Sequence record: PV287714.1
DNA length: 64,000 nt
Reading direction: 5' to 3' (one strand)
Source: Escherichia phage HMD-9
This document shows positions 1 to 64,000 of the stretch, in pieces. The position numbers were made by a program, and so were the translations under genes. The notes beneath the pieces are model-generated. The model was not told where the DNA came from and did not search any database. It saw only the letters and a list, made by a program, of their open reading frames with translations. How positions within the stretch are numbered: the first letter of the stretch is position 1; every line of letters starts with the position of its first letter.

Positions 1-2004
1 CGTCCAGATGTCATGACCGATGGTATCTTTTCCACCGTTGAAATATACACCCTGTAATGAACTAACCATATTAGCGAGTCGTGTATATTCTTCAGAAACT
101 TCATCTACACTGAAGTACTTCATCATAAAATCTAACTCAGGATACTTGATAATTTTATCAATATATCGTTTAGCTGAACTTGAATAACCTACATACTTAT
201 CATAATCTACATCATCAAAAGCATCTACATATAAATCACGCAAAGTTTCAAAAATACATTGACACTGACCAAGTTCTTTTACCTTTTTCTGTAAAAGTGG
301 ACGAATAACATAAAATTCATTAATGCCAATAAGATTAGCCATACGAATCAAAATATTCGTAGATGGATGACAAAGCGATGTAGTACCATCCATAGAGAAA
401 ATATCAGAACGATGCATGTATGCTACATAACCAGTAATTTCATCTGCTTCTGACGTAAGTGTAAACAACTCCTCTTTTTCCCAGCGCCCGTCTTTAATTT
501 CAAACTTAAATGCAGTAGCAGTTTTAGGACGAGGAGCTGTACTTTTTACTACCTTTGGAATATAACTTTTAACTAAAGCTTCAATTTCTGACAAATAATG
601 AATGTTAACTTCATCACTTTCAAACATTGCCATAATATCAGGAAGCAAATCAATCTGCGATTCTACTTCCGGATTAATAAACAGAAGCCGCTCATTGTGA
701 TGAATATTTAAGGTGTTATTAAATTCGCTATCATCTAATGCACGTGCTAATCCACGAACAATATTAACACGATTTTTAATATTATCAATAACAATATTAA
801 TTTTTGTCGTATTAATACCAAACAGACGATAGCTTGACGCAACGGCTGAAGTTTCATGGCTTTGCTTAATGCGTTTCAGTCGAGGGTCAAGATTTACTTC
901 ATACACAACCCCTGCATTGCATAACTTACTGTCAGGTTCAAACATGCTTTGCATCTTTTTATATGACAGATTTTTAGTCGTGAATTTGACCGAATTACTA
1001 ATCATATAATCTCGAGCAGAATATCCCATCTTCATCAATTCACGGTATGTATGACGAGGAGATGTAGATTCTTTAAATCGTTTTACATCTTCATTAAATG
1101 CCTTTTCACTGAGCTCTTTAACACGCTCAATAATATTTTTACGAGTACGATCATCTAGTGAAAGAGCTTCGCGTGATGGAGCAATATCAAGTGAACCCAT
1201 TGGAAACTTAATGTAATTCACTTCATTGCGAATGCTTAACCAGTTACGGTCTCTAATAACACCATCGATAGGATAAACAATACCGCCATAGATAGCGTAC
1301 AATCCACCACGATCTGGCCAGTATCTTTCTGGATTTACACCGTAATAGTCATCAAAATCCGGAAAATAATCAATTTCGCGGTCAAGACCATTAATGATAG
1401 CCAAATCTTTGAATGGTCGCATGATATAAGAAACTTCATAAGCAAAGTTTCTAAAGTCTTTTTCTTCAACTGGAACTACGATTTCAATACCAGTTTTATC
1501 ATCTGGACCCATTTCTTTTACGAATGTAGGTTTAATCTGCGGACCATCACCATCCATGTAAGCTACATAACCGCGAATTTCACCTTTATGATATGAAGTA
1601 ATACTAAATGTATCAGTATAACTAAACGGAGATTTAGAACCTAAACCAAATCCACCAATAAAATCGTTAGATTCAGCCTTAGATGAACTAAAGTATGAAT
1701 TATACAACCCAGGAGAATTATCATCACCCTGAATATCAAAATCGCTCATACCTGGACCAAAATCTCGACAAACAAATCGCGGATCTAATCGTCCTGGAAC
1801 TTGAATGATAAATTTTTCAGGATTTCCATTAAGAGCATGGGCATCAATCATGTTGGTAATCAATTCACGGACTACTGCGCGAATCTTGTTTGTATACAAA
1901 TCAGATGACAGAATTTTAAATACTTTAGGAGACGCTGTGATGCTAAATGCTTTTGATTTAGAACCATTACCAAGAATTGTTTCTTTTTCAGTGGTGATAA
2001 TCAT
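1..2004 (-). CDS. rIIA: rIIA protein, partial (N-terminal 668 codons; 3' end lies beyond window start)
   Basis: Uninterrupted minus-strand frame from ATG at 2002-2004 ([14 protein letters not shown]...) to position 1; GAGGAAA SD upstream; recognised as T-even rIIA from memory. Confidence 0.85.
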
Positions 2005-2014
2005 AATTTCCTCA

Positions 2015-2218
2015 TTAATTCATATTGCGTTTAATAACTTCAGCAACTTCTAGTAGTTCATCTTTAGTTGCGGTGTCGGATTGAATTTTATCTCTAATAT
2101 TCTTAAAGCGGTTTTTAAACTCTTCGGCTTCTCCCATATCGAAAAAGCGTTGAATGATTCTATATTCTCGATGAACTGCTTTATCAAAAAGTTCTAAATT
2201 TACTTTATATGATTTCAT
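2015..2218 (-). CDS. small early protein (rIIA.1-like position)
   Basis: 67-aa track ORF with GAGGA SD, immediately downstream of an early promoter and 10 nt upstream of rIIA. Confidence 0.55.
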
Positions 2219-2243
2219 TTCAATATCCTCATTTGCCTAATTA

Positions 2244-2273
2244 ATTATACCACATCCTTGTGGTAAAGTAAAC
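2244..2273 (-). promoter_or_regulatory. T4-type early promoter (GTTTAC -35, 18-bp spacer, TATAAT -10)
   Basis: Reverse complement reads GTTTACtttaccacaaggatgtggTATAAT; near-identical copy at 46938-46967. Confidence 0.6.
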
Positions 2274-4093
2274 TACTGGCTCATCCATTCTTTACGAAGG
2301 TCAGCATTATCTCCCATGAGCATTTCAAAAAGCTCTTTCCAATTCTCAGGAAGTTTAACAACATCATATACTGGATTTTGAATCATCTCACGATATTCAG
2401 ATTTTTCCAAAGAGCCAAGTCCCTTAATATAACGGATGCTATGTTTAGGTAGAGCATCTTTAGCACTCTCATATTCAGCGACTGTATAAAACCATTCTTG
2501 TTTTTTACCGACCTGAGCGATGATTACAGGAGTTTTGACAAAGCGAATTCTTCCTTGTTCAAACAGTTCTGGCCAATTACTAAAAAATCCGAGCAAAGAA
2601 GGATAAATGCTTCCTAGACCATCATGGTCAGCATCGGTCATAATAGCAATATTATGATAATTCAAGTTTTCGGCTTTTTCACCAAGAACTAATCCAGTGA
2701 TTGCGCAAATATCAAACAGTTCTTTGTTTTTAAGCATATCAGCATATGACATACCCCAACTGTTGAGAACTTTACCACGCAATGGATAACCGCCATGAAG
2801 TTCTTTATCACGAACATCAATAAGATATCCAATAGCCGAATCACCCTCAGTCAAGAAAAGAGTAGTGTCAGCATCTTTACCACAAAGATTCGCTTTAATA
2901 TGTTTATGAACCTTAGCTTTAGAAACCTTTTTAGCTGCTTTAGTTTCTGCTGCTTTTTCTGCCGCCAATTTACGAGCCAAGGCAGCTTCAATAATTGGCA
3001 TTAAAATTGCTTCATTATTTAAAATAGCACGTGAAATCTTTTTAGCATCAAGCTGAATATGACTACGAATTTCACCAAATGGAGAAGTCAGACGCTCTTT
3101 AGTTTGAGAGTCAAATCGCATGTTTTTCATATCACGAACAAACATAACGATAGTCAAACATTCTTTAACACGTGCTTTAGTTACGTCAATTTTAAATTTA
3201 CGTTTGATTTGTGGAATAAGGTCTTCACAAATATCATCCATAACACAATCAATATGATGGCCACCATTCTTAGTATGAATGTTATTGACGTATGTTAATT
3301 GACGAAAACCATCCGGCGAACGACCAACCGCAATAGAACAGTTTTCTTGTTCTTGAACGATAGCATGCTCATCATATTGGCGTGCATATTTCTTAAAATT
3401 ACCCTGAACCTTTTTACCATTAAAGGTAAATTGAATATCAGGATAAACTACTGCAAGTGTCTGGAGACGATCCAGTGTAATGTCAAGATAAACTTGAGAC
3501 AGCTCATTAGTTTCAAATGACATAAAATCAGGAATGAAAGTAACGCGAGTTCCTTTCCATTTTCCAGGAATATCTTCCCACGATTTATTTTCCATGCCGT
3601 TTGAACAACGAACTACAATATTATTTTGACCGTCGCCAGTTTCACCGACAAACATCACAGAAAAAATGTTAGTTAAACTAGAGCCAACACCGTTCATACC
3701 GCCAGTGACGCGTTCTTTGTCATCACCGAAGTTACCACCTGCTTTTGGAATAGTCCAGGCAGCAACAGGACCAGGAATTTCTTCACCGGTAGGTGTTTTA
3801 ACCATCGCCTGTGGAATACCACGACCGTTATCTTCAACTGTTACTTGATTGTTTTTGATAGTAACATTAATTTTATTTGCGAATTTAAACTTAGTACGAA
3901 TACCTTCATCTACTGAGTTATCGATAATTTCATCAATAAGCTTAACAAGACCAGGTACATACTGAACACTTTCCCATTTACCAAACAGAAAGCGCTCATG
4001 CATTTCATTAGCAGAAGAACCAATGTACATGCCGCTACGCTTTTTGATATGTTCAATATCGCTCAGAATTTTAATTTCATTCTTAATCATCAC
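2273..4093 (-). CDS. 39: DNA topoisomerase II large subunit gp39, unsplit 606-aa form (GyrB-like ATPase plus the part that is gene 60 in T4)
   Basis: 606-aa track ORF; N-terminus MMIKNEIKILSDIEHIKKRSGMYIGS and EDNGRGIP GyrB motifs; continuous through the region split by gene 60 in T4. Confidence 0.9.
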   Translation of the reverse strand: MMIKNEIKILSDIEHIKKRSGMYIGSSANEMHERFLFGKWESVQYVPGLVKLIDEIIDNSVDEGIRTKFKFANKINVTIKNNQVTVEDNGRGIPQAMVKTPTGEEIPGPVAAWTIPKAGGNFGDDKERVTGGMNGVGSSLTNIFSVMFVGETGDGQNNIVVRCSNGMENKSWEDIPGKWKGTRVTFIPDFMSFETNELSQVYLDITLDRLQTLAVVYPDIQFTFNGKKVQGNFKKYARQYDEHAIVQEQENCSIAVGRSPDGFRQLTYVNNIHTKNGGHHIDCVMDDICEDLIPQIKRKFKIDVTKARVKECLTIVMFVRDMKNMRFDSQTKERLTSPFGEIRSHIQLDAKKISRAILNNEAILMPIIEAALARKLAAEKAAETKAAKKVSKAKVHKHIKANLCGKDADTTLFLTEGDSAIGYLIDVRDKELHGGYPLRGKVLNSWGMSYADMLKNKELFDICAITGLVLGEKAENLNYHNIAIMTDADHDGLGSIYPSLLGFFSNWPELFEQGRIRFVKTPVIIAQVGKKQEWFYTVAEYESAKDALPKHSIRYIKGLGSLEKSEYREMIQNPVYDVVKLPENWKELFEMLMGDNADLRKEWMSQ

Positions 4094-4142
4094 TTATCCT
4101 CGTTTGGTTTCGGGAATATTATACTCCAATAATCATAAAGCT

Positions 4143-4160
4143 AAAGGCCCGAAGGCCTTT
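4143..4160 (-). terminator. GC stem-loop with UUCG tetraloop (intercistronic hairpin/terminator) followed by TTGGAGTATAAT and gene 39 RBS
   Basis: aaaggcc-cgaa-ggccttt on plus strand, flanked by T run; same hairpin class recurs at least 8 times in window. Confidence 0.5.
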
Positions 4161-4432
4161 TATTTAAAACGAATAGTTGAATCCTTAAAGAACAGCCCAG
4201 AACATACAGTTCCTTCTACTTTCTGCCCGGTAGGTCCAATAGCACGAAATCCAGTGTGTTGGAAATCATTTTCAGAGCAACCGAACCAATTATATCCAGT
4301 GATTTCAATATTAGTAAAACCACTTGAAGACAAAACTTTGGTTGCATTATCAGCATCAGTACATCCTATTAAAGACACTGCTAATACTAATGCTGCGATA
4401 GAACGATTAACATATTTCATAATTTCACTCAA
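4160..4432 (-). CDS. predicted lipoprotein
   Basis: 90-aa track ORF; signal peptide and lipobox (LVLAVSLIGC). Confidence 0.6.
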   Translation of the reverse strand: MSEIMKYVNRSIAALVLAVSLIGCTDADNATKVLSSSGFTNIEITGYNWFGCSENDFQHTGFRAIGPTGQKVEGTVCSGLFFKDSTIRFK

Positions 4433-4802
4433 ATTTAATGGCTTGAAGAAGACTAATAACTCTCAAGCGGCTTCTTTCATCTTTAACTGTAAAGGAAAGA
4501 GGGTCACCAGATTTCATAGTGATAGTGCATCCAAAATCAAAATTTTCGGGAACTTCTTCGAAGAAGTCAAATTCTTCAGCATAAATTAGAACATTACTCT
4601 GCATACTGTGAAGAATTTTTCCGTCATTTCCAGATGCTGTACTAATCATCGTAACATTATGGCCTTTCATATCTTCAACGATAAATTCGCTTGTAGATAT
4701 TACAGCATTAATAGAACCATTCCTATAAATAGCAGACATTAGATATTTCTTTTCTTCGCCTTCGCGAATACGATATTTCTTACCGATTTTAAACATAATC
4801 AC
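4425..4802 (-). CDS. hypothetical early protein
   Basis: 125-aa track ORF in operon context; no recognisable motif. Confidence 0.5.
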   Translation of the reverse strand: MIMFKIGKKYRIREGEEKKYLMSAIYRNGSINAVISTSEFIVEDMKGHNVTMISTASGNDGKILHSMQSNVLIYAEEFDFFEEVPENFDFGCTITMKSGDPLSFTVKDERSRLRVISLLQAIKFE

Positions 4803-4975
4803 CCTTTAAGTAAGTCGTAAAATCCACCATTCACATGCTTAGGAGCGGAAACTAACCGAATAGCAATCCGATGACAATCAGGACATACATCAGTATCCCT
4901 TTCAGAAATTTTCTTGATTTTTTCGTATTCTTTTGCGCAGTCTTTGGATTGACATTTATAATCATAAAGAGGCAT
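4799..4975 (-). CDS. small zinc-ribbon protein (CxxC...CxxC), 58 aa
   Basis: ORF below track cutoff: MPLYDYKCQSKDC...CPDCH; AAGGAA SD; stop overlaps next gene start. Confidence 0.45.
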   Translation of the reverse strand: MPLYDYKCQSKDCAKEYEKIKKISERDTDVCPDCHRIAIRLVSAPKHVNGGFYDLLKG

Positions 4976-4977
4976 AA

Positions 4978-5397
4978 TTATTCCTTAAAGTGAGCTTTCA
5001 ACATCTGATACAAAGACCATGCTTGTTCATTATTTTCAATAGTAACTTTCATTACCGGGAATTCTGTGAAATCTTCTATTTGTTCTTGCTCTTCCTGCTC
5101 TTGTTCTTCAGCAGCCTGATATGGATTTTCAACTTCATCAAAGAACCCAGCTTCGTTAGTAGAGAGCCAGATAAAGTTTTCATCAAGGATATCACCGCCG
5201 GCACAACGTTTGAGTACACCTATGGATGTCATAATTTTAGTAGGACGCCCAAGATAATCAGCATCTAAAATTTTAAAAGGTTCCATACCTAAACGTCGTG
5301 CATAGATTCCGTTATCAGTATGGTCTTTAATAAAATTTTCTTGAGCTTGTTTATTTTTAAATTGATACCATTTATTAACTTCAAATTTAATAGCCAT
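4978..5397 (-). CDS. hypothetical acidic protein with EQ-repeat (goF-like position)
   Basis: 139-aa track ORF; [10 protein letters not shown] tract; position matches goF in T4 gene order (memory only). Confidence 0.55.
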
Positions 5398-5612
5398 TAA
5401 TAAATTTCCTTCCAGTAAGTTGTGCCATCTTCAGTAATTTCACGAAATACACCATAAATTGGCTGTTTATCACCGACTTTCTCATACACATAAACCGAAG
5501 TCAAGTGAGTAAACTTGCTAGTATGTTCCTTTTGAACTACTACCAAATCTGGATCGAATAATACATCTTCAAATTCATCATTAGTGCAATTCTGAACAAT
5601 TTTACGTTTCAT
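5397..5612 (-). CDS. hypothetical 71-aa protein (cef-like position)
   Basis: 71-aa track ORF adjacent to motB; size and position match T4 cef from memory. Confidence 0.5.
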
Positions 5613-5702
5613 TACAATTTCCTCATTAATTGAACATTGGAGCGATGCGTTTCAGAAGAGTATCAACACCTTTAGCGAATTTCCATTTTATTCTCCAAGT
5701 TG

Positions 5703-5745
5703 TTTTCTGTATCAGTAGTTGATATTGATATAGTACCATAATCAA
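5703..5745 (-). repeat. 13-bp perfect inverted repeat forming a leader stem-loop (PeSL-like element)
   Basis: atcagtagttgat at 5703-5715 and atcaactactgat at 5733-5745; shares gtagttgat core with elements at 24231, 49900, 51337, 63781. Confidence 0.6.
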
Positions 5746-5773
5746 CTACTGATGTATATAGTTTTATGAAAAA
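5745..5773 (-). promoter_or_regulatory. early promoter variant (GTTTAA -35, TATACA -10)
   Basis: Reverse complement GTTTAAattttttcataaaactaTATACA immediately upstream of the inverted repeat. Confidence 0.45.
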
Positions 5774-5782
5774 ATTTAAACT

Positions 5783-6271
5783 TTATGCATAGAGAGCATT
5801 GCTATAGTGTTTAATCCAACTTTCAGGAATGACTTTGTATGTTCCTAAAAATACCACATTGTACAGCTTAACACCATCTTCTACCCATTGATCGGTAATG
5901 TATCCACACATAGCACGAGTATAAACAACCCTTCCATCGTCTTTGATAAAGTTAAATTCACAAGGAGCAACGAACTTGATAGCTTGACCGAGTTTCCACT
6001 TAAAGTCTACACCTACATGCGAAGTATCAATCGTTTCAATTCCTTTAGCAGGAACAGCTTTCAAAAACGCAGATTCAAGAAATTTCGCGCGAACATAACC
6101 AAACTGAGGTTTAGACTTTCCATCTTTAGGAATGATACGAACTTTTACTTCAGAATCTTCATCTTTAACGCCATGTTTAAGCTGAATGCTTACAATTTCG
6201 ACCAATTTTCCTGCTGCTTTAGAACGGGATTTATCAGATACACGAGCAATTTCACCAATATTAATAATCAT
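5783..6271 (-). CDS. motB: MotB-like early protein
   Basis: 162-aa track ORF, matches T4 MotB size and N-terminus from memory. Confidence 0.7.
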   Translation of the reverse strand: MIINIGEIARVSDKSRSKAAGKLVEIVSIQLKHGVKDEDSEVKVRIIPKDGKSKPQFGYVRAKFLESAFLKAVPAKGIETIDTSHVGVDFKWKLGQAIKFVAPCEFNFIKDDGRVVYTRAMCGYITDQWVEDGVKLYNVVFLGTYKVIPESWIKHYSNALYA

Positions 6272-6347
6272 AGTTATCTCTCACTTGTTAAAAAGATTTT
6301 ATACTCCACAGGACCATTATACTCTGGTCCCAAGAGTTTGTAAACTA

Positions 6348-6887
6348 TTAATTCAAAATAGCTACCACTGCACTACGAGGTACTACGCTAAAATCGCCTG
6401 CATGAACAACGTTCAGAAGTTCAACACCATCTTCAATCCATTGGTCAGTTACCCAACCACAGACCGAAATAAATGGGGTCTTAATAGCTACTGCACGAGT
6501 CAAAAGGTCAGTAGGATCAACTTCTTTGAAGAGGATAAGCTCTGCTTCAAAGACTATAGTTTTAATTACTTCATCATTATCTAAGCGTTGTGCTCGAATC
6601 ACGTAAGCTTTATTCTTATCATGCCAGTTACTTTTTGAAAAGCTTTTAACCACAAACTCGCCTTCACCAAAGACATTAGTCAATGCTTTATAACCTAAAT
6701 TTAGTTCAGTAGTTTTAATTTCAGTTTCAACCAGTTTGTAGGTTTTGCCGATTTCAATAGCGGTAGTCATAGTAGGTTCCTTAATTTCCAGTGGTTTAAC
6801 AGGGCATACATAAGTGCTTACAACATCAAAATCAATCAGTTTAGCTACCGGATTTGGCGTGTATTCAGGATTATAATTAAATTTCAT
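6348..6887 (-). CDS. MotB paralogue
   Basis: 179-aa track ORF; C-terminal block GWVTDQWIEDGVELLNVVHAG parallels GYITDQWVEDGVKLYNVVFLG of neighbouring MotB. Confidence 0.65.
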   Translation of the reverse strand: MKFNYNPEYTPNPVAKLIDFDVVSTYVCPVKPLEIKEPTMTTAIEIGKTYKLVETEIKTTELNLGYKALTNVFGEGEFVVKSFSKSNWHDKNKAYVIRAQRLDNDEVIKTIVFEAELILFKEVDPTDLLTRAVAIKTPFISVCGWVTDQWIEDGVELLNVVHAGDFSVVPRSAVVAILN

Positions 6888-6889
6888 AA

Positions 6890-7390
6890 TTATCTCATTT
6901 CAACAAAATCTATGAGTTCAGCATGCGATTTGCGGAACATTACTTGGTGCCCGCCAATGATAACTTCATCTTCAGGAACTTCGTATACAGCGAGATAAAA
7001 TCCTTTAGAAGATAATTCTTCCCGCTCTTCTCGTGTGAACCATCTCATCATATCATATTCACTAGCGAAAGCAAAATGATAAAGAGCTATAAACCATCCT
7101 GGAATATGATATTCTACTCCAACATAATCTTTCTTGAACTTAGTATTAATTACTATATTAGCGTTTTTAACTAATAGTTTATCTTCGTGTGGTAAAGGAA
7201 TTCTTTTATTATTATCGCTATGATGCATAAAATTAGGTCTATCATAACCTACGTGTAATAACCACTCTTCGCTCCATGAATCTATTATACTCCTGTACGG
7301 CGTTATTTGAACACAAAGATTTCGACGTATTGTTATAGCATCTTCATAATTAAGAATACTAAAAGATGATTCAACACGATAAATTTTCAT
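6890..7390 (-). CDS. hypothetical early protein, 166 aa
   Basis: Track ORF 6890-7429 trimmed to ATG at 7388-7390 (GAGGA SD); the longer start lies inside the promoter. Confidence 0.55.
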   Translation of the reverse strand: MKIYRVESSFSILNYEDAITIRRNLCVQITPYRSIIDSWSEEWLLHVGYDRPNFMHHSDNNKRIPLPHEDKLLVKNANIVINTKFKKDYVGVEYHIPGWFIALYHFAFASEYDMMRWFTREEREELSSKGFYLAVYEVPEDEVIIGGHQVMFRKSHAELIDFVEMR

Positions 7391-7417
7391 TTTATTATCC
7401 TCAGTAGCTATGGTGTT

Positions 7418-7447
7418 ATAATACCACAACTAACCGAGGAAGTAAAC
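7418..7447 (-). promoter_or_regulatory. T4-type early promoter
   Basis: Reverse complement GTTTACttcctcggttagttgtggTATTAT. Confidence 0.55.
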
Positions 7448-7453
7448 AACTTT

Positions 7454-8137
7454 TTATCGTTTTGTTGGAAGAGAAAGAGGATCGCACTCTTCCTCTGATG
7501 GAGCATCTTCAAGACCCATAGCATATCGCAAAGCATACTTCATCATCAGGATGTCTTTCGCACAGTCATGAATAGAATCATGTGCAACGAATCCATCTAA
7601 AGTTCCCTTTGGAAGAGGACATGTGGTCATATCACGAACAAGCAGAAGTGCTTCAATTCTGGTACGAATATCACGCTGATTCCAGAATTTACATGGTTCT
7701 AACTTAAATGTGTCAAGTTCATTCTCAGAAACGCCATTAAGACGTTGAATATCGCGAATGAGATCGATTAAAATTGGAAAATCAAACGACATTCCACGGC
7801 ACCAGCCTTGAGATTTCCAAGGATCGATGTTATGTGCATTGATGTAATCATTAAATTTTACAATACCATCGATAGTGCTTACATCTTCATCTGATGGCGC
7901 AATATTTTTTCGAGCTTCAGGAGACTGATTTTTCCACCATTCGATAGTGCTTTTAGTAAAAAGACGATGTCCTTTTTGGCTTTTTAAATCAAACTTGATT
8001 TTAATGCCGCGTGAAACTAATTCATCGAATGTTTCAACTACTTCTGGGTTAGGGTCAAAGGCAATAACAGCCAAATCAATAACAGCTGCCTTTTCACCGC
8101 TTCCCATTGTTTCAAAATCTATAATAAAATCAAACAT
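7454..8137 (-). CDS. dexA: exonuclease A (DexA)
   Basis: 227-aa track ORF, N-terminus MFDFIIDFETMG, DEDD-type exonuclease; matches T4 DexA length. Confidence 0.9.
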   Translation of the reverse strand: MFDFIIDFETMGSGEKAAVIDLAVIAFDPNPEVVETFDELVSRGIKIKFDLKSQKGHRLFTKSTIEWWKNQSPEARKNIAPSDEDVSTIDGIVKFNDYINAHNIDPWKSQGWCRGMSFDFPILIDLIRDIQRLNGVSENELDTFKLEPCKFWNQRDIRTRIEALLLVRDMTTCPLPKGTLDGFVAHDSIHDCAKDILMMKYALRYAMGLEDAPSEEECDPLSLPTKR

Positions 8138-8412
8138 TAAATTTTCCTCGCTAAATCGCGAATTTGACCTACAGTATAATCTTGGATATAAACTTTATTA
8201 ATGGGCTCATCAATAAATTTTGTCATAGATTCAATATCTTTTTGTATCTCTTCAAGACTGTATACTATCTTTAAAGCTTTTTCGCGAATAGTAACATTAT
8301 CAGGTCCTGAATTTTCTTGAATGACAGCTTTAACATTTGCCACAAGAGATTTAAACTGATGCAAACTTAATTCAATCATTAATAACCGCCTTATAAAGAT
8401 GGCTAATTTCAC
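8137..8412 (-). CDS. hypothetical protein, member of tandem paralogue pair
   Basis: 91-aa track ORF; similar spacing pattern to adjacent 86-aa ORF. Confidence 0.5.
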   Translation of the reverse strand: MKLAIFIRRLLMIELSLHQFKSLVANVKAVIQENSGPDNVTIREKALKIVYSLEEIQKDIESMTKFIDEPINKVYIQDYTVGQIRDLARKI

Positions 8413-8632
8413 CTAAAACATAATCACTGATTGTAACAGTTTTCACTTCACCGCAAAAGAATTCTAATGCAATCAAATCTCGTTCAATTTCTTCCAATTG
8501 AAGCATTAACTTACTAGACTCAATTTTTACAGTTTCATAATTTTTACTGTAAGATATTTCATAAATTTCGCTTACTTTATCTTGAAGCAGATAAAACTGG
8601 TCTTTAGTTATTTCCACGAATAGCTTCCTCAA
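8372..8632 (-). CDS. hypothetical protein, member of tandem paralogue pair
   Basis: 86-aa track ORF overlapping downstream gene. Confidence 0.5.
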   Translation of the reverse strand: MRKLFVEITKDQFYLLQDKVSEIYEISYSKNYETVKIESSKLMLQLEEIERDLIALEFFCGEVKTVTISDYVLGEISHLYKAVIND

Positions 8633-8638
8633 ATTTAA

Positions 8639-9958
8639 TCATACGTAAAACACATCATAACGACCACGAGTGACACCAACATAAAGAAGCTGCTGTGCTA
8701 GTTCAGCATCTGCATAATGAATACAAGGCGTATAAATGAAAGCACGGTCTACAGACATGCCCTGTGCTTTATGGAATGTTGATGCAGGAAGTGCTTTCAC
8801 TTTACTAAACTGTGATTTAGCATCCCAAAAATCACTCCACGGAGCTTTTCCGCCTTTATTCCAATTTTTATAAGTTTCTGCCGTTTTACCTAAAAATAAG
8901 TTAAACTTATACAGCTCTTCATCAGATGAAATTATTTTAATCTTTTCACGATAATATTCATCATCGCCGTAAGTTTCTACTGTTAAATCCCAATGACGAA
9001 TTAAGTATTCTCCAGAAACACCACGAGCTTTAACAAAGGTTGATGTATACTCTGCTTCTATAATACGAACTAATTGTCCGTTATTAAAAATAATTTCTGA
9101 CACAGGCTTTCCATCAATTTTATATGTTTTAATTAATGGTTCCTGCATTACAATAATTTCACCAACGATAAAATCTTTATCAGTTTCAAAAATCTTTTTA
9201 CGAATAATGCTATTTAACTTGTCAACAGATTTATTCGTAAATGCCATTACACGATTTTCAAACAAATCATCTAGTGATTTTACGATTGAAAAATAATTTA
9301 CCATAAAATCGCGTAAAGCGGTATCACCAGTAAATCCACGTACTCCATGTCCGTCAACAATTTTATCATAAATCCACTTACCATTACGAACATCAGTAGC
9401 TACATCAATAATAGGAGCATTACTGCGTTTAACTTCAGTGAGTTCACACTGATAAAAATCTTTGTGCGTAAAGAATGGACTGATATAAGCAGTGTTTTCT
9501 CCTGGGTCAACAGGTCTAATTTGCTTATTATCGCCTATTCCAATTATAGTACACCAAGGTGGAATAGTTGAAAGCAGAATTTTAAATAGCTTTCTATCAT
9601 ACATTGATACTTCGTCGCAGATTAATACTCTGCATTTAGCCAAATCCGGTACTTCTTTTTGCTCAAAAAGAACATTTTCTTCGTATGTTACTGGGTTAAT
9701 TTTAAGAATACTGTGAATAGTACTCGCTTCTTTCCCTGACAGTTTTGAAAGAATCTTTTTAGCTGCATGAGTAGGAGCTGCTAAAATAATGCCAGTTTCG
9801 CCCGTAGATATTAAAGCTTCAATGATGAACTTAGTAAGAGTAGTCTTACCGGTACCAGCAGGTCCATTAATAGTTACATGATGTTTCTTTTCTTTAATAG
9901 CCCTCATAACGATGTTAAAGGCATTTTTCTGGCCTTCTGTCAAATCATCAAATGTCAT
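8639..9958 (-). CDS. dda: Dda DNA helicase (SF1)
   Basis: 439-aa track ORF; Walker A GPAGTGKT; length and sequence match T4 Dda. Confidence 0.95.
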   Translation of the reverse strand: MTFDDLTEGQKNAFNIVMRAIKEKKHHVTINGPAGTGKTTLTKFIIEALISTGETGIILAAPTHAAKKILSKLSGKEASTIHSILKINPVTYEENVLFEQKEVPDLAKCRVLICDEVSMYDRKLFKILLSTIPPWCTIIGIGDNKQIRPVDPGENTAYISPFFTHKDFYQCELTEVKRSNAPIIDVATDVRNGKWIYDKIVDGHGVRGFTGDTALRDFMVNYFSIVKSLDDLFENRVMAFTNKSVDKLNSIIRKKIFETDKDFIVGEIIVMQEPLIKTYKIDGKPVSEIIFNNGQLVRIIEAEYTSTFVKARGVSGEYLIRHWDLTVETYGDDEYYREKIKIISSDEELYKFNLFLGKTAETYKNWNKGGKAPWSDFWDAKSQFSKVKALPASTFHKAQGMSVDRAFIYTPCIHYADAELAQQLLYVGVTRGRYDVFYV

Positions 9959-10266
9959 CGTAAATTCCCTGCAATTGGTATACTAACAATACGCCCAGTA
10001 TCTAAAATTCGCCGATATAATCTTTGCGTGTCTACATCAGGCTTAACATGTTTAACTTCTATTTTATTAAACCAAAACTTGCGTGGAGTCTCAACTAATC
10101 TCGGAATTCCCATACCTAAAGCTAGTCGATACTGCTCTTTAAGAGTTGTAAATACTTTATCAGCAATCTCCCTTTCAAAAAATACAGCAGGACGATGTTC
10201 ATCAAGAGGAACAGGCACCGCAAATCCATCTTTATCTCTATACACTATCGCATATACATGAAACAT
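9955..10266 (-). CDS. hypothetical protein (dda.1-like position)
   Basis: 103-aa track ORF, 4-nt overlap with dda. Confidence 0.55.
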   Translation of the reverse strand: MFHVYAIVYRDKDGFAVPVPLDEHRPAVFFEREIADKVFTTLKEQYRLALGMGIPRLVETPRKFWFNKIEVKHVKPDVDTQRLYRRILDTGRIVSIPIAGNLR

Positions 10267-10267
10267 A

Positions 10268-11014
10268 TTATCCTCGGATAAGTTTAAAAATTGAACAATT
10301 TAGCGGGTATCCTCTTTTCAGTTTAAGTTTATCAATAAAAGACAAGTTTTGATACCGCTCTACACCTTGAATAATTTTATCACACATATCATATTGCATT
10401 TCTGCTTCTGACAACTTTTTCACAGTTTTCCAATCCGAGCCTTTAAGAAGAACGTTCAATTTAACAACTTCAGCGCCTTCTGCTATACGAGAACCATCAA
10501 TACGAGCTTTAAGTGCTATAATCGTTAGCTTAACGTCAGAAGTTTGTTTTGATTTAGAAAGCTGAGAAATGTGTTCAATTCTGTTTTCACGTTTTTTCTG
10601 TATAGCTTTAATTTGATTATAAGTCTTTTTGATTTTAGCCCATTTCTTTTCATCTAAATTTAGTTTATGAACTTTTTTCGCAGATGAACGACCAATTCGT
10701 AAAGCAAACAAATCACGCTTTTCAATCAACTCTTCTAAAGTATAATCAGAACGAAATGTATTATACTTTTTCTTTACTGCAATAACATTCCCTTTAATAT
10801 ATCCAACGTTATTATCAAAACGTTCTAATGATAATTTCTCTCCTTCAATACGATTATCAAAAGGTTCTCCCGAGTAAGCGCAAACTTTCTGATCTAAAAT
10901 GTTCTTAATGTAATTGAAGTCCAAGTTAAAATCTTTAGAGCGTCTTTTAGCTGATGCCTGAGTATGCTCTAGACGACGTGTAATTTTACGAATTTGATTT
11001 TTAGACAGTTTCAT
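10268..11014 (-). CDS. srd: Srd-like protein (position of T4 srd); contains degenerate HNH-like motif
   Basis: 248-aa track ORF between dda.1 and modA; CAYSGEPF...LSLERFDNNVGYIKGNVIAV resembles HNH_3 core with His replaced. Confidence 0.55.
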   Translation of the reverse strand: MKLSKNQIRKITRRLEHTQASAKRRSKDFNLDFNYIKNILDQKVCAYSGEPFDNRIEGEKLSLERFDNNVGYIKGNVIAVKKKYNTFRSDYTLEELIEKRDLFALRIGRSSAKKVHKLNLDEKKWAKIKKTYNQIKAIQKKRENRIEHISQLSKSKQTSDVKLTIIALKARIDGSRIAEGAEVVKLNVLLKGSDWKTVKKLSEAEMQYDMCDKIIQGVERYQNLSFIDKLKLKRGYPLNCSIFKLIRG

Positions 11015-11043
11015 ATTTTTCTCACGGACGGTTAACTACTTAT

Positions 11044-11073
11044 ACTATATCATTTTTACTTCAGCTTGTAAAC
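11044..11073 (-). promoter_or_regulatory. T4-type early promoter
   Basis: Reverse complement GTTTACaagctgaagtaaaaatgaTATAGT. Confidence 0.55.
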
Positions 11074-11129
11074 AACTTTATGAAAAATGCTTTAAAACTT
11101 TCATGGTATAATGAATCTAAGTCCTTCCA

Positions 11130-11732
11130 TTATAGATTAAATCCTTCAAAATCAAGAGTATAGATAGTGTATGTTGAATGCTTTTTATACTCATATCTAT
11201 CTGCAATTCTAAATACACTTCCAGCTGGTATCATTACTTCTTGTTCATCTGAAACTAATTCCATATTACGATAGCGATGGCTATCCGGAAACTTAAAACT
11301 CGGACTATATTCTTTACAACGTAGAGCTTTTATAGCATACTCCTGAAAATTAAATACCATAGGAGCTTTGAATTCAAAAATAACTTGTGTGTTGTATTCT
11401 AATCCAGAAGCAAAATGTAGAGCTATATTTTTATCATATGAAGCTGATACTACTTTATCAAATGTAATAATATCAATTCCTTGATTTAACACCTGCTTAG
11501 TCTCAACTGGAACACCTCTCCAAAGAGGTTTATCGTTTGGTTCCAAACGAGATTTGATTATTTCATTTAACCAAGAATGATCGTCTGGCTTATTAGTAAT
11601 ACAATGAATTAAAAGTTCAATTTCAGATAAATTAAATCCTTCAGAAAGTAATTCTTCACGAATAGAAGCACGCACCGATGCATCCATTGATTTGATTTTA
11701 AAATCTTTTAATTGCATTGCTGAATATTTCAT
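11130..11732 (-). CDS. modA: ADP-ribosyltransferase ModA
   Basis: 200-aa track ORF, lower-coordinate member of tandem ADP-ribosyltransferase pair as in T4. Confidence 0.8.
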   Translation of the reverse strand: MKYSAMQLKDFKIKSMDASVRASIREELLSEGFNLSEIELLIHCITNKPDDHSWLNEIIKSRLEPNDKPLWRGVPVETKQVLNQGIDIITFDKVVSASYDKNIALHFASGLEYNTQVIFEFKAPMVFNFQEYAIKALRCKEYSPSFKFPDSHRYRNMELVSDEQEVMIPAGSVFRIADRYEYKKHSTYTIYTLDFEGFNL

Positions 11733-12364
11733 TCAACTACCTCAATATCATACACTTTAAATGTTCCAAACGAATCGTGTAATTTTTCTTTTGAAATAGA
11801 AGTTATTTTATACTTTCCAATTGGAATCATCCATTCTTGTTCACGCACAATCATCATTAAGTTATCAGTACGTTCTGAATCTAATCCATCAGTATCTTCA
11901 TATGTATACTTAAACTCAGTATTAGGAGAAGAAAGTATAATATCGCTGATATGGTCAGAGTAATTAAAAGCTTTATCAGTTTTTAAGCGAAGTACTATTT
12001 CAGTGAAATATTCAGCATAAGAAAAAGAACACGCTGTATGCAAACTAGTAGTAAATGAATCTACTCTGTTCGTTGAAAACACTTCTCCAACTTGTAAATC
12101 TTTAATGAGTTCTTTTGTCGATTTTGATATACCACGATATAGCTGATAAGGCGATTTAGTTAAATGCTTTTTAACGATTTTATTCAACTGCCGATGAAGA
12201 GCTTCATTCTTTTTGGCTTCCATACATTGCCAAAGAACTGACTGCTCAAAGTCAGTAAATTTTTCACAGACTTTTTTATACATATCATATTGAAAATCGA
12301 CACTTTCAGCTTTTATAGATAACTGTTCAACATCTGCAAGATTAATAATCATGATAGCCTCCAT
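11729..12364 (-). CDS. modB: ADP-ribosyltransferase ModB
   Basis: 211-aa track ORF, paralogous to ModA, 4-nt overlap. Confidence 0.8.
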   Translation of the reverse strand: MEAIMIINLADVEQLSIKAESVDFQYDMYKKVCEKFTDFEQSVLWQCMEAKKNEALHRQLNKIVKKHLTKSPYQLYRGISKSTKELIKDLQVGEVFSTNRVDSFTTSLHTACSFSYAEYFTEIVLRLKTDKAFNYSDHISDIILSSPNTEFKYTYEDTDGLDSERTDNLMMIVREQEWMIPIGKYKITSISKEKLHDSFGTFKVYDIEVVE

Positions 12365-12378
12365 ATACTTCAGAAGCT

Positions 12379-12408
12379 ATCATATCATTGTTAGGAAGGA
12401 AAGTAAAC
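12379..12408 (-). promoter_or_regulatory. T4-type early promoter
   Basis: Reverse complement GTTTACtttccttcctaacaatgaTATGAT. Confidence 0.55.
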
Positions 12409-12419
12409 AACTTTTTGAA

Positions 12420-12602
12420 TTATTTTGCCCAGGGAGCCCAGGGCGGAGGGTCAAGATGGTATGAAGCTAGTTCTTCTAGAAGAGCATCTGGGGCTTCAAT
12501 TCCATAATTCTGTAATACTATACGGTACTCTTTCTTATAATCACTAGAATCATTCTGGATATTCGTAGAATGATTATCTTCTAACATCTCAAATAAATCC
12601 AT
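12420..12602 (-). CDS. hypothetical small protein
   Basis: 60-aa track ORF. Confidence 0.45.
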   Translation of the reverse strand: MDLFEMLEDNHSTNIQNDSSDYKKEYRIVLQNYGIEAPDALLEELASYHLDPPPWAPWAK

Positions 12603-12610
12603 ATTAATTC

Positions 12611-13081
12611 CTAGCGATAAAAACCAAACCGACGATTAGTTTCAATAATCTTTCTTTCTTCTTCGGACATTCTCCAGCGTAGTCCAACATCAAAATGAGC
12701 CCAGACCATCTTAACGAATGCATTTATATCTTTAATATCTTCAATAATGAATGTTTTACTTTTAGAAGGTTGACTCGCTAATTTAACTTTATCGTCTTCA
12801 AACAGGTCAAAAAGACCATATTCATGAGCTCTTTTATAGCCTTTAATAGTTAAAGCTTCAGAAGAAGAAAATGGTGAATCAGTATTCTGCAAAATATCTT
12901 CAGTATGCTTTATAATTAGAATAACATTTTCTGGATATTTTCTTTCTTTTATATCTTTAATTAAAATATCCGGATTTTCTGCTAAAGGAATAATTAATGA
13001 GCACTCTTTATCAAGTGTATTTACTGATTTACCTTCTTTAGACATAAATTCTATTGAATAATGTTTTGCTACTTCAATCAT
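12611..13081 (-). CDS. hypothetical protein
   Basis: 156-aa track ORF. Confidence 0.5.
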
Positions 13082-13234
13082 GTGATTTCCTCTTGCCTAC
13101 TAATGGGCCGTCAGGAATTTTGTTTTCCTGGATATATTTCTCATTTTCTTCCATCATTTTACTGCCAATTTTAAGAAGCAAATCCAATGCTTCATTTGCT
13201 TTAGCCTTGGCCTCTTCTAGCATCATATCTCTGT

Positions 13235-13438
13235 TCATGATTTATCCCCATAGATGTCTCTCATCAATTTAAGCGCTGAGCGTTCTAATTTCTTTTCTTT
13301 CTCAACGCTAATCATTGATTTCATCCATTCTTCTGATTCGTTCTGCATTTCTTTATTTGCTTGTTCAACCCAACCATCATCAATGTACATTGAGTTTGGT
13401 CTATTGAACCATTCAAACATTTTCTTCAGAACTTTCAT
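13235..13438 (-). CDS. hypothetical small protein
   Basis: 67-aa track ORF. Confidence 0.4.
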
Positions 13439-13898
13439 TTGTTTTACCTAAAACAACAGCAGGAGCATCATCAAATTCATGAATTTTTAGCAAATTTGGA
13501 TGTAAACTATTCCATACAGAAGAAATAAAGTATGATAAAGCATCTTCACTCACAATTATAAATTTATTTCCTTTATCTATTTTCCAACTATATAGTGAAT
13601 CGTACGAATAAAAAGATAAAGGATTATCATTATATTGTTCTGCGCTAACATTAATGTATTCGGATTTAGTAAATGCTTCAATTGCTCTAAATGGAATATT
13701 TGGTACAGTTTCAATGATACCAATCTTTTTAAGCTTTATTTCAGCATCTTCTGGAACTGGCATTGAAACGAAATTTTCTACGAGATACATTGGGTCACAA
13801 TAACCCTTATCAATCATTACTGCTACTGTAATTGGAACATCTTTAGCAAACGACATACTATTACTGCTAATATACATTTCAAACAAAATCGCTTCCAT
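13413..13898 (-). CDS. hypothetical protein, 161 aa (mrh-like position)
   Basis: Track ORF trimmed to ATG at 13896-13898 with GAGGAAAA SD (MEAILFEMY...). Confidence 0.55.
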
Positions 13899-13906
13899 AA
13901 TTTTCC

Positions 13907-14248
13907 TCAATCACAAGATGTAGATGAACAACTAGAATCGCAAGAACTTCCACACGAATCGCCCGTCCATACATGAACAGGAACATTAGTGTCATATGAA
14001 TCAGAACTAGACTGTGTATTCTGTGTATTAGATGATGTAGTAGGTGTTGACCAACGCCAAGGATTTTTATAATATTCTTGGGCTTCTTCATAAGTCATAG
14101 TAACCGCTTCTACTGTTCCATCTCCCATATAAACATATTCAACTACAGTTAAAGGAAGGTAGTCATTTGAAATAGGAACTACACCTTCTCCAGGAGCTGT
14201 AGAGAAAAAATCCGTAAAGAAATTTTTAAACCAGTTAAAGATAAACAT
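13907..14248 (-). CDS. hypothetical protein with Cys/Ser-rich C-terminal tail
   Basis: 113-aa track ORF ending [19 protein letters not shown]. Confidence 0.5.
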
Positions 14249-14460
14249 TACAAAAAGCCTCTTTGAAATTCGACTCTTTGAAATCCACCCCAGTCAGTGT
14301 ATCGCATTTCAGCATTGAACTCGACTGAACCATCTGCATGCATCATGAATGAATGCGTGACGATATCACAATCCCAGCTTTTCATATCCCATTTATCAGA
14401 GATAGCTTTATCAAGAACCTTCTGGAGGTCTTCATTTGGTTTAATCCAACGATTTAACAT
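14248..14460 (-). CDS. hypothetical small protein
   Basis: 70-aa track ORF with GGAGAG SD just downstream of early promoter. Confidence 0.5.
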   Translation of the reverse strand: MLNRWIKPNEDLQKVLDKAISDKWDMKSWDCDIVTHSFMMHADGSVEFNAEMRYTDWGGFQRVEFQRGFL

Positions 14461-14486
14461 AGTGCTCTCCTCTATAAGATAATTCT

Positions 14487-14516
14487 ATTATACCATACTC
14501 ATTTTGGAAAGTAAAC
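14487..14516 (-). promoter_or_regulatory. T4-type early promoter
   Basis: Reverse complement GTTTACtttccaaaatgagtatggTATAAT. Confidence 0.6.
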
Positions 14517-14530
14517 CGGTAAAATGAAAA

Positions 14531-14552
14531 AAGGACTCCCAAAGGAGTCCTT
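14531..14552 (-). terminator. rho-independent terminator downstream of soc
   Basis: aaggactcc-caaa-ggagtcctt hairpin followed on minus strand by U run. Confidence 0.6.
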
Positions 14553-14558
14553 GAATTA

Positions 14559-14795
14559 TTAACCGCCTATTTGTGTAGGCGTAAACATTGCAGCATTCTT
14601 AGTTTTCCAAGTTGCTGCATCGGAAACTACATCAGAATAAGCTGCTTTTTCTGACGGAAAGATTTGATAATGAGAATCTGCGATACGATGCTCGTTAGAA
14701 TAAATTTCAAACGGAACAGAAACTTCCATACCTTTAACTTCTTTGCCTTCACCTGCTGGATGAGTAAAGGTCTTGATGTTAACGAAACCACCCAT
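14559..14795 (-). CDS. soc: small outer capsid protein Soc
   Basis: 78-aa track ORF; VNIKTF...HYQIFPSEKAAYS matches Soc. Confidence 0.85.
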   Translation of the reverse strand: MGGFVNIKTFTHPAGEGKEVKGMEVSVPFEIYSNEHRIADSHYQIFPSEKAAYSDVVSDAATWKTKNAAMFTPTQIGG

Positions 14796-14826
14796 AATAA
14801 ACTCCTTTATTGTTTAATTACAAGTG

Positions 14827-14834
14827 TATTTATA
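14827..14834 (-). promoter_or_regulatory. T4 late promoter (TATAAATA) upstream of soc
   Basis: Plus strand tatttata = TATAAATA on minus strand, about 32 nt upstream of soc ATG. Confidence 0.6.
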
Positions 14835-14899
14835 TCAGTTTTCATTGAAAACTTGTGCCATGAATTCATGTTCATCTTGAATTTGTTTATATAAAGACA

Positions 14900-15415
14900 T
14901 TAATACCCATTATCTTGACGTTCAAAATTATGTTTATTTTTCAAATAATAAAGTTTAAAGATTTCTTCCGCATTCATTCCAAGACCAGCAAACATATTTA
15001 ATACGAAATGAAATATATCAACAAGCTCAAATTTAATTTCGAGCTGATCTTCTGGGGACATTTCATCAATGCGTTTTTCTTGCGCTTCAATATAACGCGC
15101 TTTCCATTTTTTCCAAACTGCCGATGCGTCTTTTTCACCACGTGACATTTCACCAAGAGAAGTCAGAAGTTCACGGAATTCATCATCAATACAGTCTTTT
15201 TGTTCACGCATCCAAGAAACAACATCACCGGCAGTTTCTAATTTATCTGGATGATAGCAGTATTCGCGATCATTTGCTAAACGAACCTGCAGAGATTTCT
15301 GCATATCAAGCATAACCTGCAGCGGGTCTTTTTCATCACCGAGAATATTCCAGTATTCATTTTGAGCTTTATCAGCGCCTTCGATCAGTTGACTACATTC
15401 GTTAAAGTATGCCAT
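14900..15415 (-). CDS. 56: dCTP pyrophosphatase gp56 (MazG-like)
   Basis: Track ORF trimmed to internal ATG (MAYFNECSQL...) giving 171 aa as in T4; GAAAGGAA SD. Confidence 0.9.
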   Translation of the reverse strand: MAYFNECSQLIEGADKAQNEYWNILGDEKDPLQVMLDMQKSLQVRLANDREYCYHPDKLETAGDVVSWMREQKDCIDDEFRELLTSLGEMSRGEKDASAVWKKWKARYIEAQEKRIDEMSPEDQLEIKFELVDIFHFVLNMFAGLGMNAEEIFKLYYLKNKHNFERQDNGY

Positions 15416-15449
15416 TATTTTTCCTTTCAATTCATGGGTTAGTAGATTA

Positions 15450-15476
15450 ATTATACAATAAATATATAAAGCAATA
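15450..15476 (-). promoter_or_regulatory. MotA-dependent middle promoter for gene 56
   Basis: Minus strand TTGCTTTA MotA box, 11 bp, TATAAT. Confidence 0.55.
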
Positions 15477-15486
15477 AGGAGGACAT

Positions 15487-15687
15487 ATGGTACAAAAATT
15501 AATGGCACTTGTTAATGCCATCAAAGGTAATAAAAAACGTATAGCTTTTACTATTTCTGCTATGATAGGAATTTTACTCTGGAATTTTGTTTTATCGCCA
15601 ATTGCTATTGCTCATGGCGTTAATATTCCAGTAATTACTCTTGATACATTCGTAGATTTAGCATTTGCTTTAGTTGGGTTAATTTAA
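15487..15687 (+). CDS. plus-strand small membrane protein (two predicted TM helices), 66 aa
   Basis: Only intergenic plus-strand ORF; AAGGAGG SD 4 nt before ATG; exactly fills gap between 56 and 61. Confidence 0.4.
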   Translation: MVQKLMALVNAIKGNKKRIAFTISAMIGILLWNFVLSPIAIAHGVNIPVITLDTFVDLAFALVGLI

Positions 15688-16712
15688 ATCTTAGCATATT
15701 TAGATAACCGCATTTTAGCCATCAACCCCTGAGCAATATTATTTCTCATATATTCCATAATTTGTTCAGGGGTTGCACCTTCCTTTCTAATCATATCATT
15801 AACATCTTTTGATTTCCAGGGAGATTTATCCCAAAACATAACCCTTTCTCCTGCATCAACTAATTTAGTCATTCGTTTAATAGTGTCAGGGTGACGAGGT
15901 TCATTATCTAAGACCCACACTCGTCTATCTTTAAATGGAACAACTTCTAGGTCTAATTGACCACCCGTAATAGCTATACCATTTTCAATAAAAAGTGAAT
16001 CTATAGGTCCTTCTAGAACATATACATCACCATCTTTAACTCGTTCAACGCCATATATTTTTGTTGCCTCAGGATAAGCTTTGATGGTGATATATTTTTG
16101 AGGAGCATCTTTCTTTAATGCACGTCCTTGAAAAGACTCAGCTTTTCCATTAGCATTATAAATTGGAATAACAAGACGAGGCTCAGGTATTTCCTTTTTG
16201 TATGTTCCTGGTGCTATGCTATTAACTAATTTAGGCCATTCGGTTGTAAACCAAAGATATTTCCATTTGTCCTTTGGAATACAACGAGCTTTTACGTATT
16301 TTATAATTGGATGGTCTTCCGTCAGTTTATCTAATCTAATGCATGACGGAAGAGATTTAATTATTTTCTTCTCAGGTTGTTTAGGAAATTCTTTAGGTTT
16401 TTCTACTGGACGACTTTTACCTTTTTCTTTTCTTATTTCAAAGATATACTCACGATATAAATCAGGTTCAAACTCCTTTAAATATATTCCGATTGGTGCA
16501 TGATAGTTGCAGTTATAACAATGAATATTTCCTTCATTATTATCGCCATAATACCATCCACGGGCTTTATTTTGGTCGGTTTTTGAATCTCCACAAACAG
16601 GGCATCTAAACCGCAATTTAAAAGTTGAACTATTATTTACTTGTGTGAATTTAGGTAAATGAGCTAATGCACGGTATGCAAACTCATTATCAATCCAAGG
16701 TATTGATGACAT
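15684..16712 (-). CDS. 61: DNA primase gp61
   Basis: 342-aa track ORF; zinc ribbon Cys37/Cys40 (RCPVCGDS) and HCYNC; matches T4 gp61. Confidence 0.95.
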   Translation of the reverse strand: MSSIPWIDNEFAYRALAHLPKFTQVNNSSTFKLRFRCPVCGDSKTDQNKARGWYYGDNNEGNIHCYNCNYHAPIGIYLKEFEPDLYREYIFEIRKEKGKSRPVEKPKEFPKQPEKKIIKSLPSCIRLDKLTEDHPIIKYVKARCIPKDKWKYLWFTTEWPKLVNSIAPGTYKKEIPEPRLVIPIYNANGKAESFQGRALKKDAPQKYITIKAYPEATKIYGVERVKDGDVYVLEGPIDSLFIENGIAITGGQLDLEVVPFKDRRVWVLDNEPRHPDTIKRMTKLVDAGERVMFWDKSPWKSKDVNDMIRKEGATPEQIMEYMRNNIAQGLMAKMRLSKYAKI

Positions 16713-16714
16713 TT

Positions 16715-16879
16715 TTACTCTTCTTTTTCTTTAGATTCCTCTTTTTTCTTTTTAGGAATCTGTTCAGGACCTTTATTTACTACAGCGCCTGACGTTGTTC
16801 CAGTAGAGATATTTTCAGGATTACCGCCTGAATCTCCAGCGACCATATCTTCTTTAATAAATTCTTTATATGTTTTCAT
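16715..16879 (-). CDS. small protein with capsid-targeting-sequence-like N-terminus, 54 aa
   Basis: ORF below track cutoff: MKTYKEFIKEDMVAG...; GAGG SD; stop 2 nt before gene 61 ATG. Confidence 0.45.
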   Translation of the reverse strand: MKTYKEFIKEDMVAGDSGGNPENISTGTTSGAVVNKGPEQIPKKKKEESKEKEE

Positions 16880-16880
16880 A

Positions 16881-17492
16881 TTAACCTCTATTCATAAAAG
16901 CATTAAAAATTTGGTCATCAATAGACTGTTTTTCTGATGGTAATTCATATCCACATATTACAATTTTGTGATCAATATCAAAATACACAGAAGCAATATG
17001 ATTAATGATGTTTTCAGTAAAGTCTAAATCAACATCAATATCTTTTTGACCACAGCCCAAAGGATAAATAATGCGAGTAATTCGATTATCTTTAACAAAG
17101 ATTCCACCGACATACTCTGTGTTGCGTTTAAAGTCTACACGGCGACGTAATGAAAAATATTCAGGCTCTTTATGAGCTCGGCTCATAGGACACAACGAGT
17201 AACTAGAATAAGAGATGTCAAATCCTACGCCTTCAATATGAGCCAAAGTATCATGATTAAACCAATTATAATCGTACGCCAAATCCATTAGATTATAATA
17301 TGTAAAAGGCACCGGATTAACATCATTAGTCACAAGCATGTAATTAGCAACTGCTATAATTTCATTGTTTTTGACGAATACAAACCGCGATTGATGTGAA
17401 TGACCTGGACCCGCGTTTTCACGATTAATGATATAACACTGGGCACCTTTATATTTGTATGTATCTTTGCACTTGTGCATTTGGTAGAGCAT
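16881..17492 (-). CDS. hypothetical protein (61.1/61.2 region)
   Basis: 203-aa track ORF between spackle and primase. Confidence 0.6.
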   Translation of the reverse strand: MLYQMHKCKDTYKYKGAQCYIINRENAGPGHSHQSRFVFVKNNEIIAVANYMLVTNDVNPVPFTYYNLMDLAYDYNWFNHDTLAHIEGVGFDISYSSYSLCPMSRAHKEPEYFSLRRRVDFKRNTEYVGGIFVKDNRITRIIYPLGCGQKDIDVDLDFTENIINHIASVYFDIDHKIVICGYELPSEKQSIDDQIFNAFMNRG

Positions 17493-17785
17493 TATTCACC
17501 TACCACTTCAGCGATGATATTTTTATTATTAAAGTTTTTATCGCAATATAGAACATAATTATACTGCATTACACCACCAGACTTAAGCTGTTTTTGCACT
17601 TCAGCTTTCATTTCAGGACGATCACGCTCAACGATATTCATAATATCCGCTTCAATTTGAGTTTCAACTTCAGTCTGATCTGCAGTCATAGACCATTCAC
17701 ACAAATCTGTGTCATAACCCGCCATAGCAGGCTGAGCAGCACAAGAAGATAAAGCAAAAATTGCAGCAAAGATAAATTTTTTCAT
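17492..17785 (-). CDS. sp: Spackle periplasmic protein
   Basis: 97-aa track ORF with signal peptide; size and position of T4 sp (61.3). Confidence 0.75.
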   Translation of the reverse strand: MKKFIFAAIFALSSCAAQPAMAGYDTDLCEWSMTADQTEVETQIEADIMNIVERDRPEMKAEVQKQLKSGGVMQYNYVLYCDKNFNNKNIIAEVVGE

Positions 17786-17845
17786 GATAATCTCCTCAGC
17801 AGTTTATGTTTATAAAGTATCTCAATTTCCAATAAAAGTAAACAG

Positions 17846-18103
17846 TTATTTTAAAACTTCTACATAATCACATGTTACAAACTGTTTCTCTAACTTGGCG
17901 ATTTTACGAAAGTATCTTTTGCATTGGCGAATCTGTCGCTTCGTAGGGCGCACAGCAAACTTAATAAATTCCACTCGACCAAATGGAGGACTTTCTTCTG
18001 CTGGAATATCTAACACTAATTCCCACGTATCCGCAATAAGTGCCTTGAATTGAGTATTTTTCCTGACATTATACGGAGTAGGTTTAAATAAAACAATGTG
18101 CAT
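17846..18103 (-). CDS. hypothetical protein (61.4-like position)
   Basis: 85-aa track ORF. Confidence 0.55.
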   Translation of the reverse strand: MHIVLFKPTPYNVRKNTQFKALIADTWELVLDIPAEESPPFGRVEFIKFAVRPTKRQIRQCKRYFRKIAKLEKQFVTCDYVEVLK

Positions 18104-18104
18104 A

Positions 18105-18287
18105 TTATCCTCTGCAATCTACTTCACACACTTTCTTGTCATCAATGAAAGCTTTAACTAGTGCTTTATTAACTTCAGCATATTGAGTAGTAGCCCATTG
18201 AACGTCATCTTTCATCATTGTGATTTCTTTAGTAAACATGCTTTCATTCTTAAACCACCCCATAAAAACTACCTTTACCAATTCCAT
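18105..18287 (-). CDS. dmd: Dmd antitoxin (inhibitor of RnlA/LsoA)
   Basis: 60-aa track ORF adjacent to gene 41; size and position of T4 dmd (61.5). Confidence 0.75.
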   Translation of the reverse strand: MELVKVVFMGWFKNESMFTKEITMMKDDVQWATTQYAEVNKALVKAFIDDKKVCEVDCRG

Positions 18288-18316
18288 AACAATCTCCTCA
18301 TTTAACCAACAAGACT

Positions 18317-18346
18317 ACTATACCATAGTCTTGTCAGCTTGTAAAC
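18317..18346 (-). promoter_or_regulatory. T4-type early promoter
   Basis: Reverse complement GTTTACaagctgacaagactatggTATAGT. Confidence 0.55.
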
Positions 18347-19773
18347 TAAAATTTTAATTCATTTGCCAAAGCATCTAACTGAGCTCGAGCCGATTCATTT
18401 CTTTGATAGCGGTTCTGTTCAGCCTGAATCTGCTGTGAACCTGCTACTTCGTTCACTTCAGTTGGAGTAGAATCTTGTTCAATTTCTACCCATTTCTGAT
18501 TTCCTTTTTGAACGCCCATCAAAAACTTATTCCATTTATTCTTATCGCCATATCGTGATTTGATTTGCTTAATGAGTTGCTGTTCAGCCGCTGCTAACTC
18601 CTCGGTTTCAATGACCGCAAGCATAAAATCGGCTGTTGCTGGAAGACCGGCAGATTCTGCAATATCGCTCATGTTAACATCAGAAGAATCCCAAGCTTGC
18701 TTACCAACCTGTGCTGCAGTCCAAAGAACAGTTTCGGTTTCAACAGCTAGAGCACGCAATTCCTCTGCGATAGCTTTAACAGTTGTGTAACTATTTTCTG
18801 AGTAAACCCTGATGCGACAAGATTTACAAATACCTAGATAGTCAACAATAATGATTGTTGGAACAAAATTCTTCTTGAGCTTTAATTCGTTTAAAAGCGA
18901 TCGAAATGTATTAGCGTCTGCTCCACCAGTAGGATACTGTTTAACGATTAAACGGCCGAGAGTAGATTTCTCACGCCATTTTTCCATTTTTCCTTTATAT
19001 TCAGCGTAAGAAATATGCCCATCATCAATGTCATCAAGAGAAACATCGAGCATATTAGCGTCAATACGCTTAGCACAGACTTCTTCTGCCATTTCCATTG
19101 AAATGTAAAGAACATTATGACCGAGCTGTAAATAATCTGCTGCCAATGAACACAGACCTAATGACTTACCAACGTTAACACCAGCCATTAAAACGTTCAG
19201 TGTTCCAGTTTCAGCTCCGCCTTTAGTAATTTTATTTAGAATTTTGAGTTTAAATGGAACCTTACGAGCTTTATTCATATAAGATAGCCAACGTGCTTCG
19301 TAGTCATCCATCCAATCATGACCAACGTAGCTATCAAATGAAACTGATAATGCTTGGCGCATGATGTCAGGAATAGCACCTACATCTGGCATTTTCTTAT
19401 TTCGTTTTTCTGGAGGAAGCTCAGCATTAGTTTGAATTTCAATTATTTTAGACGTAGCATTAAACATCGCCCTTTGCTGAACATATTTTTCTGTTTCTTT
19501 TACTAACCAGCTGTGGTCTTCTGGAGAATCGGCTAGTTTTGAAATAAGTGTTTTTACACCAGAATATTCTGTTTCAGTAAATGAACTATTTTCTAATGCA
19601 ACATTTAACGCATTAATAGATGGAACGCTATGGTACTCATTAACATGAGATTTAATTAATTTGAATGTATTTTTAGCTGGACCACTTTCAAAATATTCTG
19701 AATCCATATATGGCCAAACTTTTGAAAAATAAGCTTGGTCAAATATGAGATGAGAAAGAATAATTTCTACCAC
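18346..19773 (-). CDS. 41: replicative DNA helicase gp41 (DnaB-like)
   Basis: 475-aa track ORF; Walker A GVNVGKS; matches T4 gp41. Confidence 0.95.
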   Translation of the reverse strand: MVEIILSHLIFDQAYFSKVWPYMDSEYFESGPAKNTFKLIKSHVNEYHSVPSINALNVALENSSFTETEYSGVKTLISKLADSPEDHSWLVKETEKYVQQRAMFNATSKIIEIQTNAELPPEKRNKKMPDVGAIPDIMRQALSVSFDSYVGHDWMDDYEARWLSYMNKARKVPFKLKILNKITKGGAETGTLNVLMAGVNVGKSLGLCSLAADYLQLGHNVLYISMEMAEEVCAKRIDANMLDVSLDDIDDGHISYAEYKGKMEKWREKSTLGRLIVKQYPTGGADANTFRSLLNELKLKKNFVPTIIIVDYLGICKSCRIRVYSENSYTTVKAIAEELRALAVETETVLWTAAQVGKQAWDSSDVNMSDIAESAGLPATADFMLAVIETEELAAAEQQLIKQIKSRYGDKNKWNKFLMGVQKGNQKWVEIEQDSTPTEVNEVAGSQQIQAEQNRYQRNESARAQLDALANELKF

Positions 19774-19782
19774 ACTTACTCC

Positions 19783-20145
19783 TTAAAAGAATTTAAATTT
19801 TTTCTTTGACCTTTTATTAAATGCATCTTGTAGTTGCATTGTAATACATTTTTCTACATGAGGAGCTAACTCAGCTTTTCTTTCTTGGTCAAGAACAGCA
19901 AAGTCCATTACGACTTTTCCATCAACCCAATCTAATTTTGTCACATACACAATGTGTGTAGAACCATCTTCTAGTTTAATGACAATCTCCTGGATAACAT
20001 TTTCCATGGCAGATTTAATTATCTTAAGAGATTCATTAAAAAGACGTTCTTTTCTTTCTTCTTCCCCCTCCGAAGAGGGGGATTCATCGATAATTTCTAG
20101 ATCTAAATCTAAATCATCTTTATTCATTAAATTCTTCCATATCAC
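19783..20145 (-). CDS. 40: gp40 head vertex assembly protein
   Basis: 120-aa track ORF between uvsX and 41. Confidence 0.6.
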   Translation of the reverse strand: MIWKNLMNKDDLDLDLEIIDESPSSEGEEERKERLFNESLKIIKSAMENVIQEIVIKLEDGSTHIVYVTKLDWVDGKVVMDFAVLDQERKAELAPHVEKCITMQLQDAFNKRSKKKFKFF

Positions 20146-21301
20146 TTAACTGATCTAGGTCAGTTTCTAAATCAGCTGCTGATTTACTTTTACTTTCTGG
20201 AGATTTAAATTTTTCGACCTTTGAGTTAATCAATTCATCAACTTCAGCTTCAACAATTTCATTACTATCAATAGCACCTAACTGATAAGCACGTTTAATA
20301 GCATCTCGGAATGGTTGATGCTTAAATAAAGGACCCCAGAATGTAGTGCAATTGGTATCTTTTGCACGCCAAGATTTTTCTTCGCGAATCATCTCACCGG
20401 TTTCTTCGTCAAGAAATTCACGAGCATACCAACCATTTTTAGGTTTTACTACAAATCCTAATTCAAGAGCCATATCTAACAGTCCAGAATAAGGATCGAT
20501 GCCACCGTCAAATTTAACATCAATAAAGAATTTACTTTTTTCTTTAACGGTACGAGATTTTTCTACATTTAGAACAAATTGATACCCCTGAAGATCAGAA
20601 CCATCTTTAATCTGGCGCTTACCGATAATGAATACAGTATCAGCCGAATACATTACGCCTGTACCGCCTGTCATCACGGTTTTACTAAACATTTCAATTG
20701 TTTCAATTGTATGGTTAACCGCAACGCACGGAATGTTTTTAATACTAAAATAAGGAGTAACAATACGGAATAATGACTTCAGTGATTTAGCACGAGTCAT
20801 ATCTGCCACAGATTTTTCATTCAAGGCATCTTCCGTTTCTTTCTTAGAAGCCATATTACCGATTGAGTCGATGAATACAATAACTTTTTCACCACGCTCA
20901 ATAGCTTCAAGCTGATTCACCATATCAATTTTCAGCTGTTCAACTGACTGAATTGGCGTATGAATTACTCGTTCCGGGTCAACTCCCATAGATCGCAAAT
21001 AAGCTGGAGTAATACCAAATTCGCTATCATAGAATAGACACACCGCGTCAGGATATTTGTTCAAATACGCCGCAACCATAGTCAAAGACATATTTGATTT
21101 AAAGTGTTTAGAAGGACCTGCAAAAATGGTTAAACCAGACTGCATACCACCATCAATCGCACCTGAAATAGCAATATTAAGCATCGGGATTTTTGTACGG
21201 ATTACATCCTTTTCATTAAAGAATTTAGATGTAGTCAGTTCAGCAGTCATTTTAGAAGTGGAAGCTTTAATCAAACGGGATTTTAAATCTGCAATAGACA
21301 T
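20120..21301 (-). CDS. uvsX: UvsX recombinase (RecA-like)
   Basis: 393-aa track ORF; RecA fold motifs; matches T4 UvsX. Confidence 0.95.
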   Translation of the reverse strand: MSIADLKSRLIKASTSKMTAELTTSKFFNEKDVIRTKIPMLNIAISGAIDGGMQSGLTIFAGPSKHFKSNMSLTMVAAYLNKYPDAVCLFYDSEFGITPAYLRSMGVDPERVIHTPIQSVEQLKIDMVNQLEAIERGEKVIVFIDSIGNMASKKETEDALNEKSVADMTRAKSLKSLFRIVTPYFSIKNIPCVAVNHTIETIEMFSKTVMTGGTGVMYSADTVFIIGKRQIKDGSDLQGYQFVLNVEKSRTVKEKSKFFIDVKFDGGIDPYSGLLDMALELGFVVKPKNGWYAREFLDEETGEMIREEKSWRAKDTNCTTFWGPLFKHQPFRDAIKRAYQLGAIDSNEIVEAEVDELINSKVEKFKSPESKSKSAADLETDLDQLSDMEEFNE

Positions 21302-21600
21302 TCATTTTTTCCATAAGCATCATTATATTTTCCTCACGGTTTAATAGAGGGTTTATACTTAGAGTAACTACATTAAAACTTATTTAAGATAGAATAATTT
21401 TATCACTCAATCTTTTAGCATTATCGCTTGAAGTCTCAGTTAACTGGGCGTTTGGCTATTCGATGAAATTCTCTCTTTTCTAACCAACATAACAAAAAGT
21501 CCCAAAAAAGCAAACAGACCTAAACCGATAAAGCAACAAAGGTCCTAACATTTATTCCACCGGTTAAAGATAAATAACTTTCTAATAATAGTTCATAATT

Positions 21601-22656
21601 TTATAAGTCAATAGCTTTTTTGAACGCATCTTGCCATTCGGCTTTCTTTGCACGAGTTTTATTTAAAATATCATGTTGAATAGAAAGCATCTCTTTACGT
21701 AAAGCATCACTGCGTTTTAACTCATTGACTCTATCAATGAGTTCAACACGATTATTTACATAAAAACGAGCATCATTAATAATTCGATGTTTGGTATCAA
21801 ATTCTTCATCAATTAGCATCACCGCATCAGATGCCATTGTTTCCCAGACGCGTAAGGTAATAAAGTTGTCATTGTAATTCTTGTCACCAATAATTAATGC
21901 AACGATAGCTTGACTATTCTTTTCAGATACCATGTTCATAGGAATTTTTCCAGTGAACACTGGAGCTTTGGTCCAAGGATATTTAGGATTTTTAAATTGT
22001 TTTTCTCGTGCAGTGCCAAAAAACTCAATATTTAAACCTGTGTCAAATAAGAATTCTACCATCTTGGATTCGCGTTGACCAGACCGAAATGAACCACCAT
22101 AAATAACATCCAAAGTTTTCTTGGTAGGCTTAGATATTTGAAAATCGTTTATATGAATTTTATATTGTTCAATAGGAAAATATTCGAATTCAATAACATT
22201 ATCAACTTTCTTATGCGCAGCCTTAGCAATGTTTAAATTTATACCTTGGGAAATCACTTTAATTGGTGATTTAATTAATAGCTCTTCTTCAGTGTACAAA
22301 TATGCCCATGGTCTATTTTTAACATTTGGCCAAGACTGAGAAAACGGCAAACGTATATCTGTAAATAAATAATAAATTTTACTTTTGTATTTTGCCATAA
22401 ATTTTTGCGCAGATAAAACTGCTAAATTAGGTTTACCACCAAAAAAGTTAATAGAAGAATTAACAACTATCAAACGGTCATAATCATTAACATCTACTTC
22501 ATCAAAAGATTTAGTGTAAACATCATTTTTAAGAGAAATAATGTCGACATTAAGACCCATTTCAGAAATAGCTTTAAAAAGATAAATAGTTTCAGAAGAT
22601 GAAATAGTTTTAAAATCAATAACATTATTACCCATATTAATTATAGCAATTTTCAT
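21601..22656 (-). CDS. bgt: DNA beta-glucosyltransferase
   Basis: 351-aa track ORF, MKIAIINMGNNVI...; matches T4 BGT. Confidence 0.95.
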   Translation of the reverse strand: MKIAIINMGNNVIDFKTISSSETIYLFKAISEMGLNVDIISLKNDVYTKSFDEVDVNDYDRLIVVNSSINFFGGKPNLAVLSAQKFMAKYKSKIYYLFTDIRLPFSQSWPNVKNRPWAYLYTEEELLIKSPIKVISQGINLNIAKAAHKKVDNVIEFEYFPIEQYKIHINDFQISKPTKKTLDVIYGGSFRSGQRESKMVEFLFDTGLNIEFFGTAREKQFKNPKYPWTKAPVFTGKIPMNMVSEKNSQAIVALIIGDKNYNDNFITLRVWETMASDAVMLIDEEFDTKHRIINDARFYVNNRVELIDRVNELKRSDALRKEMLSIQHDILNKTRAKKAEWQDAFKKAIDL

Positions 22657-22679
22657 ATTATTCCTTTTATATTAAACGA

Positions 22680-23420
22680 TTAAGCGTATTTTCCTATATA
22701 ATCTTTTTTCGAAATATGTGTTTCGCCAGTTTTCCACCAATGGTCAACCAAATAAAAATGACGAGAATACACATGAAGGCTTCCGACATTCCATATAATG
22801 GAACCTGCTTTATACTGGCGAGTTGAATCACCTGCGTTCAAATCAGATACTAATTTATCTAATACATATTTTTGCCATGCATAATCATTACGGAATCCGA
22901 AGACCACGTCATTTGAACGCATATTAACCACTGCATTGACTTTCTTATCACGAATCAGGTACTGTACTGTATTAGTACACATGAAATCTGACATGCCATC
23001 TTTATTGTAATCAAACTGCATAGATGGACGAGTATAAATCATGATACCACGTCGAGAATCAGGATTTTGACCAAGTTCAGCTAAACACATGTCATACTGA
23101 GCATAGTTATCTTCTGACCAGATGGCCCAACCATAATTCGAGTTAATTTCGCCTTTAGAAGATGCTACCTGCTGCCAAATCTTTGGTGTTTCACCTGGAA
23201 TGTCTTTAACGAACAAGCTCTTAGATTTATACCATTCAAGTTCACGCTGAATGTATTCATCATTAAGAGCGCCAAAAATAAACGGTTCATCTGCTACAAA
23301 TGATGCGCCAATAATTTCAATAGTTTTAACACCAGTTTTATCAACTACGAAATCTTTTTCCTTTAATGCAGTTCCCAAATGAAGACGGATTTCTTCAACT
23401 GTCATAGAGTCACTAATCAT
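22680..23420 (-). CDS. 42: dCMP hydroxymethylase gp42
   Basis: 246-aa track ORF; thymidylate-synthase-like fold; matches T4 gp42. Confidence 0.95.
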   Translation of the reverse strand: MISDSMTVEEIRLHLGTALKEKDFVVDKTGVKTIEIIGASFVADEPFIFGALNDEYIQRELEWYKSKSLFVKDIPGETPKIWQQVASSKGEINSNYGWAIWSEDNYAQYDMCLAELGQNPDSRRGIMIYTRPSMQFDYNKDGMSDFMCTNTVQYLIRDKKVNAVVNMRSNDVVFGFRNDYAWQKYVLDKLVSDLNAGDSTRQYKAGSIIWNVGSLHVYSRHFYLVDHWWKTGETHISKKDYIGKYA

Positions 23421-23427
23421 TTAAACC

Positions 23428-23577
23428 TCAATTGATACATTCATATTTAACTTGTAACAGTAATAAACCCCAACCTAAAATAATAGTTGGAATCATAAGA
23501 GGAACCGTTACACTATAGTATATACTTATTATAATCATCAAGATTAAAAGCAATGCTGCTATAATTTTGCTTTTCAT
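23428..23577 (-). CDS. small hydrophobic peptide, 49 aa
   Basis: ORF below track cutoff; ATG overlaps imm stop (ATGA); single predicted TM helix. Confidence 0.3.
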   Translation of the reverse strand: MKSKIIAALLLILMIIISIYYSVTVPLMIPTIILGWGLLLLQVKYECIN

Positions 23578-23825
23578 TCCTTCTCTCTGATGATAATTAC
23601 CTGATTTGGCTGCGCAGACTTTTTAGTTTCACCTGCAATTGACCAAATAAATGTAATAAACCAACCAATAATTGACCAGTTAAACAGTAAAGATGTAAAA
23701 AAGATTCCTACTGTCGATTTTGACCCACGCATCAAGGCGATGAACCATGGAAGCATGTATATAATAATAGCCAACACGCCTGAAACTAAAACCATAAAAA
23801 TTGAACCTGCTACTAAAGTTTCCAT
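23574..23825 (-). CDS. imm: superinfection immunity protein Imm
   Basis: 83-aa track ORF, two TM helices; matches T4 Imm. Confidence 0.85.
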   Translation of the reverse strand: METLVAGSIFMVLVSGVLAIIIYMLPWFIALMRGSKSTVGIFFTSLLFNWSIIGWFITFIWSIAGETKKSAQPNQVIIIREKE

Positions 23826-23832
23826 GTTTTCC

Positions 23833-24213
23833 TCACTTAGTCAAATTTTTTACACATGAATTATAAGAATTCACTACATACTCCATCGGAGCATTTTTAC
23901 CAGTACGCCACTGGTAATTATTAGCCCAATTTGCCCAAAGTTCTGCACAGTAGTTTTCAATTTTTTCTTCGCGTGTAATTACATCCGAATTACGATATGC
24001 TTGAGCAGATTCATCTGGACGAATAGCTTCGTCAAAATTCGCCTGCATTTGTTCTACTGTCTGTTTTGGAGCTTCTTTATAACACTTGACATTAGGATTA
24101 TAAAATTTGCTTGAACAGTTTACAATTTTTCCTACATCAGACTGATTTACTACCGGTCCTTGAGCTACACAACCAGCAAGACCTAATGCAATAACCAAAA
24201 TAGCGATTTTCAT
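23833..24213 (-). CDS. predicted lipoprotein (imm.1-like)
   Basis: Track ORF trimmed to MKIAILVIALGLAGC (signal peptide and lipobox), 126 aa; longer start lies in promoter element. Confidence 0.6.
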   Translation of the reverse strand: MKIAILVIALGLAGCVAQGPVVNQSDVGKIVNCSSKFYNPNVKCYKEAPKQTVEQMQANFDEAIRPDESAQAYRNSDVITREEKIENYCAELWANWANNYQWRTGKNAPMEYVVNSYNSCVKNLTK

Positions 24214-24230
24214 TTCATTCTCCAAATCCG

Positions 24231-24280
24231 TATCAGTAGTTGATAGTTGTATAGTACCACAGAGGAACGGTCTTGTAAAC
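24231..24280 (-). promoter_or_regulatory. PeSL-type early promoter cassette
   Basis: tatcagtagttgatagttgtatagtaccacagaggaacggtcttgtaaac; about 45 bp nearly identical to copy at 49900-49944. Confidence 0.6.
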
Positions 24281-24368
24281 AGTTTTGTGAAAAAATTTTT
24301 AATGAATTCAAAGGGCCCAGAATCATCTATTTTTCCTAAGTATAGATTTATATTACTTGTATGAAAAA

Positions 24369-24384
24369 GGGACCTGGAGGTCCC
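24369..24384 (-). terminator. rho-independent terminator downstream of gene 43
   Basis: gggacc-tgga-ggtccc hairpin, U run on minus strand. Confidence 0.55.
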
Positions 24385-24397
24385 TAGATTTATTCTA

Positions 24398-27094
24398 TCA
24401 GCCAAACAGGAAGTCTAACGAAGCTTTTTCTTCATAGTCCATGCCAGCCGATTCACACATACCAGCAAGCGGTTTAACAAACGATTTTTGGAACAAAGTT
24501 GAGTAGTCAATCCAAGATAGTACGTCAGAACGAATTTCTTTTGGAAGTTCTGTGCCTGATGGCCAAGCAATGCACTTGTCACCAAATGGATTTCCTTCAC
24601 GTAATGGAAGAACCATTACCTTATTTCCATCCAAAATTGGAGCTACACCTAAACCGCTAACAGCTCGACGATAAGTTAGCACACCACGAATATGGAACGG
24701 ACATTTAAATCCTGGCCAACCTTTATCATCATATTTCGCTATATCGTTCGCAGTTTTTACTTCAGCAATAACTTTATAGTCAAGTTGACGATATTCTTTC
24801 TCAAAGTTCTTGTAGTATTCTTGGACAGACTCTTCACCTTCCTGAAGAATACGACGAATACTTTCTTCGAGAGCTTCTTGTACTGCTTTTGGTGTTGAAC
24901 TCTGTTGAGTTTCCATACCCATGATTTTTAGATGTGGTTCAGCAAATCGCTTATCTTCCATATCATAAACGTTCAGAGCATAACGTTTTTTCGCTTTCCA
25001 AAATCCACCAACACCCTTTGAACCAAGCGGAGGGCAAGAAATAGCTTCACGGTCCATATGCATCAGATGCTCACGGTTATTCATATAATCACATAACTCA
25101 CGATATGCAACATCAATCATAGGTTCCATCTTTTTCTTACCAAACTGATTCATGAATTCAACTAAATCATTTTGTTCTTTAAAGCGGTCAAGACCTACTT
25201 TTTCAATTACTTTATCTACACAAACATATACCGAATCAGTATCACCTGCTGCGATGAAATCTTCACCATCAGTTCCACACACTTTATTTAGATATTCATT
25301 AATTTTACGAGCAATCCACTGAATACCGACTTGACCGAAAATTGTGATAGCAGTAGCATTTCGCAAATCATAGTAACGGAAATGAATATTACCAAGAGCA
25401 CCATAAAGACTGTTGATAAGAATTTTACGGTTCAGCTGATTTGTGTTAGCGAGTGTAGCAGCTTTTTCACATTCTTCGATCAGACTATTAAGAACAGATT
25501 CGGTGTAATTCGATAATTCGTTTAAGAAATCATCATTGAACTTAACATATCGTTCAACTTCTGGTTTAGTTGAACAAGACCCTGCACCTTTCATAATAAT
25601 CTTTTTAATAGCTTCGGCATTCATTTCTTCAGCGAACATTTTCTTTTTCCAATCTTTACGCTGGAAAAATACTTTAGCGATTTCCTTTGGAATGATACCT
25701 TCTTGGTGCTTATCATACATCCATCCATTCGGAGAACAAGAATATTCATCACTTGGCTTAGGAGCTGTTCCTGCGATATATTCATGAATTGGATGAACTT
25801 TGAACTGTCCACGAATAGTCTCAGGACTAATGTTAACCTGACGAATAATGCTAGGATACAGAGACGTCAAGTCAAAACTCATAATGTATCGACGAGCAAT
25901 CGGTTTAGGTTCAAACACAAATGCACCTGGAAAACTTTGTTTAACGTGCGAACCTTGTTGAGGAATAACCTTGTGTTCACCTTTCAATGAGTTAAAAATA
26001 ATAGCATCCCAAGTTTTAATAGGACTCATTACACCAGAAAAAGGCATTTTAGCATAATAAGACATACTTAAAACTAGATCGATAAACCCACGAATTTTAT
26101 CAATTGCTTGAACTGATTCTACGTCAATGATGTTATAACTAATGTATCGTTGATGATTAGTCTCACGAAGTTTATTAATAGGACCATCGTACGGCAATTT
26201 ACCTTTTTTGGTTTCATGTTGAGCAACTGATTCCAAAGAGAATGACGGCAAATTAGTAAATGCGAATTTCTTGTACAAATCTAAATAATCAAGAATAGAT
26301 ACGCCATCAATAGAATAAATTTCTTTGCTACCGTACACATTTTGAATTAGTTTAGATTTTACCCGACCGATTGGAGAGAAACGTTTCATACTGCGTTCGC
26401 CGAGAACCATTTTAACGCGATTCATGATATACGGAACGTCAAATCCCTCAATATTCCAACCGGTAAAAATAGCCGGTCGTTTCTGTTCCCAGAGATTAAT
26501 ATATTCCATGAGCATATCACGCTCATTATCGAATGGCATATAAATTACTCGGTCAAGAATTTCTTGAGGAACTTCATCACCACCTTCACAGTCAAGCTTA
26601 GCAGCTAACTTTGCATCCCATTTTGATACTGAACCGTACATTGAATTCAACAAATCAAAGACGTAAAAACGGTCGTCAATTGAATCATAATGAGTGATAG
26701 CATCAATTTCATATTCTGCTTTCATTGGGTCAGGAAATTTATCACCAGTAACCTCAATGTCACAGTTAGCTACACGAACAAATTTTCGGTCATAAACAAT
26801 TTCTGAACCATATGTATCACTGATATAAGCGAGTTTAAAATCGTTCATACCAAGAGCTTCGAGACCGATGTCTTCCATTCGTTTCATCCAATCTCGTGCA
26901 TCTTTCATTGATGGAAATTTTTGAGGAGCGCAATTTTTACCATAAATGTCTTTGTATTTTGACTCTTCCTTACAATGCCTAAACATAGTCGGAAGATATT
27001 CTACTTCACGAGTACGTTCCTTTCCATTTTCATCAATATAACGTTCAACAATATTATTTCCGACTGTTTCGATAGAGATATAAAATTCTTTCAT
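24398..27094 (-). CDS. 43: DNA polymerase gp43 (family B)
   Basis: 898-aa track ORF; exonuclease and polymerase motifs (DTDS); matches T4 gp43 length. Confidence 0.97.
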   Translation of the reverse strand: MKEFYISIETVGNNIVERYIDENGKERTREVEYLPTMFRHCKEESKYKDIYGKNCAPQKFPSMKDARDWMKRMEDIGLEALGMNDFKLAYISDTYGSEIVYDRKFVRVANCDIEVTGDKFPDPMKAEYEIDAITHYDSIDDRFYVFDLLNSMYGSVSKWDAKLAAKLDCEGGDEVPQEILDRVIYMPFDNERDMLMEYINLWEQKRPAIFTGWNIEGFDVPYIMNRVKMVLGERSMKRFSPIGRVKSKLIQNVYGSKEIYSIDGVSILDYLDLYKKFAFTNLPSFSLESVAQHETKKGKLPYDGPINKLRETNHQRYISYNIIDVESVQAIDKIRGFIDLVLSMSYYAKMPFSGVMSPIKTWDAIIFNSLKGEHKVIPQQGSHVKQSFPGAFVFEPKPIARRYIMSFDLTSLYPSIIRQVNISPETIRGQFKVHPIHEYIAGTAPKPSDEYSCSPNGWMYDKHQEGIIPKEIAKVFFQRKDWKKKMFAEEMNAEAIKKIIMKGAGSCSTKPEVERYVKFNDDFLNELSNYTESVLNSLIEECEKAATLANTNQLNRKILINSLYGALGNIHFRYYDLRNATAITIFGQVGIQWIARKINEYLNKVCGTDGEDFIAAGDTDSVYVCVDKVIEKVGLDRFKEQNDLVEFMNQFGKKKMEPMIDVAYRELCDYMNNREHLMHMDREAISCPPLGSKGVGGFWKAKKRYALNVYDMEDKRFAEPHLKIMGMETQQSSTPKAVQEALEESIRRILQEGEESVQEYYKNFEKEYRQLDYKVIAEVKTANDIAKYDDKGWPGFKCPFHIRGVLTYRRAVSGLGVAPILDGNKVMVLPLREGNPFGDKCIAWPSGTELPKEIRSDVLSWIDYSTLFQKSFVKPLAGMCESAGMDYEEKASLDFLFG

Positions 27095-27152
27095 AGATAT
27101 TCCTTAGTTTATAGCCCGAGTTATTAGGCTCTTGATATATTATACTCCAAAT

Positions 27153-27170
27153 AAGGGGCCGAAGCCCCTT
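27153..27170 (-). terminator. UUCG-tetraloop GC hairpin followed by TTGGAGTATAAT upstream of gene 43
   Basis: aaggggc-cgaa-gcccctt. Confidence 0.5.
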
Positions 27171-27172
27171 GC

Positions 27173-27394
27173 TTAAATTAATACCAGCTGTCGGTGAAAA
27201 ATTGTTAATCCATCTGCATTAATTGACTTAACCACTGCGGTAAAGTGTTTTTGTTCTGGGTGAACTAATTTTTGAAATTCTACCTGAAATTTTAGTTGGA
27301 GATTTTCTGGTAAATCAAAAAGTGTTTCTGTTGCAGAAAGATTATATTTTTCTTTAAGAGACGCCATGTATTCTTGTGGGGTTATAGCAGTCAT
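27173..27394 (-). CDS. hypothetical small protein between regA and 43
   Basis: Track ORF trimmed to ATG immediately after regA stop; 73 aa. Confidence 0.4.
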   Translation of the reverse strand: MTAITPQEYMASLKEKYNLSATETLFDLPENLQLKFQVEFQKLVHPEQKHFTAVVKSINADGLTIFHRQLVLI

Positions 27395-27395
27395 A

Positions 27396-27764
27396 TTAAT
27401 TACCAATCGTATATTTTGGAACGAGTTTCCATTCATGTTTTTGTTTAAAAGAAATAACTCGGAAGTTATTGGTTAAATCTTTCATAAAAGTTCTTTGACC
27501 AGGAACGATTTCAATCAGTCCCCAATCTTCTAACAGCCATGCAATCGAATCACGACGAACTTCATCTTCTTCTGTCATTTCAACCTGGCGACCATCCATA
27601 CGAAGCATTTCTTTAAAATGAACGATATAGTATAGTCCTTTTTTCTGAAGAATATGACAGGACTGATACAGAACTTTATCTTTATTATTAGCAATTCCCA
27701 TGCGAGTCAAAGTTTCTTTTACTTTCAGAAAATCTTCAGGTTTTTTAAGAGTAATTTCAATCAT
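27396..27764 (-). CDS. regA: translational repressor RegA
   Basis: 122-aa track ORF identical in length and sequence to T4 RegA from memory. Confidence 0.95.
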   Translation of the reverse strand: MIEITLKKPEDFLKVKETLTRMGIANNKDKVLYQSCHILQKKGLYYIVHFKEMLRMDGRQVEMTEEDEVRRDSIAWLLEDWGLIEIVPGQRTFMKDLTNNFRVISFKQKHEWKLVPKYTIGN

Positions 27765-27765
27765 T

Positions 27766-28329
27766 TTACCATTCCAATGCTAGTTTTTTGAGTTGTTTCT
27801 GTTCTTTTACGTTCTTAGTCACTTCTTTCAAAAAATCATCCGTGACTAAACCTTTTAGTTCTTTTAATACTAAAGGAAGTTTTCCATTTTTAGTAAGAAT
27901 TGATTTATAGTTAATTGCATCATTTGTATTAACTTGATACCGCTTAGCAAGTAACTTAATAATCAATACTTCGGTAGAATCTTCAACCAGTTTTGCCCAT
28001 TTACCGTATCTTTTACCCCGAGGAACAGCAGCCATCAGATAATTAAAATGGGCTTCATCGCTTAAACCTGATCCAATTAAATTCATAGCATATACAGCTG
28101 GCATGCACTCAGGAAATTGTGATAATGCATTCTCAACCATGTATTTTGAATAATCTTTTTGAGTAATAGAGCATTTAGTTTTATTATTGATAGCTCCAAT
28201 TATTTCAAAAAACTCATTTTCAGCTTTTTCTTTAAAAGAATCAGCAGCAGATTGGACAGCTGTCCAATCTTTTGAATACCAAGCAACTTGATGCTCGTTT
28301 AATTGAATATCATCTTCAAATAAGCTCAT
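27766..28329 (-). CDS. 62: clamp loader small subunit gp62
   Basis: 187-aa track ORF, adjacent to gp44. Confidence 0.93.
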
Positions 28330-28330
28330 A

Positions 28331-29290
28331 TCACTTCCACTGCATTTCGCATGCCAATTGAATGAAAAGATATGCTAAATGTAATTCCGTATTAGCCGCA
28401 ATTCCATGATACTGGTTATTTTCACCAACAATTTCATACATACGAATAATACTTTGCGGAGTTACGCGTGTATAAATTTCTTCGGCAAGTTTACCTACGA
28501 ACCACGAATAATCAGCCGCATATTTTGGTGCTAAAGCTCTGAGTTGTTTAACATCTTTATTTTTGAGAGACTCAAGAACATCATCAATAGCACCACGATC
28601 GTTAGTAACCAGTGATAAAATACCAGCATCCAAAACACCTTTAGATGAATAACTATCGAGCTCGCCGATAGTTTTACGAAAATCAGGAAAATTCTTTTTA
28701 ACCAAAGCTGCTACAACTTTCATATCAGCTATAGCAATTCCTTCACGCTTACAGATTTCAGTCAATCGACGAATCATCTGCTTCATCATTTCAATTTTAT
28801 CTTCATCGGTCGGTTGACCGAACGTAATAACTCGGCAGCGTGACTGAAGCGGTTTAATAATACCATCAATATTGTTAGCAGTAATAATAATACTACAGTT
28901 TGAACTATAAGCTTCCATAAAGGAACGAAGATGTCGCTGAGACTCTGCTAATCCTGAACGGTCAAATTCATCAATGACGATTACTTTTTGACGACCATCA
29001 AATGAAGCTGCACTAGCAAAATTAGTCAAAGGACCACGAACGAAATCAATTTTACAATCTGACCCATTCACAAACATCATATCAGCATTTACATCATGAC
29101 ACAATGCTTTTGCTACGGTTGTTTTACCTGTTCCTGGAGAAGGAGAATGAAGAATAATATGTGGAATCTTACCTTTACTTGTAATAGATTTAAAGGTTTC
29201 TTTATCAAAGGAGGGAAGAATACATTCATCGATAGTAGATGGACGATATTTCTGTTCAAGAATGTGTTCTTTTTCATTTACAGTAATCAT
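28331..29290 (-). CDS. 44: clamp loader ATPase gp44
   Basis: Track ORF trimmed to MITVNEKEH (GAGGAAA SD) giving 319 aa; Walker A SPGTGKTT. Confidence 0.95.
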
Positions 29291-29324
29291 AATTTCCTCA
29301 TTCAAGTTTTAGTGCAAATTATAA

Positions 29325-29338
29325 AGGGCCGAAGCCCT
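29325..29338 (-). terminator. UUCG-tetraloop GC hairpin between genes 45 and 44
   Basis: agggc-cgaa-gccct. Confidence 0.5.
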
Positions 29339-29341
29339 CTA

Positions 29342-30028
29342 TTAAAAGTCGTGGGTAGAATCAGCTTCAAGAGCTACTACATAATTCGCGTGTTCACCTT
29401 CAAATTTAGCAGCGCCTTGTTTACCTTTTGCCCAGAGCAGAAGTTTATAATTTCCTGGTTGCATTTTCATATTTGCCATATTGATAATGAAATTAAATGT
29501 ATTTTCACCATCATAATCACCAAGAGTCAAAGAATATTTAACACGGGTCAAAGCGGAATCTTCTACTTTATTAAAACCGTTAATTACGATTTTACCTTCT
29601 TTTACTGTGATAGCAATTGTATCAATCTGCAGACCACGAGATACACGCAACAGCTGTTGAAGGTCTTCAGCTTTAATTTCAGTAACAACAGATGCTACCG
29701 GGAATGGAATTGGTTTATTAGGAGCAACTACTGTACTCGGATCGGCTGCCGGCCAAAAAATTGTTGAACGGGCATCAGCAATTTTAATATTACCATCTTC
29801 TGACTGGGAAATTTCTGCATCATCATTAACTAGAGACAGAATACCGAGAAAACCGTTCAAATCGTAAATTGCTACATCAAAATCAATAGTGTCAGAAATA
29901 TTTGCTTCCGCATAAGTTGTACCATTAACCGCGCGAGTCATAATAAATTGACCGGATTTAAGCATAATACCAGAGTTAATAGTAGCGAAATTTTTAAGCA
30001 GAGCAGTAGTATCTTTAGACAGTTTCAT
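29342..30028 (-). CDS. 45: sliding clamp gp45
   Basis: 228-aa track ORF; matches T4 gp45. Confidence 0.95.
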   Translation of the reverse strand: MKLSKDTTALLKNFATINSGIMLKSGQFIMTRAVNGTTYAEANISDTIDFDVAIYDLNGFLGILSLVNDDAEISQSEDGNIKIADARSTIFWPAADPSTVVAPNKPIPFPVASVVTEIKAEDLQQLLRVSRGLQIDTIAITVKEGKIVINGFNKVEDSALTRVKYSLTLGDYDGENTFNFIINMANMKMQPGNYKLLLWAKGKQGAAKFEGEHANYVVALEADSTHDF

Positions 30029-30056
30029 GTAATTTCCTTCAATTCAAATGAGATTT

Positions 30057-30082
30057 AATTTTATAACTAATTTAATAAAGCA
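30057..30082 (-). promoter_or_regulatory. MotA-dependent middle promoter for gene 45
   Basis: Minus strand TTGCTTTA, 12 bp, TAAAAT. Confidence 0.5.
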
Positions 30083-30083
30083 A

Positions 30084-30473
30084 TTAACGATTAAAATCAG
30101 CAGCAATTGTTTCCGCAACAATTTGAGCAGCAACAATTAGACGTTCATCTGCATTACCACAATAATCGTCTTCAAGGCGTTCACCACATGAAGTCATAAT
30201 AAATTTAGCACCAGCATTTAGAGATTCTGCCGTATGTTTGCGCATCAGTTCAATCCATTTATCACTCACTTCACGATCGATAGCTTCATAATACGCATGA
30301 CGAGCAGGTGCAGATTTAATTTTGTTCTGAATAACTTCCATCGCGTTATCAGAAAGAGACAAAACCCATGCTCGACGAATTTTATTTTGGTTTTGCGGAT
30401 TTGATTCAGAACGCACGTGTTTTGGCTGAATATCTTTTACATCAACAGTATAATTCACAGTAATTTTAGTCAT
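30084..30473 (-). CDS. rpbA: RNA polymerase binding protein RpbA
   Basis: 129-aa track ORF downstream of gene 45. Confidence 0.8.
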
Positions 30474-30482
30474 AATACACCT

Positions 30483-30671
30483 TTAGTCATAATAATCAGT
30501 AACAGTCCAAGCTTCATTCCTGTTGGACATTATTTTCGTATATTCTGATTTAAATGCATTCTTAAGCATAGATTCAGTAACTATATGCTCTTCATTAGAA
30601 AAATTATTTCTCAGAATATATCGTTTTATTTCAGGAATAGTTAATAGATGCTGTCCAGTTGAATATTCCAT
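30483..30671 (-). CDS. hypothetical small protein
   Basis: 62-aa track ORF. Confidence 0.45.
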   Translation of the reverse strand: MEYSTGQHLLTIPEIKRYILRNNFSNEEHIVTESMLKNAFKSEYTKIMSNRNEAWTVTDYYD

Positions 30672-30726
30672 GTTTTTCCTCCATAGAGATTATACTCTAA
30701 TAAATTAAAGCATAATCTCTTATAAA

Positions 30727-32409
30727 TTAAACCATTACAGTAAATCGACCGACTTTCTTCATTTGAAGATGCTGACCATATTCTTGCGGGTCATGGTCTT
30801 TATGCGAAATTATAAAAACATTAGTATTTTTCATTGAATTTATAATATTAGCTACGCCTTTAATACCTTCGGCATCAAATGACCCATCAAATACTTCATC
30901 AAGAATTAATGTACTAATACTAACACCAGATACGATAGAAGCAATATCACGCCAAGTAAATAAAAGAGCAATATCGATTCGTGCTTTTTCACCTTCACTA
31001 AATGAAGCATAACTAAAATCTTCACGACCACGTGATTTAATTGTCTCATTAAATTCTTCATCTAATGTAAACACATAATCCGCTTCCATTATTTTAAGAT
31101 AATGGTTAATCTGCTTATTAAATAATGGAATGTACTTTTTAATAATAGCACCTTTAATACCAGAATCTTTGAGCATGTCAGTCAAAATTCCTCTGTGGTA
31201 TTTTTCCATTACTAAATTAGTTTTCGTCTTAACAATTTTATCAAGTTCTTCTTGAAGCAGTGCTATTTCATCAGCATGGTCAATAAACTCGGATGATGCT
31301 TTTTCTATAGCCGCTTTAACCTTTTTAGCTTTATCTACCGTCGTGATTAAGGATTGCTTTTTATTGCGAATATCATTCGCCAACGTCTGCTGGGTTTTAA
31401 TATTATCTCGGTATTCGTCAACAAGAACTTTTAAATTATCACGATGTGTTGAAAGCTGTTCAAACGAATGCGTGCATTCAGAAACTTTATCTTTAATTTT
31501 AGAAACAACTTTATCACCGGAACTTAACTGCGACAAACAAGTTGGACATAATCCACCTTCGTGATACATATTAATGACTTTATTATACGAGTCAATTTTT
31601 GATTTAATTAAAAATGCTTCTTGACCGATTTTATTAAATGCATCAGTTGGGTCTTCATCTAAAACAATATTAACTAATCTTTCATTAGCTTCTTCTATTT
31701 CCGATTTTAGCGTTCTAGCTTCTTTTGCCAAATCGTCATACATATTCTGCAGACGAGTAAGGTTTTCACCAGACAATTTTTTCTGGCGTTCAACATTATC
31801 GTTATATATTTTAATTTGTTGGATAATACTATCTTTTTTAACATCAAGCACTTGATTTTGTGAATTTAATTCACGTATTAGTGCTTTATTAAGCTTATCC
31901 ATTTCAGCTAATGTTCCTACCTCGAGCAGGTCTTCGACGAGTTTTCTTCTTGCAGGAGTGGATAGGCCCATGAAAGGGGTATATCCAGCCGTGCCGAGTA
32001 CGACGATCTGTTTGAAACTGGCGTATGACATTCCGATAAGCTGTTCAAATTCTGCTTGGAAATCTTTACTGCTGGCAGATTCATTAAGACGTGTACCGTT
32101 AACGGTGATTTCGAAAACATTTGGTTTTTGTCCTCTTTTGATATAGTACTTTTTCTCATCATATTCCATCCACAGTTCAACTAAAAGCTCTTTCTTATTT
32201 GTGCTGTTTATTAATTGGCCTTTCTTTACATCACGGAATGGCTTGCCAAAAAGCCCAAATGTGATGGCTTCTAACATAGTAGACTTACCACCACCATTTC
32301 GTCCAGTAATAAGAGTTTTTTGAACCTTATCTAATTGAATGTCAATAGGATTTCCACCTACTGACATTATATTTTGATACCTAACTCGGTTTAGTTTAAA
32401 ATTCTTCAC
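30727..32409 (-). CDS. 46: recombination endonuclease subunit gp46 (Rad50/SbcC-like)
   Basis: 560-aa track ORF; Walker A GRNGGGKST, coiled coil, CPTC zinc hook. Confidence 0.95.
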   Translation of the reverse strand: MKNFKLNRVRYQNIMSVGGNPIDIQLDKVQKTLITGRNGGGKSTMLEAITFGLFGKPFRDVKKGQLINSTNKKELLVELWMEYDEKKYYIKRGQKPNVFEITVNGTRLNESASSKDFQAEFEQLIGMSYASFKQIVVLGTAGYTPFMGLSTPARRKLVEDLLEVGTLAEMDKLNKALIRELNSQNQVLDVKKDSIIQQIKIYNDNVERQKKLSGENLTRLQNMYDDLAKEARTLKSEIEEANERLVNIVLDEDPTDAFNKIGQEAFLIKSKIDSYNKVINMYHEGGLCPTCLSQLSSGDKVVSKIKDKVSECTHSFEQLSTHRDNLKVLVDEYRDNIKTQQTLANDIRNKKQSLITTVDKAKKVKAAIEKASSEFIDHADEIALLQEELDKIVKTKTNLVMEKYHRGILTDMLKDSGIKGAIIKKYIPLFNKQINHYLKIMEADYVFTLDEEFNETIKSRGREDFSYASFSEGEKARIDIALLFTWRDIASIVSGVSISTLILDEVFDGSFDAEGIKGVANIINSMKNTNVFIISHKDHDPQEYGQHLQMKKVGRFTVMV

Positions 32410-32669
32410 AAAAGATTCCTTTTAATGTATCTTTTAGACCATTCTATCATATCATCATAATCTAAAAAGTATTCATCAAATTCAGCCATGCAAACAACAC
32501 CTTGTGCTGCTTTTGATGTGATATAAATTATTCCAACATATCTAGAATCTTCTTCGGTGTAATCAATATTTGCTATGAATTCATCGTTAATGTCAAATGT
32601 CGAAAACTTCACAGTATGCATCCTTAATACAAGATACAGCCATATCTTGTAATGATTTAGGTGTGTCAT
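32406..32669 (-). CDS. hypothetical small protein
   Basis: 87-aa track ORF; true start possibly internal Met. Confidence 0.45.
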   Translation of the reverse strand: MTHLNHYKIWLYLVLRMHTVKFSTFDINDEFIANIDYTEEDSRYVGIIYITSKAAQGVVCMAEFDEYFLDYDDMIEWSKRYIKRNLL

Positions 32670-32856
32670 TATCTAAAATGTTGAAGTTAAAAGATACCGC
32701 CCAGTCAGTGCAGACCGTGACCTTTTTAATACAATTATCTTCAACCTCTAGTGGTTCAAACCAATATTCAATAATTTCTTTATGCCCAATATCATCTTTT
32801 ACTTCGCATTCAAAATGCTGACTCATCATAACATTTTTAAATTCATCAAAAGTCAT
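32593..32856 (-). CDS. hypothetical small protein
   Basis: 87-aa track ORF. Confidence 0.5.
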   Translation of the reverse strand: MTFDEFKNVMMSQHFECEVKDDIGHKEIIEYWFEPLEVEDNCIKKVTVCTDWAVSFNFNILDNDTPKSLQDMAVSCIKDAYCEVFDI

Positions 32857-33872
32857 TGTGTTGCCTCTACATATAACTGATTTGCATATTGAATAAGTGC
32901 TTCACGGTCAGAATCAGTGATGTCTGGAATTGCATTAATGTATTCTTCCATCAACGTCTGAAGAGATTGAACTTCAACTTCTTCACTATCATCTGACTCG
33001 ACAGAGTTATCAATCTTTGACACAACTCGTAATGAATGCACAACTTTTTCTAGTTCAGATTCGAACTTCGTTAGATTTTTGTCTACTTCAGTTACTATAA
33101 CACGTACTGATAGATTTGTAAAATCTTTATAGTCAATTTTTCCCTTAAATGGATATTGAATTCGACGATGCCAGGTAGTGTTGTTTGGAATAAATTCCAT
33201 TCGTTCTGTTTCTGTATCAAACATCCAGAACCCACGAGGGTCATTCTCGTCACCTGCAGTTAGTGTCCATGGTGTCCCAATATATCTGACGTTAGCAGCC
33301 TCAGAGATAGTATGGAAGTGACCAGACCACACTTCTTTGTAAGTCTTAAGGAAATCAGGTTCAAGACCGTGAGATTTCATTCCTTTATAAAAATAAAATC
33401 CATTCAGTTCCCAGTGACCGACACAAAAAGAAGCAGATGAAGTTTTAATATGTTCAAGAATTTCACCGGTATTTTCTTCACACATCCAAGGAATTAAATC
33501 AATCAAACATCCGTCAAAATCTACAGTAGTAGGCTTATCATATACTTTAACATTAGGATATTTAGCCAAAAGCTCAGTAGAAGCATTTGGATGCATTACA
33601 TTTTTGTAGTGAAGATCGTGATTTCCTACAATAGTATGTAATGTGATTCCAGCGTCATCAAGCATTTGAACTATTTCACGGGCGAATTCCATAGTTTTAT
33701 GTGTGATTGCTTTTCGCACATCAAAAATATCACCATATTGAATCCATACAGTAATTCCATTTTTCTTAGAATATTCTATCGCTTGCTTAATTCCATCAAT
33801 TTGAATACCGCGAATCCACTCATCATCAGCTTTAACGCCTAAATGCCAATCACCCAAGTTTAGTATTTTCAT
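32853..33872 (-). CDS. 47: recombination endonuclease subunit gp47 (Mre11/SbcD-like)
   Basis: 339-aa track ORF; phosphoesterase motifs GDWH, GNHD. Confidence 0.95.
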   Translation of the reverse strand: MKILNLGDWHLGVKADDEWIRGIQIDGIKQAIEYSKKNGITVWIQYGDIFDVRKAITHKTMEFAREIVQMLDDAGITLHTIVGNHDLHYKNVMHPNASTELLAKYPNVKVYDKPTTVDFDGCLIDLIPWMCEENTGEILEHIKTSSASFCVGHWELNGFYFYKGMKSHGLEPDFLKTYKEVWSGHFHTISEAANVRYIGTPWTLTAGDENDPRGFWMFDTETERMEFIPNNTTWHRRIQYPFKGKIDYKDFTNLSVRVIVTEVDKNLTKFESELEKVVHSLRVVSKIDNSVESDDSEEVEVQSLQTLMEEYINAIPDITDSDREALIQYANQLYVEATQ

Positions 33873-34473
33873 GGTGTCTTTTCCATCCTAATTTAGCTGC
33901 TTTTGAAACCAGTTCTTTAATTTTTCCTTTTGTCCATTCAGGACCAGGAGGTTCATGACATAACATTTGCTTAACTCCGTTATTATACCATTTTTTACCT
34001 TTATTATGTGATGAAGCTTTAAATTTATTTGACCTTCCTTTTACATAACCTTCTGGAATATAAGGCAAAAAGGCAGATTTTCCTGTTAATGGATCATGTG
34101 AATGTATATTTCCTTTACAATTATGAGAACCATATAATGGATGATTTTGTCCTTTATTATCTCTTCCAAATGAACCTTTTGGAGCAGCATATGACATATT
34201 AAAGAATAATGGATTTTTAACTGCATCATGCAATCGTTGATAATATAACTCGCATTTAATAGCTTCTTCACGCGTATCAAATTCAGCTAAAATGCATGAA
34301 TCAAATAAGTGAGGATTATCTGAAAGCTCTTTATTATAAATTTTCTTATACTTTTTAGATAAAACTGAACCATGATATCCAGCTAAATGCCTATCTAAAG
34401 ACGTAGATCCAATATAAAAAGGAGGAAGTTTATCTCCACTATATATTGTTAAATAAGTTATATATTTTTTCAT
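33850..34473 (-). CDS. GIY-YIG homing endonuclease (Seg-like), free-standing
   Basis: 207-aa track ORF; N-terminal YITYLTIYSGDKLPPFYIGSTS GIY-(9-10)-YIG motif; overlaps gene 47 start by 23 nt. Confidence 0.7.
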   Translation of the reverse strand: MKKYITYLTIYSGDKLPPFYIGSTSLDRHLAGYHGSVLSKKYKKIYNKELSDNPHLFDSCILAEFDTREEAIKCELYYQRLHDAVKNPLFFNMSYAAPKGSFGRDNKGQNHPLYGSHNCKGNIHSHDPLTGKSAFLPYIPEGYVKGRSNKFKASSHNKGKKWYNNGVKQMLCHEPPGPEWTKGKIKELVSKAAKLGWKRHHENTKLG

Positions 34474-34610
34474 ATATCAAGAACCGTCATTGAAATGCAA
34501 AATAAAATTATTGAAATAAATCCATCTGGAGTGCTAAAGAACCCAATCCAACATGCTCTAGTGAATAGATAAAATGCGAGAAAAAGTATCACATATCCAA
34601 GAAATATCAT
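34470..34610 (-). CDS. small hydrophobic peptide, 46 aa
   Basis: ORF below track cutoff with GGAG SD; stop overlaps seg ATG (ATGA); AT-rich so may be chance. Confidence 0.25.
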   Translation of the reverse strand: MIFLGYVILFLAFYLFTRACWIGFFSTPDGFISIILFCISMTVLDI

Positions 34611-34633
34611 TATATCAAACTCCGTATAAAGCT

Positions 34634-34651
34634 AAAGGGCCGAAGCCCTTT
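34634..34651 (-). terminator. UUCG-tetraloop GC hairpin overlapping alpha-gt stop codon
   Basis: aaagggc-cgaa-gcccttt. Confidence 0.5.
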
Positions 34652-35852
34652 ATTTTGTAATAATGTCAAACTGCTCTTTAAAGCAGAAGCTTGAATCTTG
34701 ATGCTGATACAAAAATTCATAAGCTTTTTCACGTTCACGGTCATAAAGAGCTCGGTCAGATGACAGTTCTTTAATACGTTCAAATGTTGATTCCATGTCA
34801 TTTTCATCAAACCAAACGATACCGCTATCATGAGAAATTAATGGAGTATTATCAACACGGAATTTTAAATTTTCGCCCGTAGATTTCCAAAATACTGGAA
34901 TTGTTCCACATGCACCAAGCTCGAGATGAGTATATTCTAAAGAACGTTGTAGATATTTTTTATCTAATTTACTCAGCTGATAGCCAAATCCGGATTTACT
35001 CATGCGTTCAAGCATTTCGCTATTTACGTAACGGTCAAGAATTTGCGTTGGCAAATTAGGAGCAATTTTAATTTGGTCTACTTGATGAAGACGATAATAC
35101 TCGTATGGAATTCCTTTTTCTTTAATAGGAATGAATGCTGGAGAACGTTCCAGACCTTCCATAATAGTACTTAGTCCTGCAGGTTTAAGATGTTTTTCAT
35201 GAAAATCAAACATCTGATAAAAGCCTTTCCATGTAGTAGTACGACCAATCCAACGGTTGATATTCATGTTAATTTCAGAAACATCTTTCCAGTAGGTTGA
35301 TCGAACCTTCGCAATATCCATAGGAGGCTGAAAGTTATATACGGTCGGTGCTTCTTCAATATCATCAAACAGAGAAACAGTTTCCGGATACCATTCTTTC
35401 ATCAAAACTTTATTAAAGTCACCATTATCAGAATGGCTAAAAATAACATCAGCTCGACGAACAGTTTCTTCTAATCCCAAATTTCGACGCAAAGAAAGAG
35501 AAGAATGGTCATGCTGATAAACTACAACACGAACCGAAGGTTTAATGTTATCAATAATTTTTTTATAGTTATTAATGGTGTCTTCTTCTACTGAAGTAGC
35601 AGGAACTGAATTGATAATTAAAATATCGCAATCATTTACCAGTTTAAGTGTTTTATCGTATTCTTTTGCCAATAAAACCGGAATTGAAAATGACTTATAA
35701 TCATGTGCGCAATTACGAGTAAATGATTTATCTTTAGCATAAACCAAAGTTACTTCATGACCATTTTTAATAAACCAATCACGTTGCTCAAGAGAAAATT
35801 TAGTTACACCGCAACCTTCAAGACCTCGAGCCATAAAAATACATACTTTCAT
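34650..35852 (-). CDS. agt: DNA alpha-glucosyltransferase
   Basis: 400-aa track ORF, MKVCIFMARGLEGCGVTKF...; matches T4 AGT. Confidence 0.95.
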   Translation of the reverse strand: MKVCIFMARGLEGCGVTKFSLEQRDWFIKNGHEVTLVYAKDKSFTRNCAHDYKSFSIPVLLAKEYDKTLKLVNDCDILIINSVPATSVEEDTINNYKKIIDNIKPSVRVVVYQHDHSSLSLRRNLGLEETVRRADVIFSHSDNGDFNKVLMKEWYPETVSLFDDIEEAPTVYNFQPPMDIAKVRSTYWKDVSEINMNINRWIGRTTTWKGFYQMFDFHEKHLKPAGLSTIMEGLERSPAFIPIKEKGIPYEYYRLHQVDQIKIAPNLPTQILDRYVNSEMLERMSKSGFGYQLSKLDKKYLQRSLEYTHLELGACGTIPVFWKSTGENLKFRVDNTPLISHDSGIVWFDENDMESTFERIKELSSDRALYDREREKAYEFLYQHQDSSFCFKEQFDIITK

Positions 35853-35876
35853 TTAATATCCTCATTGTTTTGGTTT

Positions 35877-35901
35877 ATTTTACCAAAAATTTATAAAGCA
35901 A
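35877..35901 (-). promoter_or_regulatory. MotA-dependent middle promoter for alpha-gt
   Basis: Minus strand TTGCTTTA, 11 bp, TAAAAT. Confidence 0.5.
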
Positions 35902-35902
35902 T

Positions 35903-35922
35903 ATAGGAGCCGAAGCTCCTAT
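35903..35922 (-). terminator. UUCG-tetraloop hairpin
   Basis: ataggagc-cgaa-gctcctat overlapping stop of upstream small ORF. Confidence 0.5.
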
Positions 35923-36092
35923 CCGCATAATACGCCATACAGAGGCTCATTAGAGCTTCTAAATTTTATACGCTTATATGTTATAGTTCCTTCTGCTTTA
36001 GCTTTATCATGAGACTCTTTAAAGCGTCTCATCATTTCTACTTTAGAGGAACGAATTTTATTATAATCTATTTCAGAAGTCTGGGTGTTCAT
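35919..36092 (-). CDS. hypothetical small protein, 57 aa
   Basis: ORF below track cutoff, ATG 3 nt after stop of upstream ORF. Confidence 0.35.
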   Translation of the reverse strand: MNTQTSEIDYNKIRSSKVEMMRRFKESHDKAKAEGTITYKRIKFRSSNEPLYGVLCG

Positions 36093-36095
36093 CTT

Positions 36096-36302
36096 TCACA
36101 GTTGCCACCATTTTTTGACTTGATAAGAATCAACCCACACTTTCATATTAGGGTCTGCTCTTACAATAGGAGGATTAACTTCTTTAATTGAACTATCATG
36201 GTATTCTTTTTCAGAAATTTTCACGCAAAGATGACCATTCAAAGATTCAGTAAATCCTGCATTAATTTTAAGACGCTTGAATTTTACGCGTGTAAGCATC
36301 AA
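36096..36302 (-). CDS. hypothetical small protein
   Basis: 68-aa track ORF (TTG start in track; ATG one codon in). Confidence 0.4.
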   Translation of the reverse strand: MMLTRVKFKRLKINAGFTESLNGHLCVKISEKEYHDSSIKEVNPPIVRADPNMKVWVDSYQVKKWWQL

Positions 36303-36585
36303 TCATATCCTCAATCTGCGATCTAGTAGTCTTCCAAAGAATACTAATGAGTTCATCGTTATATGGCTGTTTTAGAATATCCCGACTTTTCTTGATAGCA
36401 TATTCGTATTGAGCGAAATTATTGTTTTCAGCTGCAATCTGAGCGTGCTTATAAAGACGGTTCAGTTCGCGTTTGTTTTTAGACAATAACTTATTTGCTT
36501 TTCTTTCTGCTTCAAGACGGTTCTTTTCTTCAATAGAAGAAATAAGCTTTTCCACTTCATCATTAATTTCGGGTTTATCAGTCAT
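36268..36585 (-). CDS. hypothetical protein
   Basis: 105-aa track ORF. Confidence 0.5.
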   Translation of the reverse strand: MTDKPEINDEVEKLISSIEEKNRLEAERKANKLLSKNKRELNRLYKHAQIAAENNNFAQYEYAIKKSRDILKQPYNDELISILWKTTRSQIEDMIDAYTRKIQAS

Positions 36586-36586
36586 A

Positions 36587-36805
36587 TTATTTCTCTAATA
36601 TAAAATAAAAATCATCATCTGTTAAATGATACCGATAGTTTAATTCTACACCATTAGATTTAAAAGCGGTATCATACGGATTTTCTGGATCAATATCAAT
36701 GTCAAGAGCTAAAACTTCCCTGAGATACATTTTAAGTAAATAGGGAATAGCTTCAACTTCAGGTATTTCTTCCAAGAATCCGGAGAGGTTAATCGTTAGC
36801 CTCAT
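36587..36805 (-). CDS. hypothetical small protein
   Basis: 72-aa track ORF overlapping gene 55 end. Confidence 0.45.
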
Positions 36806-37346
36806 ATAAAAAATCCAAACTAGGAGAATCGTCTACAACACTTTTCTTTTCAGCCCCTGGTGTTCTATAGGTTGATTCTTCGTAATGCGTCATTTTATCG
36901 TAGATGTCTTGAATAAAAGTTTCATCTACTAACGCAACCATATCGTCGTCACGACTGTCATAGACATTGTGAACGAAGTAACTGTATTTCTTTGCAACTT
37001 CCTTACGTTCTTTTTTAATACGTTGGACGAATGCATTAAAACAAGCTTGAGTTATATATGCATGTGGGTTTTTATATTTCGTTTCATCAAAATTATGAAG
37101 CCCCTTAATAGAAGCTTCTATACCATCTGCAATCATTTCTTGTTTCCAGGATTGGGTGTATCCTGAAAAGTTGAAACGTTTAGATAAGCCTTCTGCAATA
37201 AGCATAATGGCTAATCCGATAGTATCATTCTGACGAACTACTTTATTTGGGTCTTTATTATTTGCTAATTCTGTTTTCCAATCAATAATAGCTTGTAAAA
37301 GCTCTTTATTGTTTACGTAATTATATTTAGGCTTAGTTTCTGACAT
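36789..37346 (-). CDS. 55: late sigma factor gp55
   Basis: Track ORF trimmed to ATG ([13 protein letters not shown]) with AAGAGGTG SD; 185 aa as in T4. Confidence 0.93.
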
Positions 37347-37424
37347 TTTCACCTCTTAGCTCAATTCATAGATCTATTATATCATAATATTTGAAGATCT
37401 ATCTTAAAGCATAGAGGATATCAG

Positions 37425-37694
37425 TTATCTAAGTAAACAGTATGCTTGGAACACTTTCTCCATCATCTTTTTAAATTCATGAATATCTATGTAATGACTA
37501 GTTAAATCAGCATGATATAAAAAGTCTAAAAACTTTTCATGTGTGCTAACATATTCACTTTCATTTAATTCAGAAACATGGCTTTCCCAATATCCAACAC
37601 CAGTCTTATTTGGGAAAAATGAAATTTTCATATATTGGTCAACATAGAAAATTCCATAATTTTCAATAGTAATAGAAATATTAATAAATTTCAT
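37425..37694 (-). CDS. hypothetical protein
   Basis: 89-aa track ORF. Confidence 0.45.
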   Translation of the reverse strand: MKFINISITIENYGIFYVDQYMKISFFPNKTGVGYWESHVSELNESEYVSTHEKFLDFLYHADLTSHYIDIHEFKKMMEKVFQAYCLLR

Positions 37695-37906
37695 ACATTC
37701 ATCAACTTAGCCGCTTCAAGAGCTGCATCTAGTGAATCAAATTGGTCAACGTATTCAATCAATTCGCCATAATTAGCGTATAACCACCATTGGCTAAATT
37801 CATACTCAAGGATGAATCCATTTCCTTCAATTTGAGTTAAACCAATGCCATTTGTATTTACTTCGTATCCGGCAAGACGCAAATCATTGATAAGAGATTC
37901 ATTCAT
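37691..37906 (-). CDS. hypothetical small protein
   Basis: 71-aa track ORF. Confidence 0.5.
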   Translation of the reverse strand: MNESLINDLRLAGYEVNTNGIGLTQIEGNGFILEYEFSQWWLYANYGELIEYVDQFDSLDAALEAAKLMNV

Positions 37907-37908
37907 AA

Positions 37909-38235
37909 TTATGCCTTAGTAATTTTCAGATCAGCAAATTTTTTCTTGCGTTGATTTTTCATACGACGAATAGTTTTATCAGAAATTTCATGCTTTTGAT
38001 AAGCTTTAGATTCTACGCCAAAAGCTTTAACATCAAATTCTGACAAGATATATTGAACCAACAATTCACGGACAGTATTGCGTCCAATTTTCTGATCATT
38101 CTGTTTCATCGTCTGATGAAGCTCTTTTTCCCATTTATCCAAAATTTGAGGAGTTACAATATCGCCTTTTTCTAGCAGAGAAACTACTTTATCATATGCG
38201 TAAGAATTGATAGCGTTTTTAATTTGAATAGTCAT
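37909..38235 (-). CDS. hypothetical protein
   Basis: 108-aa track ORF. Confidence 0.5.
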   Translation of the reverse strand: MTIQIKNAINSYAYDKVVSLLEKGDIVTPQILDKWEKELHQTMKQNDQKIGRNTVRELLVQYILSEFDVKAFGVESKAYQKHEISDKTIRRMKNQRKKKFADLKITKA

Positions 38236-38273
38236 ACATTATCCTCAATTGCATTAAAATTTTATTATCCAAA

Positions 38274-38289
38274 AAGGGCCGAAGCCCTT
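38274..38289 (-). terminator. UUCG-tetraloop GC hairpin
   Basis: aagggc-cgaa-gccctt. Confidence 0.5.
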
Positions 38290-38488
38290 ATTTAAATTGT
38301 TTGGCACCCTTCCAGCCTTCGTACATCATTGCGGCTGATATTAATATTGCCCCTGAACAGCTTGAATATTTGTGATTCCAAAACCAGTTCAGAAAAACTT
38401 CGTCATCAATACCTTGGGCTATCATATTTTCAAAGAACTGACGACGAGCTTCGGCAATTCGTTGTGATAATTTAGATTCAGGATTCAT
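38288..38488 (-). CDS. hypothetical small protein
   Basis: 66-aa track ORF. Confidence 0.45.
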   Translation of the reverse strand: MNPESKLSQRIAEARRQFFENMIAQGIDDEVFLNWFWNHKYSSCSGAILISAAMMYEGWKGAKQFK

Positions 38489-38620
38489 TTAAATTTTCCA
38501 GTTACCATTTTCATCAATGAATTTAATCCAGTCATTTACTGACCACTTGGTCGTATCGCCTTTTGGAGCAACATTTAAAGTGTATAATCCTTGTTTAAAA
38601 AGCATTCGTTTGATATTCAT
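38489..38620 (-). CDS. hypothetical small protein, 43 aa
   Basis: Track ORF trimmed to internal ATG with GAGGAAAAT SD. Confidence 0.35.
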   Translation of the reverse strand: MNIKRMLFKQGLYTLNVAPKGDTTKWSVNDWIKFIDENGNWKI

Positions 38621-38627
38621 ATTTTCC

Positions 38628-38921
38628 TCAGCTATAACGATAACACTCGTTTGATTTGCGCTTAGCAACTCGTTGAGAAGTATTGTAATCAAAATCGTCA
38701 TCAATGTAAACTGATTTTTTCAACTTTCTTACTTCACTGCGTAATTGACGATTTAGCTCATCTTTAACTTCTGAATCAATGCCTTTCATTCTACGCCATT
38801 TATCTGAGCGAAAAATGTTTTCAACCATATCTTTATGACTTACACCATCAGGAGCTTTACGCTTTCCGAAATAGTCATAATCACGTACTTTTAAATCTTT
38901 ACGACGATACGTTTTACCCAT
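38628..38921 (-). CDS. hypothetical basic protein, 97 aa
   Basis: Track ORF trimmed to internal ATG (MGKTYRRKDLK) with AAGGAAA SD. Confidence 0.45.
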   Translation of the reverse strand: MGKTYRRKDLKVRDYDYFGKRKAPDGVSHKDMVENIFRSDKWRRMKGIDSEVKDELNRQLRSEVRKLKKSVYIDDDFDYNTSQRVAKRKSNECYRYS

Positions 38922-39096
38922 GGAGTTTAATTTCCTTAGCAACTGAACTAAATACAGCACGGTCACAAATCATCTGTTTATGTAACTTAAGTATAAGATA
39001 ATAAACTTCAAAACCGTTTACGTAAGTAACACGAACAACATTACCATTAATAAAATAATATTGTCCCTTTTTAATTTCTTTATCAACCACAACCAT
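38914..39096 (-). CDS. hypothetical small protein
   Basis: 60-aa track ORF downstream of early promoter. Confidence 0.45.
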   Translation of the reverse strand: MVVVDKEIKKGQYYFINGNVVRVTYVNGFEVYYLILKLHKQMICDRAVFSSVAKEIKLHG

Positions 39097-39126
39097 ATCA
39101 AATCCTCAAAGGCAATTCATATGTTA

Positions 39127-39156
39127 ATAATACCATAGTTTGAACTTCTTGTAAAC
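39127..39156 (-). promoter_or_regulatory. T4-type early promoter
   Basis: Reverse complement GTTTACaagaagttcaaactatggTATTAT. Confidence 0.55.
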
Positions 39157-39237
39157 AACTTTGTGAAAACTATTTTAGGGAATGATAAGAAGGGAACGAT
39201 AGCTTAGAATGGTAATATACAGAATGTGAGAAAGAAA

Positions 39238-39251
39238 GGCCCAGAGGGCCC
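39238..39251 (-). terminator. GC hairpin downstream of nrdH-like gene
   Basis: ggccc-aga-gggcc followed by U-rich tract on minus strand. Confidence 0.5.
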
Positions 39252-39254
39252 GTC

Positions 39255-39578
39255 TTAGTCTTCTATGATATCTCTATCATATCCAAGTGAAATGAGAGTT
39301 TCTTTGAAGTGTTTAATGTTCTTTTGTCTAGAATCATTGATGAAAATGACTGGATAACGAATGTTAAGAGATGTGAATCCAGCGCGTTTAGCAAGAGATA
39401 CAATCAGCGGACGATCATACTCAATCTTACCATTATTTGTAAGAACTTTATAGAAAGTAAAAGGAGCATTGAGCTCCTTTAGAAGTTTTGTAACTGATTG
39501 ACATCCAGGACAACGACCTACTTCATCTGGAATTCCATAGACTTCAATCTTATTCTTTAAGTTCGAGTTTTGTTCCAC
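39255..39578 (-). CDS. nrdH: glutaredoxin-like protein NrdH
   Basis: CPGC redox motif (KIEVYGIPDEVGRCPGCQ); start uncertain, probably GTG at 39576-39578. Confidence 0.55.
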   Translation of the reverse strand: MEQNSNLKNKIEVYGIPDEVGRCPGCQSVTKLLKELNAPFTFYKVLTNNGKIEYDRPLIVSLAKRAGFTSLNIRYPVIFINDSRQKNIKHFKETLISLGYDRDIIED

Positions 39579-39861
39579 GAGAAATAATTCCTTGATAAGC
39601 CCAGTATGGCGGGTTAACAGAATCATCGCCAGAATTTTCTTCAGGAAAATAAACCTGGATAACAAATCCAGATGCATCAAAGGTAAAATAAACCGTAGGT
39701 AATTCACCTAACAATTCAGCACGGTTATTAATTTCTTCGAGTTCTCGTTCTCGTCCAGCCCAAAAACTAGGATTTAGATTACATTCATAGAAATAATAGT
39801 CATTACCGAACATATCAAAACCCTTCCAACTCTCTACCACATACCGCTCAAAACTAATCAT
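39550..39861 (-). CDS. hypothetical protein
   Basis: 103-aa track ORF. Confidence 0.5.
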   Translation of the reverse strand: MISFERYVVESWKGFDMFGNDYYFYECNLNPSFWAGRERELEEINNRAELLGELPTVYFTFDASGFVIQVYFPEENSGDDSVNPPYWAYQGIISRGTKLELKE

Positions 39862-39863
39862 AA

Positions 39864-40103
39864 TTAAGCCTTTTTATCAAGAACAGCATTCAGTTTGTTA
39901 GTAATTTTATCCAGACGCTCATTGAACTCGCTAGAAGACAGTCCTTTTTCTGGAGAAATTAAGCTAATCACGAAAAATATAGCAATAAAAGGAATAAGAA
40001 AAATAGCACCAACTGCCATAAACAAAAAGAACGTCACAGTTGTAAGAAAATCAGCTAAACCTTTACGAAATTTATACATATTTACCCTTAATTTATTAAC
40101 CAA
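39864..40103 (-). CDS. hypothetical membrane protein
   Basis: 79-aa track ORF with one hydrophobic helix. Confidence 0.5.
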   Translation of the reverse strand: MVNKLRVNMYKFRKGLADFLTTVTFFLFMAVGAIFLIPFIAIFFVISLISPEKGLSSSEFNERLDKITNKLNAVLDKKA

Positions 40104-40193
40104 GCATTGATAAGTACTAAACTATACTGCGAATAAAATTCTGGACCAAAATGAAAAATCATATCATTTATAGTATCAATAATATAATTCAGT

Positions 40194-40664
40194 TTAATCA
40201 TGTTTCCACACCCCATCGGTATTTGACCAAAGCCGCTGATTATCTGAACCTCGCCACAGCTTTTTGGTCGGAAGATTTTTCTCATACTTCCCATCAATAA
40301 TAACATCAACATATTTAAGCATTTCTAGTTGTTTAATATCTTCAAACTTATATCCTGTCCACAACCAAATGCTTTTATTCGGATAAAGATTTTTTACCGT
40401 TTGAACAATGCAATGAACATCATCTCGGTTATCAGGATAAAGAGGGTCTCCTCCAGTTATAGTTAATCCTTCTATATAATCATTATTCAAACATTCAATT
40501 AATTGTTCTAGTGTTTCACCAGTGAATGGAACGCCATTTCTAGCATTCCATGTTGATTTATTATAACACCCTTCACATTTATGCAAACACCCCGTAACGA
40601 AAAGAACGACCCTGCATCCAGGGCCATTTACAAAATCGCAGGGATAAAATCTATCGTAATTCAT
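40194..40664 (-). CDS. nrdG: anaerobic ribonucleotide reductase activating protein NrdG (radical SAM)
   Basis: 156-aa track ORF; CxxxCxxC (CLHKCEGC). Confidence 0.93.
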   Translation of the reverse strand: MNYDRFYPCDFVNGPGCRVVLFVTGCLHKCEGCYNKSTWNARNGVPFTGETLEQLIECLNNDYIEGLTITGGDPLYPDNRDDVHCIVQTVKNLYPNKSIWLWTGYKFEDIKQLEMLKYVDVIIDGKYEKNLPTKKLWRGSDNQRLWSNTDGVWKHD

Positions 40665-42478
40665 TGGTGTTTAACCCTATGCATGATTTCTTTATTTTTG
40701 CCGAGATTAAATCCGCGTTCATTCGGATTTCCCAAATAACCACAAGTTCTTCTTATTGTGTTCATCTTTTTAGGATCAGTTTCTCCACAAATAGAACAAA
40801 CAAATCCGTTTTCAGTAGGAGTCATTTCATGGGTACTTCCACATGTAAAACATTTATCTACTGGCATATTAACACCAAAATAATCTAAATGTTGTGCAGC
40901 ATAATCCCATACAGCCTCAAGACCTTTTAGGTTATTTTTCATATCAGGAAGTTCAACATAAGAAATGTGACCACCTGTCGCAATGAAATGATATGGGGCT
41001 TCTCGAGAAATCTTTTCAAACGGAGTGATATTTTCTTCTACTGAAACGTGGAAACTATTAGTGTACCATCCTTTATCAGTAACATCCTTTACACTTCCAT
41101 ATTTCTCGGTATCAAGTTTACAGAAGCGATAACAAAGGTTTTCAGCAGGTGTAGAATACAAGCTAAAAGCAAAACCGGTTCTTTCAGTCCACTGCTTAAG
41201 ACGAGCATTCATTTTAGTTAAAATTTCCTGTCCAATATCACGACCGACAAGAATATTCAATTCGTGAATACCAATGTATCCTAGGGACACTGAACTTCTA
41301 CCGTTTTTAAATAACTCAATTATGTCGTCGTCAGGTTTAAGACGAACCCCGAATGCACCTTCTTGGTAAAGAATAGGAGCAACAGTCGCTTTAACTCCTT
41401 TTAAGGAACTAATTCTACACATCAAGGCTTCAAAACACAGGTCCATTCGCTCATCAAACAATTCAGTAAATTTCTGTTCATTGAACTGTGTTCCAATATA
41501 AGAATCTAACGCGATACGAGGAAGATTCAGTGTTACAACGCCAAGATTATTACGTCCATCAAGAATTTCATTACCGGTTGAATCTTTCCATACGCTCAAA
41601 AAACTACGGCAACCCATTGGAGAAACAGGAACAGATGAACCAGTGATAGCTTTATTATTCTTAACTGAAATAATATCAGGATACATTCTTTTGCTTGCGC
41701 ATTCTAAAGCAAGCTGCTTAATATCATAGTTCGGGTCGTCTTTATAAAGATTAACACCTTCTTCAACGAACATAACAAGTTTAGGGAAAATAGGAGTTAT
41801 CCCATCACGACCAAGACCTTTAATGCGGTTTTTAAGAATTGCTTTCTGAATCATTCGTTCAGTCCAGTCAGTTCCCGTACCAAATGTAATTGTTACAAAA
41901 GGCGTCTGTCCGTTTGAACTAAAGAGAGTATTTACTTCATATTCATAAGCTTGGAACGCATCGTATACGTCTTTTTCTGTTTTAGATTGGGCATAATTCA
42001 ATGCATCTGCGATTTGCCATTTTTCCGCGTCCTCAATATGTTTTGCGTAGGTGCGTTTAACATAAGGAGAAAGTACTTTATCTACATTCGCAAAAGTCGT
42101 TCCGCCATATTGATGAGAAGCAACCTGTGCAGTAATTTGTGCCATAATTGCAGTAGCAACGCCGATTGATTTAGGAGTTTCAATCTGTGCATTACCGAGC
42201 TTAAATCCATTCTCAAGCATTCCTTTTAAATCTACTAAACAGCAATTAGTAAATGGAAGAGCAGGGGAATAATCAATATCATGGAAATGAATAATTCCGC
42301 TTTCATGCGCTTTCATAATAAAAGACGGGACCATATTTTTGGCAATGTGTTTAGACACAATACCAGCCATAAGGTCCCGTTGAGTTGGAAAAACACGAGA
42401 ATCTTTATTAGCATTCTCGTTTAAAAGGTCTTTATTAGTTTTATGAATCAATCCTTCAATTTCTTTTTCAATTGTCAT
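40661..42478 (-). CDS. nrdD: anaerobic ribonucleotide reductase NrdD, uninterrupted
   Basis: 605-aa track ORF; C-terminal zinc ribbon and glycyl radical motif (RTCGY); no intron. Confidence 0.95.
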   Translation of the reverse strand: MTIEKEIEGLIHKTNKDLLNENANKDSRVFPTQRDLMAGIVSKHIAKNMVPSFIMKAHESGIIHFHDIDYSPALPFTNCCLVDLKGMLENGFKLGNAQIETPKSIGVATAIMAQITAQVASHQYGGTTFANVDKVLSPYVKRTYAKHIEDAEKWQIADALNYAQSKTEKDVYDAFQAYEYEVNTLFSSNGQTPFVTITFGTGTDWTERMIQKAILKNRIKGLGRDGITPIFPKLVMFVEEGVNLYKDDPNYDIKQLALECASKRMYPDIISVKNNKAITGSSVPVSPMGCRSFLSVWKDSTGNEILDGRNNLGVVTLNLPRIALDSYIGTQFNEQKFTELFDERMDLCFEALMCRISSLKGVKATVAPILYQEGAFGVRLKPDDDIIELFKNGRSSVSLGYIGIHELNILVGRDIGQEILTKMNARLKQWTERTGFAFSLYSTPAENLCYRFCKLDTEKYGSVKDVTDKGWYTNSFHVSVEENITPFEKISREAPYHFIATGGHISYVELPDMKNNLKGLEAVWDYAAQHLDYFGVNMPVDKCFTCGSTHEMTPTENGFVCSICGETDPKKMNTIRRTCGYLGNPNERGFNLGKNKEIMHRVKHQ

Positions 42479-42948
42479 TTTAAACTCTTTCTAAGCTGCT
42501 TCTTAAATGAAGCTATTAATTGTGTTTTGGTGTCAGATTCATTATATTCAAATCCTCTTTGAAGCATCTCAGCCATCATTTCCTCTTTTCCTAAACGAGA
42601 AAATTCCTTTGATTTATCTCCAACAAAGTTAGGGTGAATATTATTTTGGGTGTAATCGGATTTTAAATAAGTAAGTAAATTTTCTAACCATTCAAGATAA
42701 TCAACACCTTGTCCCTTTAAGCCAGAACGATTAAATTTATGCTTCATTTGACCTTCTGCAGCATTACAGAGATTACATAGCAACCCACGTACCTTTCCTG
42801 CTTTTGGTCCATTTAATTCATGGTCATGGTCAAGGTGATTAGCTTGAACATCAGGATTTAATTCTCGTTGGCAAATTAAGCATTTACCGTTTTGTGCATT
42901 ATAAAATTTTTGTTTTTCTTCTTTGTATAATTTGCCAGTCAATAACAT
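42475..42948 (-). CDS. 49: endonuclease VII gp49 (Holliday junction resolvase)
   Basis: 157-aa track ORF; HLDHDHELNG H-N-H-like motif; matches T4 gp49. Confidence 0.93.
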   Translation of the reverse strand: MLLTGKLYKEEKQKFYNAQNGKCLICQRELNPDVQANHLDHDHELNGPKAGKVRGLLCNLCNAAEGQMKHKFNRSGLKGQGVDYLEWLENLLTYLKSDYTQNNIHPNFVGDKSKEFSRLGKEEMMAEMLQRGFEYNESDTKTQLIASFKKQLRKSLK

Positions 42949-42991
42949 AATAAAACCCTTACCTTAAATAGATAAGGGTATTTATTATTTT

Positions 42992-43168
42992 TCAAGTATT
43001 GTAAAACATTCGATGCAATCGCTTATATTGCCGAATCATCTTTTTAGTAGGACGAGAATAAGTTCCTACACAAGTGGTCATATTAGGGTCTGTAGAATTT
43101 CCTTTAATAAAAAGTTTCCAAACCTTACCACCATTTAACTTTTCAGTATAAATCAATTCAGTTTTCAT
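42992..43168 (-). CDS. hypothetical small protein, 58 aa
   Basis: ORF below track cutoff; ATG overlaps stop of upstream gene (TAATG). Confidence 0.35.
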   Translation of the reverse strand: MKTELIYTEKLNGGKVWKLFIKGNSTDPNMTTCVGTYSRPTKKMIRQYKRLHRMFYNT

Positions 43169-43632
43169 TAAAATGCTCGGTCAGAAAAAGAAATTTGAGT
43201 TTCAAGCCATTCAATATATTCTGCCGCAGCTTGCATCAGGTTACCTTCATAACCATCGTTATTTTCTTGCGCAGCTAATTTAGCTAATGCATATGAAATG
43301 CGTTCACCCTGAAAAGCGGCTTTAGGTTTATGAATAGCTTGATCAACTCGTTCTACGACTTCTTCAATTTCGCCGTTTTCTACTGATTCAGTATTCCATA
43401 GGCACCAATATGTAATTGGCTTATCATAGATGTTAATAACCTTTCCGTCAGAAAGTTCAATTTCAATAATTCCAGTATCAGGTTCTATATCATCTTCACA
43501 TTCTTTCGCAAGTTCACGAACTTTAAAGACAGTACCTGCACTAAGTTCTGGCCAGTAATTACACAACCCTTTATCAGCACGATTAATTCTAAACCACTTA
43601 TCTACTGTAATCATGTCCCATCTCCATATCAA
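43168..43632 (-). CDS. hypothetical protein (pin/49.x region)
   Basis: 154-aa track ORF. Confidence 0.55.
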   Translation of the reverse strand: MIWRWDMITVDKWFRINRADKGLCNYWPELSAGTVFKVRELAKECEDDIEPDTGIIEIELSDGKVINIYDKPITYWCLWNTESVENGEIEEVVERVDQAIHKPKAAFQGERISYALAKLAAQENNDGYEGNLMQAAAEYIEWLETQISFSDRAF

Positions 43633-43736
43633 TTATGTCATTTATTGTAGGTTCATTATATACTGTTTCTTCATCAGTGTAAACCGGTTCTTCCGGCTCT
43701 GGCTCTACAGTTTCCCATCTAACCGCCCACCAGGGT

Positions 43737-43946
43737 TTAACCCCGAAGCTTATTAAGTTCTTCATAATCAATCCAGGATTCTAATCCTGATGGCAAATCA
43801 GATTCAATTTCCCAAAGAAGCTCTTCAATTTTCTGAAGACGATCTAATTCTTCAGCTGGAATAGTAACCATTGACGGAGTTCTTGATACACTAATATCGT
43901 AAATCATATTTACCCCAGTTTGACCATACAATCGCCGTATTTCCAT
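43737..43946 (-). CDS. hypothetical small protein
   Basis: 69-aa track ORF. Confidence 0.45.
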   Translation of the reverse strand: MEIRRLYGQTGVNMIYDISVSRTPSMVTIPAEELDRLQKIEELLWEIESDLPSGLESWIDYEELNKLRG

Positions 43947-44125
43947 TTAGAAATAGACTTTTCACCATTAGAATAATAAACTTCGAGTTTAGCACGATTA
44001 TTTTTAATTTGAATAACCTTTGCTGTCATCAAAGTTCCATACCCGTAATAAACTGCAACCTCATCACCTACATATACCGCGCTTCCGCGGTAGTCATGGA
44101 TATAATCAGTTCCTTCAAGCATCAT
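43910..44125 (-). CDS. hypothetical small protein
   Basis: 71-aa track ORF. Confidence 0.45.
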   Translation of the reverse strand: MMLEGTDYIHDYRGSAVYVGDEVAVYYGYGTLMTAKVIQIKNNRAKLEVYYSNGEKSISKWKYGDCMVKLG

Positions 44126-44385
44126 TTAAAGTATTCCCGCAATTGGTCAAATCCACCAATATGACTTCCATCAGGAGCAAATACCTGAGGCATCGTCAAA
44201 CCAATTTGAGTATCACGACCAAGTTTAGTCAGAAGCTCAGCGATTTTCTCATCATCAAAAACACCTTTTTCTGGCATAATGTTGATAAATTCAAACGGCT
44301 GTTTCTTCACAGTCAAGAGACGTTTTGCATTATCGCAATACACACATTTATGGATGTTGCTATCATAACCATATACTTTAAACAT
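44122..44385 (-). CDS. nrdC: thioredoxin/glutaredoxin NrdC
   Basis: 87-aa track ORF; CVYC active site; matches T4 thioredoxin. Confidence 0.93.
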   Translation of the reverse strand: MFKVYGYDSNIHKCVYCDNAKRLLTVKKQPFEFINIMPEKGVFDDEKIAELLTKLGRDTQIGLTMPQVFAPDGSHIGGFDQLREYFK

Positions 44386-44386
44386 A

Positions 44387-44629
44387 TTATTCCTTAATTC
44401 CTAGTACTTGTTTAAAAGTCTCGTCGTAATCAAGACTTTGGCCCGTTTGTTCTTTATGTTTGTATATAATATCACTTACTTCTGATAGCATATTTTTATA
44501 TGAACGAGTTAAAGCAGATTTAAGCACACTATATCTATCAGGAAATTTACCATGTTCATTATAATAAGCTATTGCTAATTCACGGACTGCCTTTTCAGCA
44601 GTCTCCATATATTCTTTACGCTTTGTCAT
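44387..44629 (-). CDS. hypothetical protein
   Basis: 80-aa track ORF. Confidence 0.5.
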
Positions 44630-44698
44630 TTTCTTCTCGGTTAAATCGGTGTTTGCAATGACGGCATTTATAACGAAGATTACTAGTCTGCCAATGGA

Positions 44699-44932
44699 CT
44701 AATTGAACCTGTTCAGTACCGCATTTTGGACAGTTCGGAACATTCTTAGAAGACCTTTCGCGACGTTCAACCATAGCCATAATAGCATCCAAGCAGGAGG
44801 TTTAAAGTCTAGATCGTCACAACCATGAATCTTTCCGCGCATTTCTAGATCGTCTTCTTCACCAGCCATAATAATTTTAATTAGACTGGAATTACTTGAA
44901 GCTGCAATATCTTCTAATAAACGCTTTTTCAT
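44699..44932 (-). CDS. hypothetical small protein
   Basis: 77-aa track ORF. Confidence 0.45.
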   Translation of the reverse strand: MKKRLLEDIAASSNSSLIKIIMAGEEDDLEMRGKIHGCDDLDFKPPAWMLLWLWLNVAKGLLRMFRTVQNAVLNRFN

Positions 44933-45855
44933 TTCAGTACCTCAATAGCATCACGTAAACCATTTGCTTTTGCATTAAGAGCTTTTAACAATTTGGTATG
45001 TTCGGCAATCTGGGCTTCAACTTCAATCAAACGGGCACTGAGATATTCGCGTTCTTCTTTCATAGTATCATTCCCATGATTAGGCTTTGGCGTAGGTTTA
45101 AATTTACTAGGGTCCTTTAACTTAATAACAACTTTAGTTTCAAACAGTGAAAGACCATAATTCGTATTATCGTCAAAGGATTCAACTACGTCCATTTTAG
45201 ACAATAACGTACGAAGATTATAAGTCAAAGAACGAATCGTTTTATTATGTTTATTAGCTTCACGCGGTTTCATATATGGAAGATTTTTATATATTTCATG
45301 CGGAGCACAAACAATAATTGACAATTCAAATGGTCCATTCTGTGATGATGGAATAAATTTAGCCGTAACCCAATCTTTTACATTTACATTAATAGTACGG
45401 TCATCGCCATGACAAAACAGTCTACGAGAATGCTTAAAAAGCATATTCACATTATTATTAAATTCATGTGAAAACTCACTAGCAAATTTTTCTTTACTAT
45501 TTTTAGAAAACCATTCTTCTAAATAAGTTCTTTTCACGTCATTAATAATATTAAATGTAACAACATTAGCATTTGATACATTAGTCTCAATGTAGCTTGG
45601 ATACATAAATTTTTTAACATTATTAACAGCTATTACAGAAGATAGTAATCGGGAACGTTTGAACCACTCTAGCAAAGAACCAAGAGAATGTGAATATGCA
45701 TTTTGTGTATCTTTACAAATATGGTTTTCCCATCCAATATAGTCTAAAAAATCACGAAGAATATTATTGATTACTGCTCTATGTCCTATCTGATAATTAC
45801 GATGTTTAGTAATAAGACTGTCAAAATAATCAATATAATGTTTACGAGTTTTCAT
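44929..45855 (-). CDS. hypothetical protein with C-terminal coiled coil; paralogue family member 1 of 4
   Basis: 308-aa track ORF; N-term MKTRKHY; C-terminal heptad-like LLKALNAKANGLRDAIEVLK. Confidence 0.6.
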   Translation of the reverse strand: MKTRKHYIDYFDSLITKHRNYQIGHRAVINNILRDFLDYIGWENHICKDTQNAYSHSLGSLLEWFKRSRLLSSVIAVNNVKKFMYPSYIETNVSNANVVTFNIINDVKRTYLEEWFSKNSKEKFASEFSHEFNNNVNMLFKHSRRLFCHGDDRTINVNVKDWVTAKFIPSSQNGPFELSIIVCAPHEIYKNLPYMKPREANKHNKTIRSLTYNLRTLLSKMDVVESFDDNTNYGLSLFETKVVIKLKDPSKFKPTPKPNHGNDTMKEEREYLSARLIEVEAQIAEHTKLLKALNAKANGLRDAIEVLK

Positions 45856-45907
45856 GTTCTTCTCACTTGGTTAATGATTTATACTCCGAGCCATCCTTGG
45901 CTTTAAA

Positions 45908-46909
45908 TTACTTAATTAACTGTAAAGCTTGTTCAAGACGATCCAGACGATTAACAGATTCTTCCCAAATCCTTTTAGCCTGCTCATATTCTTTCTGCGC
46001 TTTATTAGAAATTTCTAGAACTTCTTTATAAGCCTTTTCTAGTGCAATAACTTCTGGACGAATTTCTACAGGTTCAGGCGAATCATCAAGATTATCCATT
46101 AGTTCCTCAAGTGTAATTTCTTCTTTAGGAGTATTCACAATTTCATCACATTTTTGTTGGTAAATTTCTTTATCAGTCGGTGAGTACGCACATTTCACTT
46201 CACGAAGACTAACTACAATTTTATATCCTTCCCAACCGCATATATTCTTAAAAGGATACGTATGAATATTTTCTACTGTTTCCATACAAAGTAATGCGGT
46301 TTCTAATTGACGAGTTATAGTGCTAGCAATTGAGAAAAATTTATTAATGTTCTTTTGGTTAGTTTCTGGTGTAAAAAATCCATAATTCACAAAAATAGAT
46401 ACTTTATTTTTATCAAGTTCATATTCTTTTATGATAATCATATCAGAAGCCAAAGGATGAATTTGACGATAATCGCCATAACATAATTTAGAAGCTGATT
46501 TTAGAATCTGTCCTTTGAAAAGTCTGAAATTACTAATCCAACGACGAGTAAAAATATTCTCAGGGTCTTCTTTATTATTAAGATGATAAGAATTATCATC
46601 ACCGAACCAATTATATCCTACTACATCTTTGGTTCGTTTAATTTCTTTCCCAAAATTACCAAGAATATCCCGATTAACCAAATATGAAAGAAGACGAGAC
46701 TCTTTAAAGGTTTTCTTGATAACATCTTTATCTACACGACTAGAAATTTTACGAATTTCATGAATAAATTTAGTAGAAGAAACAATACCTGCATCAACAC
46801 TATTGAGCCATTGATTGATAATAGAAATAACGCTATTTTGACCAAACATCGGTATAGCTTTATCATCAATAACACTATTGAATGATTTGATATATTCGTT
46901 ACGAGTCAT
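45908..46909 (-). CDS. hypothetical protein with C-terminal coiled coil; paralogue family member 2 of 4
   Basis: Track ORF trimmed to MTRNEYIKSF (GAGGAG SD; longer start reads through promoter); 333 aa. Confidence 0.6.
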   Translation of the reverse strand: MTRNEYIKSFNSVIDDKAIPMFGQNSVISIINQWLNSVDAGIVSSTKFIHEIRKISSRVDKDVIKKTFKESRLLSYLVNRDILGNFGKEIKRTKDVVGYNWFGDDNSYHLNNKEDPENIFTRRWISNFRLFKGQILKSASKLCYGDYRQIHPLASDMIIIKEYELDKNKVSIFVNYGFFTPETNQKNINKFFSIASTITRQLETALLCMETVENIHTYPFKNICGWEGYKIVVSLREVKCAYSPTDKEIYQQKCDEIVNTPKEEITLEELMDNLDDSPEPVEIRPEVIALEKAYKEVLEISNKAQKEYEQAKRIWEESVNRLDRLEQALQLIK

Positions 46910-46937
46910 ATTAATCTCCTCAGTAGAAAGTAAGAAC

Positions 46938-46967
46938 ATTATACCACATCCTTGTGGCAAAGTAAAC
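46938..46967 (-). promoter_or_regulatory. T4-type early promoter, near-identical duplicate of 2244-2273
   Basis: Reverse complement GTTTACtttgccacaaggatgtggTATAAT. Confidence 0.6.
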
Positions 46968-47995
46968 TAGTTCAGTGCATTTAGTGCATTGTTCAGTTTA
47001 GAACGTTGCTTTGTCAGATTTTGAACCCTTGACTGAGCTTGTTCTAACACCTTTTCAGCTTCTAGCACTTCATTGGTCGCTTTAACGAGTTCATCATCTA
47101 CTGCCTTAAGAGACTTCTCAATCGCGTCAGCGTGCCATTTTTCTACAGGTTTAAAATTTGAATTTTCAGTAGGAAGAAAACTCACTTTATTAAGTTTACA
47201 TGCATCTATATTGCTTGAGCTATACATCCAAAATTTAGGATCGTTTGATGAGTAATTGGATAAATTTAAATTTAAGTTATCTTGCACTTCCTGCTTTTTC
47301 TCTTGCGTGACTTCGTCCTTTCTCAAAAAATCGTATTTAAATGAAACGATCATATCAAGTTCATACGTTGTTGTATGTTCCCAATTTCGCTCAAAACGAG
47401 GTAAAATCTTAGATTGAACAGCAGCAACAACATCCATATACTTAAATGCTTCTGTCAGCTGTGATTTAAGACATTCACAAATTGAAAGAGAATTTTTTGT
47501 ATTAGGTTTAAAGCTAATTCGTGCAGTTCTATTATTTTCTTTTAATGGTCTTACTTCCATCTGAAGAGTATAACCATCAAATTTCAGGTTCTTTAAGTTA
47601 ATGTCAGAACCTTTTAATCGACTAGCCGTCGACAAAATTTGCTTTAATTGTCTACGGAACAGAGCAATAAATCTCCATTCAATACGATAATGATTTGGAT
47701 TGAAAAATCCAGATGATAAATCGACCTTACTTTGACCAACGCCTTGAACAAATAGAGGATTTTTATAATCAATAGTTTTACAGAAATCGGTGAGCTGCTC
47801 ACGAGCCGTCATTTGCGTAATATACCCCGCTTTACTAAAATGACGTAACCATTCACTGCTATTCGTATACTTAAAGTGATGAATAACACGATTAACTTTA
47901 TCAGGGTCTAAATTATTTTCACACAAAAATGTCATAACATTACGAGTATAGCTGGCATTACGAACCATATCTTCAATTTGAGAACGAGTTTTCAT
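46967..47995 (-). CDS. hypothetical protein with C-terminal coiled coil; paralogue family member 3 of 4
   Basis: 342-aa track ORF; N-term MKTRSQI; C-term coiled coil. Confidence 0.6.
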   Translation of the reverse strand: MKTRSQIEDMVRNASYTRNVMTFLCENNLDPDKVNRVIHHFKYTNSSEWLRHFSKAGYITQMTAREQLTDFCKTIDYKNPLFVQGVGQSKVDLSSGFFNPNHYRIEWRFIALFRRQLKQILSTASRLKGSDINLKNLKFDGYTLQMEVRPLKENNRTARISFKPNTKNSLSICECLKSQLTEAFKYMDVVAAVQSKILPRFERNWEHTTTYELDMIVSFKYDFLRKDEVTQEKKQEVQDNLNLNLSNYSSNDPKFWMYSSSNIDACKLNKVSFLPTENSNFKPVEKWHADAIEKSLKAVDDELVKATNEVLEAEKVLEQAQSRVQNLTKQRSKLNNALNALN

Positions 47996-48003
47996 GGTGT
48001 TCC

Positions 48004-48909
48004 TTAAGATTTAAGTAAATCAACAATTTTAATTAACTTTTCACGCTCAGATTTAGCTTTACTACTCAATCCAGATAGTCTGAAAATTTCATCGTCATAT
48101 TGTTGAATAGAAATATTCAGCTCTTCAATCTGCTTATTAAAATAATCAATTTGTTCAGAATGTTTTTCGTTACTACGAACTGGTACAGGTTTTGCAGGCA
48201 ATGTAGTTGAACTGGATTCATTCGGGCGATAAATTAAAATACAACTTGAACCAATAGGGCATTTTGCACCAGATGAATATTCTAATGTTCCAGCTTCTTT
48301 TAAAACTTCAAAAGCTAAACAGAGATGATGCCCCATATTAACATAATCTGTAGAGTGAGCTCTGATGTAATAATCATCGCCACGAATACTAAATTTAAAG
48401 CATTTAAGGTCTTCTGTATTATTGGTCTTAAAAATCATTTGTTTATCTAGACCTTTAGCTAATCGAGCGCCCAATGCTAATAATCGTCGTTGATTTTCCC
48501 ACAAATCCGCAATCATTTGATCGAATGATAATTTTGGCATCAGTCGACCATAAAGGTCATATCCTTTATTATAATTACGAAGAATTTCACTCGCATTAAT
48601 ACGAGACAACGCTCCAATTTTATTAAGGGCTTTCATAATGCGATTAGATAAACTCATTCCAGACCCATTTGTTCGCTGTAAATGTTTTTCTAATCCAAAT
48701 CCAATATCAACTTTAAACTTATCTAAAATTTCTGCATGAACATCTCTGTCAATAACATTCAAATCCAAAGTTGGGTTAAATCTATGAAAAAATTTATCTG
48801 GCTCTCCACGGCGAAATACAGTCCATTCATTCATCATTTTTTTATTAGCTAAAGATTTAATTACTGCATTGACATTATTAATTACTACTGACATATTTTC
48901 CTCACTCAA
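48004..48909 (-). CDS. hypothetical protein with C-terminal coiled coil; paralogue family member 4 of 4
   Basis: 301-aa track ORF; C-term KSEREKLIKIVDLLKS. Confidence 0.6.
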   Translation of the reverse strand: MSEENMSVVINNVNAVIKSLANKKMMNEWTVFRRGEPDKFFHRFNPTLDLNVIDRDVHAEILDKFKVDIGFGLEKHLQRTNGSGMSLSNRIMKALNKIGALSRINASEILRNYNKGYDLYGRLMPKLSFDQMIADLWENQRRLLALGARLAKGLDKQMIFKTNNTEDLKCFKFSIRGDDYYIRAHSTDYVNMGHHLCLAFEVLKEAGTLEYSSGAKCPIGSSCILIYRPNESSSTTLPAKPVPVRSNEKHSEQIDYFNKQIEELNISIQQYDDEIFRLSGLSSKAKSEREKLIKIVDLLKS

Positions 48910-49303
48910 TTTTACTAATTATGCGGAATATGATTGAACAGACTATATAAGTACCACACACAGATTGAACTAATACCATTCCAAAGAACCAAACAATATT
49001 ATCAAACAATGTCTGTTTTACGTCGAAAGGACGTAAACTTACAGTAATATTATCACCTTTTTCTATTGAAGAATACATCTCTGGGAAAATATATTCACTA
49101 AATCTATAACCGTCTTTGAGTTCATATACGGCAATAAACGATAAACTAGACCCTTTTCCTTGTGTTCCTGTAATGGTATTAACTACAGTAACATCATAAT
49201 CTTTATAATGCATATAATCATTAATAGCATAATAACCGTATGCAACTACTACGCATAAACAACATATCAATAAATTCAATCTTTTAATTATCAACTGTTT
49301 CAT
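48902..49303 (-). CDS. hypothetical membrane protein
   Basis: 133-aa track ORF with N- and C-terminal TM helices. Confidence 0.5.
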   Translation of the reverse strand: MKQLIIKRLNLLICCLCVVVAYGYYAINDYMHYKDYDVTVVNTITGTQGKGSSLSFIAVYELKDGYRFSEYIFPEMYSSIEKGDNITVSLRPFDVKQTLFDNIVWFFGMVLVQSVCGTYIVCSIIFRIISKIE

Positions 49304-49358
49304 AATAATCTCAATTAAAAGGGCTTAGAACCATTATACCATCCTTGATATAAAGCGA

Positions 49359-49886
49359 TTATGCGAGTACCGTCTTTAACCGTTCTTCAAACTTCCGAAG
49401 AGTATTTTGGCGTTCAGCTCTTTGCTTTTTGTAAGTTTCAATACGCTCTGAAATGAGAGTGTATCGTTCATTTACTGATTCTTTCATAAAATCAGGAATT
49501 TCACGAGAAGCTTTAATCTCATCAAATTTATCAATAACAGCTTGCTCTTCAGCAATTAAGTTATCATACATTAAAATATCTTTCTCGATGAACTCAATAT
49601 CTTCTTGAGTTACACGAGATAATTTAGATGCTTTATCCTTTTTGTACTGTTCGTTAGTATCACGAGACCAGTGTAATGTACGATTTTTATTCGTATTCTT
49701 GTAAATTTCTACAATACCAATTTCATCAATAATAACGATCCAATTCCAACGGGATTTGTAAATTTGTCCTCCATCAACAGTGATTTCACCTCCGATTGAG
49801 ATGTCGTTAAAGAACTTACTCTGTGCTTCAGATTTAAATTTACCATCGTTGTAATTTACCAAGTTGAAAATATCTTTAGCGTTCAT
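49359..49886 (-). CDS. hypothetical protein with C-terminal coiled coil
   Basis: 175-aa track ORF directly downstream of PeSL cassette. Confidence 0.55.
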   Translation of the reverse strand: MNAKDIFNLVNYNDGKFKSEAQSKFFNDISIGGEITVDGGQIYKSRWNWIVIIDEIGIVEIYKNTNKNRTLHWSRDTNEQYKKDKASKLSRVTQEDIEFIEKDILMYDNLIAEEQAVIDKFDEIKASREIPDFMKESVNERYTLISERIETYKKQRAERQNTLRKFEERLKTVLA

Positions 49887-49899
49887 TTTGTGTTCCTCC

Positions 49900-49944
49900 G
49901 TAGTTGATAGTTGTATAGTACCACAGAGGAACAGTCTTGTAAAC
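49900..49944 (-). promoter_or_regulatory. PeSL-type early promoter cassette
   Basis: gtagttgatagttgtatagtaccacagaggaacagtcttgtaaac; one mismatch over about 45 bp vs copy at 24231. Confidence 0.6.
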
Positions 49945-49946
49945 CA

Positions 49947-50261
49947 CTAAAAGAAACTTCTTTCACAATTTTTTCCACTGAACCATGCGCTTACCGCTTT
50001 CTTAGTCTTGGGAGCAGTGTTATCCATAAACCATTCAAAGGCAGCCTTTTTATGATTCTGGAGGGCTTCTCGGGCTTTAATCTGCTCACGGTCTATTAAC
50101 ACTAACATATGAGCCTTTCTTGTCACCATGGGCTTCTTATGATTTTTTGAATACTCCCAGTCATTTGTCCATCGCATTGTTGTTGCGAATTGAAATACAG
50201 CTTCTTTAATTTTAGTTTCGTAAATTTCACGAGCCTTTGAGTATAACATCACTACCTCCAT
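49947..50261 (-). CDS. hypothetical protein
   Basis: 104-aa track ORF. Confidence 0.5.
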   Translation of the reverse strand: MEVVMLYSKAREIYETKIKEAVFQFATTMRWTNDWEYSKNHKKPMVTRKAHMLVLIDREQIKAREALQNHKKAAFEWFMDNTAPKTKKAVSAWFSGKNCERSFF

Positions 50262-50350
50262 TCACCAGTTTAGTTCTAGTCATCTTTTTAATGGCAGTCC
50301 ATATAATCTATTTCTGAACTGCCTTTTTGTCATAGAAGTCCTCTTATGAA

Positions 50351-51331
50351 TTATTTCAGAAGAGTAACCTCAGCAATTTCTTCCCAACCGTTTTTGTCGG
50401 TCATAATAAAGTCAGCAAGATAAAGAGCAGTACGCAGTGAAACATTGCGTAAACGATTAACATTAACTTTCATCCATGATAATGCTTTATAAGTTTCTTC
50501 ACTAGAAAGACCGCGCTTTTGCATCATGTCAGTTGAAAGAATAACATCTTCAACCCTGACCATAATTTCTTCATTAGTGTGAACACCCAAATCCAAATAA
50601 ACTGAGCGGGACACTAATGCTTGTAAGTGTGGAGCAAGTTTAGTACCGCGGTCTAATTCGCGGTCAATGTCAACGTTTGTGATAAAAACAATCGTTCCTT
50701 TAAATTCAAACTCACGGTCAATGCCTTTTTCTTCTAAGTAAGAAGATGCAGTGCTCCAGCAGACTTTACGGGTCTCTCCAGTGTCCAGAGCAGCTTTTAG
50801 AAGATTAAGAATGTCCATATCAGAGAAAACATCCACATCATCAATCAAAAGGACAGAATTCTCTTCACGATTATTCCAAAGCTGTTCATAAAGACCAATA
50901 CCAGAGATTTTACCATTAATGCTTTTATATTCAATGTATCCAATATCATTTGCTTTATTTAAAGCTTTATCTAAAGAATACGTTTTACCAATACCTGCTG
51001 CGCCAGAGATAATTAATGAACGAATATTTCCATTAATAATACCGTTCGTCATCATTCCCATAACATTAAATCTTTTATTAATGCGGGTTTTCATATCTTC
51101 ATATGATTCTTTAACTTCTTCAACTTTTACACCATCATATGAAATATCTGATTTGTAAACCCAAACACCGCGACGTTTACCGTCAATTTCAACAAAAACT
51201 TTACCATCTCCTTGTGCATCTACCGGAGCATTATCTGGGAACCATTCGCCTAAGAGCTCAAAAGTTCCAGAGATTTCTTTACCGAAGTAGATACCCTTAT
51301 TGATAGTTACAGTTTTCATTTTATTCTCCAA
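50351..51331 (-). CDS. P-loop NTPase (AAA-like ATPase)
   Basis: 326-aa track ORF; Walker A GAAGIGKT and Walker B LLIDDVD. Confidence 0.6.
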   Translation of the reverse strand: MENKMKTVTINKGIYFGKEISGTFELLGEWFPDNAPVDAQGDGKVFVEIDGKRRGVWVYKSDISYDGVKVEEVKESYEDMKTRINKRFNVMGMMTNGIINGNIRSLIISGAAGIGKTYSLDKALNKANDIGYIEYKSINGKISGIGLYEQLWNNREENSVLLIDDVDVFSDMDILNLLKAALDTGETRKVCWSTASSYLEEKGIDREFEFKGTIVFITNVDIDRELDRGTKLAPHLQALVSRSVYLDLGVHTNEEIMVRVEDVILSTDMMQKRGLSSEETYKALSWMKVNVNRLRNVSLRTALYLADFIMTDKNGWEEIAEVTLLK

Positions 51332-51336
51332 ATCTG

Positions 51337-51386
51337 TATCAGTAGTTGATAGTTGTATAGTACCATAAAGCTTTATGCTTGTAAAC
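51337..51386 (-). promoter_or_regulatory. PeSL-type early promoter cassette
   Basis: tatcagtagttgatagttgtatagtacca...cttgtaaac; first 29 bp identical to copy at 24231. Confidence 0.6.
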
Positions 51387-51411
51387 CGTTTTGTGAAAAA
51401 ATTTTTGAAAT

Positions 51412-51439
51412 AAAAAAGGGGACCTCTAGGGCCCCCTTT
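51412..51439 (-). terminator. rho-independent terminator
   Basis: ggggacc-tcta-gggcccc hairpin flanked by A run and T run. Confidence 0.55.
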
Positions 51440-51447
51440 GTGTTGAT

Positions 51448-51933
51448 TTATTCCATTTCTACTATATGCATGTTCTTTTTGCTATCAAAATATATGTTTT
51501 TAACTATTAACTCAGAATTAATTGGCAGTAAAAACTCTCTTTCATAATCTACCATACAAAGGTTATCATAAAGCTTGTTAAGCTTATCATCGTCAATTTG
51601 ACCAGATTCTTCAATTGCGATTAAATTTTCTAAAATGTCAATCATAGCAGTCGAATAGTCGAAAACGTTTGCATTTTTTAACACTACTAAAACATTAGTC
51701 ATATAGCGTTCTGCCGCAAACGTTTCAGCTATATGAGACTCACTGCTAAAGGAAGTTATTCTTTTAAATTTGATTCTCCTATTAACTTCAAACTTATAAG
51801 ATAGCACTTCCTCTATTGTAAGTCCTCTAAAAAGTGTGTCTTTAATCTCAAGTTTGTCTTTAATGTAATCATTAACACGCTTATGATTAAAATCATTAAT
51901 TTTGTTGCCAAGGCATTGCATTAAAATATGCAT
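51448..51933 (-). CDS. hypothetical protein
   Basis: 161-aa track ORF. Confidence 0.5.
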   Translation of the reverse strand: MHILMQCLGNKINDFNHKRVNDYIKDKLEIKDTLFRGLTIEEVLSYKFEVNRRIKFKRITSFSSESHIAETFAAERYMTNVLVVLKNANVFDYSTAMIDILENLIAIEESGQIDDDKLNKLYDNLCMVDYEREFLLPINSELIVKNIYFDSKKNMHIVEME

Positions 51934-51979
51934 TGTATTCTCCTCAATTTTTAAAGAGCAATTAATTAACTACACATAT

Positions 51980-52009
51980 ATTATAATATGCTTTGCGGCA
52001 GAAGTAAAC
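51980..52009 (-). promoter_or_regulatory. T4-type early promoter
   Basis: Reverse complement GTTTACttctgccgcaaagcata TTATAAT. Confidence 0.5.
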
Positions 52010-52038
52010 AACTTTGTGACGTCATTTTAAACAAAAAA

Positions 52039-52056
52039 GGGAGCCCGAAGGCTCCC
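52039..52056 (-). terminator. rho-independent terminator (UUCG tetraloop) downstream of nucleotidyltransferase-like gene
   Basis: gggagcc-cgaa-ggctccc followed by U run on minus strand. Confidence 0.6.
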
Positions 52057-52058
52057 TA

Positions 52059-53072
52059 TCATTTATAATAACTTCGGTGGTTTTCAAGATAAACCCTCTC
52101 AAGGAAGTCATCCCAGAAACCCATGTCTACTTTTTGCTGCATACCGTTCTTAGAAGCTTCAATGGATGCTGCTTCTACTTGATCGACCACATCTTCCAAA
52201 AACTCTTGAACAGTTTTAAATGGATGTTTACCCAGCTTCACGTCGAGAATAAACGGAGCATCTTGGAGTGGATAAACCAAGTCGCCAGTTTTGTAAATTT
52301 CCAATAGTTGGAGTCCACCACGACAAGCATGACTCAGAGCTTTCCAATCAATGCCTTCGTTAGCTTCAGCTTTACGAGCGCGTTCACCATATTCAGCATC
52401 GAGTTTATTCAAAGACTGCTTAAGCTCAATAAGAGAAAGTGTAGTCTGATATTTACGACCCAACACAGTATAGAACGTTTGCGGGCCTGTTTTCTCATGA
52501 TTATGGAATACCCATTCACAGAATTCGTTTTCTGGAAGACGGTGTTTAATATCTGCAATTTTAGTACGACGTTGTCCTTGTGTTCCATCTTCTCGGTAAT
52601 CAACCCACTGATCGGGGATTTGATTAACTACTTTCAATACATCACGCAATGCGGCCAAACGAGAACCCTTAACACCATATTTAGAAGCTTGCTTGCGGAC
52701 ATATCCTAAATAAGATTTCATGTTAGTTGTATAAAAACGAGAACGATTGTCTTGAATAAACTTCCATACATCAGGCAAATCAGATTTAACTACCAGTTCA
52801 GGTGGAGTGTGGAGCATATCCAATGCTACGGTTTCACCATCTGCTGCTAATTTAAAGAAATACTTAAGACTGTATAGTTCATGGTCAATATCATCTTTAG
52901 TGTTTTTAGATGATGTGTTGTTAGTGTTTTTGCTCATATGCTCTTTAACATTTCCAATAAGAATATCACGAGCAGGAGGAACAAAGATTTCTTTAAAATC
53001 TACATCAGATTCTGGAGTAGAAGTTCCATAAAGATGACTACCAAAATAGCTTTTCATTACTGTTTTCATCAT
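52059..53072 (-). CDS. nucleotidyltransferase-fold protein (Pol-beta superfamily signature)
   Basis: 337-aa track ORF; N-terminal GSHLYGTSTPESDVDF fits GS-x(9-13)-DxD minimal nucleotidyltransferase motif. Confidence 0.6.
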   Translation of the reverse strand: MMKTVMKSYFGSHLYGTSTPESDVDFKEIFVPPARDILIGNVKEHMSKNTNNTSSKNTKDDIDHELYSLKYFFKLAADGETVALDMLHTPPELVVKSDLPDVWKFIQDNRSRFYTTNMKSYLGYVRKQASKYGVKGSRLAALRDVLKVVNQIPDQWVDYREDGTQGQRRTKIADIKHRLPENEFCEWVFHNHEKTGPQTFYTVLGRKYQTTLSLIELKQSLNKLDAEYGERARKAEANEGIDWKALSHACRGGLQLLEIYKTGDLVYPLQDAPFILDVKLGKHPFKTVQEFLEDVVDQVEAASIEASKNGMQQKVDMGFWDDFLERVYLENHRSYYK

Positions 53073-53452
53073 TCAGCCTTATATTCAATAACAGGACATA
53101 CTTTAGCTTTACGCGCTTTTAAAAATTCGACGATAATAGATTTCTTTGGTTGAATAGGAGGTAAACCTTTATACGCCCTATCAATATTTTCTACATGTAA
53201 AGCATAATCCTTTTTCCATTTATAATCTTTATATTTTTCATGCAGTTGTGCAGGAATAACAAATGAACCGATAATAAGTAAAACAAGCAAAATAGCAAGT
53301 ATAAATGCTGATGGAATAAGAGTCCATAAACTACCAAAAATAAGCCATTTCTGTATGATTTCTGCACAGATGATAGTTAGACCTGCGAGTATAGTACATC
53401 CGAAAAAAGAAACAAAAATGTAGGAATAACAATAGACCAAAAATACGCGCAC
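53069..53452 (-). CDS. hypothetical membrane protein
   Basis: 127-aa track ORF, two or three TM helices. Confidence 0.5.
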   Translation of the reverse strand: MRVFLVYCYSYIFVSFFGCTILAGLTIICAEIIQKWLIFGSLWTLIPSAFILAILLVLLIIGSFVIPAQLHEKYKDYKWKKDYALHVENIDRAYKGLPPIQPKKSIIVEFLKARKAKVCPVIEYKAE

Positions 53453-53531
53453 AGTGTCTTAGGTCGTTTCCATTCGTCGTTAAACATTTTGAATAATTTA
53501 TAATGCCAAGAGCTTTCATTAATAATCATAA

Positions 53532-54053
53532 TTATCCTTTCATTGAAGGTGTAACAGTTGTTAAATACTTAATCATAGCTTCAGCTTCTGATTTTGATAA
53601 TGAAATTTCTCCATTGTTTTGACGAATAGAAATAAAATCCGGATGACGGTCACCACCAGCTTTTAAAATACACATATAAGTATCAGTTTCATCTTCAATA
53701 TCTGAAATGATTGAAGCAGTTCCGCATGAATGTGGTTTTTGATAAATCAATGCAGCTTTTCTTCCACCGTTTGACTGTTCATAAACTTTTAACACATCAA
53801 ACAAATCACTTCTTTTATCAATAGCTAAGATGTTGTTTTCATCTTCAATGTTAAATCCTTCGGATACTTCATAAAGTGTCACCCATAAATCGCCAATATC
53901 AATGACAGCATTCACCTTTCCATGATTTTCAAGAGCATTACAAATTTTCTTAATTTCATCATAACTCATTTTAATAATATCATCTCCTTGAATAAGGAAG
54001 ATGTCATTTTTAAATTCAACACGAATTAAACCGCTTTCACTTGAAATAAACAT
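53532..54053 (-). CDS. hypothetical protein, tandem paralogue A
   Basis: 173-aa track ORF; C-terminus SKSEAEAMIKYLTTVTPSMKG parallels neighbour. Confidence 0.5.
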   Translation of the reverse strand: MFISSESGLIRVEFKNDIFLIQGDDIIKMSYDEIKKICNALENHGKVNAVIDIGDLWVTLYEVSEGFNIEDENNILAIDKRSDLFDVLKVYEQSNGGRKAALIYQKPHSCGTASIISDIEDETDTYMCILKAGGDRHPDFISIRQNNGEISLSKSEAEAMIKYLTTVTPSMKG

Positions 54054-54059
54054 ATTTCC

Positions 54060-54617
54060 TCACTTTGAAATCATAGTTGGAATGACAGAATCAAGATAAG
54101 TCTTTAGCGCAATAGCTTCGTCTTTGGTAAATGTGACAATATGTGATCGAAAATCGTCAATTTGGCGAATAATTAAGACATCTCCCTCTTCATAACATTT
54201 TGATACATTTAAAAGAGTTTCATCATTCTGATCGCAAGCATTAGTAATAATAGCATTGCAATTTTTGAGCCATTTTAAACTATGTTTTCTTTCATTAGAA
54301 TAATAAAAATATTTAATCTTAGCTATAAAACTATCCCAATGAATAACTGATAAGCACATTGACTCACTTTTAATATTAAATCCTGGGCATGAAGAATAAA
54401 AATGAATTTTGTGCTCATCATTGATGCTTACTATTTTATCAGTATAAGGATATTCAATTTGGGTTAAATGAATGATTTCACTAGGCGTAAAATACAGCAT
54501 ATCGTCTTCTTGCGTCAAACGATACATATTATTTACTTTTTCTATAGCCAATTCACCAAAAAGCGGACTAACTTCTAATACTAATCGTTTCATATTGATT
54601 CTCTTCGACTCACTCAC
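54060..54617 (-). CDS. hypothetical protein, tandem paralogue B
   Basis: 185-aa track ORF; C-terminus TKDEAIALKTYLDSVIPTMISK. Confidence 0.5.
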   Translation of the reverse strand: MSESKRINMKRLVLEVSPLFGELAIEKVNNMYRLTQEDDMLYFTPSEIIHLTQIEYPYTDKIVSINDEHKIHFYSSCPGFNIKSESMCLSVIHWDSFIAKIKYFYYSNERKHSLKWLKNCNAIITNACDQNDETLLNVSKCYEEGDVLIIRQIDDFRSHIVTFTKDEAIALKTYLDSVIPTMISK

Positions 54618-54752
54618 AATTACATACTCCTTTGAATAATATCAATAATGTTGTTCACTAGATTATAAGTAAACATTGGGTGATAATATTGAATCATCAC
54701 ATACACAACAAACAAAATTTTCATTCTCTTCTCCTTGGCAGTTGACAAGATT

Positions 54753-54782
54753 ACTATATCATAACCTTGCCAACTTGTAAAC
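54753..54782 (-). promoter_or_regulatory. T4-type early promoter
   Basis: Reverse complement GTTTACaagttggcaaggttatgaTATAGT. Confidence 0.55.
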
Positions 54783-54947
54783 CATTAAATGACGTTTTCA
54801 ATAAAATTCTGAAGCTTTGTGTGAGCATCAACCATGATTTTCATTTCTTCCTTTGCGAAAGCTGTACCTCTTTCACGAGAAGAATACTCATAGTCAGAAA
54901 CTGCATTAGCGTATTCTTCAATTAGCTTCATTAAAAACATCTGCTTT

Positions 54948-55142
54948 TCAGTTTTCACTATTCCACCTAATCATTTCAAGATATTGAACTAACTTAGCTT
55001 TGGATTTATCCAAATCCTTTTTAGCTGCTTCTATACCATCGTACGAATATCCTTCACAATGCTCAACTGCCAATTGGTATGAATCTATTTCAATATCACG
55101 TGCTAATTTAATGATTTTTTCAAACTGTTCACGTGTTAGCAT
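54948..55142 (-). CDS. hypothetical small protein
   Basis: 64-aa track ORF. Confidence 0.4.
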   Translation of the reverse strand: MLTREQFEKIIKLARDIEIDSYQLAVEHCEGYSYDGIEAAKKDLDKSKAKLVQYLEMIRWNSEN

Positions 55143-55144
55143 AC

Positions 55145-55384
55145 TTAAACTCTCGTATTATGATCGATAATTTCATCAAGAAACATATCTAAAGCTTCTA
55201 CAGCATTATCAACTTTAGCTTCAAATTCTTCAATACCTTTATTTGCAATGCCTGACGAAAACCAAGCAAAGTCACTAAGTTCCTCATCTGCTTTGCGAAT
55301 TAAAGCTACCAATTCTTTAATTTTATCTGCTTGTTCTATACTAATCATTATTCCACCACATATGAAAGAGAGAATATTGCACAC
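55145..55384 (-). CDS. hypothetical small protein
   Basis: 79-aa track ORF. Confidence 0.4.
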
Positions 55385-55581
55385 GCCATATGAATTGCAG
55401 CTTCATCACACATATCATAACGTTTCTTAAGAAGTTCTACAAGTTCTTCACTAGTAACTTCATCCATGTCGACGAAAAAATCACCATTAATGATGACGTA
55501 GATATTTCCTTCTTGATTAAGTGCTTCAATTTTCACGATGTTCTCCTCTTTATCCGATGGTTGTATAGTATCACAGCTCAA
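55348..55581 (-). CDS. hypothetical small protein
   Basis: 77-aa track ORF. Confidence 0.4.
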
Positions 55582-55595
55582 ATGGAAATGAAAAA

Positions 55596-55613
55596 AGTCT
55601 CCCGAAGGAGACT
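55596..55613 (-). terminator. rho-independent terminator (UUCG tetraloop)
   Basis: agtctcc-cgaa-ggagact followed by U run on minus strand. Confidence 0.55.
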
Positions 55614-55617
55614 AATG

Positions 55618-56004
55618 TTATTCGAGGGAAAGAAGATATTTACTTTGATAAAACATTCCAGTAATATCATCTATCGTGCTTTGAATGGCTGGAGGCATTT
55701 CTTTGTAAATGCTGTTAGATTGGTCTAGTATGCGATCAATCATTTTAATTGTGTCGGTAGGAAGTTTACTGGCATCTGGAATAGAAGGTGTGTATTTTCT
55801 ACCAGAATACCCCAAATATTGCTCACCAAATTTATCAATCAAATCTGGCAACTCAGAGAAAATAAAATCGTATGCTTTGTGTCTAGCATAACTTTTAGTT
55901 TCAAAATGCGCAGAATGAAAATAAGCTTGTGCAGCCATTAATAAACCTAAGTATTCATCTGCCTTTGAAGGTTTTCCACTTTGTGAAAAGTCGCTGAATT
56001 TCAT
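55618..56004 (-). CDS. hypothetical protein (rI.-1-like position)
   Basis: 128-aa track ORF immediately downstream of rI. Confidence 0.55.
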   Translation of the reverse strand: MKFSDFSQSGKPSKADEYLGLLMAAQAYFHSAHFETKSYARHKAYDFIFSELPDLIDKFGEQYLGYSGRKYTPSIPDASKLPTDTIKMIDRILDQSNSIYKEMPPAIQSTIDDITGMFYQSKYLLSLE

Positions 56005-56294
56005 TCAATCTCCAATTTAATGTTCATAATTCTAGCGTATGATTGTGCCATCTCCGCGCCTCGTTCTATACATTCAAAATCGGAAGAGCACGGGTCATTT
56101 TTATAGGTCGTTCGCATAAAACTATAGAACTGTTCAGATGATTCTACGCTTTTATTTTCAAAAAGCGTATAAACATGTCTAATACCAGATTCCATAAATT
56201 TATCAAAATGAGGATCGACATTCGCTTCAATCGATGGAGATAAAACAAATGACAATCCTAGCATGGCAAATAGTGCCGTTGCTTTTAAGGCCAT
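56001..56294 (-). CDS. rI: lysis inhibition regulator rI
   Basis: 97-aa track ORF; signal-anchor MALKATALFAMLGLSFVLSP; matches T4 RI. Confidence 0.85.
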   Translation of the reverse strand: MALKATALFAMLGLSFVLSPSIEANVDPHFDKFMESGIRHVYTLFENKSVESSEQFYSFMRTTYKNDPCSSDFECIERGAEMAQSYARIMNIKLEIE

Positions 56295-56306
56295 AAAGGC
56301 CTCCTA

Positions 56307-56519
56307 TCATTTTTGCCCTGTATTTACTTTATGCCGATGCACGGCCTTAACTTTATCAAGGTATTTTTCAAAATTTCGCAATCTAGTATAGTCTGCCGGA
56401 GATTGGTTGAGTGATACTTCTCGACGCAAAGCTGAAATGATATTTCCAACTTCCCTACGAATTTCATCTAATTGAAGAACAGTAAGATTGCGAAGTTGCT
56501 TTTCAGTTAATTGTAGCAT
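56307..56519 (-). CDS. hypothetical small protein
   Basis: 70-aa track ORF. Confidence 0.45.
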
Positions 56520-56561
56520 ATATACCCCTTTAGTTAGATAAACCTATTTATAACTTTTGCA

Positions 56562-57143
56562 CTAACCGAGCTTTTTAGTTAATTCATTCCAATGTTTTCT
56601 GCACAAAGAAACATAAATTTCATCACCAATACAGATTTGATTACCTTCTTTAACTGGTGTTCCATCTTCCATTAATCGAGCTGTCATAATAGCTTTTTTA
56701 CCACAATGACAAACTGCTTTTAGTTCAATAAGTTTATCTGCAATCGCCAAAAGTTCTTTAGAACCTTCAAATAATTTTCCAGCGAAATCAGTCCTTAGCC
56801 CATAAGCCATAACAGGAACATTATATGTATCAACAATTCGGCTTAATTGATGCACCTGTTCAGTTTTTAAAAACTGAGCTTCATCTACAAATACGCAATG
56901 AATATCTTTTTGTGCTTCAGCCCATTTATAGAACTCAAAAATATCCATATCATCCGTAATAATATTCGCTTCCTGTTTAATTCCAATGCGAGAAACGACT
57001 TCACAAACAGAATCGCGAGTATCAATAGCAGGTTTAAGAACTAATACACCCATTCCGCGTTCTTTATAATTATGCGCAGCAGTTAAAAGAGAAGCAGATT
57101 TTCCAGCATTCATTGCTGCATAAGTAAAAATTAAACTCGCCAT
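56562..57143 (-). CDS. tk: thymidine kinase
   Basis: 193-aa track ORF; P-loop MNAGKS and zinc ribbon CHCGKKA...C; matches T4 Tk. Confidence 0.95.
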   Translation of the reverse strand: MASLIFTYAAMNAGKSASLLTAAHNYKERGMGVLVLKPAIDTRDSVCEVVSRIGIKQEANIITDDMDIFEFYKWAEAQKDIHCVFVDEAQFLKTEQVHQLSRIVDTYNVPVMAYGLRTDFAGKLFEGSKELLAIADKLIELKAVCHCGKKAIMTARLMEDGTPVKEGNQICIGDEIYVSLCRKHWNELTKKLG

Positions 57144-57152
57144 ATCACCTTC

Positions 57153-57338
57153 TTAAAGCGTATTCACATAAGCTATTAATTCGTTTTCTTTCTTATCAAA
57201 CCGGTTAGCAAATTCTTCTTGCTGTTCGGGAGATAGCGGGCCGTATTCATCATAAAAGGTGTTTGCTTCTGTATGCTCATCTAGAAGTTCATGGATAAGC
57301 TCAAACAATTTATCTTTTTGTTCTTTACTCAGACTCAT
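57153..57338 (-). CDS. hypothetical small acidic protein
   Basis: 61-aa track ORF. Confidence 0.45.
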   Translation of the reverse strand: MSLSKEQKDKLFELIHELLDEHTEANTFYDEYGPLSPEQQEEFANRFDKKENELIAYVNTL

Positions 57339-57508
57339 ATATTAATTTCCAGGAGTTTTAAAATAATTCGCTTTTGCTTAAATATTTCCATAGTTAAATG
57401 GTCAGTATCTTTTTGACCGATTCCAATAGCAAAACCTTTATTAACAGCGAGTTCAATTAAATTATCAAGCTCACGTAACACTTCATATTGTAACTCAAAA
57501 CTATTCAT
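57335..57508 (-). CDS. hypothetical small protein, 57 aa
   Basis: ORF below track cutoff; stop overlaps next ATG. Confidence 0.35.
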   Translation of the reverse strand: MNSFELQYEVLRELDNLIELAVNKGFAIGIGQKDTDHLTMEIFKQKRIILKLLEINI

Positions 57509-57732
57509 TTTGGTTTACCTTCTTTAACGAAATCGGGATAAGGATAAAATCCTGAATAAAATCCTTCACCTTTATGATTGATGCATCCTTTATTAGAACA
57601 ATAGCACCAATAGTCGAAATCACAAGCCATTTCATCATTACATAAAGCAAAAACAACCGGCCATTTACACTTTTCACAATGGGCATTTTTAAGAATACTA
57701 GTTTGGCTCATAACCATGTAACCTTTAAGCAA
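57505..57732 (-). CDS. cysteine-rich small protein (probable zinc binding)
   Basis: 75-aa track ORF with 8 Cys (CEKCKW...CNDEMACDFDYWCYCSNKGC). Confidence 0.45.
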   Translation of the reverse strand: MLKGYMVMSQTSILKNAHCEKCKWPVVFALCNDEMACDFDYWCYCSNKGCINHKGEGFYSGFYPYPDFVKEGKPK

Positions 57733-57920
57733 TATTCTTCTACATGTTGTTTACGACCTTTCCTATCAATAAAGGTATATTCAACGAATGTTCCAATATA
57801 GTCTTTATCTACATCATGAGGACTATTAATTGGGCATTTAGTACGGCAAATGCGTTCCCATTGACGAATAATTTCCACTTTGTTTTTAGGATCAAACGGA
57901 TGCGGGTAATGTACTTTCAT
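57708..57920 (-). CDS. hypothetical small protein
   Basis: 70-aa track ORF. Confidence 0.4.
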   Translation of the reverse strand: MKVHYPHPFDPKNKVEIIRQWERICRTKCPINSPHDVDKDYIGTFVEYTFIDRKGRKQHVEEYCLKVTWL

Positions 57921-58371
57921 AATCCACCACTATTAAATCAATATCAGGAGTAAACATGTCGATTAATTTAGAAACCTTATCCCAATCACCGCCAGCAATA
58001 CCACAACCTATGCGTGGAATGTAAATTACTGGTTTAAACAAAAGGGTCTCTGCCTGTAGATTTAATTCTATCATGCAGTTTACTAAAGCACCATAATCAA
58101 GATTAGGACCCGGTTCGTATTGTGTATACAGGTTATAGCATATACCAAATCCTGTAGGATTATGTTTAAAAACAATAGACATATCGCCTAATTTATCACG
58201 AGAACCGTACTCGGTAGTGGTTTTATCTATTTCTAAAATTTTAGGATAGGCCCTTGCTAATTGACCCGCTACACCCGAACCCATAGTATGAAAACAGTTG
58301 CACCCGTGCGCAATAATATTACCTTGAAGAAATAGGGCGACAATATCGCCCTTGATATATTTTACAATCAT
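57892..58371 (-). CDS. macro-domain protein (ADP-ribose binding/hydrolase fold)
   Basis: 159-aa track ORF; GCNCFHTMGSGVAGQL and IPRIGCGIAGG resemble macro-domain NAAN/GGGV and P-x-I-S-x-G motifs. Confidence 0.55.
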   Translation of the reverse strand: MIVKYIKGDIVALFLQGNIIAHGCNCFHTMGSGVAGQLARAYPKILEIDKTTTEYGSRDKLGDMSIVFKHNPTGFGICYNLYTQYEPGPNLDYGALVNCMIELNLQAETLLFKPVIYIPRIGCGIAGGDWDKVSKLIDMFTPDIDLIVVDYESTLPASV

Positions 58372-58709
58372 CTAGTACTCAATCCTCGATTATAAGAATC
58401 TACCAAACGGTCAACCATTGAATGACAAGCGGCTTTATCTTTCTCCTCCGCAACTGAACATTCTAAGGTATTCCACTTTTTAGCATATCGTTTTAATAAA
58501 GTATCATTCTTGTATCTACTTGATTTATCTCTTTCTCCGTCTTTATATGCATATATTAATTTCTGCGCAAATTCAGCTTGGCATGCTTTATTTTTTCCGC
58601 AATAATCCGCGGCAGTACGGTTTACATACTCTCTAATTTCAGTATATGATGTATCTGCTAACACAGAAAATGAAATTAATCCTATACATAAAACCAAAAT
58701 TTTAGTCAT
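58368..58709 (-). CDS. secreted small protein
   Basis: 113-aa track ORF with signal peptide MTKILVLCIGLISFSVLA. Confidence 0.5.
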   Translation of the reverse strand: MTKILVLCIGLISFSVLADTSYTEIREYVNRTAADYCGKNKACQAEFAQKLIYAYKDGERDKSSRYKNDTLLKRYAKKWNTLECSVAEEKDKAACHSMVDRLVDSYNRGLSTR

Positions 58710-59247
58710 TTACTATTTCCAAAAGTTTATTATTTTTAAGGTAATTAGCCTTTTCTAGGACTTCAGAAGCATATTTAGAACCTGCTTTAACATTCCATCC
58801 CGAATTATAAGAGGATATTGCTTTTCTTATATCGCCCTTATGTATATTTAACCAATAAGAAAGTTCAATGTACGCCCAGGAAGCTGAATTGGACCGTTTA
58901 TTCAACATTCTTTTTATTTCAGCATCGGTCATATTATAACCAAGTTCCTTAACTCTTGCACGCATGGTCGGCAAATAGTTTTGGAACATTCCGTAGGCAT
59001 GATGCTTTGGTTTAGATTTTAAATTAACTCCGGCAGAGCTTTCTTGCCATAAAATAGCAGCCATTATATGACCTAATCCGCTCTTGTGGATATTTTTATG
59101 TGTTTTATATTTTCCATCCTTGGAAAATTGTTCCCCGAATTGATACGCGTAACGCATGTTATCGAGTTGGACATTACTGAAAGTATGCTCGGAGCTATGT
59201 GCCATCATTGAAATGGCCAATAGACCAGCGAGTAGTGCTTTTCTCAT
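58702..59247 (-). CDS. secreted lytic-transglycosylase-like protein (SLT motif)
   Basis: 181-aa track ORF; signal peptide; WQESSAG...YGMFQ resembles SLT catalytic E-S and GLMQ motifs. Confidence 0.55.
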   Translation of the reverse strand: MRKALLAGLLAISMMAHSSEHTFSNVQLDNMRYAYQFGEQFSKDGKYKTHKNIHKSGLGHIMAAILWQESSAGVNLKSKPKHHAYGMFQNYLPTMRARVKELGYNMTDAEIKRMLNKRSNSASWAYIELSYWLNIHKGDIRKAISSYNSGWNVKAGSKYASEVLEKANYLKNNKLLEIVND

Positions 59248-59254
59248 GCTTACC

Positions 59255-59716
59255 TCATTGAGTTTTAATTACTGCTTTAGAAGCCTTTCCTGGTAAACGA
59301 CGACTGTTGATAATTGCCATCCTACACTGAAGTGACGGGTCTTTGAACTTCGCATTAGGTTTACAAACTGTAAATCCAAGCCAAAGATTTCCATCTGTGA
59401 TTTCTAAACGCCCAGGACGATATTCAACCCCATCAATAAAATCTTCGTCAATATCAGGGCGTGGAGGCATACTCAGGAATTCATTAACTTCTAAAACATG
59501 GTCTTTTATTTTGTGGAATAATTCAAAAACATATGTCTCATCAATCTCCCGCTGAATTGCACGATCAAGAAGATGCTGAGAATATTTTAGATGAAACGAT
59601 GAGACTCCTGCTGCTTTTGATGCCTCACGAATCTCATTGTTAATTTGACGAAACTCCGACTCAAAGTGACGACGGAGCTTATTTCGACGGATAAAAACTT
59701 CTGTGTTGATAGTCAT
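59255..59716 (-). CDS. regB: endoribonuclease RegB
   Basis: 153-aa track ORF, matches T4 RegB length and N-terminus. Confidence 0.9.
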   Translation of the reverse strand: MTINTEVFIRRNKLRRHFESEFRQINNEIREASKAAGVSSFHLKYSQHLLDRAIQREIDETYVFELFHKIKDHVLEVNEFLSMPPRPDIDEDFIDGVEYRPGRLEITDGNLWLGFTVCKPNAKFKDPSLQCRMAIINSRRLPGKASKAVIKTQ

Positions 59717-59743
59717 GTTATTCTCCTCTTAACTGATAGAAAA

Positions 59744-59773
59744 ATTATACTACAGTCAAGAGGAAAAGTAAAC
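59744..59773 (-). promoter_or_regulatory. T4-type early promoter for regB
   Basis: Reverse complement GTTTACttttcctcttgactgtagTATAAT. Confidence 0.6.
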
Positions 59774-59775
59774 AG

Positions 59776-60054
59776 TTATTCTTTAAATCTAATCAATTTA
59801 TTCATAGACTTTGTAACTTCTGCACGAACCTCATGTAGGTTTTTAAGCTGTTCAAGACGTTGCTCATAGTAAGCAATTTCATCTTCTTCGAGACAGTCCT
59901 GTGAATCTTCTTTAAGATAACGCGCATAGTCCTGGAAAGCTTTACGGACTACTTCCTGGAAGTCATCAAGACTTTGAATTTTCTTAGGAGCAACAGATAC
60001 ACGACGAGGGGCAGTATAATACTCATAACCAAACCCTGCGCTTAATTGAGCCAT
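59776..60054 (-). CDS. hypothetical protein
   Basis: Track ORF trimmed to ATG overlapping upstream stop (TAATG); 92 aa. Confidence 0.45.
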
Positions 60055-60320
60055 TAATATTTTTCCTCTGGTTGGAACACAGCACGACAAGCCCACATAC
60101 TGGCTTCTTTGAGTTTCGTTTTAGCAATAGTTAACTGATCAAGACTTTCAGCATAATTCTTCGCGAATTCACAGTCTTCACAATTATCTAGTGCTTCCCA
60201 GAATTCATCATATAAAGCATCAAAGATAAGTCCTAAACGAACTTCAGCATCTTTGATAGCATTCACTTTACCGATTTTCTCTTCAGTATGTGGCTTATAA
60301 CCCTTAATATCTTCAATCAT
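60054..60320 (-). CDS. hypothetical protein
   Basis: 88-aa track ORF. Confidence 0.5.
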
Positions 60321-60534
60321 ATTTTACTTTCTCACCAGTACCCAAATCATATTCAACTAAACGAATAGGTTCATGAATGCCATATCCCTGAACAGAAATT
60401 TCTGTCGTAGGATAAATTCCACTAATATCACCCATATTCCACGCTTCATTAAATTGTTGTTCGCCTGAATTACTAAACCATTCGGCGAAAGCATTTAGCA
60501 CATCTTCAGAACCTTCAATAATTATCTTTGCCAT
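60313..60534 (-). CDS. hypothetical small protein
   Basis: 73-aa track ORF. Confidence 0.45.
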   Translation of the reverse strand: MAKIIIEGSEDVLNAFAEWFSNSGEQQFNEAWNMGDISGIYPTTEISVQGYGIHEPIRLVEYDLGTGEKVKYD

Positions 60535-60908
60535 TACAGACTCTCAGTAAAGGTACGAGCGATAACGTCGCGCTGCTGTTCCGGAGTCAGAGAGTTAAAG
60601 CGAACTGCATAACCGGATACACGGATGGTCAGCTGCGGATATTTTTCCGGATGCTTAACTGCATCCTCCAGAGTTTCACGACGCAGAACGTTTACGTTCA
60701 GGTGTTGACCACCTTCAATTTTAACTGTAGGTTGTGTTTCAATTTCAATTTCACGGGCATGTAAACCGTAGAAAATTTCTGGGTCTACAAAAGAGTCCTC
60801 TTTAAAGGTTTTAGAGACAATAATTCGTGCTTGAATACCGTCTTCAAAATAAATAGTACCTTTATGTGTGCCTTCAAGAATTTGATATGCTTTCATATAA
60901 CCTCTCAA
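60534..60908 (-). CDS. grcA: autonomous glycyl radical cofactor (GrcA/YfiD-like)
   Basis: 124-aa track ORF; C-terminal 60 aa match E. coli GrcA incl. glycyl radical motif RVSGYAV; 3' half GC-rich with host-like codons. Confidence 0.8.
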
Positions 60909-61234
60909 TTAGAAAATAAATTTATCCAAGATTGCTCTTTAATTAAAAATGGCTCAGAATCATATGCCATTAAACTTTGGGTAATTAGTCCTTTAAAAGG
61001 CCCATCAATAAATTCCATGGTAAAATATGGAATTTTATTCATTAATCTTGCATTAGGAGCAGTGCACAAAACTCTGCATCCTTTGAATACGCCTTTTTGT
61101 AATTTGTATTGCTTAGGATAAAATTCGCTCAAGACGTTGTTATTTGCCAAAATTTCAAAATGATTCACCAATTTATTTTTAATAGTTTTTGGCGAAAAAT
61201 AAAGATATTCGAAAAGTTGCGTGTCTGTCATCAT
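60905..61234 (-). CDS. hypothetical protein
   Basis: Track ORF trimmed to ATG overlapping upstream stop (ATGATGA); 109 aa. Confidence 0.45.
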
Positions 61235-61806
61235 TGCATTCCGATTACGAAAAACTGCGGACGAGTAATACCACCAATGCAACAATTACTATTGCAACAG
61301 TGGTGCACAGTTTCAATATGAATATCGTAAATTTTATCCATATCAGGAGATTTAACAGGCTCATCAATTATATACAAAATCCGCGAAAGCGATAAACCTC
61401 TGAACTTGCTACCTCTATTACCAACAAAACTACGGACAGAATCAGTAAATAAACGGAATCGAATATCATCGCCAGAATAACGAGAAAATTCTTTTTTAAT
61501 GTGGCCCGCAGAAATTTTAGCATAAGATGAAGTATTAGAAAGAACAATAACCGTTCCGCCGTCATACAACCAATTAACAGCAAAATTAGTTACTGCAGTC
61601 GATTTACCTGATTGTCTGCCACCATCTAAACGAAGTGTACAGTACTGCTTGAGTACGTCTTCAAATGGTGGGGCATAACCGTTCTTACAAATTTCTTCTA
61701 CTCTAGCATCAGAATGGTGTGTAAAAGCATTCATCAGGGATAGATAAGGTCCAGTTAAAAATGTTCTCATATTATTTCTCTTAAGGTTTGGACCATTCCG
61801 TGGCAC
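61231..61806 (-). CDS. small P-loop NTPase-like protein
   Basis: 191-aa track ORF (GTG start in track); Walker A-like GGRQSGKST and Walker B-like LYIIDE. Confidence 0.45.
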   Translation of the reverse strand: MPRNGPNLKRNNMRTFLTGPYLSLMNAFTHHSDARVEEICKNGYAPPFEDVLKQYCTLRLDGGRQSGKSTAVTNFAVNWLYDGGTVIVLSNTSSYAKISAGHIKKEFSRYSGDDIRFRLFTDSVRSFVGNRGSKFRGLSLSRILYIIDEPVKSPDMDKIYDIHIETVHHCCNSNCCIGGITRPQFFVIGMQ

Positions 61807-61948
61807 ATGAATTGTCCATTTCTGTATTTACCCATTACCGCACTTGGGCTCGACCTTATTACAGGTTGGCGGGAATCCCTCATAGAATCATGAGGTCCAG
61901 GTTGTTCCCATGTTATTTGAATGTAAATAGGCCTAAATATAGGCCTTA

Positions 61949-62545
61949 TTAATTACCACGGGCTGCATTAGCAACGGCATAAGCGTACTGAACATTAGCG
62001 TCTTTAAACATACCTTTAGAGGTGTCTATTTCTGCCTTAAAGCCGCCTTTAGCCATAACATCGGCAAATTCTTTACGGAAAGCCATTGCATCAAGACCTT
62101 TCCATGATGATTTGTGCTTGGCGAATTCAAGACCAGCGTAGTTGACAGCCTTAGCTAATTTATTATCAATAACCCATTTACCAGCTTTAGGCACAAACAC
62201 AGGACCTTTCTGTTTAGAGAACAGTTTTAAATTCCAGCGACGAAGGTCAAAGTCAGCTTTAACAAAAGCTGCGTCCAAGTTACTAGCAACAACATCTTCA
62301 ATATGAGCAAATTTAAGTCCGTCAACTTCAATATTTAGGTCGGTACGCCAGCGAAGTCCTTTCCAGGCGAAAGCTTTAAAGTCGGAAGCCTTTGTAGCTA
62401 AATACCGTTCAATAGGAGCTGTTTTAGCGTCAAAACCATTTCCTGGGTTGTCAACGCCGTTTCCTCGGTAAGTCCACTCATCTTTATTAATGCCTTGGAC
62501 CTTTCCTACAGAAGCTTCGGCGATAAATTCTTTATATGTTTTCAT
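61949..62545 (-). CDS. internal protein (IPIII-like) with capsid targeting sequence
   Basis: 198-aa track ORF; N-terminal MKTYKEFIAE CTS; basic, Lys/Ala-rich body. Confidence 0.7.
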   Translation of the reverse strand: MKTYKEFIAEASVGKVQGINKDEWTYRGNGVDNPGNGFDAKTAPIERYLATKASDFKAFAWKGLRWRTDLNIEVDGLKFAHIEDVVASNLDAAFVKADFDLRRWNLKLFSKQKGPVFVPKAGKWVIDNKLAKAVNYAGLEFAKHKSSWKGLDAMAFRKEFADVMAKGGFKAEIDTSKGMFKDANVQYAYAVANAARGN

Positions 62546-62598
62546 ACGGATTCCTTAAAGGTAAATATTTTAATTGGTATGTTCAAGTAACTGTAGAT

Positions 62599-62627
62599 AT
62601 ACTATCACAATTCTAGGAGATGTAAAC
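62599..62627 (-). promoter_or_regulatory. T4-type early promoter for IPIII-like gene
   Basis: Reverse complement GTTTACatctcctagaattgtgaTAGTAT. Confidence 0.5.
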
Positions 62628-63026
62628 TTATTTGTAGGTTTTCATCCAATTCTTGAACAAAGCCACGACGTCTTTCTCTTTAACGTTCAGTTTAACGTCC
62701 AACATTTTACCACCAGCTGCTCTCGTTTGGCGAATCTTAGCAGTACCGGTTTCGCCATTCCACTCAACATAATATTGTCCAGCGTTCATTGCAATACCAT
62801 CGCCGTAGTCTTCATTTTTAGAAGTGGTGAAGGCCAGCTTCATAGTCTTAGAGACACGAGCCTGCATGCCTGTCTGAAGGGCATTACGAACGCGAATAAC
62901 CTGAGGAGTGGCCTGGGTCAGGTTCTCATTCAGTTCTTCAGTGAACTCTTCAGATTCAAACATAGCCAAAAGTTCTTTAGATGCAGGAATTACATTCTCT
63001 GCGATAAATTCTTGATACGTTTTCAT
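62628..63026 (-). CDS. internal-protein-like protein with capsid targeting sequence
   Basis: 132-aa track ORF; N-terminal MKTYQEFIAE CTS. Confidence 0.6.
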   Translation of the reverse strand: MKTYQEFIAENVIPASKELLAMFESEEFTEELNENLTQATPQVIRVRNALQTGMQARVSKTMKLAFTTSKNEDYGDGIAMNAGQYYVEWNGETGTAKIRQTRAAGGKMLDVKLNVKEKDVVALFKNWMKTYK

Positions 63027-63056
63027 TTTTGTTTCCTTGTTTGTTTTGATAGAGTA

Positions 63057-63086
63057 ATTATACCATAATAATACTTAAGCGTAAAC
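63057..63086 (-). promoter_or_regulatory. T4-type early promoter
   Basis: Reverse complement GTTTACgcttaagtattattatggTATAAT. Confidence 0.55.
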
Positions 63087-63089
63087 TGT

Positions 63090-63350
63090 TTAAGCTTTAC
63101 CGCCAGAAATAATTCCGAAGTTGTTAAAATCATATCCAATATCGTCAACATCTACTTTAGGGCTTGCTACAACATAAGCAATTTCACTACGTTTTGCATA
63201 GGTGTTTATTTCTCTACCATCGCCGCCTAGGAAAGAATACCCATTACGTTTTAATGAGCCAAAGTCTTCCGCATCACCAATGAAAGCTTTAACTTTAAAT
63301 TTAGGACCTTTGGCATCTGCTTCAGCGATAAATTCTTGATACATTTTCAT
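63090..63350 (-). CDS. internal-protein-like protein with capsid targeting sequence
   Basis: 86-aa track ORF; N-terminal MKMYQEFIAE CTS. Confidence 0.6.
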   Translation of the reverse strand: MKMYQEFIAEADAKGPKFKVKAFIGDAEDFGSLKRNGYSFLGGDGREINTYAKRSEIAYVVASPKVDVDDIGYDFNNFGIISGGKA

Positions 63351-63356
63351 TTTTCC

Positions 63357-63770
63357 TTAGTAAATTGATTTACCATAGTATTTGTACCAAGTAGGACGTT
63401 GAGCAATTTTTTCGTCTAAGCGTGCTTGACTTATCGCAATGGACGCTTCGGACGGGACATAATTATTACGAAATTCGGCAGGGATGTCAGAAATATCCTG
63501 AACAGTCGTGTCCTTGATTTTGAAACCACGTTTCAAGCATTCAGCGATTAGCTCGATTTGACGTAAACGTAAAAATTCGAGTTTGTCGTAAAAGAATGTT
63601 ACGTGTCCTGTGCCTAAGATAAATGTTGGAGAGATTTTAAAATCCTTTACGCGTTTACCGTTTTTAACATGTTTACGGACTGCACCAAATACGCGTGGTA
63701 ATTCACGATACTCAGCCATAAGATGTTGGTCGGTCAGTTCAGAAACAAGTGTTAAATTGATACGAGTCAT
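63357..63770 (-). CDS. denV: endonuclease V (pyrimidine dimer DNA glycosylase) DenV
   Basis: Track ORF trimmed to [12 protein letters not shown]; about 90 percent identical to T4 endo V from memory. Confidence 0.93.
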
Positions 63771-63780
63771 AATTTCCTCC

Positions 63781-63827
63781 AAGTAGTTGATGAATGTATA
63801 GTATCAAAACCCTTGGAGGAAGTAAAC
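63781..63827 (-). promoter_or_regulatory. early promoter with PeSL-like leader upstream of denV
   Basis: Reverse complement GTTTACttcctccaagggttttgaTACTAT followed by leader catcaactactt. Confidence 0.55.
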
Positions 63828-63828
63828 A

Positions 63829-64000
63829 CTATTTTTCTGAAGCGCCTGAAATATATTTTTCAAGACGTTGTTTCATCAGCGAGCCGTTCTTAGCGATTTC
63901 TTCCGGTTTATCACACATACGCAACAAGGCTTCAAGCTTAACGATATCGCTTGTACGTTCAAATTTGCGAGTATCTATCTTACTAGCAAGTTCAGAAATA
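63829..64000 (-). CDS. hypothetical protein, partial (C-terminal 57 codons; 5' end beyond window)
   Basis: Open minus-strand frame to window edge ending ...LMKQRLEKYISGASEK then TAG at 63829-63831. Confidence 0.4.
   Translation of the reverse strand, partial: ISELASKIDTRKFERTSDIVKLEALLRMCDKPEEIAKNGSLMKQRLEKYISGASEK

Follow-up and report, generated by a model that had tools for sequence, protein, structure and literature searches.

In the genome of Escherichia phage HMD-9 (PV287714.1), a small gene changes character halfway along its length, from an AT-rich 5' half to a GC-rich 3' half that encodes a sequence resembling the glycyl radical domain of E. coli GrcA (YfiD). The question raised by this locus is whether the phage captured a host domain and, if host DNA is present, what it replaced, when it arrived, and whether it arrived more than once. 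We analyzed a window of 64,000 nucleotides from this genome, in which the gene is encoded on the minus strand.

The vs.6 gene and its predicted product

The open reading frame first called at this locus, 60534-60908 (-), is real, but its start is not the one initially given. The TTG at 60908 with which the mechanically called frame begins was rejected because it overlaps the ribosome-binding site; the ATG at 60896 is the real start, and the Shine-Dalgarno sequence just upstream (Table 1) overlaps both that TTG and the stop codon of vs.7. The resulting coding sequence of 363 nt has the same length as the one annotated in T4 and in W143, and its own stop codon overlaps the ATG of vs.5 (TAATG). 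Genes are ordered vs.8, vs.7, vs.6, vs.5, vs.4, vs.3, regB, vs.1, as in T4 and also in W143, which puts the gene between vs.7 and vs.5 in the regB-denV interval, the position expected of T4 vs.6 orthologs. The product shares 98.3% amino acid identity with T4 Vs.6, both being 120 residues long, and matches phrog_1209 along its full length (positions 1-121, 5.4e-63). Phages W143 and Pu-Krd-SF4 are 99% identical to HMD-9 over a stretch of 601 nt around the gene, which is matched at 95% or better in more than 480 phage records. Judged by identity and gene order, HMD-9 60534-60896 (-) is the Tequatrovirus ortholog of T4 vs.6/Y06I, and the window as a whole is a segment of a Tequatrovirus (T4-type) genome. 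Y06I had been introduced as an analogous gene carried by T4; identity and gene order make it the same gene, vs.6. It was previously listed among the few open reading frames conserved across all T4-like genomes (PMC1524935). A promoter scan around vs.6 returned nothing above shuffle expectation, and a terminator-like match inside the gene (60700-60714) was disregarded, as it lies on the non-coding strand. Downstream, vs.5 is 73 aa long in HMD-9 (60313-60534, -) and in W143, while the T4 annotation gives 58 aa.

Table 1. Coordinates of features at the vs.6 locus of HMD-9, numbered along the window
Feature	Position	Strand	Basis
vs.6 / Y06I / phage grcA coding sequence, 120 aa + TAA	60534..60896	-	ORF, Pfam, phrog_1209, T4/W143 annotation
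Shine-Dalgarno GAGAGG, 4 nt 5' of the vs.6 ATG	60901..60906	-	sequence and ORF table
Phage-lineage 5' half, AT-rich, diverged homolog of the GrcA N-terminal half	60719..60896	-	GC3 0.18, BLASTP, phrog_1209
Host-derived block, 175 nt, encoding the structured glycyl radical domain	60544..60718	-	DNA identity to grcA, edges, codons, GC
Gly95 codon in RVSGYAV, putative radical carrier	60612..60614	-	aligned to GrcA and PflB glycyl loop
Last three codons and stop, GAG AGT CTG TAA, phage type (E. coli GAA AGC CTG TAA)	60534..60543	-	states shared with unconverted phages

Membership of the product in the glycyl radical family is clear. It scores 67.2 bits against the Pfam model Gly_radical, PF01228 (cutoff 22.2), matches the structure of E. 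coli YfiD/GrcA (PDB 6OWR) with an E-value of 4.6e-42, and matches residues 697-759 at the C-terminus of PflB with an E-value of 4.8e-26. Its C-terminal 60 residues are 100% identical to those of E. coli GrcA, RVSGYAV included, just as the initial annotation had recognized for the last 60 or so codons. Like other proteins of the GrcA family (about 14 kDa), the 120-residue product is a small stand-alone protein and not a full-length enzyme. The NCBIfam equivalog model for GrcA, TIGR04365, aligns to residues 20-120 and gives 154.6 bits, below its cutoff of 170, because the N-terminal half has diverged; despite this sub-cutoff score for HMD-9 vs.6, the T4 protein carries the name GrcA in RefSeq.

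PMC8683613, citing Wagner et al. 2001, reports that YfiD and T4 Y06I are activated by PFL-AE and then restore PFL that has been cleaved by O2. The same source describes residues 61-127 of YfiD as the structured domain, and residues 1-60 as disordered and aiding binding to cleaved PFL (PMC8683613). By analogy with these orthologs, vs.6 would encode a GrcA-type spare part for O2-cleaved PFL, in agreement with the report on T4 Y06I. In such a scheme, O2 would cleave host PflB at its radical glycine, Gly734, the vs.6 protein would dock into the damaged enzyme, and the host activase PflA would place a glycyl radical on Gly95 and so bring formate-lyase activity back. Restored PFL would sustain fermentative energy and the supply of acetyl-CoA in a microaerobic infected cell.

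The surrounding part of the window shows some further features. Three tandem open reading frames of 198, 132 and 86 aa (61949-62545, 62628-63026 and 63090-63350, all -) begin with MKTY(K/Q)EFIAE or MKMYQEFIAE and adjoin denV (63357-63782). The three resemble a cassette of genes for internal proteins that have an N-terminal targeting sequence in common, in a layout that appears unlike the ipIII/ipII arrangement of W143 when coordinates are mapped from the W143 annotation. The middle one (62628-63026) holds a second GC-rich patch at about 62710-62930. Between the 198-aa frame and the vs.8 region, at 61929-61946, lies a perfect 7-bp palindromic hairpin (AGGCCT ATAT/TAAATA AGGCCT) with a terminator-like score on both strands.

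Host-type DNA in the 3' half and the older 5' half

In blastn searches, grcA of every complete E. coli genome (5426 of 5426) agrees at 98.4-98.9% identity with the 185 nt from 60718 to 60534. The 175-nt block within this stretch has one mismatch against the allele carried by about 590 E. coli genomes and none (0/175) against strain Rb-50; overall, identity of the block to E. coli grcA is 98.4-100% over 175-185 nt. By pairwise alignment, this identity begins abruptly at TTGAAGGTGG (60718) and is near random directly 5' of it, and similarity is likewise near random 3' of the vs.6 stop codon. Composition changes along with identity. GC is 0.33 and GC3 0.18 in the 5' half, against 0.49-0.50 and 0.44 in the 3' half; among 185-nt windows of the 64 kb the block is the GC maximum, and 0.03% of windows reach its GC. 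Codon choice switches at the block from phage-type TTA/CTT, CCA/CCT and ATT to E. coli-type CTG (six times), CCG (three times) and ATC. Both halves thus have the character first ascribed to them, AT-rich and phage-like in the one case, GC-rich with host-like codons in the other. When 39001-64000 was compared by megablast with all E. coli genomes, the block was the only match (to grcA, and weakly to pflB).

The block is host-identical and compositionally foreign, which is also how E. coli grcA sequence would look had it entered the contig by host contamination or chimeric assembly. The probability of such an artefact is negligible, however, as some 630-650 independent phage records, those of the T4 reference and the RB collection among them, have this block in frame and with the same edges, and the reading frame runs through both junctions.

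Among codons for identical amino acids, HMD-9 shares 57 of 60 with E. coli (P ~5e-12 at p=0.55), close to the 58 of 60 shared by two E. coli alleles, those of K-12 and FDAARGOS_497. The share of codons identical to E. coli is 69% for K. pneumoniae grcA and 33-57% for unconverted phages. Over the block as DNA, the next-best bacterial genus is at most 91% identical (82 grcA genes compared) and K. pneumoniae 87%, while the 3' halves of unconverted T4-like, T5-like and jumbo phages are 63-85% identical to E. coli grcA. Cronobacter phage leB is an example: its C-terminal domain has 100% amino acid identity to that of E. coli, but its DNA is 84.7% identical. Because DNA identity of the HMD-9 block lies far above that of unconverted phages encoding the same amino acids, the reading of the 3' half as recent host-derived DNA, with E. 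coli specifically as the donor, is supported. The initial annotation had proposed such a recent host origin, with a nucleotide alignment to grcA as the check and, as the sign of an ancient acquisition, DNA identity no higher than the protein predicts; the alignment upholds the proposal on both counts.

Other sources and the opposite direction were considered. The pflB gene was rejected as donor, being only 79.5% identical. In their divergence from Citrobacter, Salmonella, Klebsiella and Enterobacter, the 5' and 3' halves of E. coli grcA run in parallel; the block is therefore native to E. coli, and this congruence with other enterics rules out transfer from phage to host and gives the direction as host to phage. 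Strain Rb-50 matches at 175/175 positions but was not accepted as the donor, since it is 1 of 5426 genomes and the closest phages, W143 and Pu-Krd-SF4, lack the GAG codon found at 60666 in HMD-9; most simply, this GAG would be a mutation private to the phage that happens to match a rare variant of the host. In most E. coli genomes, 2-3 places resemble the block (annotated as grcA and pflB). At least one genome has 21-22, 5-6 such places are on plasmids, and a match to tdcE came from the plasmid collection.

If the 3' half came from the host, the 5' half might be an unrelated, AT-rich phage reading frame to which the glycyl radical domain was fused illegitimately, in a first-time domain capture. 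The sharp break in composition and identity at 60718 is what such a fusion would leave, and the 5' half alone has neither detectable nucleotide similarity to E. coli grcA in pairwise alignment nor a match among NCBIfam models. We nevertheless regard this origin as very improbable, because the 5' half is itself GrcA-like. In BLASTP comparisons of the halves alone, it aligns with GrcA residues 28-67 (13 of 40 identities, 33%, E 6e-6); alone it also matches positions 1-60 of phrog_1209 (1.1e-15), and the NCBIfam GrcA alignment, as noted, starts well inside it. Moreover, complete phage homologs exist. By tblastn, GrcA-like genes occur in 1588 phage records from Straboviridae genera, T5-like phages and jumbo phages, with full-length homologs in Karamvirus, Pseudotevenvirus, Slopekvirus, Krischvirus, Biquartavirus, Tequintavirus (T5-like) and a jumbo Yersinia phage, and in Aeromonas phages as well; those inspected have phage-type codons in both halves. 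Finally, the last three codons of vs.6 are also of phage type, their GAG and AGT states being common to the unconverted phages leB and Matisse, which puts the right crossover near 60544, within the gene; the left one is placed at the conserved V/I-EGGQH codons, at about 60718.

A homologous N-terminal half, together with full-length homologs in other phages, therefore points to a pre-existing phage gene that was partly overwritten. The idea of a captured host domain with which the analysis began holds for the host origin of the 3' half but not as a first capture, since an existing full-length homolog appears to have been partly replaced. On E. coli GrcA the block covers residues 67-124, almost all of the structured domain of YfiD (61-127); the 5' half that was kept takes in most of the disordered region credited with aiding the binding of cleaved PFL (PMC8683613).

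Age and possible recurrence of the replacement

The age of the block was gauged by comparing Tequatrovirus (HMD-9, T4) with Mosigvirus (JS09, RPN187, ST0). Nucleotide identity between the two genera is about 70% in the flanking genes vs.7 and vs.5 and about 89% in the 5' half of vs.6, against 98-99% in the block, and blocks identical at 175/175 positions to the commonest E. coli allele are found in both genera (L100 in the one, RPN187 and L103 in the other). Near-identity across genera so diverged means that the block entered, or was homogenized, after they separated; by this comparison, the replacement postdates the Tequatrovirus/Mosigvirus split. In base-by-base alignment, the left boundary of the block is the same in all Tequatrovirus and Mosigvirus phages examined. 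A different breakpoint for Mosigvirus, seen in blastn with E. coli as query (314-543), was discarded, since the base-by-base alignment gives the same left edge and BLAST had extended through weak similarity.

That common boundary, and a domain 100% conserved under very strong amino acid constraint, would also be expected if a T-even ancestor had made a single ancient acquisition and purifying or codon selection had since kept the 3' half host-like. There is little probability in this account. Selection on the protein leaves synonymous sites unprotected, as shown by phages that have identical amino acids but 57% codon identity; the block is 98-100% identical between genera with flanks only about 70% identical; and its host-type CTG and CCG codons are unlike the rest of the phage.

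Whether host DNA arrived once or many times after the split can be approached through polymorphism within E. coli itself. Two common polymorphic sites in the block define three alleles, TT, TC and AT, all of which occur in phages. Allele TT, found in 2970 of 5426 E. coli genomes, is matched by exact 60-mer in 385 phage records; AT, found in about 590 genomes, in 32; and TC, the K-12 type, in 65. TT and TC are each present in both genera, TC for instance in RB3 and in UGJNEcP1 and ATK47. The HMD-9 block has the AT haplotype plus the private G at 60666. Beyond E. coli, the Jiaodavirus KP179, a Klebsiella phage, has a patch with the same left edge that agrees with K. pneumoniae at 105 of 110 positions and with E. 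coli at 93 of 110. Further 3' the patch is less similar, and the block overall is 89-91% identical to K. pneumoniae, too low for K. pneumoniae to be accepted as the exact donor; we claim only that the Jiaodavirus block looks to be of Klebsiella type, from an older or unsampled donor. Shared alleles in both genera and the Klebsiella-type patch favor repeated conversion of phage by host sequence, and it is on two synonymous third-position sites plus this patch that the suggestion rests. The E. coli-type block is still present in tequatroviruses whose isolation hosts were Yersinia, Salmonella, Citrobacter and Serratia, so that conversion does not follow the host of isolation in any simple way.

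Two accounts of this distribution deserve weight. The first, to which we assign a probability slightly short of even, is ongoing concerted evolution, in which T-even phages, strictly lytic, would time and again take the grcA allele of their present host into their own homolog, by homologous recombination with fragments of host DNA during infection. The second, which is unlikely although by no means negligible, is that a single recent capture was followed by spread from phage to phage among Tequatrovirus and Mosigvirus, with shared polymorphisms arising as parallel mutations. Spread from a single source would accommodate the free recombination of T-even phages, a left boundary that is the same throughout, shared polymorphisms that amount to two third-position sites only, and the persistence of the E. 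coli block in phages from hosts other than E. coli. It accords poorly with the genus-specific flanks on both sides of the block (the 5' half at 89% identity, and among the last codons CTA in Mosigvirus vs CTG/TTG in Tequatrovirus), as exchanges between phages would need to be limited to one and the same short block. The spread account must also explain why identical bases turn up again at both polymorphic sites, at appreciable frequency, in both genera, and why a separate Klebsiella-type patch exists in Jiaodavirus.

Taken together, we hold it very probable that the old GrcA homolog of a T4-like phage had the part encoding its radical domain replaced by an E. coli allele after the genera split, probably repeatedly, and that the gene has a spare-part function. 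T4-like phages have long possessed a full-length GrcA homolog. In the ancestors of HMD-9, homologous recombination with host DNA swapped the segment encoding the radical domain for an E. coli grcA allele, with the limits of the patch set where similarity between phage and host runs out. The phage retained its diverged N-terminal half and the translational coupling to vs.7 and vs.5. Because the amino acids of the domain are strongly conserved, the DNA of phage and host would stay alike enough for recombination.

Several variants of the gene or its surroundings were seen in other genomes. Homing endonuclease genes are annotated directly beside vs.6 in JSE (positions 856-1205 of locus L012) and in ZCEC14, and a double-strand break made by such an enzyme could stimulate gene conversion at vs.6. 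Two Klebsiella phages of different genera, KP179 and Matisse, have the Klebsiella-type LLDAVEH where E. coli has LEDAVKH; in Matisse the codons differ from those of the host, and the shared motif could mean that the protein is matched to that of the host, or that an earlier conversion has since ameliorated. Tequatrovirus Nami has a block with 10 mismatches against E. coli alleles, among them two amino acid changes (N to H, and I to S directly preceding RVSGYAV) in a domain otherwise invariant, which could be gene decay or sequencing error. In vB-Eco-KMB39, vs.6 is matched in two pieces over 415 nt and annotated as two features, suggesting an internal insertion or a frameshift. IMG/VR contig 2706794630_000006 has a full-length grcA of bacterial type, with MITGIQI in its N-terminus and a domain 91% identical to a Yersinia grcA; it may come from the flank of a prophage, from host DNA that was mis-binned, or from capture of a whole gene.

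Significance and relation to known systems

The vs.6 gene and its biochemical role are already known from T4, and what is added here is evolutionary detail. In full-text literature searches, neither the host block at the nucleotide level, nor its post-split age, nor the sharing of alleles was found described; prior notice is possible. T-even phages are strictly lytic, degrade host DNA, and use modified cytosine. The vs.6 gene is a clean, quantifiable case in which such a phage has taken host chromosomal DNA into an existing gene, with one domain replaced and its edges placed to the base pair, although these phages degrade the DNA of the host and modify their own. If recurrence is true, the 175-nt block would be a natural, countable marker of recombination from host to lytic phage, in the wild and in the laboratory. 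The case also carries a caution, as parts of phage auxiliary metabolic genes can be far younger than the genes as a whole.

Compared with E. coli GrcA (YfiD; 6OWR; TIGR04365, IPR011140), the autonomous glycyl radical cofactor, the vs.6 protein is likewise small and stand-alone, with an N-terminal region of similar length and detectable homology. The C-terminal 60 residues are the same in protein and nearly the same in DNA, whereas the N-terminal half has about 33% identity and is 7 residues shorter. The genomic setting differs as well, with vs.6 in an early-region operon of the phage and E. coli grcA adjoining ung and eamB. T4 Vs.6 (Y06I_BPT4) has the length, the neighbors (vs.8, vs.7, vs.5, vs.4, regB) and the E. 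coli-like 3' block of its HMD-9 counterpart, from which it is separated by few point differences only: the HMD-9 block is the A27/T42 allele plus its private GAG, and that of T4 is T27/T42 plus an Arg-to-His change. The unconverted homologs of phrog_1209, including those of leB, Enterobacter phage PG7, Escherichia phage JSE and T5-like phages, belong to the same family with the same architecture and motif, and in T4-like phages they occupy the same genomic position as vs.6; their 3' halves differ in having no step in composition and in their lower DNA identity to E. coli grcA, and these homologs illustrate the gene in the absence of a recent overwrite by host DNA.

Outside this family, the closest parallel is psbA of marine cyanophages, which Zeidner in 2005 and Sullivan in 2006 are said to have described as a mosaic produced by intragenic recombination between phage and host. 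There, as in vs.6, internal segments are traded between the host allele and a phage version of a host metabolic gene, leaving patches of host-like DNA. Hosts, gene and phage biology all differ between the two systems, and in vs.6 the exchanged patch coincides with one structural domain.

Follow-up and report, generated by a model that had tools for sequence, protein, structure and literature searches.

A conserved pseudoknotted RNA element ahead of vs.8 in T4-like phages and in the tRNA arrays of other phages

The gap between the internal-protein genes and vs.8

The stretch of DNA analyzed here (the window, 64,000 nucleotides of Escherichia phage HMD-9, sequence record PV287714.1) belongs to a T4-like (Tequatrovirus-type) phage, and all genes around the gap considered below are carried by its minus strand. 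Read on that strand, denV (63357-63782) is followed by three internal-protein-like (IP-like) genes (63090-63350, 62628-63026, and 61949-62545, the last of which is IPIII-like) and, beyond the gap, by a homologue of vs.8 (61231-61770), which encodes 179 aa from an ATG at 61770, preceded by the Shine-Dalgarno sequence AAGAGA (61782-61777). The three IP-like genes (61949-63350) have a common N-terminus, MKTY(K/Q)EFIAE or MKMYQEFIAE. Here, they separate denV from vs.8 and from the RNA element that occupies most of the gap. In T4, by contrast, denV directly adjoins the element, and ipII/ipIII are found on the opposite side of it. The left-hand neighbor of the element is variable, i.e., denV in T4 and JS09 and IP-like genes in this phage, and synteny within the variable internal-protein region breaks at the left edge of the element.

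The boundaries of the gap depend on the start of vs.8. The first-pass annotation had this P-loop gene begin at 61806, which would confine the gap to 61807-61948. However, vs.8 homologues all begin with MRTFLTGPYL, corresponding to the ATG at 61770 of the window with AAGAGA ahead of it. The GTG at 61806 is thus an extension, the 191-aa open reading frame (ORF) that starts from it is too long, and the true gap comprises 61771-61948. A similar extension is part of the T4 reference: the annotated start of T4 vs.8 (NP_049732.1; NC_000866 64253-64912) lies inside the RNA element, with 40 extra N-terminal codons drawn across it. Since the vs.8 frame is open back through the core of the element in only 3 of 55 T4-like loci, the extension annotated in T4 is probably spurious. 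The vs.8 protein belongs to PHROG 1488 and is weakly similar to the terminase ATPase; comparison with Pfam (at the family cut-offs), NCBIfam, and PDB sequences gave no match. Its AlphaFold2 model (pLDDT 80.7) retrieves generic RecA-like helicase/terminase matches only (TM 0.35-0.5). The product is a stand-alone RecA-like P-loop NTPase with weak terminase/helicase similarity.

The segment had been described as unusually GC-rich for this genome, and its composition agrees with this description: the 142 nt have 41.5% G+C compared to 34.5% in the window, a value reached by only 6.6% of 142-nt windows. The conserved element itself has 49% G+C, and its core has 51% (top 1.1% of 49-nt windows). Likewise, no convincing ORF is present, as stops occur in the frames and the vs.8 frame is rarely kept through the core, and a promoter scan found no sigma-70-like site within 61771-61948, in line with the reported absence of a promoter. 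The assumption of one structured segment, however, held only in part: the structure is real, but two separate features had been merged, and the 3' third of the conserved element, which extends to about 61790 and thus beyond the 61807-61948 box, had been cut off.

The first of these two features is the palindromic hairpin noticed early on, AGGCCT-aaat-AGGCCT at 61929-61946, which is located directly 3' of the IPIII-like stop and reads on the minus strand as AGGCCU-AUAU-UUAGGCCU, followed by AUUUACAUUC. Its stem has 7 bp, including 4 GC, and the tail AUUUACAUUC is a weak U-tract. A terminator scan calls the hairpin terminator-like on both strands; the scan is not above shuffles, with 2 terminator-like sites in the 3 kb covered versus 2.2 expected, so that a single match is weak. 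The hairpin is confined to close relatives (such as locus L006) and absent from T4. Its appearance is that of a weak terminator or of a 3'-end stabilizer, and it belongs to the 3' end of the IPIII-like gene, outside the conserved RNA element.

The second feature is the RNA element. Single-sequence structure prediction did not set the gap apart: with z-scores of -1.27 (minus strand) and -1.22 (plus strand), folding is not above chance. Because it is no better than for shuffled sequences, the complementarity in the gap could be accidental if judged from the window alone. The proof of structure offered by the alignments is comparative, not thermodynamic.

A conserved pseudoknotted RNA fold on the minus strand

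As delimited by BLAST, alignments, and a covariance model, the whole T4-type structured RNA ("type A") spans 61790-61909 on the minus strand (~120 nt) and consists, in this order, of a 5' stem-loop, a three-way junction, a pseudoknot tail, and a 3' hairpin. The 5' stem-loop (61871-61909) is composed of an outer stem, in which GGGAA (61909-61905) pairs with UUCCC (61875-61871), an internal loop, CAACCUGGA (61904-61896), and an inner hairpin, in which CCUCAU (61895-61890) and AUGAGG (61883-61878) enclose the loop GAUUCU (61889-61884). It is this stem-loop that had been recognized as nested gggaa...ttccc and cctcat/atgagg complementarity. A stem-loop precedes the junction in every lineage; in the VR5-like locus L007 the outer stem carries the compensatory change GGGAG/CUCCC, and the length of the loop varies in L007 and L016.

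The three-way-junction core (49 nt, 61826-61874), defined by covariance model R1 and by covariation, begins with a closing stem (G61870:U61830, C61869:G61831, C61868:G61832, and A61867:U61834, with G61833 bulged), from which hairpin A (61866-61853, ACCU-GUAAUA-AGGU), the linker CGA (61852-61850), hairpin B (61849-61840), and the junction strand GGUAA (61839-61835) follow. In the consensus of alignment A2 (see below), the bulged G after the first pair of the closing stem is nearly invariant, hairpin A reads ACCU-GURANA-AGGU, the linker CNA, hairpin B G-Y-N, loop, N-R-C, and the junction strand GGUAA. The pseudoknot would connect CUG (61898-61900), in the internal loop of the 5' stem-loop, to CAG (61822-61824), in the tail after the junction. 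In type A elements, this pairing comprises 3-4 bp only and is invariant; in the window it comprises 3 bp and rests on homology with a second T4-like type, "type B," which occurs in Mosigvirus, Gelderlandvirus, Jiaodavirus, Tegunavirus, and others. Finally, a 3' hairpin region, GGAC...AUGUGCCACGGAAUGGUCC (61817-61790), is specific to the T4-likes, present in every T4-like locus, and ends 8 nt ahead of the vs.8 Shine-Dalgarno sequence. Its candidate pairing folds at -7.1 kcal/mol and shows one compensatory change (GCCG/CGGC in phage S16). The Shine-Dalgarno sequence itself is not part of any conserved helix in the T4-like alignments. The nested fold is only moderately stable in the window, at -14.4 kcal/mol compared to an MFE of -30.1 kcal/mol.

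The evidence for this fold comes from about 150 loci, retrieved by pattern scans of viral, genome, and metagenome collections. Two alignments were used: A2, with 48 distinct core sequences, and A3, with 27 distinct sequences covering stem-loop, junction, and tail. As the retrieval pattern fixed hairpin A and GGUAA, the invariance of these parts is partly by construction, while the other columns are informative. The three inner pairs of the closing stem are paired in all 48 sequences of A2, through AU/UA/CG/UG, CG/GC/UA/AU/GU, and CG/GC/AU, respectively, and hairpin B has a covarying pair (CG in 39, UA in 5, GC in 2, and AU in 1). The covariation score of A2 is 0.320, as opposed to 0.083 for column shuffles (0 of 500 reach the observed value) and 0.033-0.085 when the partners are slid by 1-3 columns; an earlier alignment of 40 sequences gave the same picture. 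RNAalifold independently predicts hairpins A and B from A2, but not the short, bulged closing stem. Hairpin A, too, varies in copies found with the model: GCCU/AGGC in L034 and L065, and ACCA-GUAA-UGGU in L123. In type B elements, the outer stem is AAAGG/CCUUU, with one pair that varies (GC 17, CG 9, AU 1).

The pseudoknot is supported in the same way. In the type B phages of A3, its three central pairs are 100% paired, through 2-4 pair types each (CG/UA, CG/AU/UA/GC, and GC/CG), and the whole structure scores 0.237 versus 0.061 for shuffles and at most 0.052 for slid controls. By eye, the loop-to-tail pairing is also apparent as CCAG/CUGG versus GAGG/CCUC among rV5-likes, as CGGA/UCCG in phAPEC8-likes, in the loci L046, L099, and L049, and, with 5 bp (CCGAA/UUCGG), in a copy on a Pseudomonas megaplasmid. 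Several positions of the fold have G-U pairs, which would turn into A-C mismatches if the complementary strand were folded; hence, it is the transcribed minus strand that is functional. Model R1 matches the window once in 64 kb, at 61874-61826 (67.9 bits, E = 5e-24). Among the 150 fetched loci, 109 matches reach at least 42 bits, and the scores are clearly bimodal: below the gap lie one diverged second copy (30.6 bits) and pattern-only chance matches (at most 26 bits). Taken together, comparison across relatives brought out four covarying helices including the pseudoknot, with copies in unrelated phage families, and in this comparative sense it is shown that the minus strand encodes a conserved RNA fold with a pseudoknot. 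Of the roles initially considered for the segment, that of a small RNA is thereby strongly supported, as far as a structured RNA is concerned, by the covariation, the G-U wobbles, and the cross-family copies.

Distribution in phage genomes and tRNA arrays

A BLAST search with the segment matched 1029 phage records. T4 is matched in a single place, 64815-64938, between denV and vs.8. The T4-like genomes, about 1000 in number, invariably have the element at the head of vs.8 or its operon; in Jiaodavirus, vs.8 is set apart from the element by an inserted IP-like gene. The element remains directly 5' of vs.8 across T4-like genera, although the vs.8 proteins are only 33-40% identical. The central 32 nt are the same in the window and in Klebsiella phage KPV15, the vs.8 protein of which is only 38% identical. 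Type B elements differ from type A by indels and are devoid of the ATG at which vs.8 of T4 is annotated to start. The 3' hairpin extension is conserved only where vs.8 follows, i.e., in the T4-likes. Some T4-like loci contain a tandem, diverged second unit of stem-loop and junction (L034 5092-5138, L040 9134-9180, L143 476-522, and, after 274-322, L039); these tandem copies score 42-50 bits with R1.

Outside the T4-likes, the 40-nt core recurs with 92-95% identity. The rV5-like phages (Vequintavirinae) have it shortly before the tRNA cluster, and in PsgM04F, a phAPEC8-like phage, it is flanked by two tRNA genes; both times, it is on the tRNA strand. Indeed, in most non-T4 loci (rV5-like, phAPEC8-like, and uncultured phages) the motif adjoins tRNA genes on the same strand, and in five lineages (L099, L150, L046, L140, and L120) it follows a tRNA at a distance of only 29-51 nt. 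Intrinsic terminators are located 3' of the motif in L046 and L049, and in rV5 an annotated near-consensus promoter lies between the motif and the next ORF. Within the phage collection, vs.8 homologues occur in T4-like (Straboviridae) records only, and none was found near the motif in non-T4-like families.

The arrays have further content. In phAPEC8-like arrays (L025 8560-8860, minus strand; L037, L042, L045, and L003), the motif sits on a long stalk, AGUGCUCUUAUCGUUGUGAC ... GUCACAAC..GGUAAGAGCAU, and neighboring units have the same stalk with different cargo sequences. The stalk is conserved, but without covariation, and could possibly be a processing site. In the uncultured phage contigs L083 (140-171, plus strand) and L123 (about 220-251, plus strand), a tRNA array includes a genuine abiF RNA (RF03085, 45 bits against a cut-off of 37), and a diverged motif copy is located ~15 nt away from it. 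A similar abiF-like piece is present in the T4-like Acinetobacter phage Acj61 (GU911519 77202-77235) and in Roseobacter phage CRP-143. Such phage-borne abiF-like RNAs may be mimics of the RNA of the AbiF system. An rV5-like contig (L048 3115-3418, plus strand) carries a group I intron (RF00028, 81 bits) ~3 kb downstream of the motif.

Bacterial genomes yielded little. A search of 5,426 E. coli genomes with the segment came back empty at E up to 10, as did a scan of GTDB genomes for the exact pattern. A looser pattern, which still fixes hairpin A and GGUAA, gave 13 matches, and only the Pseudomonas megaplasmid copy among them is real. Neither the E. coli genomes nor the pattern-based GTDB scans produced a bacterial, defense-linked counterpart of the motif. 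The sole copy found on a bacterial replicon (L065 4522-4572) is that of the 949-kb plasmid pPLMAXa of Pseudomonas sp. PLMAX (NZ_CP064950). It has the full architecture, is identical in the soil contig L082, and is surrounded by unannotated phage-like ORFs; an HNH endonuclease gene is close by, and the nearest 8 kb contain no tRNA. An apparent occurrence in Campylobacter phages was discarded: L151 (MG065662, "Campylobacter phage A142") is an UNVERIFIED record classified as Vequintavirus.

Possible functions and likeness to known RNAs

Known RNA families did not account for the element. A scan of the 64-kb window against Rfam 15 (4227 models, including riboswitches, ribozymes, pRNA, YrlA, ROOL, GOLLD, and abiF) gave no match at the gathering score, only junk matches were obtained around the element at E up to 10, and the motif in 8 other loci matched nothing at E up to 1. 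ARAGORN detected 0 tRNA genes in the window, and no tRNA-clan model matched 61500-62300 at E up to 10. The literal sequence is absent from about 8 million papers, and targeted literature searches retrieved no description either; the element may be among the 10,006 candidate viral RNAs of one catalogue. Judging from these sequence comparisons, the element appears to be a new RNA family, absent from Rfam.

The function we favor, with about an even chance of being correct, is that of a free-standing RNA module with one conserved partner, released by tRNA-type processing. This reading is preferred because the motif behaves like an independent gene in tRNA operons and its junction is nearly constant across distant phages. 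The RNA would accordingly be a folded module of its own with a single, highly conserved binding partner, which could be a protein or a small molecule. Its source in the rV5-like, phAPEC8-like, and uncultured phages would be the tRNA operons, in which tRNA-processing RNases and terminators would set its ends and leave a stable small RNA. In the T4-likes, it would be transcribed with the IP/denV-to-vs.8 message and then either be excised from it or function in situ as the first part of the vs.8 operon. A role as a processing site, one of the options named in the first-pass annotation, is possible, since many copies lie 29-51 nt after a tRNA.

For the T4-likes, the position at the head of vs.8 and the additional 3' hairpin fit a cis-acting leader at least as well. 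The main rival is hence that the element is a leader of the vs.8 operon, acting as a riboswitch or as a protein-binding operator, in which the junction and pseudoknot would be the sensor and the 3' hairpin before the vs.8 ribosome-binding site the output. The placement directly 5' of vs.8 across T4-like genera with strongly diverged vs.8 proteins argues for a leader, as does the 3' extension, which is conserved only where vs.8 follows. Moreover, conserved junctions, covarying stems, and a pseudoknot are aptamer-like and would suit a sensor, and tandem copies are also seen with some riboswitches. However, the copies in tRNA arrays of other phages have no ORF to control: the motif can directly follow a tRNA and precede a terminator, and in rV5 it is located upstream of the annotated promoter of the next gene. 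In the T4-likes themselves, the vs.8 Shine-Dalgarno sequence is outside any conserved pairing, and the IP-like gene of Jiaodavirus separates the element from vs.8. A cis-acting leader is therefore a possibility to be taken seriously, but on balance an improbable one.

A more speculative and rather doubtful suggestion is that the element represents a new class of phage decoy or sensor RNA, the invariant junction of which might capture a conserved host factor. This factor could be a defense effector, the protein that binds the effector's RNA partner, or an immune or metabolic signal, and phages would then keep the RNA, within tRNA arrays or in front of the vs operon, as a piece of counter-defense equipment. 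The vs operon of T4 contains the anti-CBASS gene vs.4. The only hint in this direction is the co-location of the motif with a genuine abiF RNA in uncultured phages.

An element that cuts polycistronic transcripts, either as a self-cleaving ribozyme or as a recognition module for an RNase, might separate the tRNAs of an array from each other, and vs.8 from the IP/denV message in the T4-likes. A compact pseudoknotted fold, conserved junction nucleotides, and the proximity to tRNAs in phages would be in accordance with this idea; hammerhead and HDV-like theta ribozymes are both known to adjoin tRNAs in phages. Nevertheless, no Rfam ribozyme family matched at E up to 10, and a conserved candidate cleavage dinucleotide was not found. 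Upon inspection, the junction strands (0 nt, CNA, and GGUAA) fit neither the hammerhead core, which has CUGANGA, GAAA, and UH and gave no Rfam match, nor the strand order of HDV. In the HDV-like fold, the 3' strand of P1 (~6-7 nt) runs between P3 and P4, and the catalytic C resides in J4/2, whereas in A2 only CNA (3 nt) separates the hairpins and GGUAA contains no C. Cleavage of this kind is thus unlikely. Distinctly unlikely, too, is a structural barrier that protects vs.8 or the upstream message against RNases without a specific partner. The location at an mRNA junction and the hairpin directly before the ribosome-binding site would be suitable for a barrier, and the ring-like topology of junction and pseudoknot would be expected to resist exonucleases. 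Such a barrier would not need a near-identical junction sequence across unrelated phage families, though, and the nested fold in the window is only moderately stable, far from the MFE.

It is very improbable that the element acts at the level of DNA, i.e., as a recombination module bordering on the hypervariable internal-protein region, comparable to the promoter-stem-loop (PeSL) cassettes of T4-type phages. A recombination hotspot had been among the first suggestions, and one observation behind it stands: the element and vs.8 are constant, but the left-hand gene changes from phage to phage. Recombination would fit as a by-product only, and a role of the DNA leaves the compensatory changes unexplained: together with the strand-specific G-U pairs, they imply selection on a folded single strand. 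In a PeSL cassette, a stem-loop is coupled to an early promoter (GTTTAC ... TATAAT); this early promoter is absent, no promoter-like site being present in 61771-61948, and the element also occurs in the tRNA arrays of unrelated genomes. A protein-coding origin of the conservation, be it as the vs.8 N-terminal extension annotated in T4 or as a small ORF, can practically be dismissed: the T4 start codon does lie inside the element and window ORFs of 38 aa (minus strand) and 54 aa (plus strand) run across the region, but the vs.8 frame is open in so few loci, type B elements have indels and no T4-like ATG, and the substitutions preserve pairs rather than codons. A small peptide was considered separately and rejected; the core frame shows synonymous-looking CCN changes, but has no start codon and a stop upstream.

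Although T4 is among the best-studied viruses, the element seems to have been overlooked until now, likely because the vs.8 reading frame of the reference is drawn across it. The near-identical junction spans Straboviridae, Vequintavirinae, phAPEC8-likes, uncultured environmental phages, and a Pseudomonas megaplasmid, and such constancy, combined with the complexity of the fold, points to a specific and widely conserved molecular partner. This partner could reveal a new class of riboswitch or ribozyme, an RNA-protein machine, or an RNA-based counter-defense. More immediately, the covariance model is ready for annotating about a thousand phage genomes, the start of vs.8 is corrected, and the view that RNAs other than tRNAs are carried as cargo in phage tRNA arrays gains further support.

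Several resemblances to parts of the translation apparatus were followed up and rejected. The longest words in common with E. coli 16S rRNA are GUAACAAGGU (1497-1506) and CGCGGUAAU (526-534, in the 530 loop), and 15% of shuffles reach at least 10 nt. Both words (A2 columns 13-22 and 33-41) correspond to universally conserved 16S segments near the decoding center, and their identity is treated as coincidence. The likeness of the hairpin A loop to the GUAAUA loop of 23S H44 is no better than that of shuffles. Mimicry of the tRNA-Tyr anticodon loop (CUGUAAA) was discarded as well, because the third base of the loop is not constant (GUGAAA, GUAACA) and both the C and the U are engaged in base pairs.

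Among known phage RNAs, the T4 species 1 and 2 RNAs (rnaC and rnaD), along with other small stable RNAs from phage tRNA operons, resemble the motif in that they are phage-encoded, non-coding, and associated with tRNA genes on the same strand. However, rnaC and rnaD reside in the tRNA cluster, whereas the T4-like element, a putative stable RNA, is ~6 kb away inside an mRNA leader; the sequences are unrelated, and the sole BLAST match in T4 is not the rnaC/rnaD locus. The pRNA of phi29 is likewise a phage RNA built around a three-way junction, and the T4-like motif adjoins the gene for a small ATPase that is weakly terminase-like, but no Rfam pRNA match was obtained, and vs.8 is absent from the other motif-bearing phage families. 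Packaging in T4 is not known to need an RNA. ROOL and GOLLD are orphan structured RNAs, which are frequent in phages and often located beside tRNA genes (PMC12286853). They differ in size, with 500-800 nt compared to ~100-130 nt, and form homo-oligomers; the element matches neither of them in Rfam.

A structural parallel is found in riboswitch aptamers, which share a length of ~100 nt, a conserved junction, covarying stems, and a pseudoknot with the element, as well as the 5'-leader position in T4-likes and the occurrence in tandem. The aptamers of the THF-I and glutamine (glnA) RNAs combine a three-way junction with a pseudoknot. The pattern of the element is thus aptamer-like, including the covarying stems, and a ligand would be putative. 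In contrast to riboswitches, the element has no Rfam match, no recognizable expression platform, and many copies without a downstream ORF, and its position in a 5' leader is restricted to the T4-likes instead of being consistent. Neither the window nor the type B elements match the abiF RNA (RF03085), the partner of AbiF in abortive infection, which is nevertheless found in the same tRNA arrays as the motif in uncultured phage contigs. This shared location indicates that tRNA arrays can carry defense-related RNAs.

Follow-up and report, generated by a model that had tools for sequence, protein, structure and literature searches.

The closest described counterparts of the genes discussed here are the internal proteins (IPs) of phage T4. 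The T4 leader MKTYQEFIAE packages IPs, or foreign proteins fused to it, and a single cut is made beside it; the IPs are highly basic, occur in about 1000 copies per head and touch DNA phosphates with their lysines (PMC8442874; PMC3012670). Ip1, Ip2 and Ip3 each inhibit one distinct GmrSD-type type IV restriction enzyme and give no cross-protection. Ip3 specifically blocks GmrS1/GmrSD2, a type IV system of E. coli ECOR17 encoded by two genes (PMC12373910): T4 infection of this strain requires IPIII, and the protein stays active in host cells that express it with the leader removed (PMC9391042). According to passages in later papers, IP loci have long been known as variable, since 1994 (PMC4122927 and PMC3012670, both citing Repoila 1994; PMC12373910). 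Variable IP cassettes with the leader alone in common are a well-established phenomenon, and our results leave the current picture of such loci unchanged.

For the majority of the remaining T4-like phage proteins with such a leader, no target is known. Here we add two candidates, IP86 and IP132, from Escherichia phage HMD-9. The analysis concerns a window of 64,000 nucleotides (PV287714.1; one strand, 5' to 3'), to which all coordinates refer. We consider it quite likely that the window holds a mosaic, variable IP array between e and vs.8, whose products would be loaded by their leader, processed and injected, and in which IP86 and IP132 would act as inhibitors.

Layout of the array and its neighbours

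Three tandem genes lie immediately 3' of denV, on the same strand, with coordinates and leaders as reported in the preliminary description of this DNA. The features of the region are as follows.

61929-61946, minus strand: terminator-like hairpin (AGGCCT...AGGCCT plus a T-run; terminator scan), 3' of ipIII, closing the array
61949-62545, minus strand: ipIII orthologue, 198 aa, leader MKTYKEFIAE (ORF; BLASTP to T4 IPIII; phrog_5341)
62517-62545, minus strand: 29-nt block coding for the ipIII leader, second copy of the direct repeat
62626-62599, minus strand: early-type promoter TTTACA-N16-TAGTAT with upstream TG, ahead of ipIII (promoter scan)
62628-63026, minus strand: IP132, 132 aa, leader MKTYQEFIAE (ORF; phrog_15461)
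62998-63026, minus strand: 29-nt block coding for the IP132 leader, direct repeat of 62517-62545, left crossover point of the cassette
63085-63057, minus strand: early-type promoter TTTACG-N17-TATAAT with upstream TG, ahead of IP132 (promoter scan)
63090-63350, minus strand: IP86, 86 aa, leader MKMYQEFIAE (ORF; phrog_2667)
63357-63770, minus strand: denV, endonuclease V, a pyrimidine-dimer glycosylase (Pfam PF03013, E 2.8e-14; phrog_1183, E 2.7e-62)
about 63798-63827, minus strand: T4-early-type promoter-like site GTTTAC-N17-TACTAT, upstream of denV (read from the sequence)
63829-64000, minus strand: 3' portion of a fourth gene of internal-protein type, truncated by the window end (translation ...ISELASKIDTRKFERTSDIVKLEALL...GASEK, then stop)

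Along the minus strand one reads (IP93)-denV-IP86-IP132-ipIII-terminator-vs.8, and homologues of T4 vs.8, vs.7 and vs.6 (GrcA) are found 3' of the array. IP93 stands for the truncated fourth gene: the C-terminus of the fragment is that of a 93-aa protein of phage 236Ecol005PP (100% match), which starts with MKTYSEFLSE and is assigned to phrog_3499 ('internal head protein').

All three array proteins carry I-A-E at residues 8-10, a predicted site of the prohead protease gp21, which cuts after the E of the consensus L/I-x-E. When all six frames of the 64-kb window were searched with a strict leader pattern, the three array ORFs and no others came up, so their clustering is not due to chance; a looser pattern added one ORF, a 61.1-like gene at 16879. 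True homologues exist for each of the three proteins, as seen in profile, protein and nucleotide-translated searches. A 164-aa ORF on the plus strand (62574-63068) is antisense to IP132 and was regarded as spurious, because the IP132 frame opposite it is retained in relatives of as little as 47% identity. Scanning 61500-64000 against Rfam gave no match.

The position between the e-side genes and vs.8, beside denV, is a variable IP locus, as it is in T4 and in eight other loci. The gene orders compared are listed below.

T4: e-ipIII-ipII-denV-vs.8
236Ecol005PP: e-IP93-denV-IP86 (frameshifted)-ipIII-vs.8
F27 (Mosigvirus): e-IP93-(denV remnant)-IP86-IP132-vs.8
phi25-307: e-IP93-denV-IP86-IP104-ipIII-ipII-IP125-vs.8
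JS10: e-ipIII-IP132-denV-IP99-vs.8
AnYang: e-IP132-ipIII-ipII-denV-IP119-IP99-vs.8
Logan contigs: e-IP132-ipII-denV-87 aa-99 aa-vs.8
Serratia 4S and Erwinia Cronus: e-IP132-like-denV

No two of the phages or contigs compared share the same arrangement, and the small locus genes that we translated from the eight comparison loci each begin with a variant of the leader. The preliminary description placed T4 ipII and ipIII on the other side of denV, which is correct: T4 ipIII sits between e and ipII, whereas ipIII of HMD-9 is found downstream of denV, next to vs.8, in an order (denV-IP86-IP132-ipIII-vs.8) unlike that of T4. It had further proposed that the array genes, the 132-aa member above all, may be extra or relocated. 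IP132 is indeed an additional cassette relative to 236Ecol005PP, and relocation holds relative to T4 only. Nor is the position unusual, since 84 phage records have ipIII joined to vs.8 as in the window and about 200 have IP86 beside denV. The IP86-IP132 junction, on the other hand, recurs among phage records only in F27. No record in the phage collection spans at least 80% of the 2-kb array region and none holds the full array: the combination of cassettes is new to the public records searched.

The three proteins and their relatives

The preliminary description suspected internal proteins, and this identity is borne out by the capsid targeting sequence in all three, by an IPIII orthologue among them and by the PHROG annotation of IP86. 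The alternative named there, three orthologues of T4 ipII/ipIII in conserved position, does not hold. Orthology to a T4 IP is limited to the 198-aa protein, which BLASTP aligns to T4 IPIII over its full length with 89% identity (E 4e-130). Both proteins share the leader, the I-A-E cleavage motif and the PHROG (phrog_5341, E 1.9e-114); that of HMD-9 differs by a six-residue insertion near the N-terminus (residues 28-33) and by 15 substitutions. By sequence it is an IPIII/Ip3 orthologue, and most likely it would inhibit the ECOR17-type GmrS1/GmrSD2 system as T4 Ip3 does. Its mature form is basic, with a computed pI of 9.6.

IP86 and IP132 align to T4 IPII over little more than the leader (BLASTP alignments confined to residues 1-11 and 1-17, respectively), and neither gives a significant BLASTP match to T4 IPI. 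They also belong to PHROGs (2667 and 15461) other than those of T4 IPI (phrog_4363) and T4 IPII (phrog_7857; PF26874). IP86 matches phrog_2667, 'internal head protein', over residues 1-84 (E 6.7e-21); the 99-aa IP of JS10 belongs to the same PHROG. With tblastn IP86 is found in 217 phage records, mostly of T4-like phages of Escherichia, Shigella and Salmonella. In contrast to the basic IPs, mature IP86 is near neutral (computed pI 6.4).

IP132 matches phrog_15461 (E 9.5e-90), of which the function is given as unknown in PHROG. Its family is small: it counts 17 clusters among 5.8 billion proteins, and an exhaustive HMMER search of mature IP132 over 1.84 billion representatives yielded four real relatives, next to weak matches to very long repetitive proteins that were judged spurious. 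IP132 is present in 49 phage records and is annotated as 'hypothetical protein' in every one. The carriers are mostly Dhakavirus plus Klebsiella, Serratia and Erwinia relatives (genus labels checked for part of the 49 records); they include Dhakavirus JS98, JS10 and AnYang, Mosigvirus F27, Klebsiella Marfa, Serratia 4S and Erwinia Cronus. A literature search for virion proteomics of IP132 carriers (JS98) returned nothing relevant.

Across the IP132 family, which diverges to 47-56% identity, the leader residues are invariant, also in members at 54-56%, and so are L32, E34 and N35. These residues form a second protease-type site, L-N-E|N, at positions 32-35. IP132 is probably cut twice, after E10 and after the invariant L32-N33-E34. 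The mature protein has a computed pI of 8.8; the 98-residue form left after the second cut would reach 9.9, and the 24-residue peptide released would be acidic. What is new here is that phrog_15461, always labelled 'hypothetical', becomes a candidate family of leader-bearing IPs with a probable second processing site.

Family and structure searches added little. Neither Pfam nor NCBIfam holds a family for any of the three array IPs, and an exact-sequence look-up in a collection of 15 billion proteins found none of them. Sequence and profile searches of IP86 and IP132 against the PDB gave no significant match, the IPI* fold included; the faint hits that did appear, HhaI methylase (E 0.13) and flagellin (E 0.019), were discounted as fortuitous. 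AlphaFold2 models built on shallow alignments reached a pLDDT of 49.1 for IP86, with no functional clue, and of 53.6 for IP132, in which residues 1-37 stay below 50. Foldseek of this IP132 model, itself of low confidence (pLDDT about 54), found no match in the PDB at E <= 0.001.

Both families were also met in a single protein. An unrelated T4-like contig (Logan SRR14654591) carries, between e and denV, a continuous ORF for a 194-aa protein of which residues 1-87 are phrog_2667-like (E 1.4e-6; BLASTP to IP86 E 3e-9) and residues 90-192 are phrog_15461-like (E 7e-25; 47% identity to IP132). The joint contains a protease-type site, E-L-T-E|S.

Transcription and mosaic origin of the array

The preliminary description gave each of the three genes its own GTTTAC/TATAAT early promoter. 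This holds for IP132 and ipIII, and fails for IP86: its start codon lies 6 nt past the denV stop codon, a gap that leaves no room for a promoter. Lacking one of its own, IP86 would have to share a transcript with denV, started at the GTTTAC...TACTAT site, which matches 8 of 12 sigma-70 consensus positions and falls under the threshold of the promoter scan, hence its absence from the scan results. We also considered CTGACA-N17-AATAAT within denV as an IP86 promoter; as the scan count was no higher than in shuffled sequences, it was taken as a chance match. At both internal promoters the stop codon of the preceding gene (IP86 and IP132, respectively) directly abuts GTTTAC. The promoter sequence of IP132 is also found upstream of ipIII in 236Ecol005PP, and the intergenic sequence upstream of ipIII, promoter included, is present in Dhakavirus AnYang as well.

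The late promoter TATAAATA does not occur on the minus strand of 61900-63900. For this reason, late expression of the array is something we infer: late synthesis, as needed for prohead loading, would have to come from transcripts that start upstream of the window and read through into it. Two late promoters stand just ahead of e in T4 and in 236Ecol005PP; in HMD-9 that gene is located past the end of the window.

The first 24 kb of the window are 98.1% identical to 236Ecol005PP, the closest relative, from which it follows that the HMD-9 backbone is that of a Tequatrovirus. Within the locus, homology to 236Ecol005PP extends from vs.8 to the start codon of ipIII (62545) and is taken up again from 62998, with the 29-nt leader block matching both; the break at 62997/62998 is shared with about 200 other phages. 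When mismatches are counted per 60 nt, the stretch from about 62380 to 62640 shows 0-2 to AnYang against 4-40 to 236Ecol005PP, and from 61900 to about 62200 the sequence is 236Ecol005PP-like. This pattern indicates that the window holds a Dhakavirus-like patch of about 0.7 kb.

By these comparisons the patch comprises IP132 and the 5' half of ipIII, set in the Tequatrovirus backbone. Its left crossover maps to the 29-nt leader-coding repeat that the IP genes have in common, its right crossover inside ipIII. An inter-genus patch with crossovers that can be mapped in this way is another new element, and makes the array a clean case of cassette transfer between phage genera by crossover in the leader-coding block.

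Proposed role and comparison with known systems

Based on the T4 precedent, we propose that the leader MK(T/M)Y(Q/K)EFIAE, about ten residues long and sufficient in T4, would load each product into the scaffolding core of the prohead, after which gp21 would remove it behind I-A-E. The processed proteins would remain in the head with the DNA and enter the host together with it. Injection along with the DNA implies that IPs could act before any phage gene is expressed. By analogy, the most likely role of IP86 and IP132 is to inhibit, likewise after injection, other first-response defences directed at glucosyl-hydroxymethylcytosine DNA. For IP132, the double cut would free an acidic propeptide and leave the strongly basic protein of 98 residues. 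That both proteins are packaged, cleaved, injected, transcribed late and active against restriction is part of the proposal; what the analysis itself shows are the ORFs, leaders, homologies, promoter-like sites, mosaic junctions and distribution. A GmrSD enzyme is not a given as their target, because Silas et al. tried ip4-10 of T4-like phages on five other active GmrSD variants and saw none of these inhibited reproducibly, a set that may or may not include IP86 and IP132 (PMC12373910).

The same proteins might be packaged and serve as mere DNA-associated filler, or balance charge in the head, without any specific host target. Mature IPIII and IP132 are basic enough for such a role, the latter even more so after a second cut, and the abundance of the T4 IPs and their lysine contacts with DNA phosphates point in the same direction (PMC8442874; PMC3012670). 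Yet mature IP86 is near neutral, all three T4 IPs proved to be specific restriction inhibitors (PMC12373910), and the extreme turnover of cassettes at the locus is more what an arms race would produce than what a generic structural function would; we find this explanation unlikely. Very improbable, in our view, is that IP86 and IP132 work mainly as ordinary early cytoplasmic proteins, in which the leader has been kept chiefly as a 29-nt recombination linker. Such an account would fit the early-type promoters ahead of IP132 and ipIII, the lack of a late promoter in the array, crossovers that fall exactly in the leader-coding block, and the activity of leaderless IPIII when expressed by the host (PMC9391042). 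It is harder to reconcile with relatives of about 50% identity that keep the leader, including synonymous or conservative variants such as MKSYNQFLDE and MKTYKEFLAE: conservation at such distance argues for selection on the peptide. Moreover, the T4 leader alone suffices to package foreign proteins (PMC8442874).

The 194-aa fusion opens the possibility of cooperation between the two families, or of a polyprotein IP in some phages. Together with the adjacency of IP86 and IP132 in HMD-9 and in Mosigvirus F27, it might suggest that both form one two-part injected effector. We regard this as distinctly unlikely, as the fusion was seen once, in one assembled contig, and a deletion between neighbouring cassettes explains it equally well. 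Most IP132 carriers (JS10, AnYang, 4S, Cronus and the Logan contigs) are without an adjacent IP86-type gene, and about 200 phages have IP86 without IP132. An extended form of the idea is likewise a long shot: the two proteins would be halves of one injected module, made in HMD-9 as two separately targeted proteins and in some other phages as one leader-bearing polyprotein that gp21 cuts within the capsid, with the acidic propeptide of IP132 masking the basic effector until maturation. Such a module would act against a defence of several components, of a kind for which no tie to internal proteins has yet been made. We retain separate injected inhibitors as the preferred reading. The array could be of use in adapting the host range of therapeutic T4-like phages and, by way of the targets of IPs, in the discovery of new defence systems.

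Cassette exchange at the array resembles the shuffling by promoter-early stem-loop (PeSL) elements (Arbiol 2010; Comeau 2014) in that cassettes carry their own T4-early-type promoters with indels adjoining them; in the PST/T4 pair of that work the promoter has the form TTTACW-N17-TAYWAT. It differs in that the HMD-9 crossover maps to the leader-coding block and not to a promoter element. Stem-loops of the PeSL type were sought as crossover sites and none was found: the hallmark stem-loop directly upstream of the early promoters is missing at the internal promoters, and the sole hairpin in the terminator scan lies 3' of ipIII. PeSL elements are therefore not evident at this array.

With the polymorphic IP loci of T-even phages the array shares unrelated small ORFs that have the leader alone in common and are swapped among related phages. 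The polymorphic locus described by Repoila and co-workers in 1994 reportedly concerned ipI, whereas the HMD-9 array occupies the e/denV/vs.8 locus. Compared with IPI* and IPII of T4 (Ip1 and Ip2), IP86 and IP132 show no similarity past the leader, fall in other PHROGs and have no match among solved structures. What they share with them is the logic of the leader, a small size and non-essential type, and the kind of variable locus in which they reside. By analogy, the working principle is likely shared as well: proteins that would be packaged, processed and injected, and that would act at time zero of the infection.

Genes flanking the internal-protein array

The array of minus-strand internal-protein (IP) genes located 3' of denV, the gene for endonuclease V, comprises IP86 (an 86-aa protein), IP132 (132 aa) and ipIII, followed by a terminator and vs.8. 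Three features flank it in the window:

63829-64000, minus strand: fourth gene of the internal-protein type (3' part only, truncated by the window end), with homologues in relatives
61771-61909, minus strand: spacer of about 140 nt from the ipIII terminator to the vs.8-like start codon
60534-60896, minus strand: small GrcA-type glycyl-radical protein (Pfam PF01228, E 2.2e-18)

The full-length homologue of the gene at the window end (93 aa, starting with MKTYSEFLSE, phrog_3499) is present in phages 236Ecol005PP, F27 and phi25-307. Downstream of ipIII, the spacer shares about 90% identity with a T4 stretch made up of the short spacer preceding denV and the 5' coding portion of vs.8. The vs.8-like ORF encodes 179 aa (against 219 aa in T4), and because the vs.8-like stretch in the spacer is out of frame with this ORF, vs.8 looks to be either shortened at its 5' end or differently started. 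The GrcA-type gene is the homologue of T4 vs.6 and sits three genes downstream of the array.

Variation of the array in related loci

Three features were located in other phages and contigs:

F27 locus, 3263-3437: denV remnant region
236Ecol005PP locus (closest relative), 3785-4060: IP86 homologue
Logan SRR14654591 contig locus, 4001-4585: single ORF of 194 aa between e (lysozyme) and denV, with IP86-like and IP132-like domains joined

In the Mosigvirus F27 a deletion has removed most of denV: the counterpart of window 63465-63761 is missing, the promoter region and start codon are retained, and the coding remnant upstream of IP86 consists of the 3' end only. The intact C-terminal end of IP86 (...KVDVDDIGYDFNNFGIISGGKA) is kept in the window and in F27; the homologue in 236Ecol005PP is frameshifted at its C-terminus and reads ...KVDVTILDMILTTSELF.... 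In the Logan ORF the second leader (capsid targeting sequence) is absent, and the protease-type motif E-L-T-E|S is found where the two domains join.

A leader-like N-terminus in gene 61.1

A leader-like sequence is also seen elsewhere in the window:

16715-16879, minus strand: ORF of 54 aa, starting with MKTYKEFIKEDMVAGDSGGNPENISTGTTSGAVVNKGPE, directly upstream of primase gene 61

This ORF corresponds to T4 gene 61.1 (phrog_1823) and was found in 1396 phage records. Its leader-like N-terminus, together with the following approximately 30 residues, is similar to a stretch of gp23, the major capsid protein (45% identity to residues 56-93 of gp23 from Acinetobacter phage 133, E 1e-11); this stretch of gp23 probably spans the maturation cleavage site.
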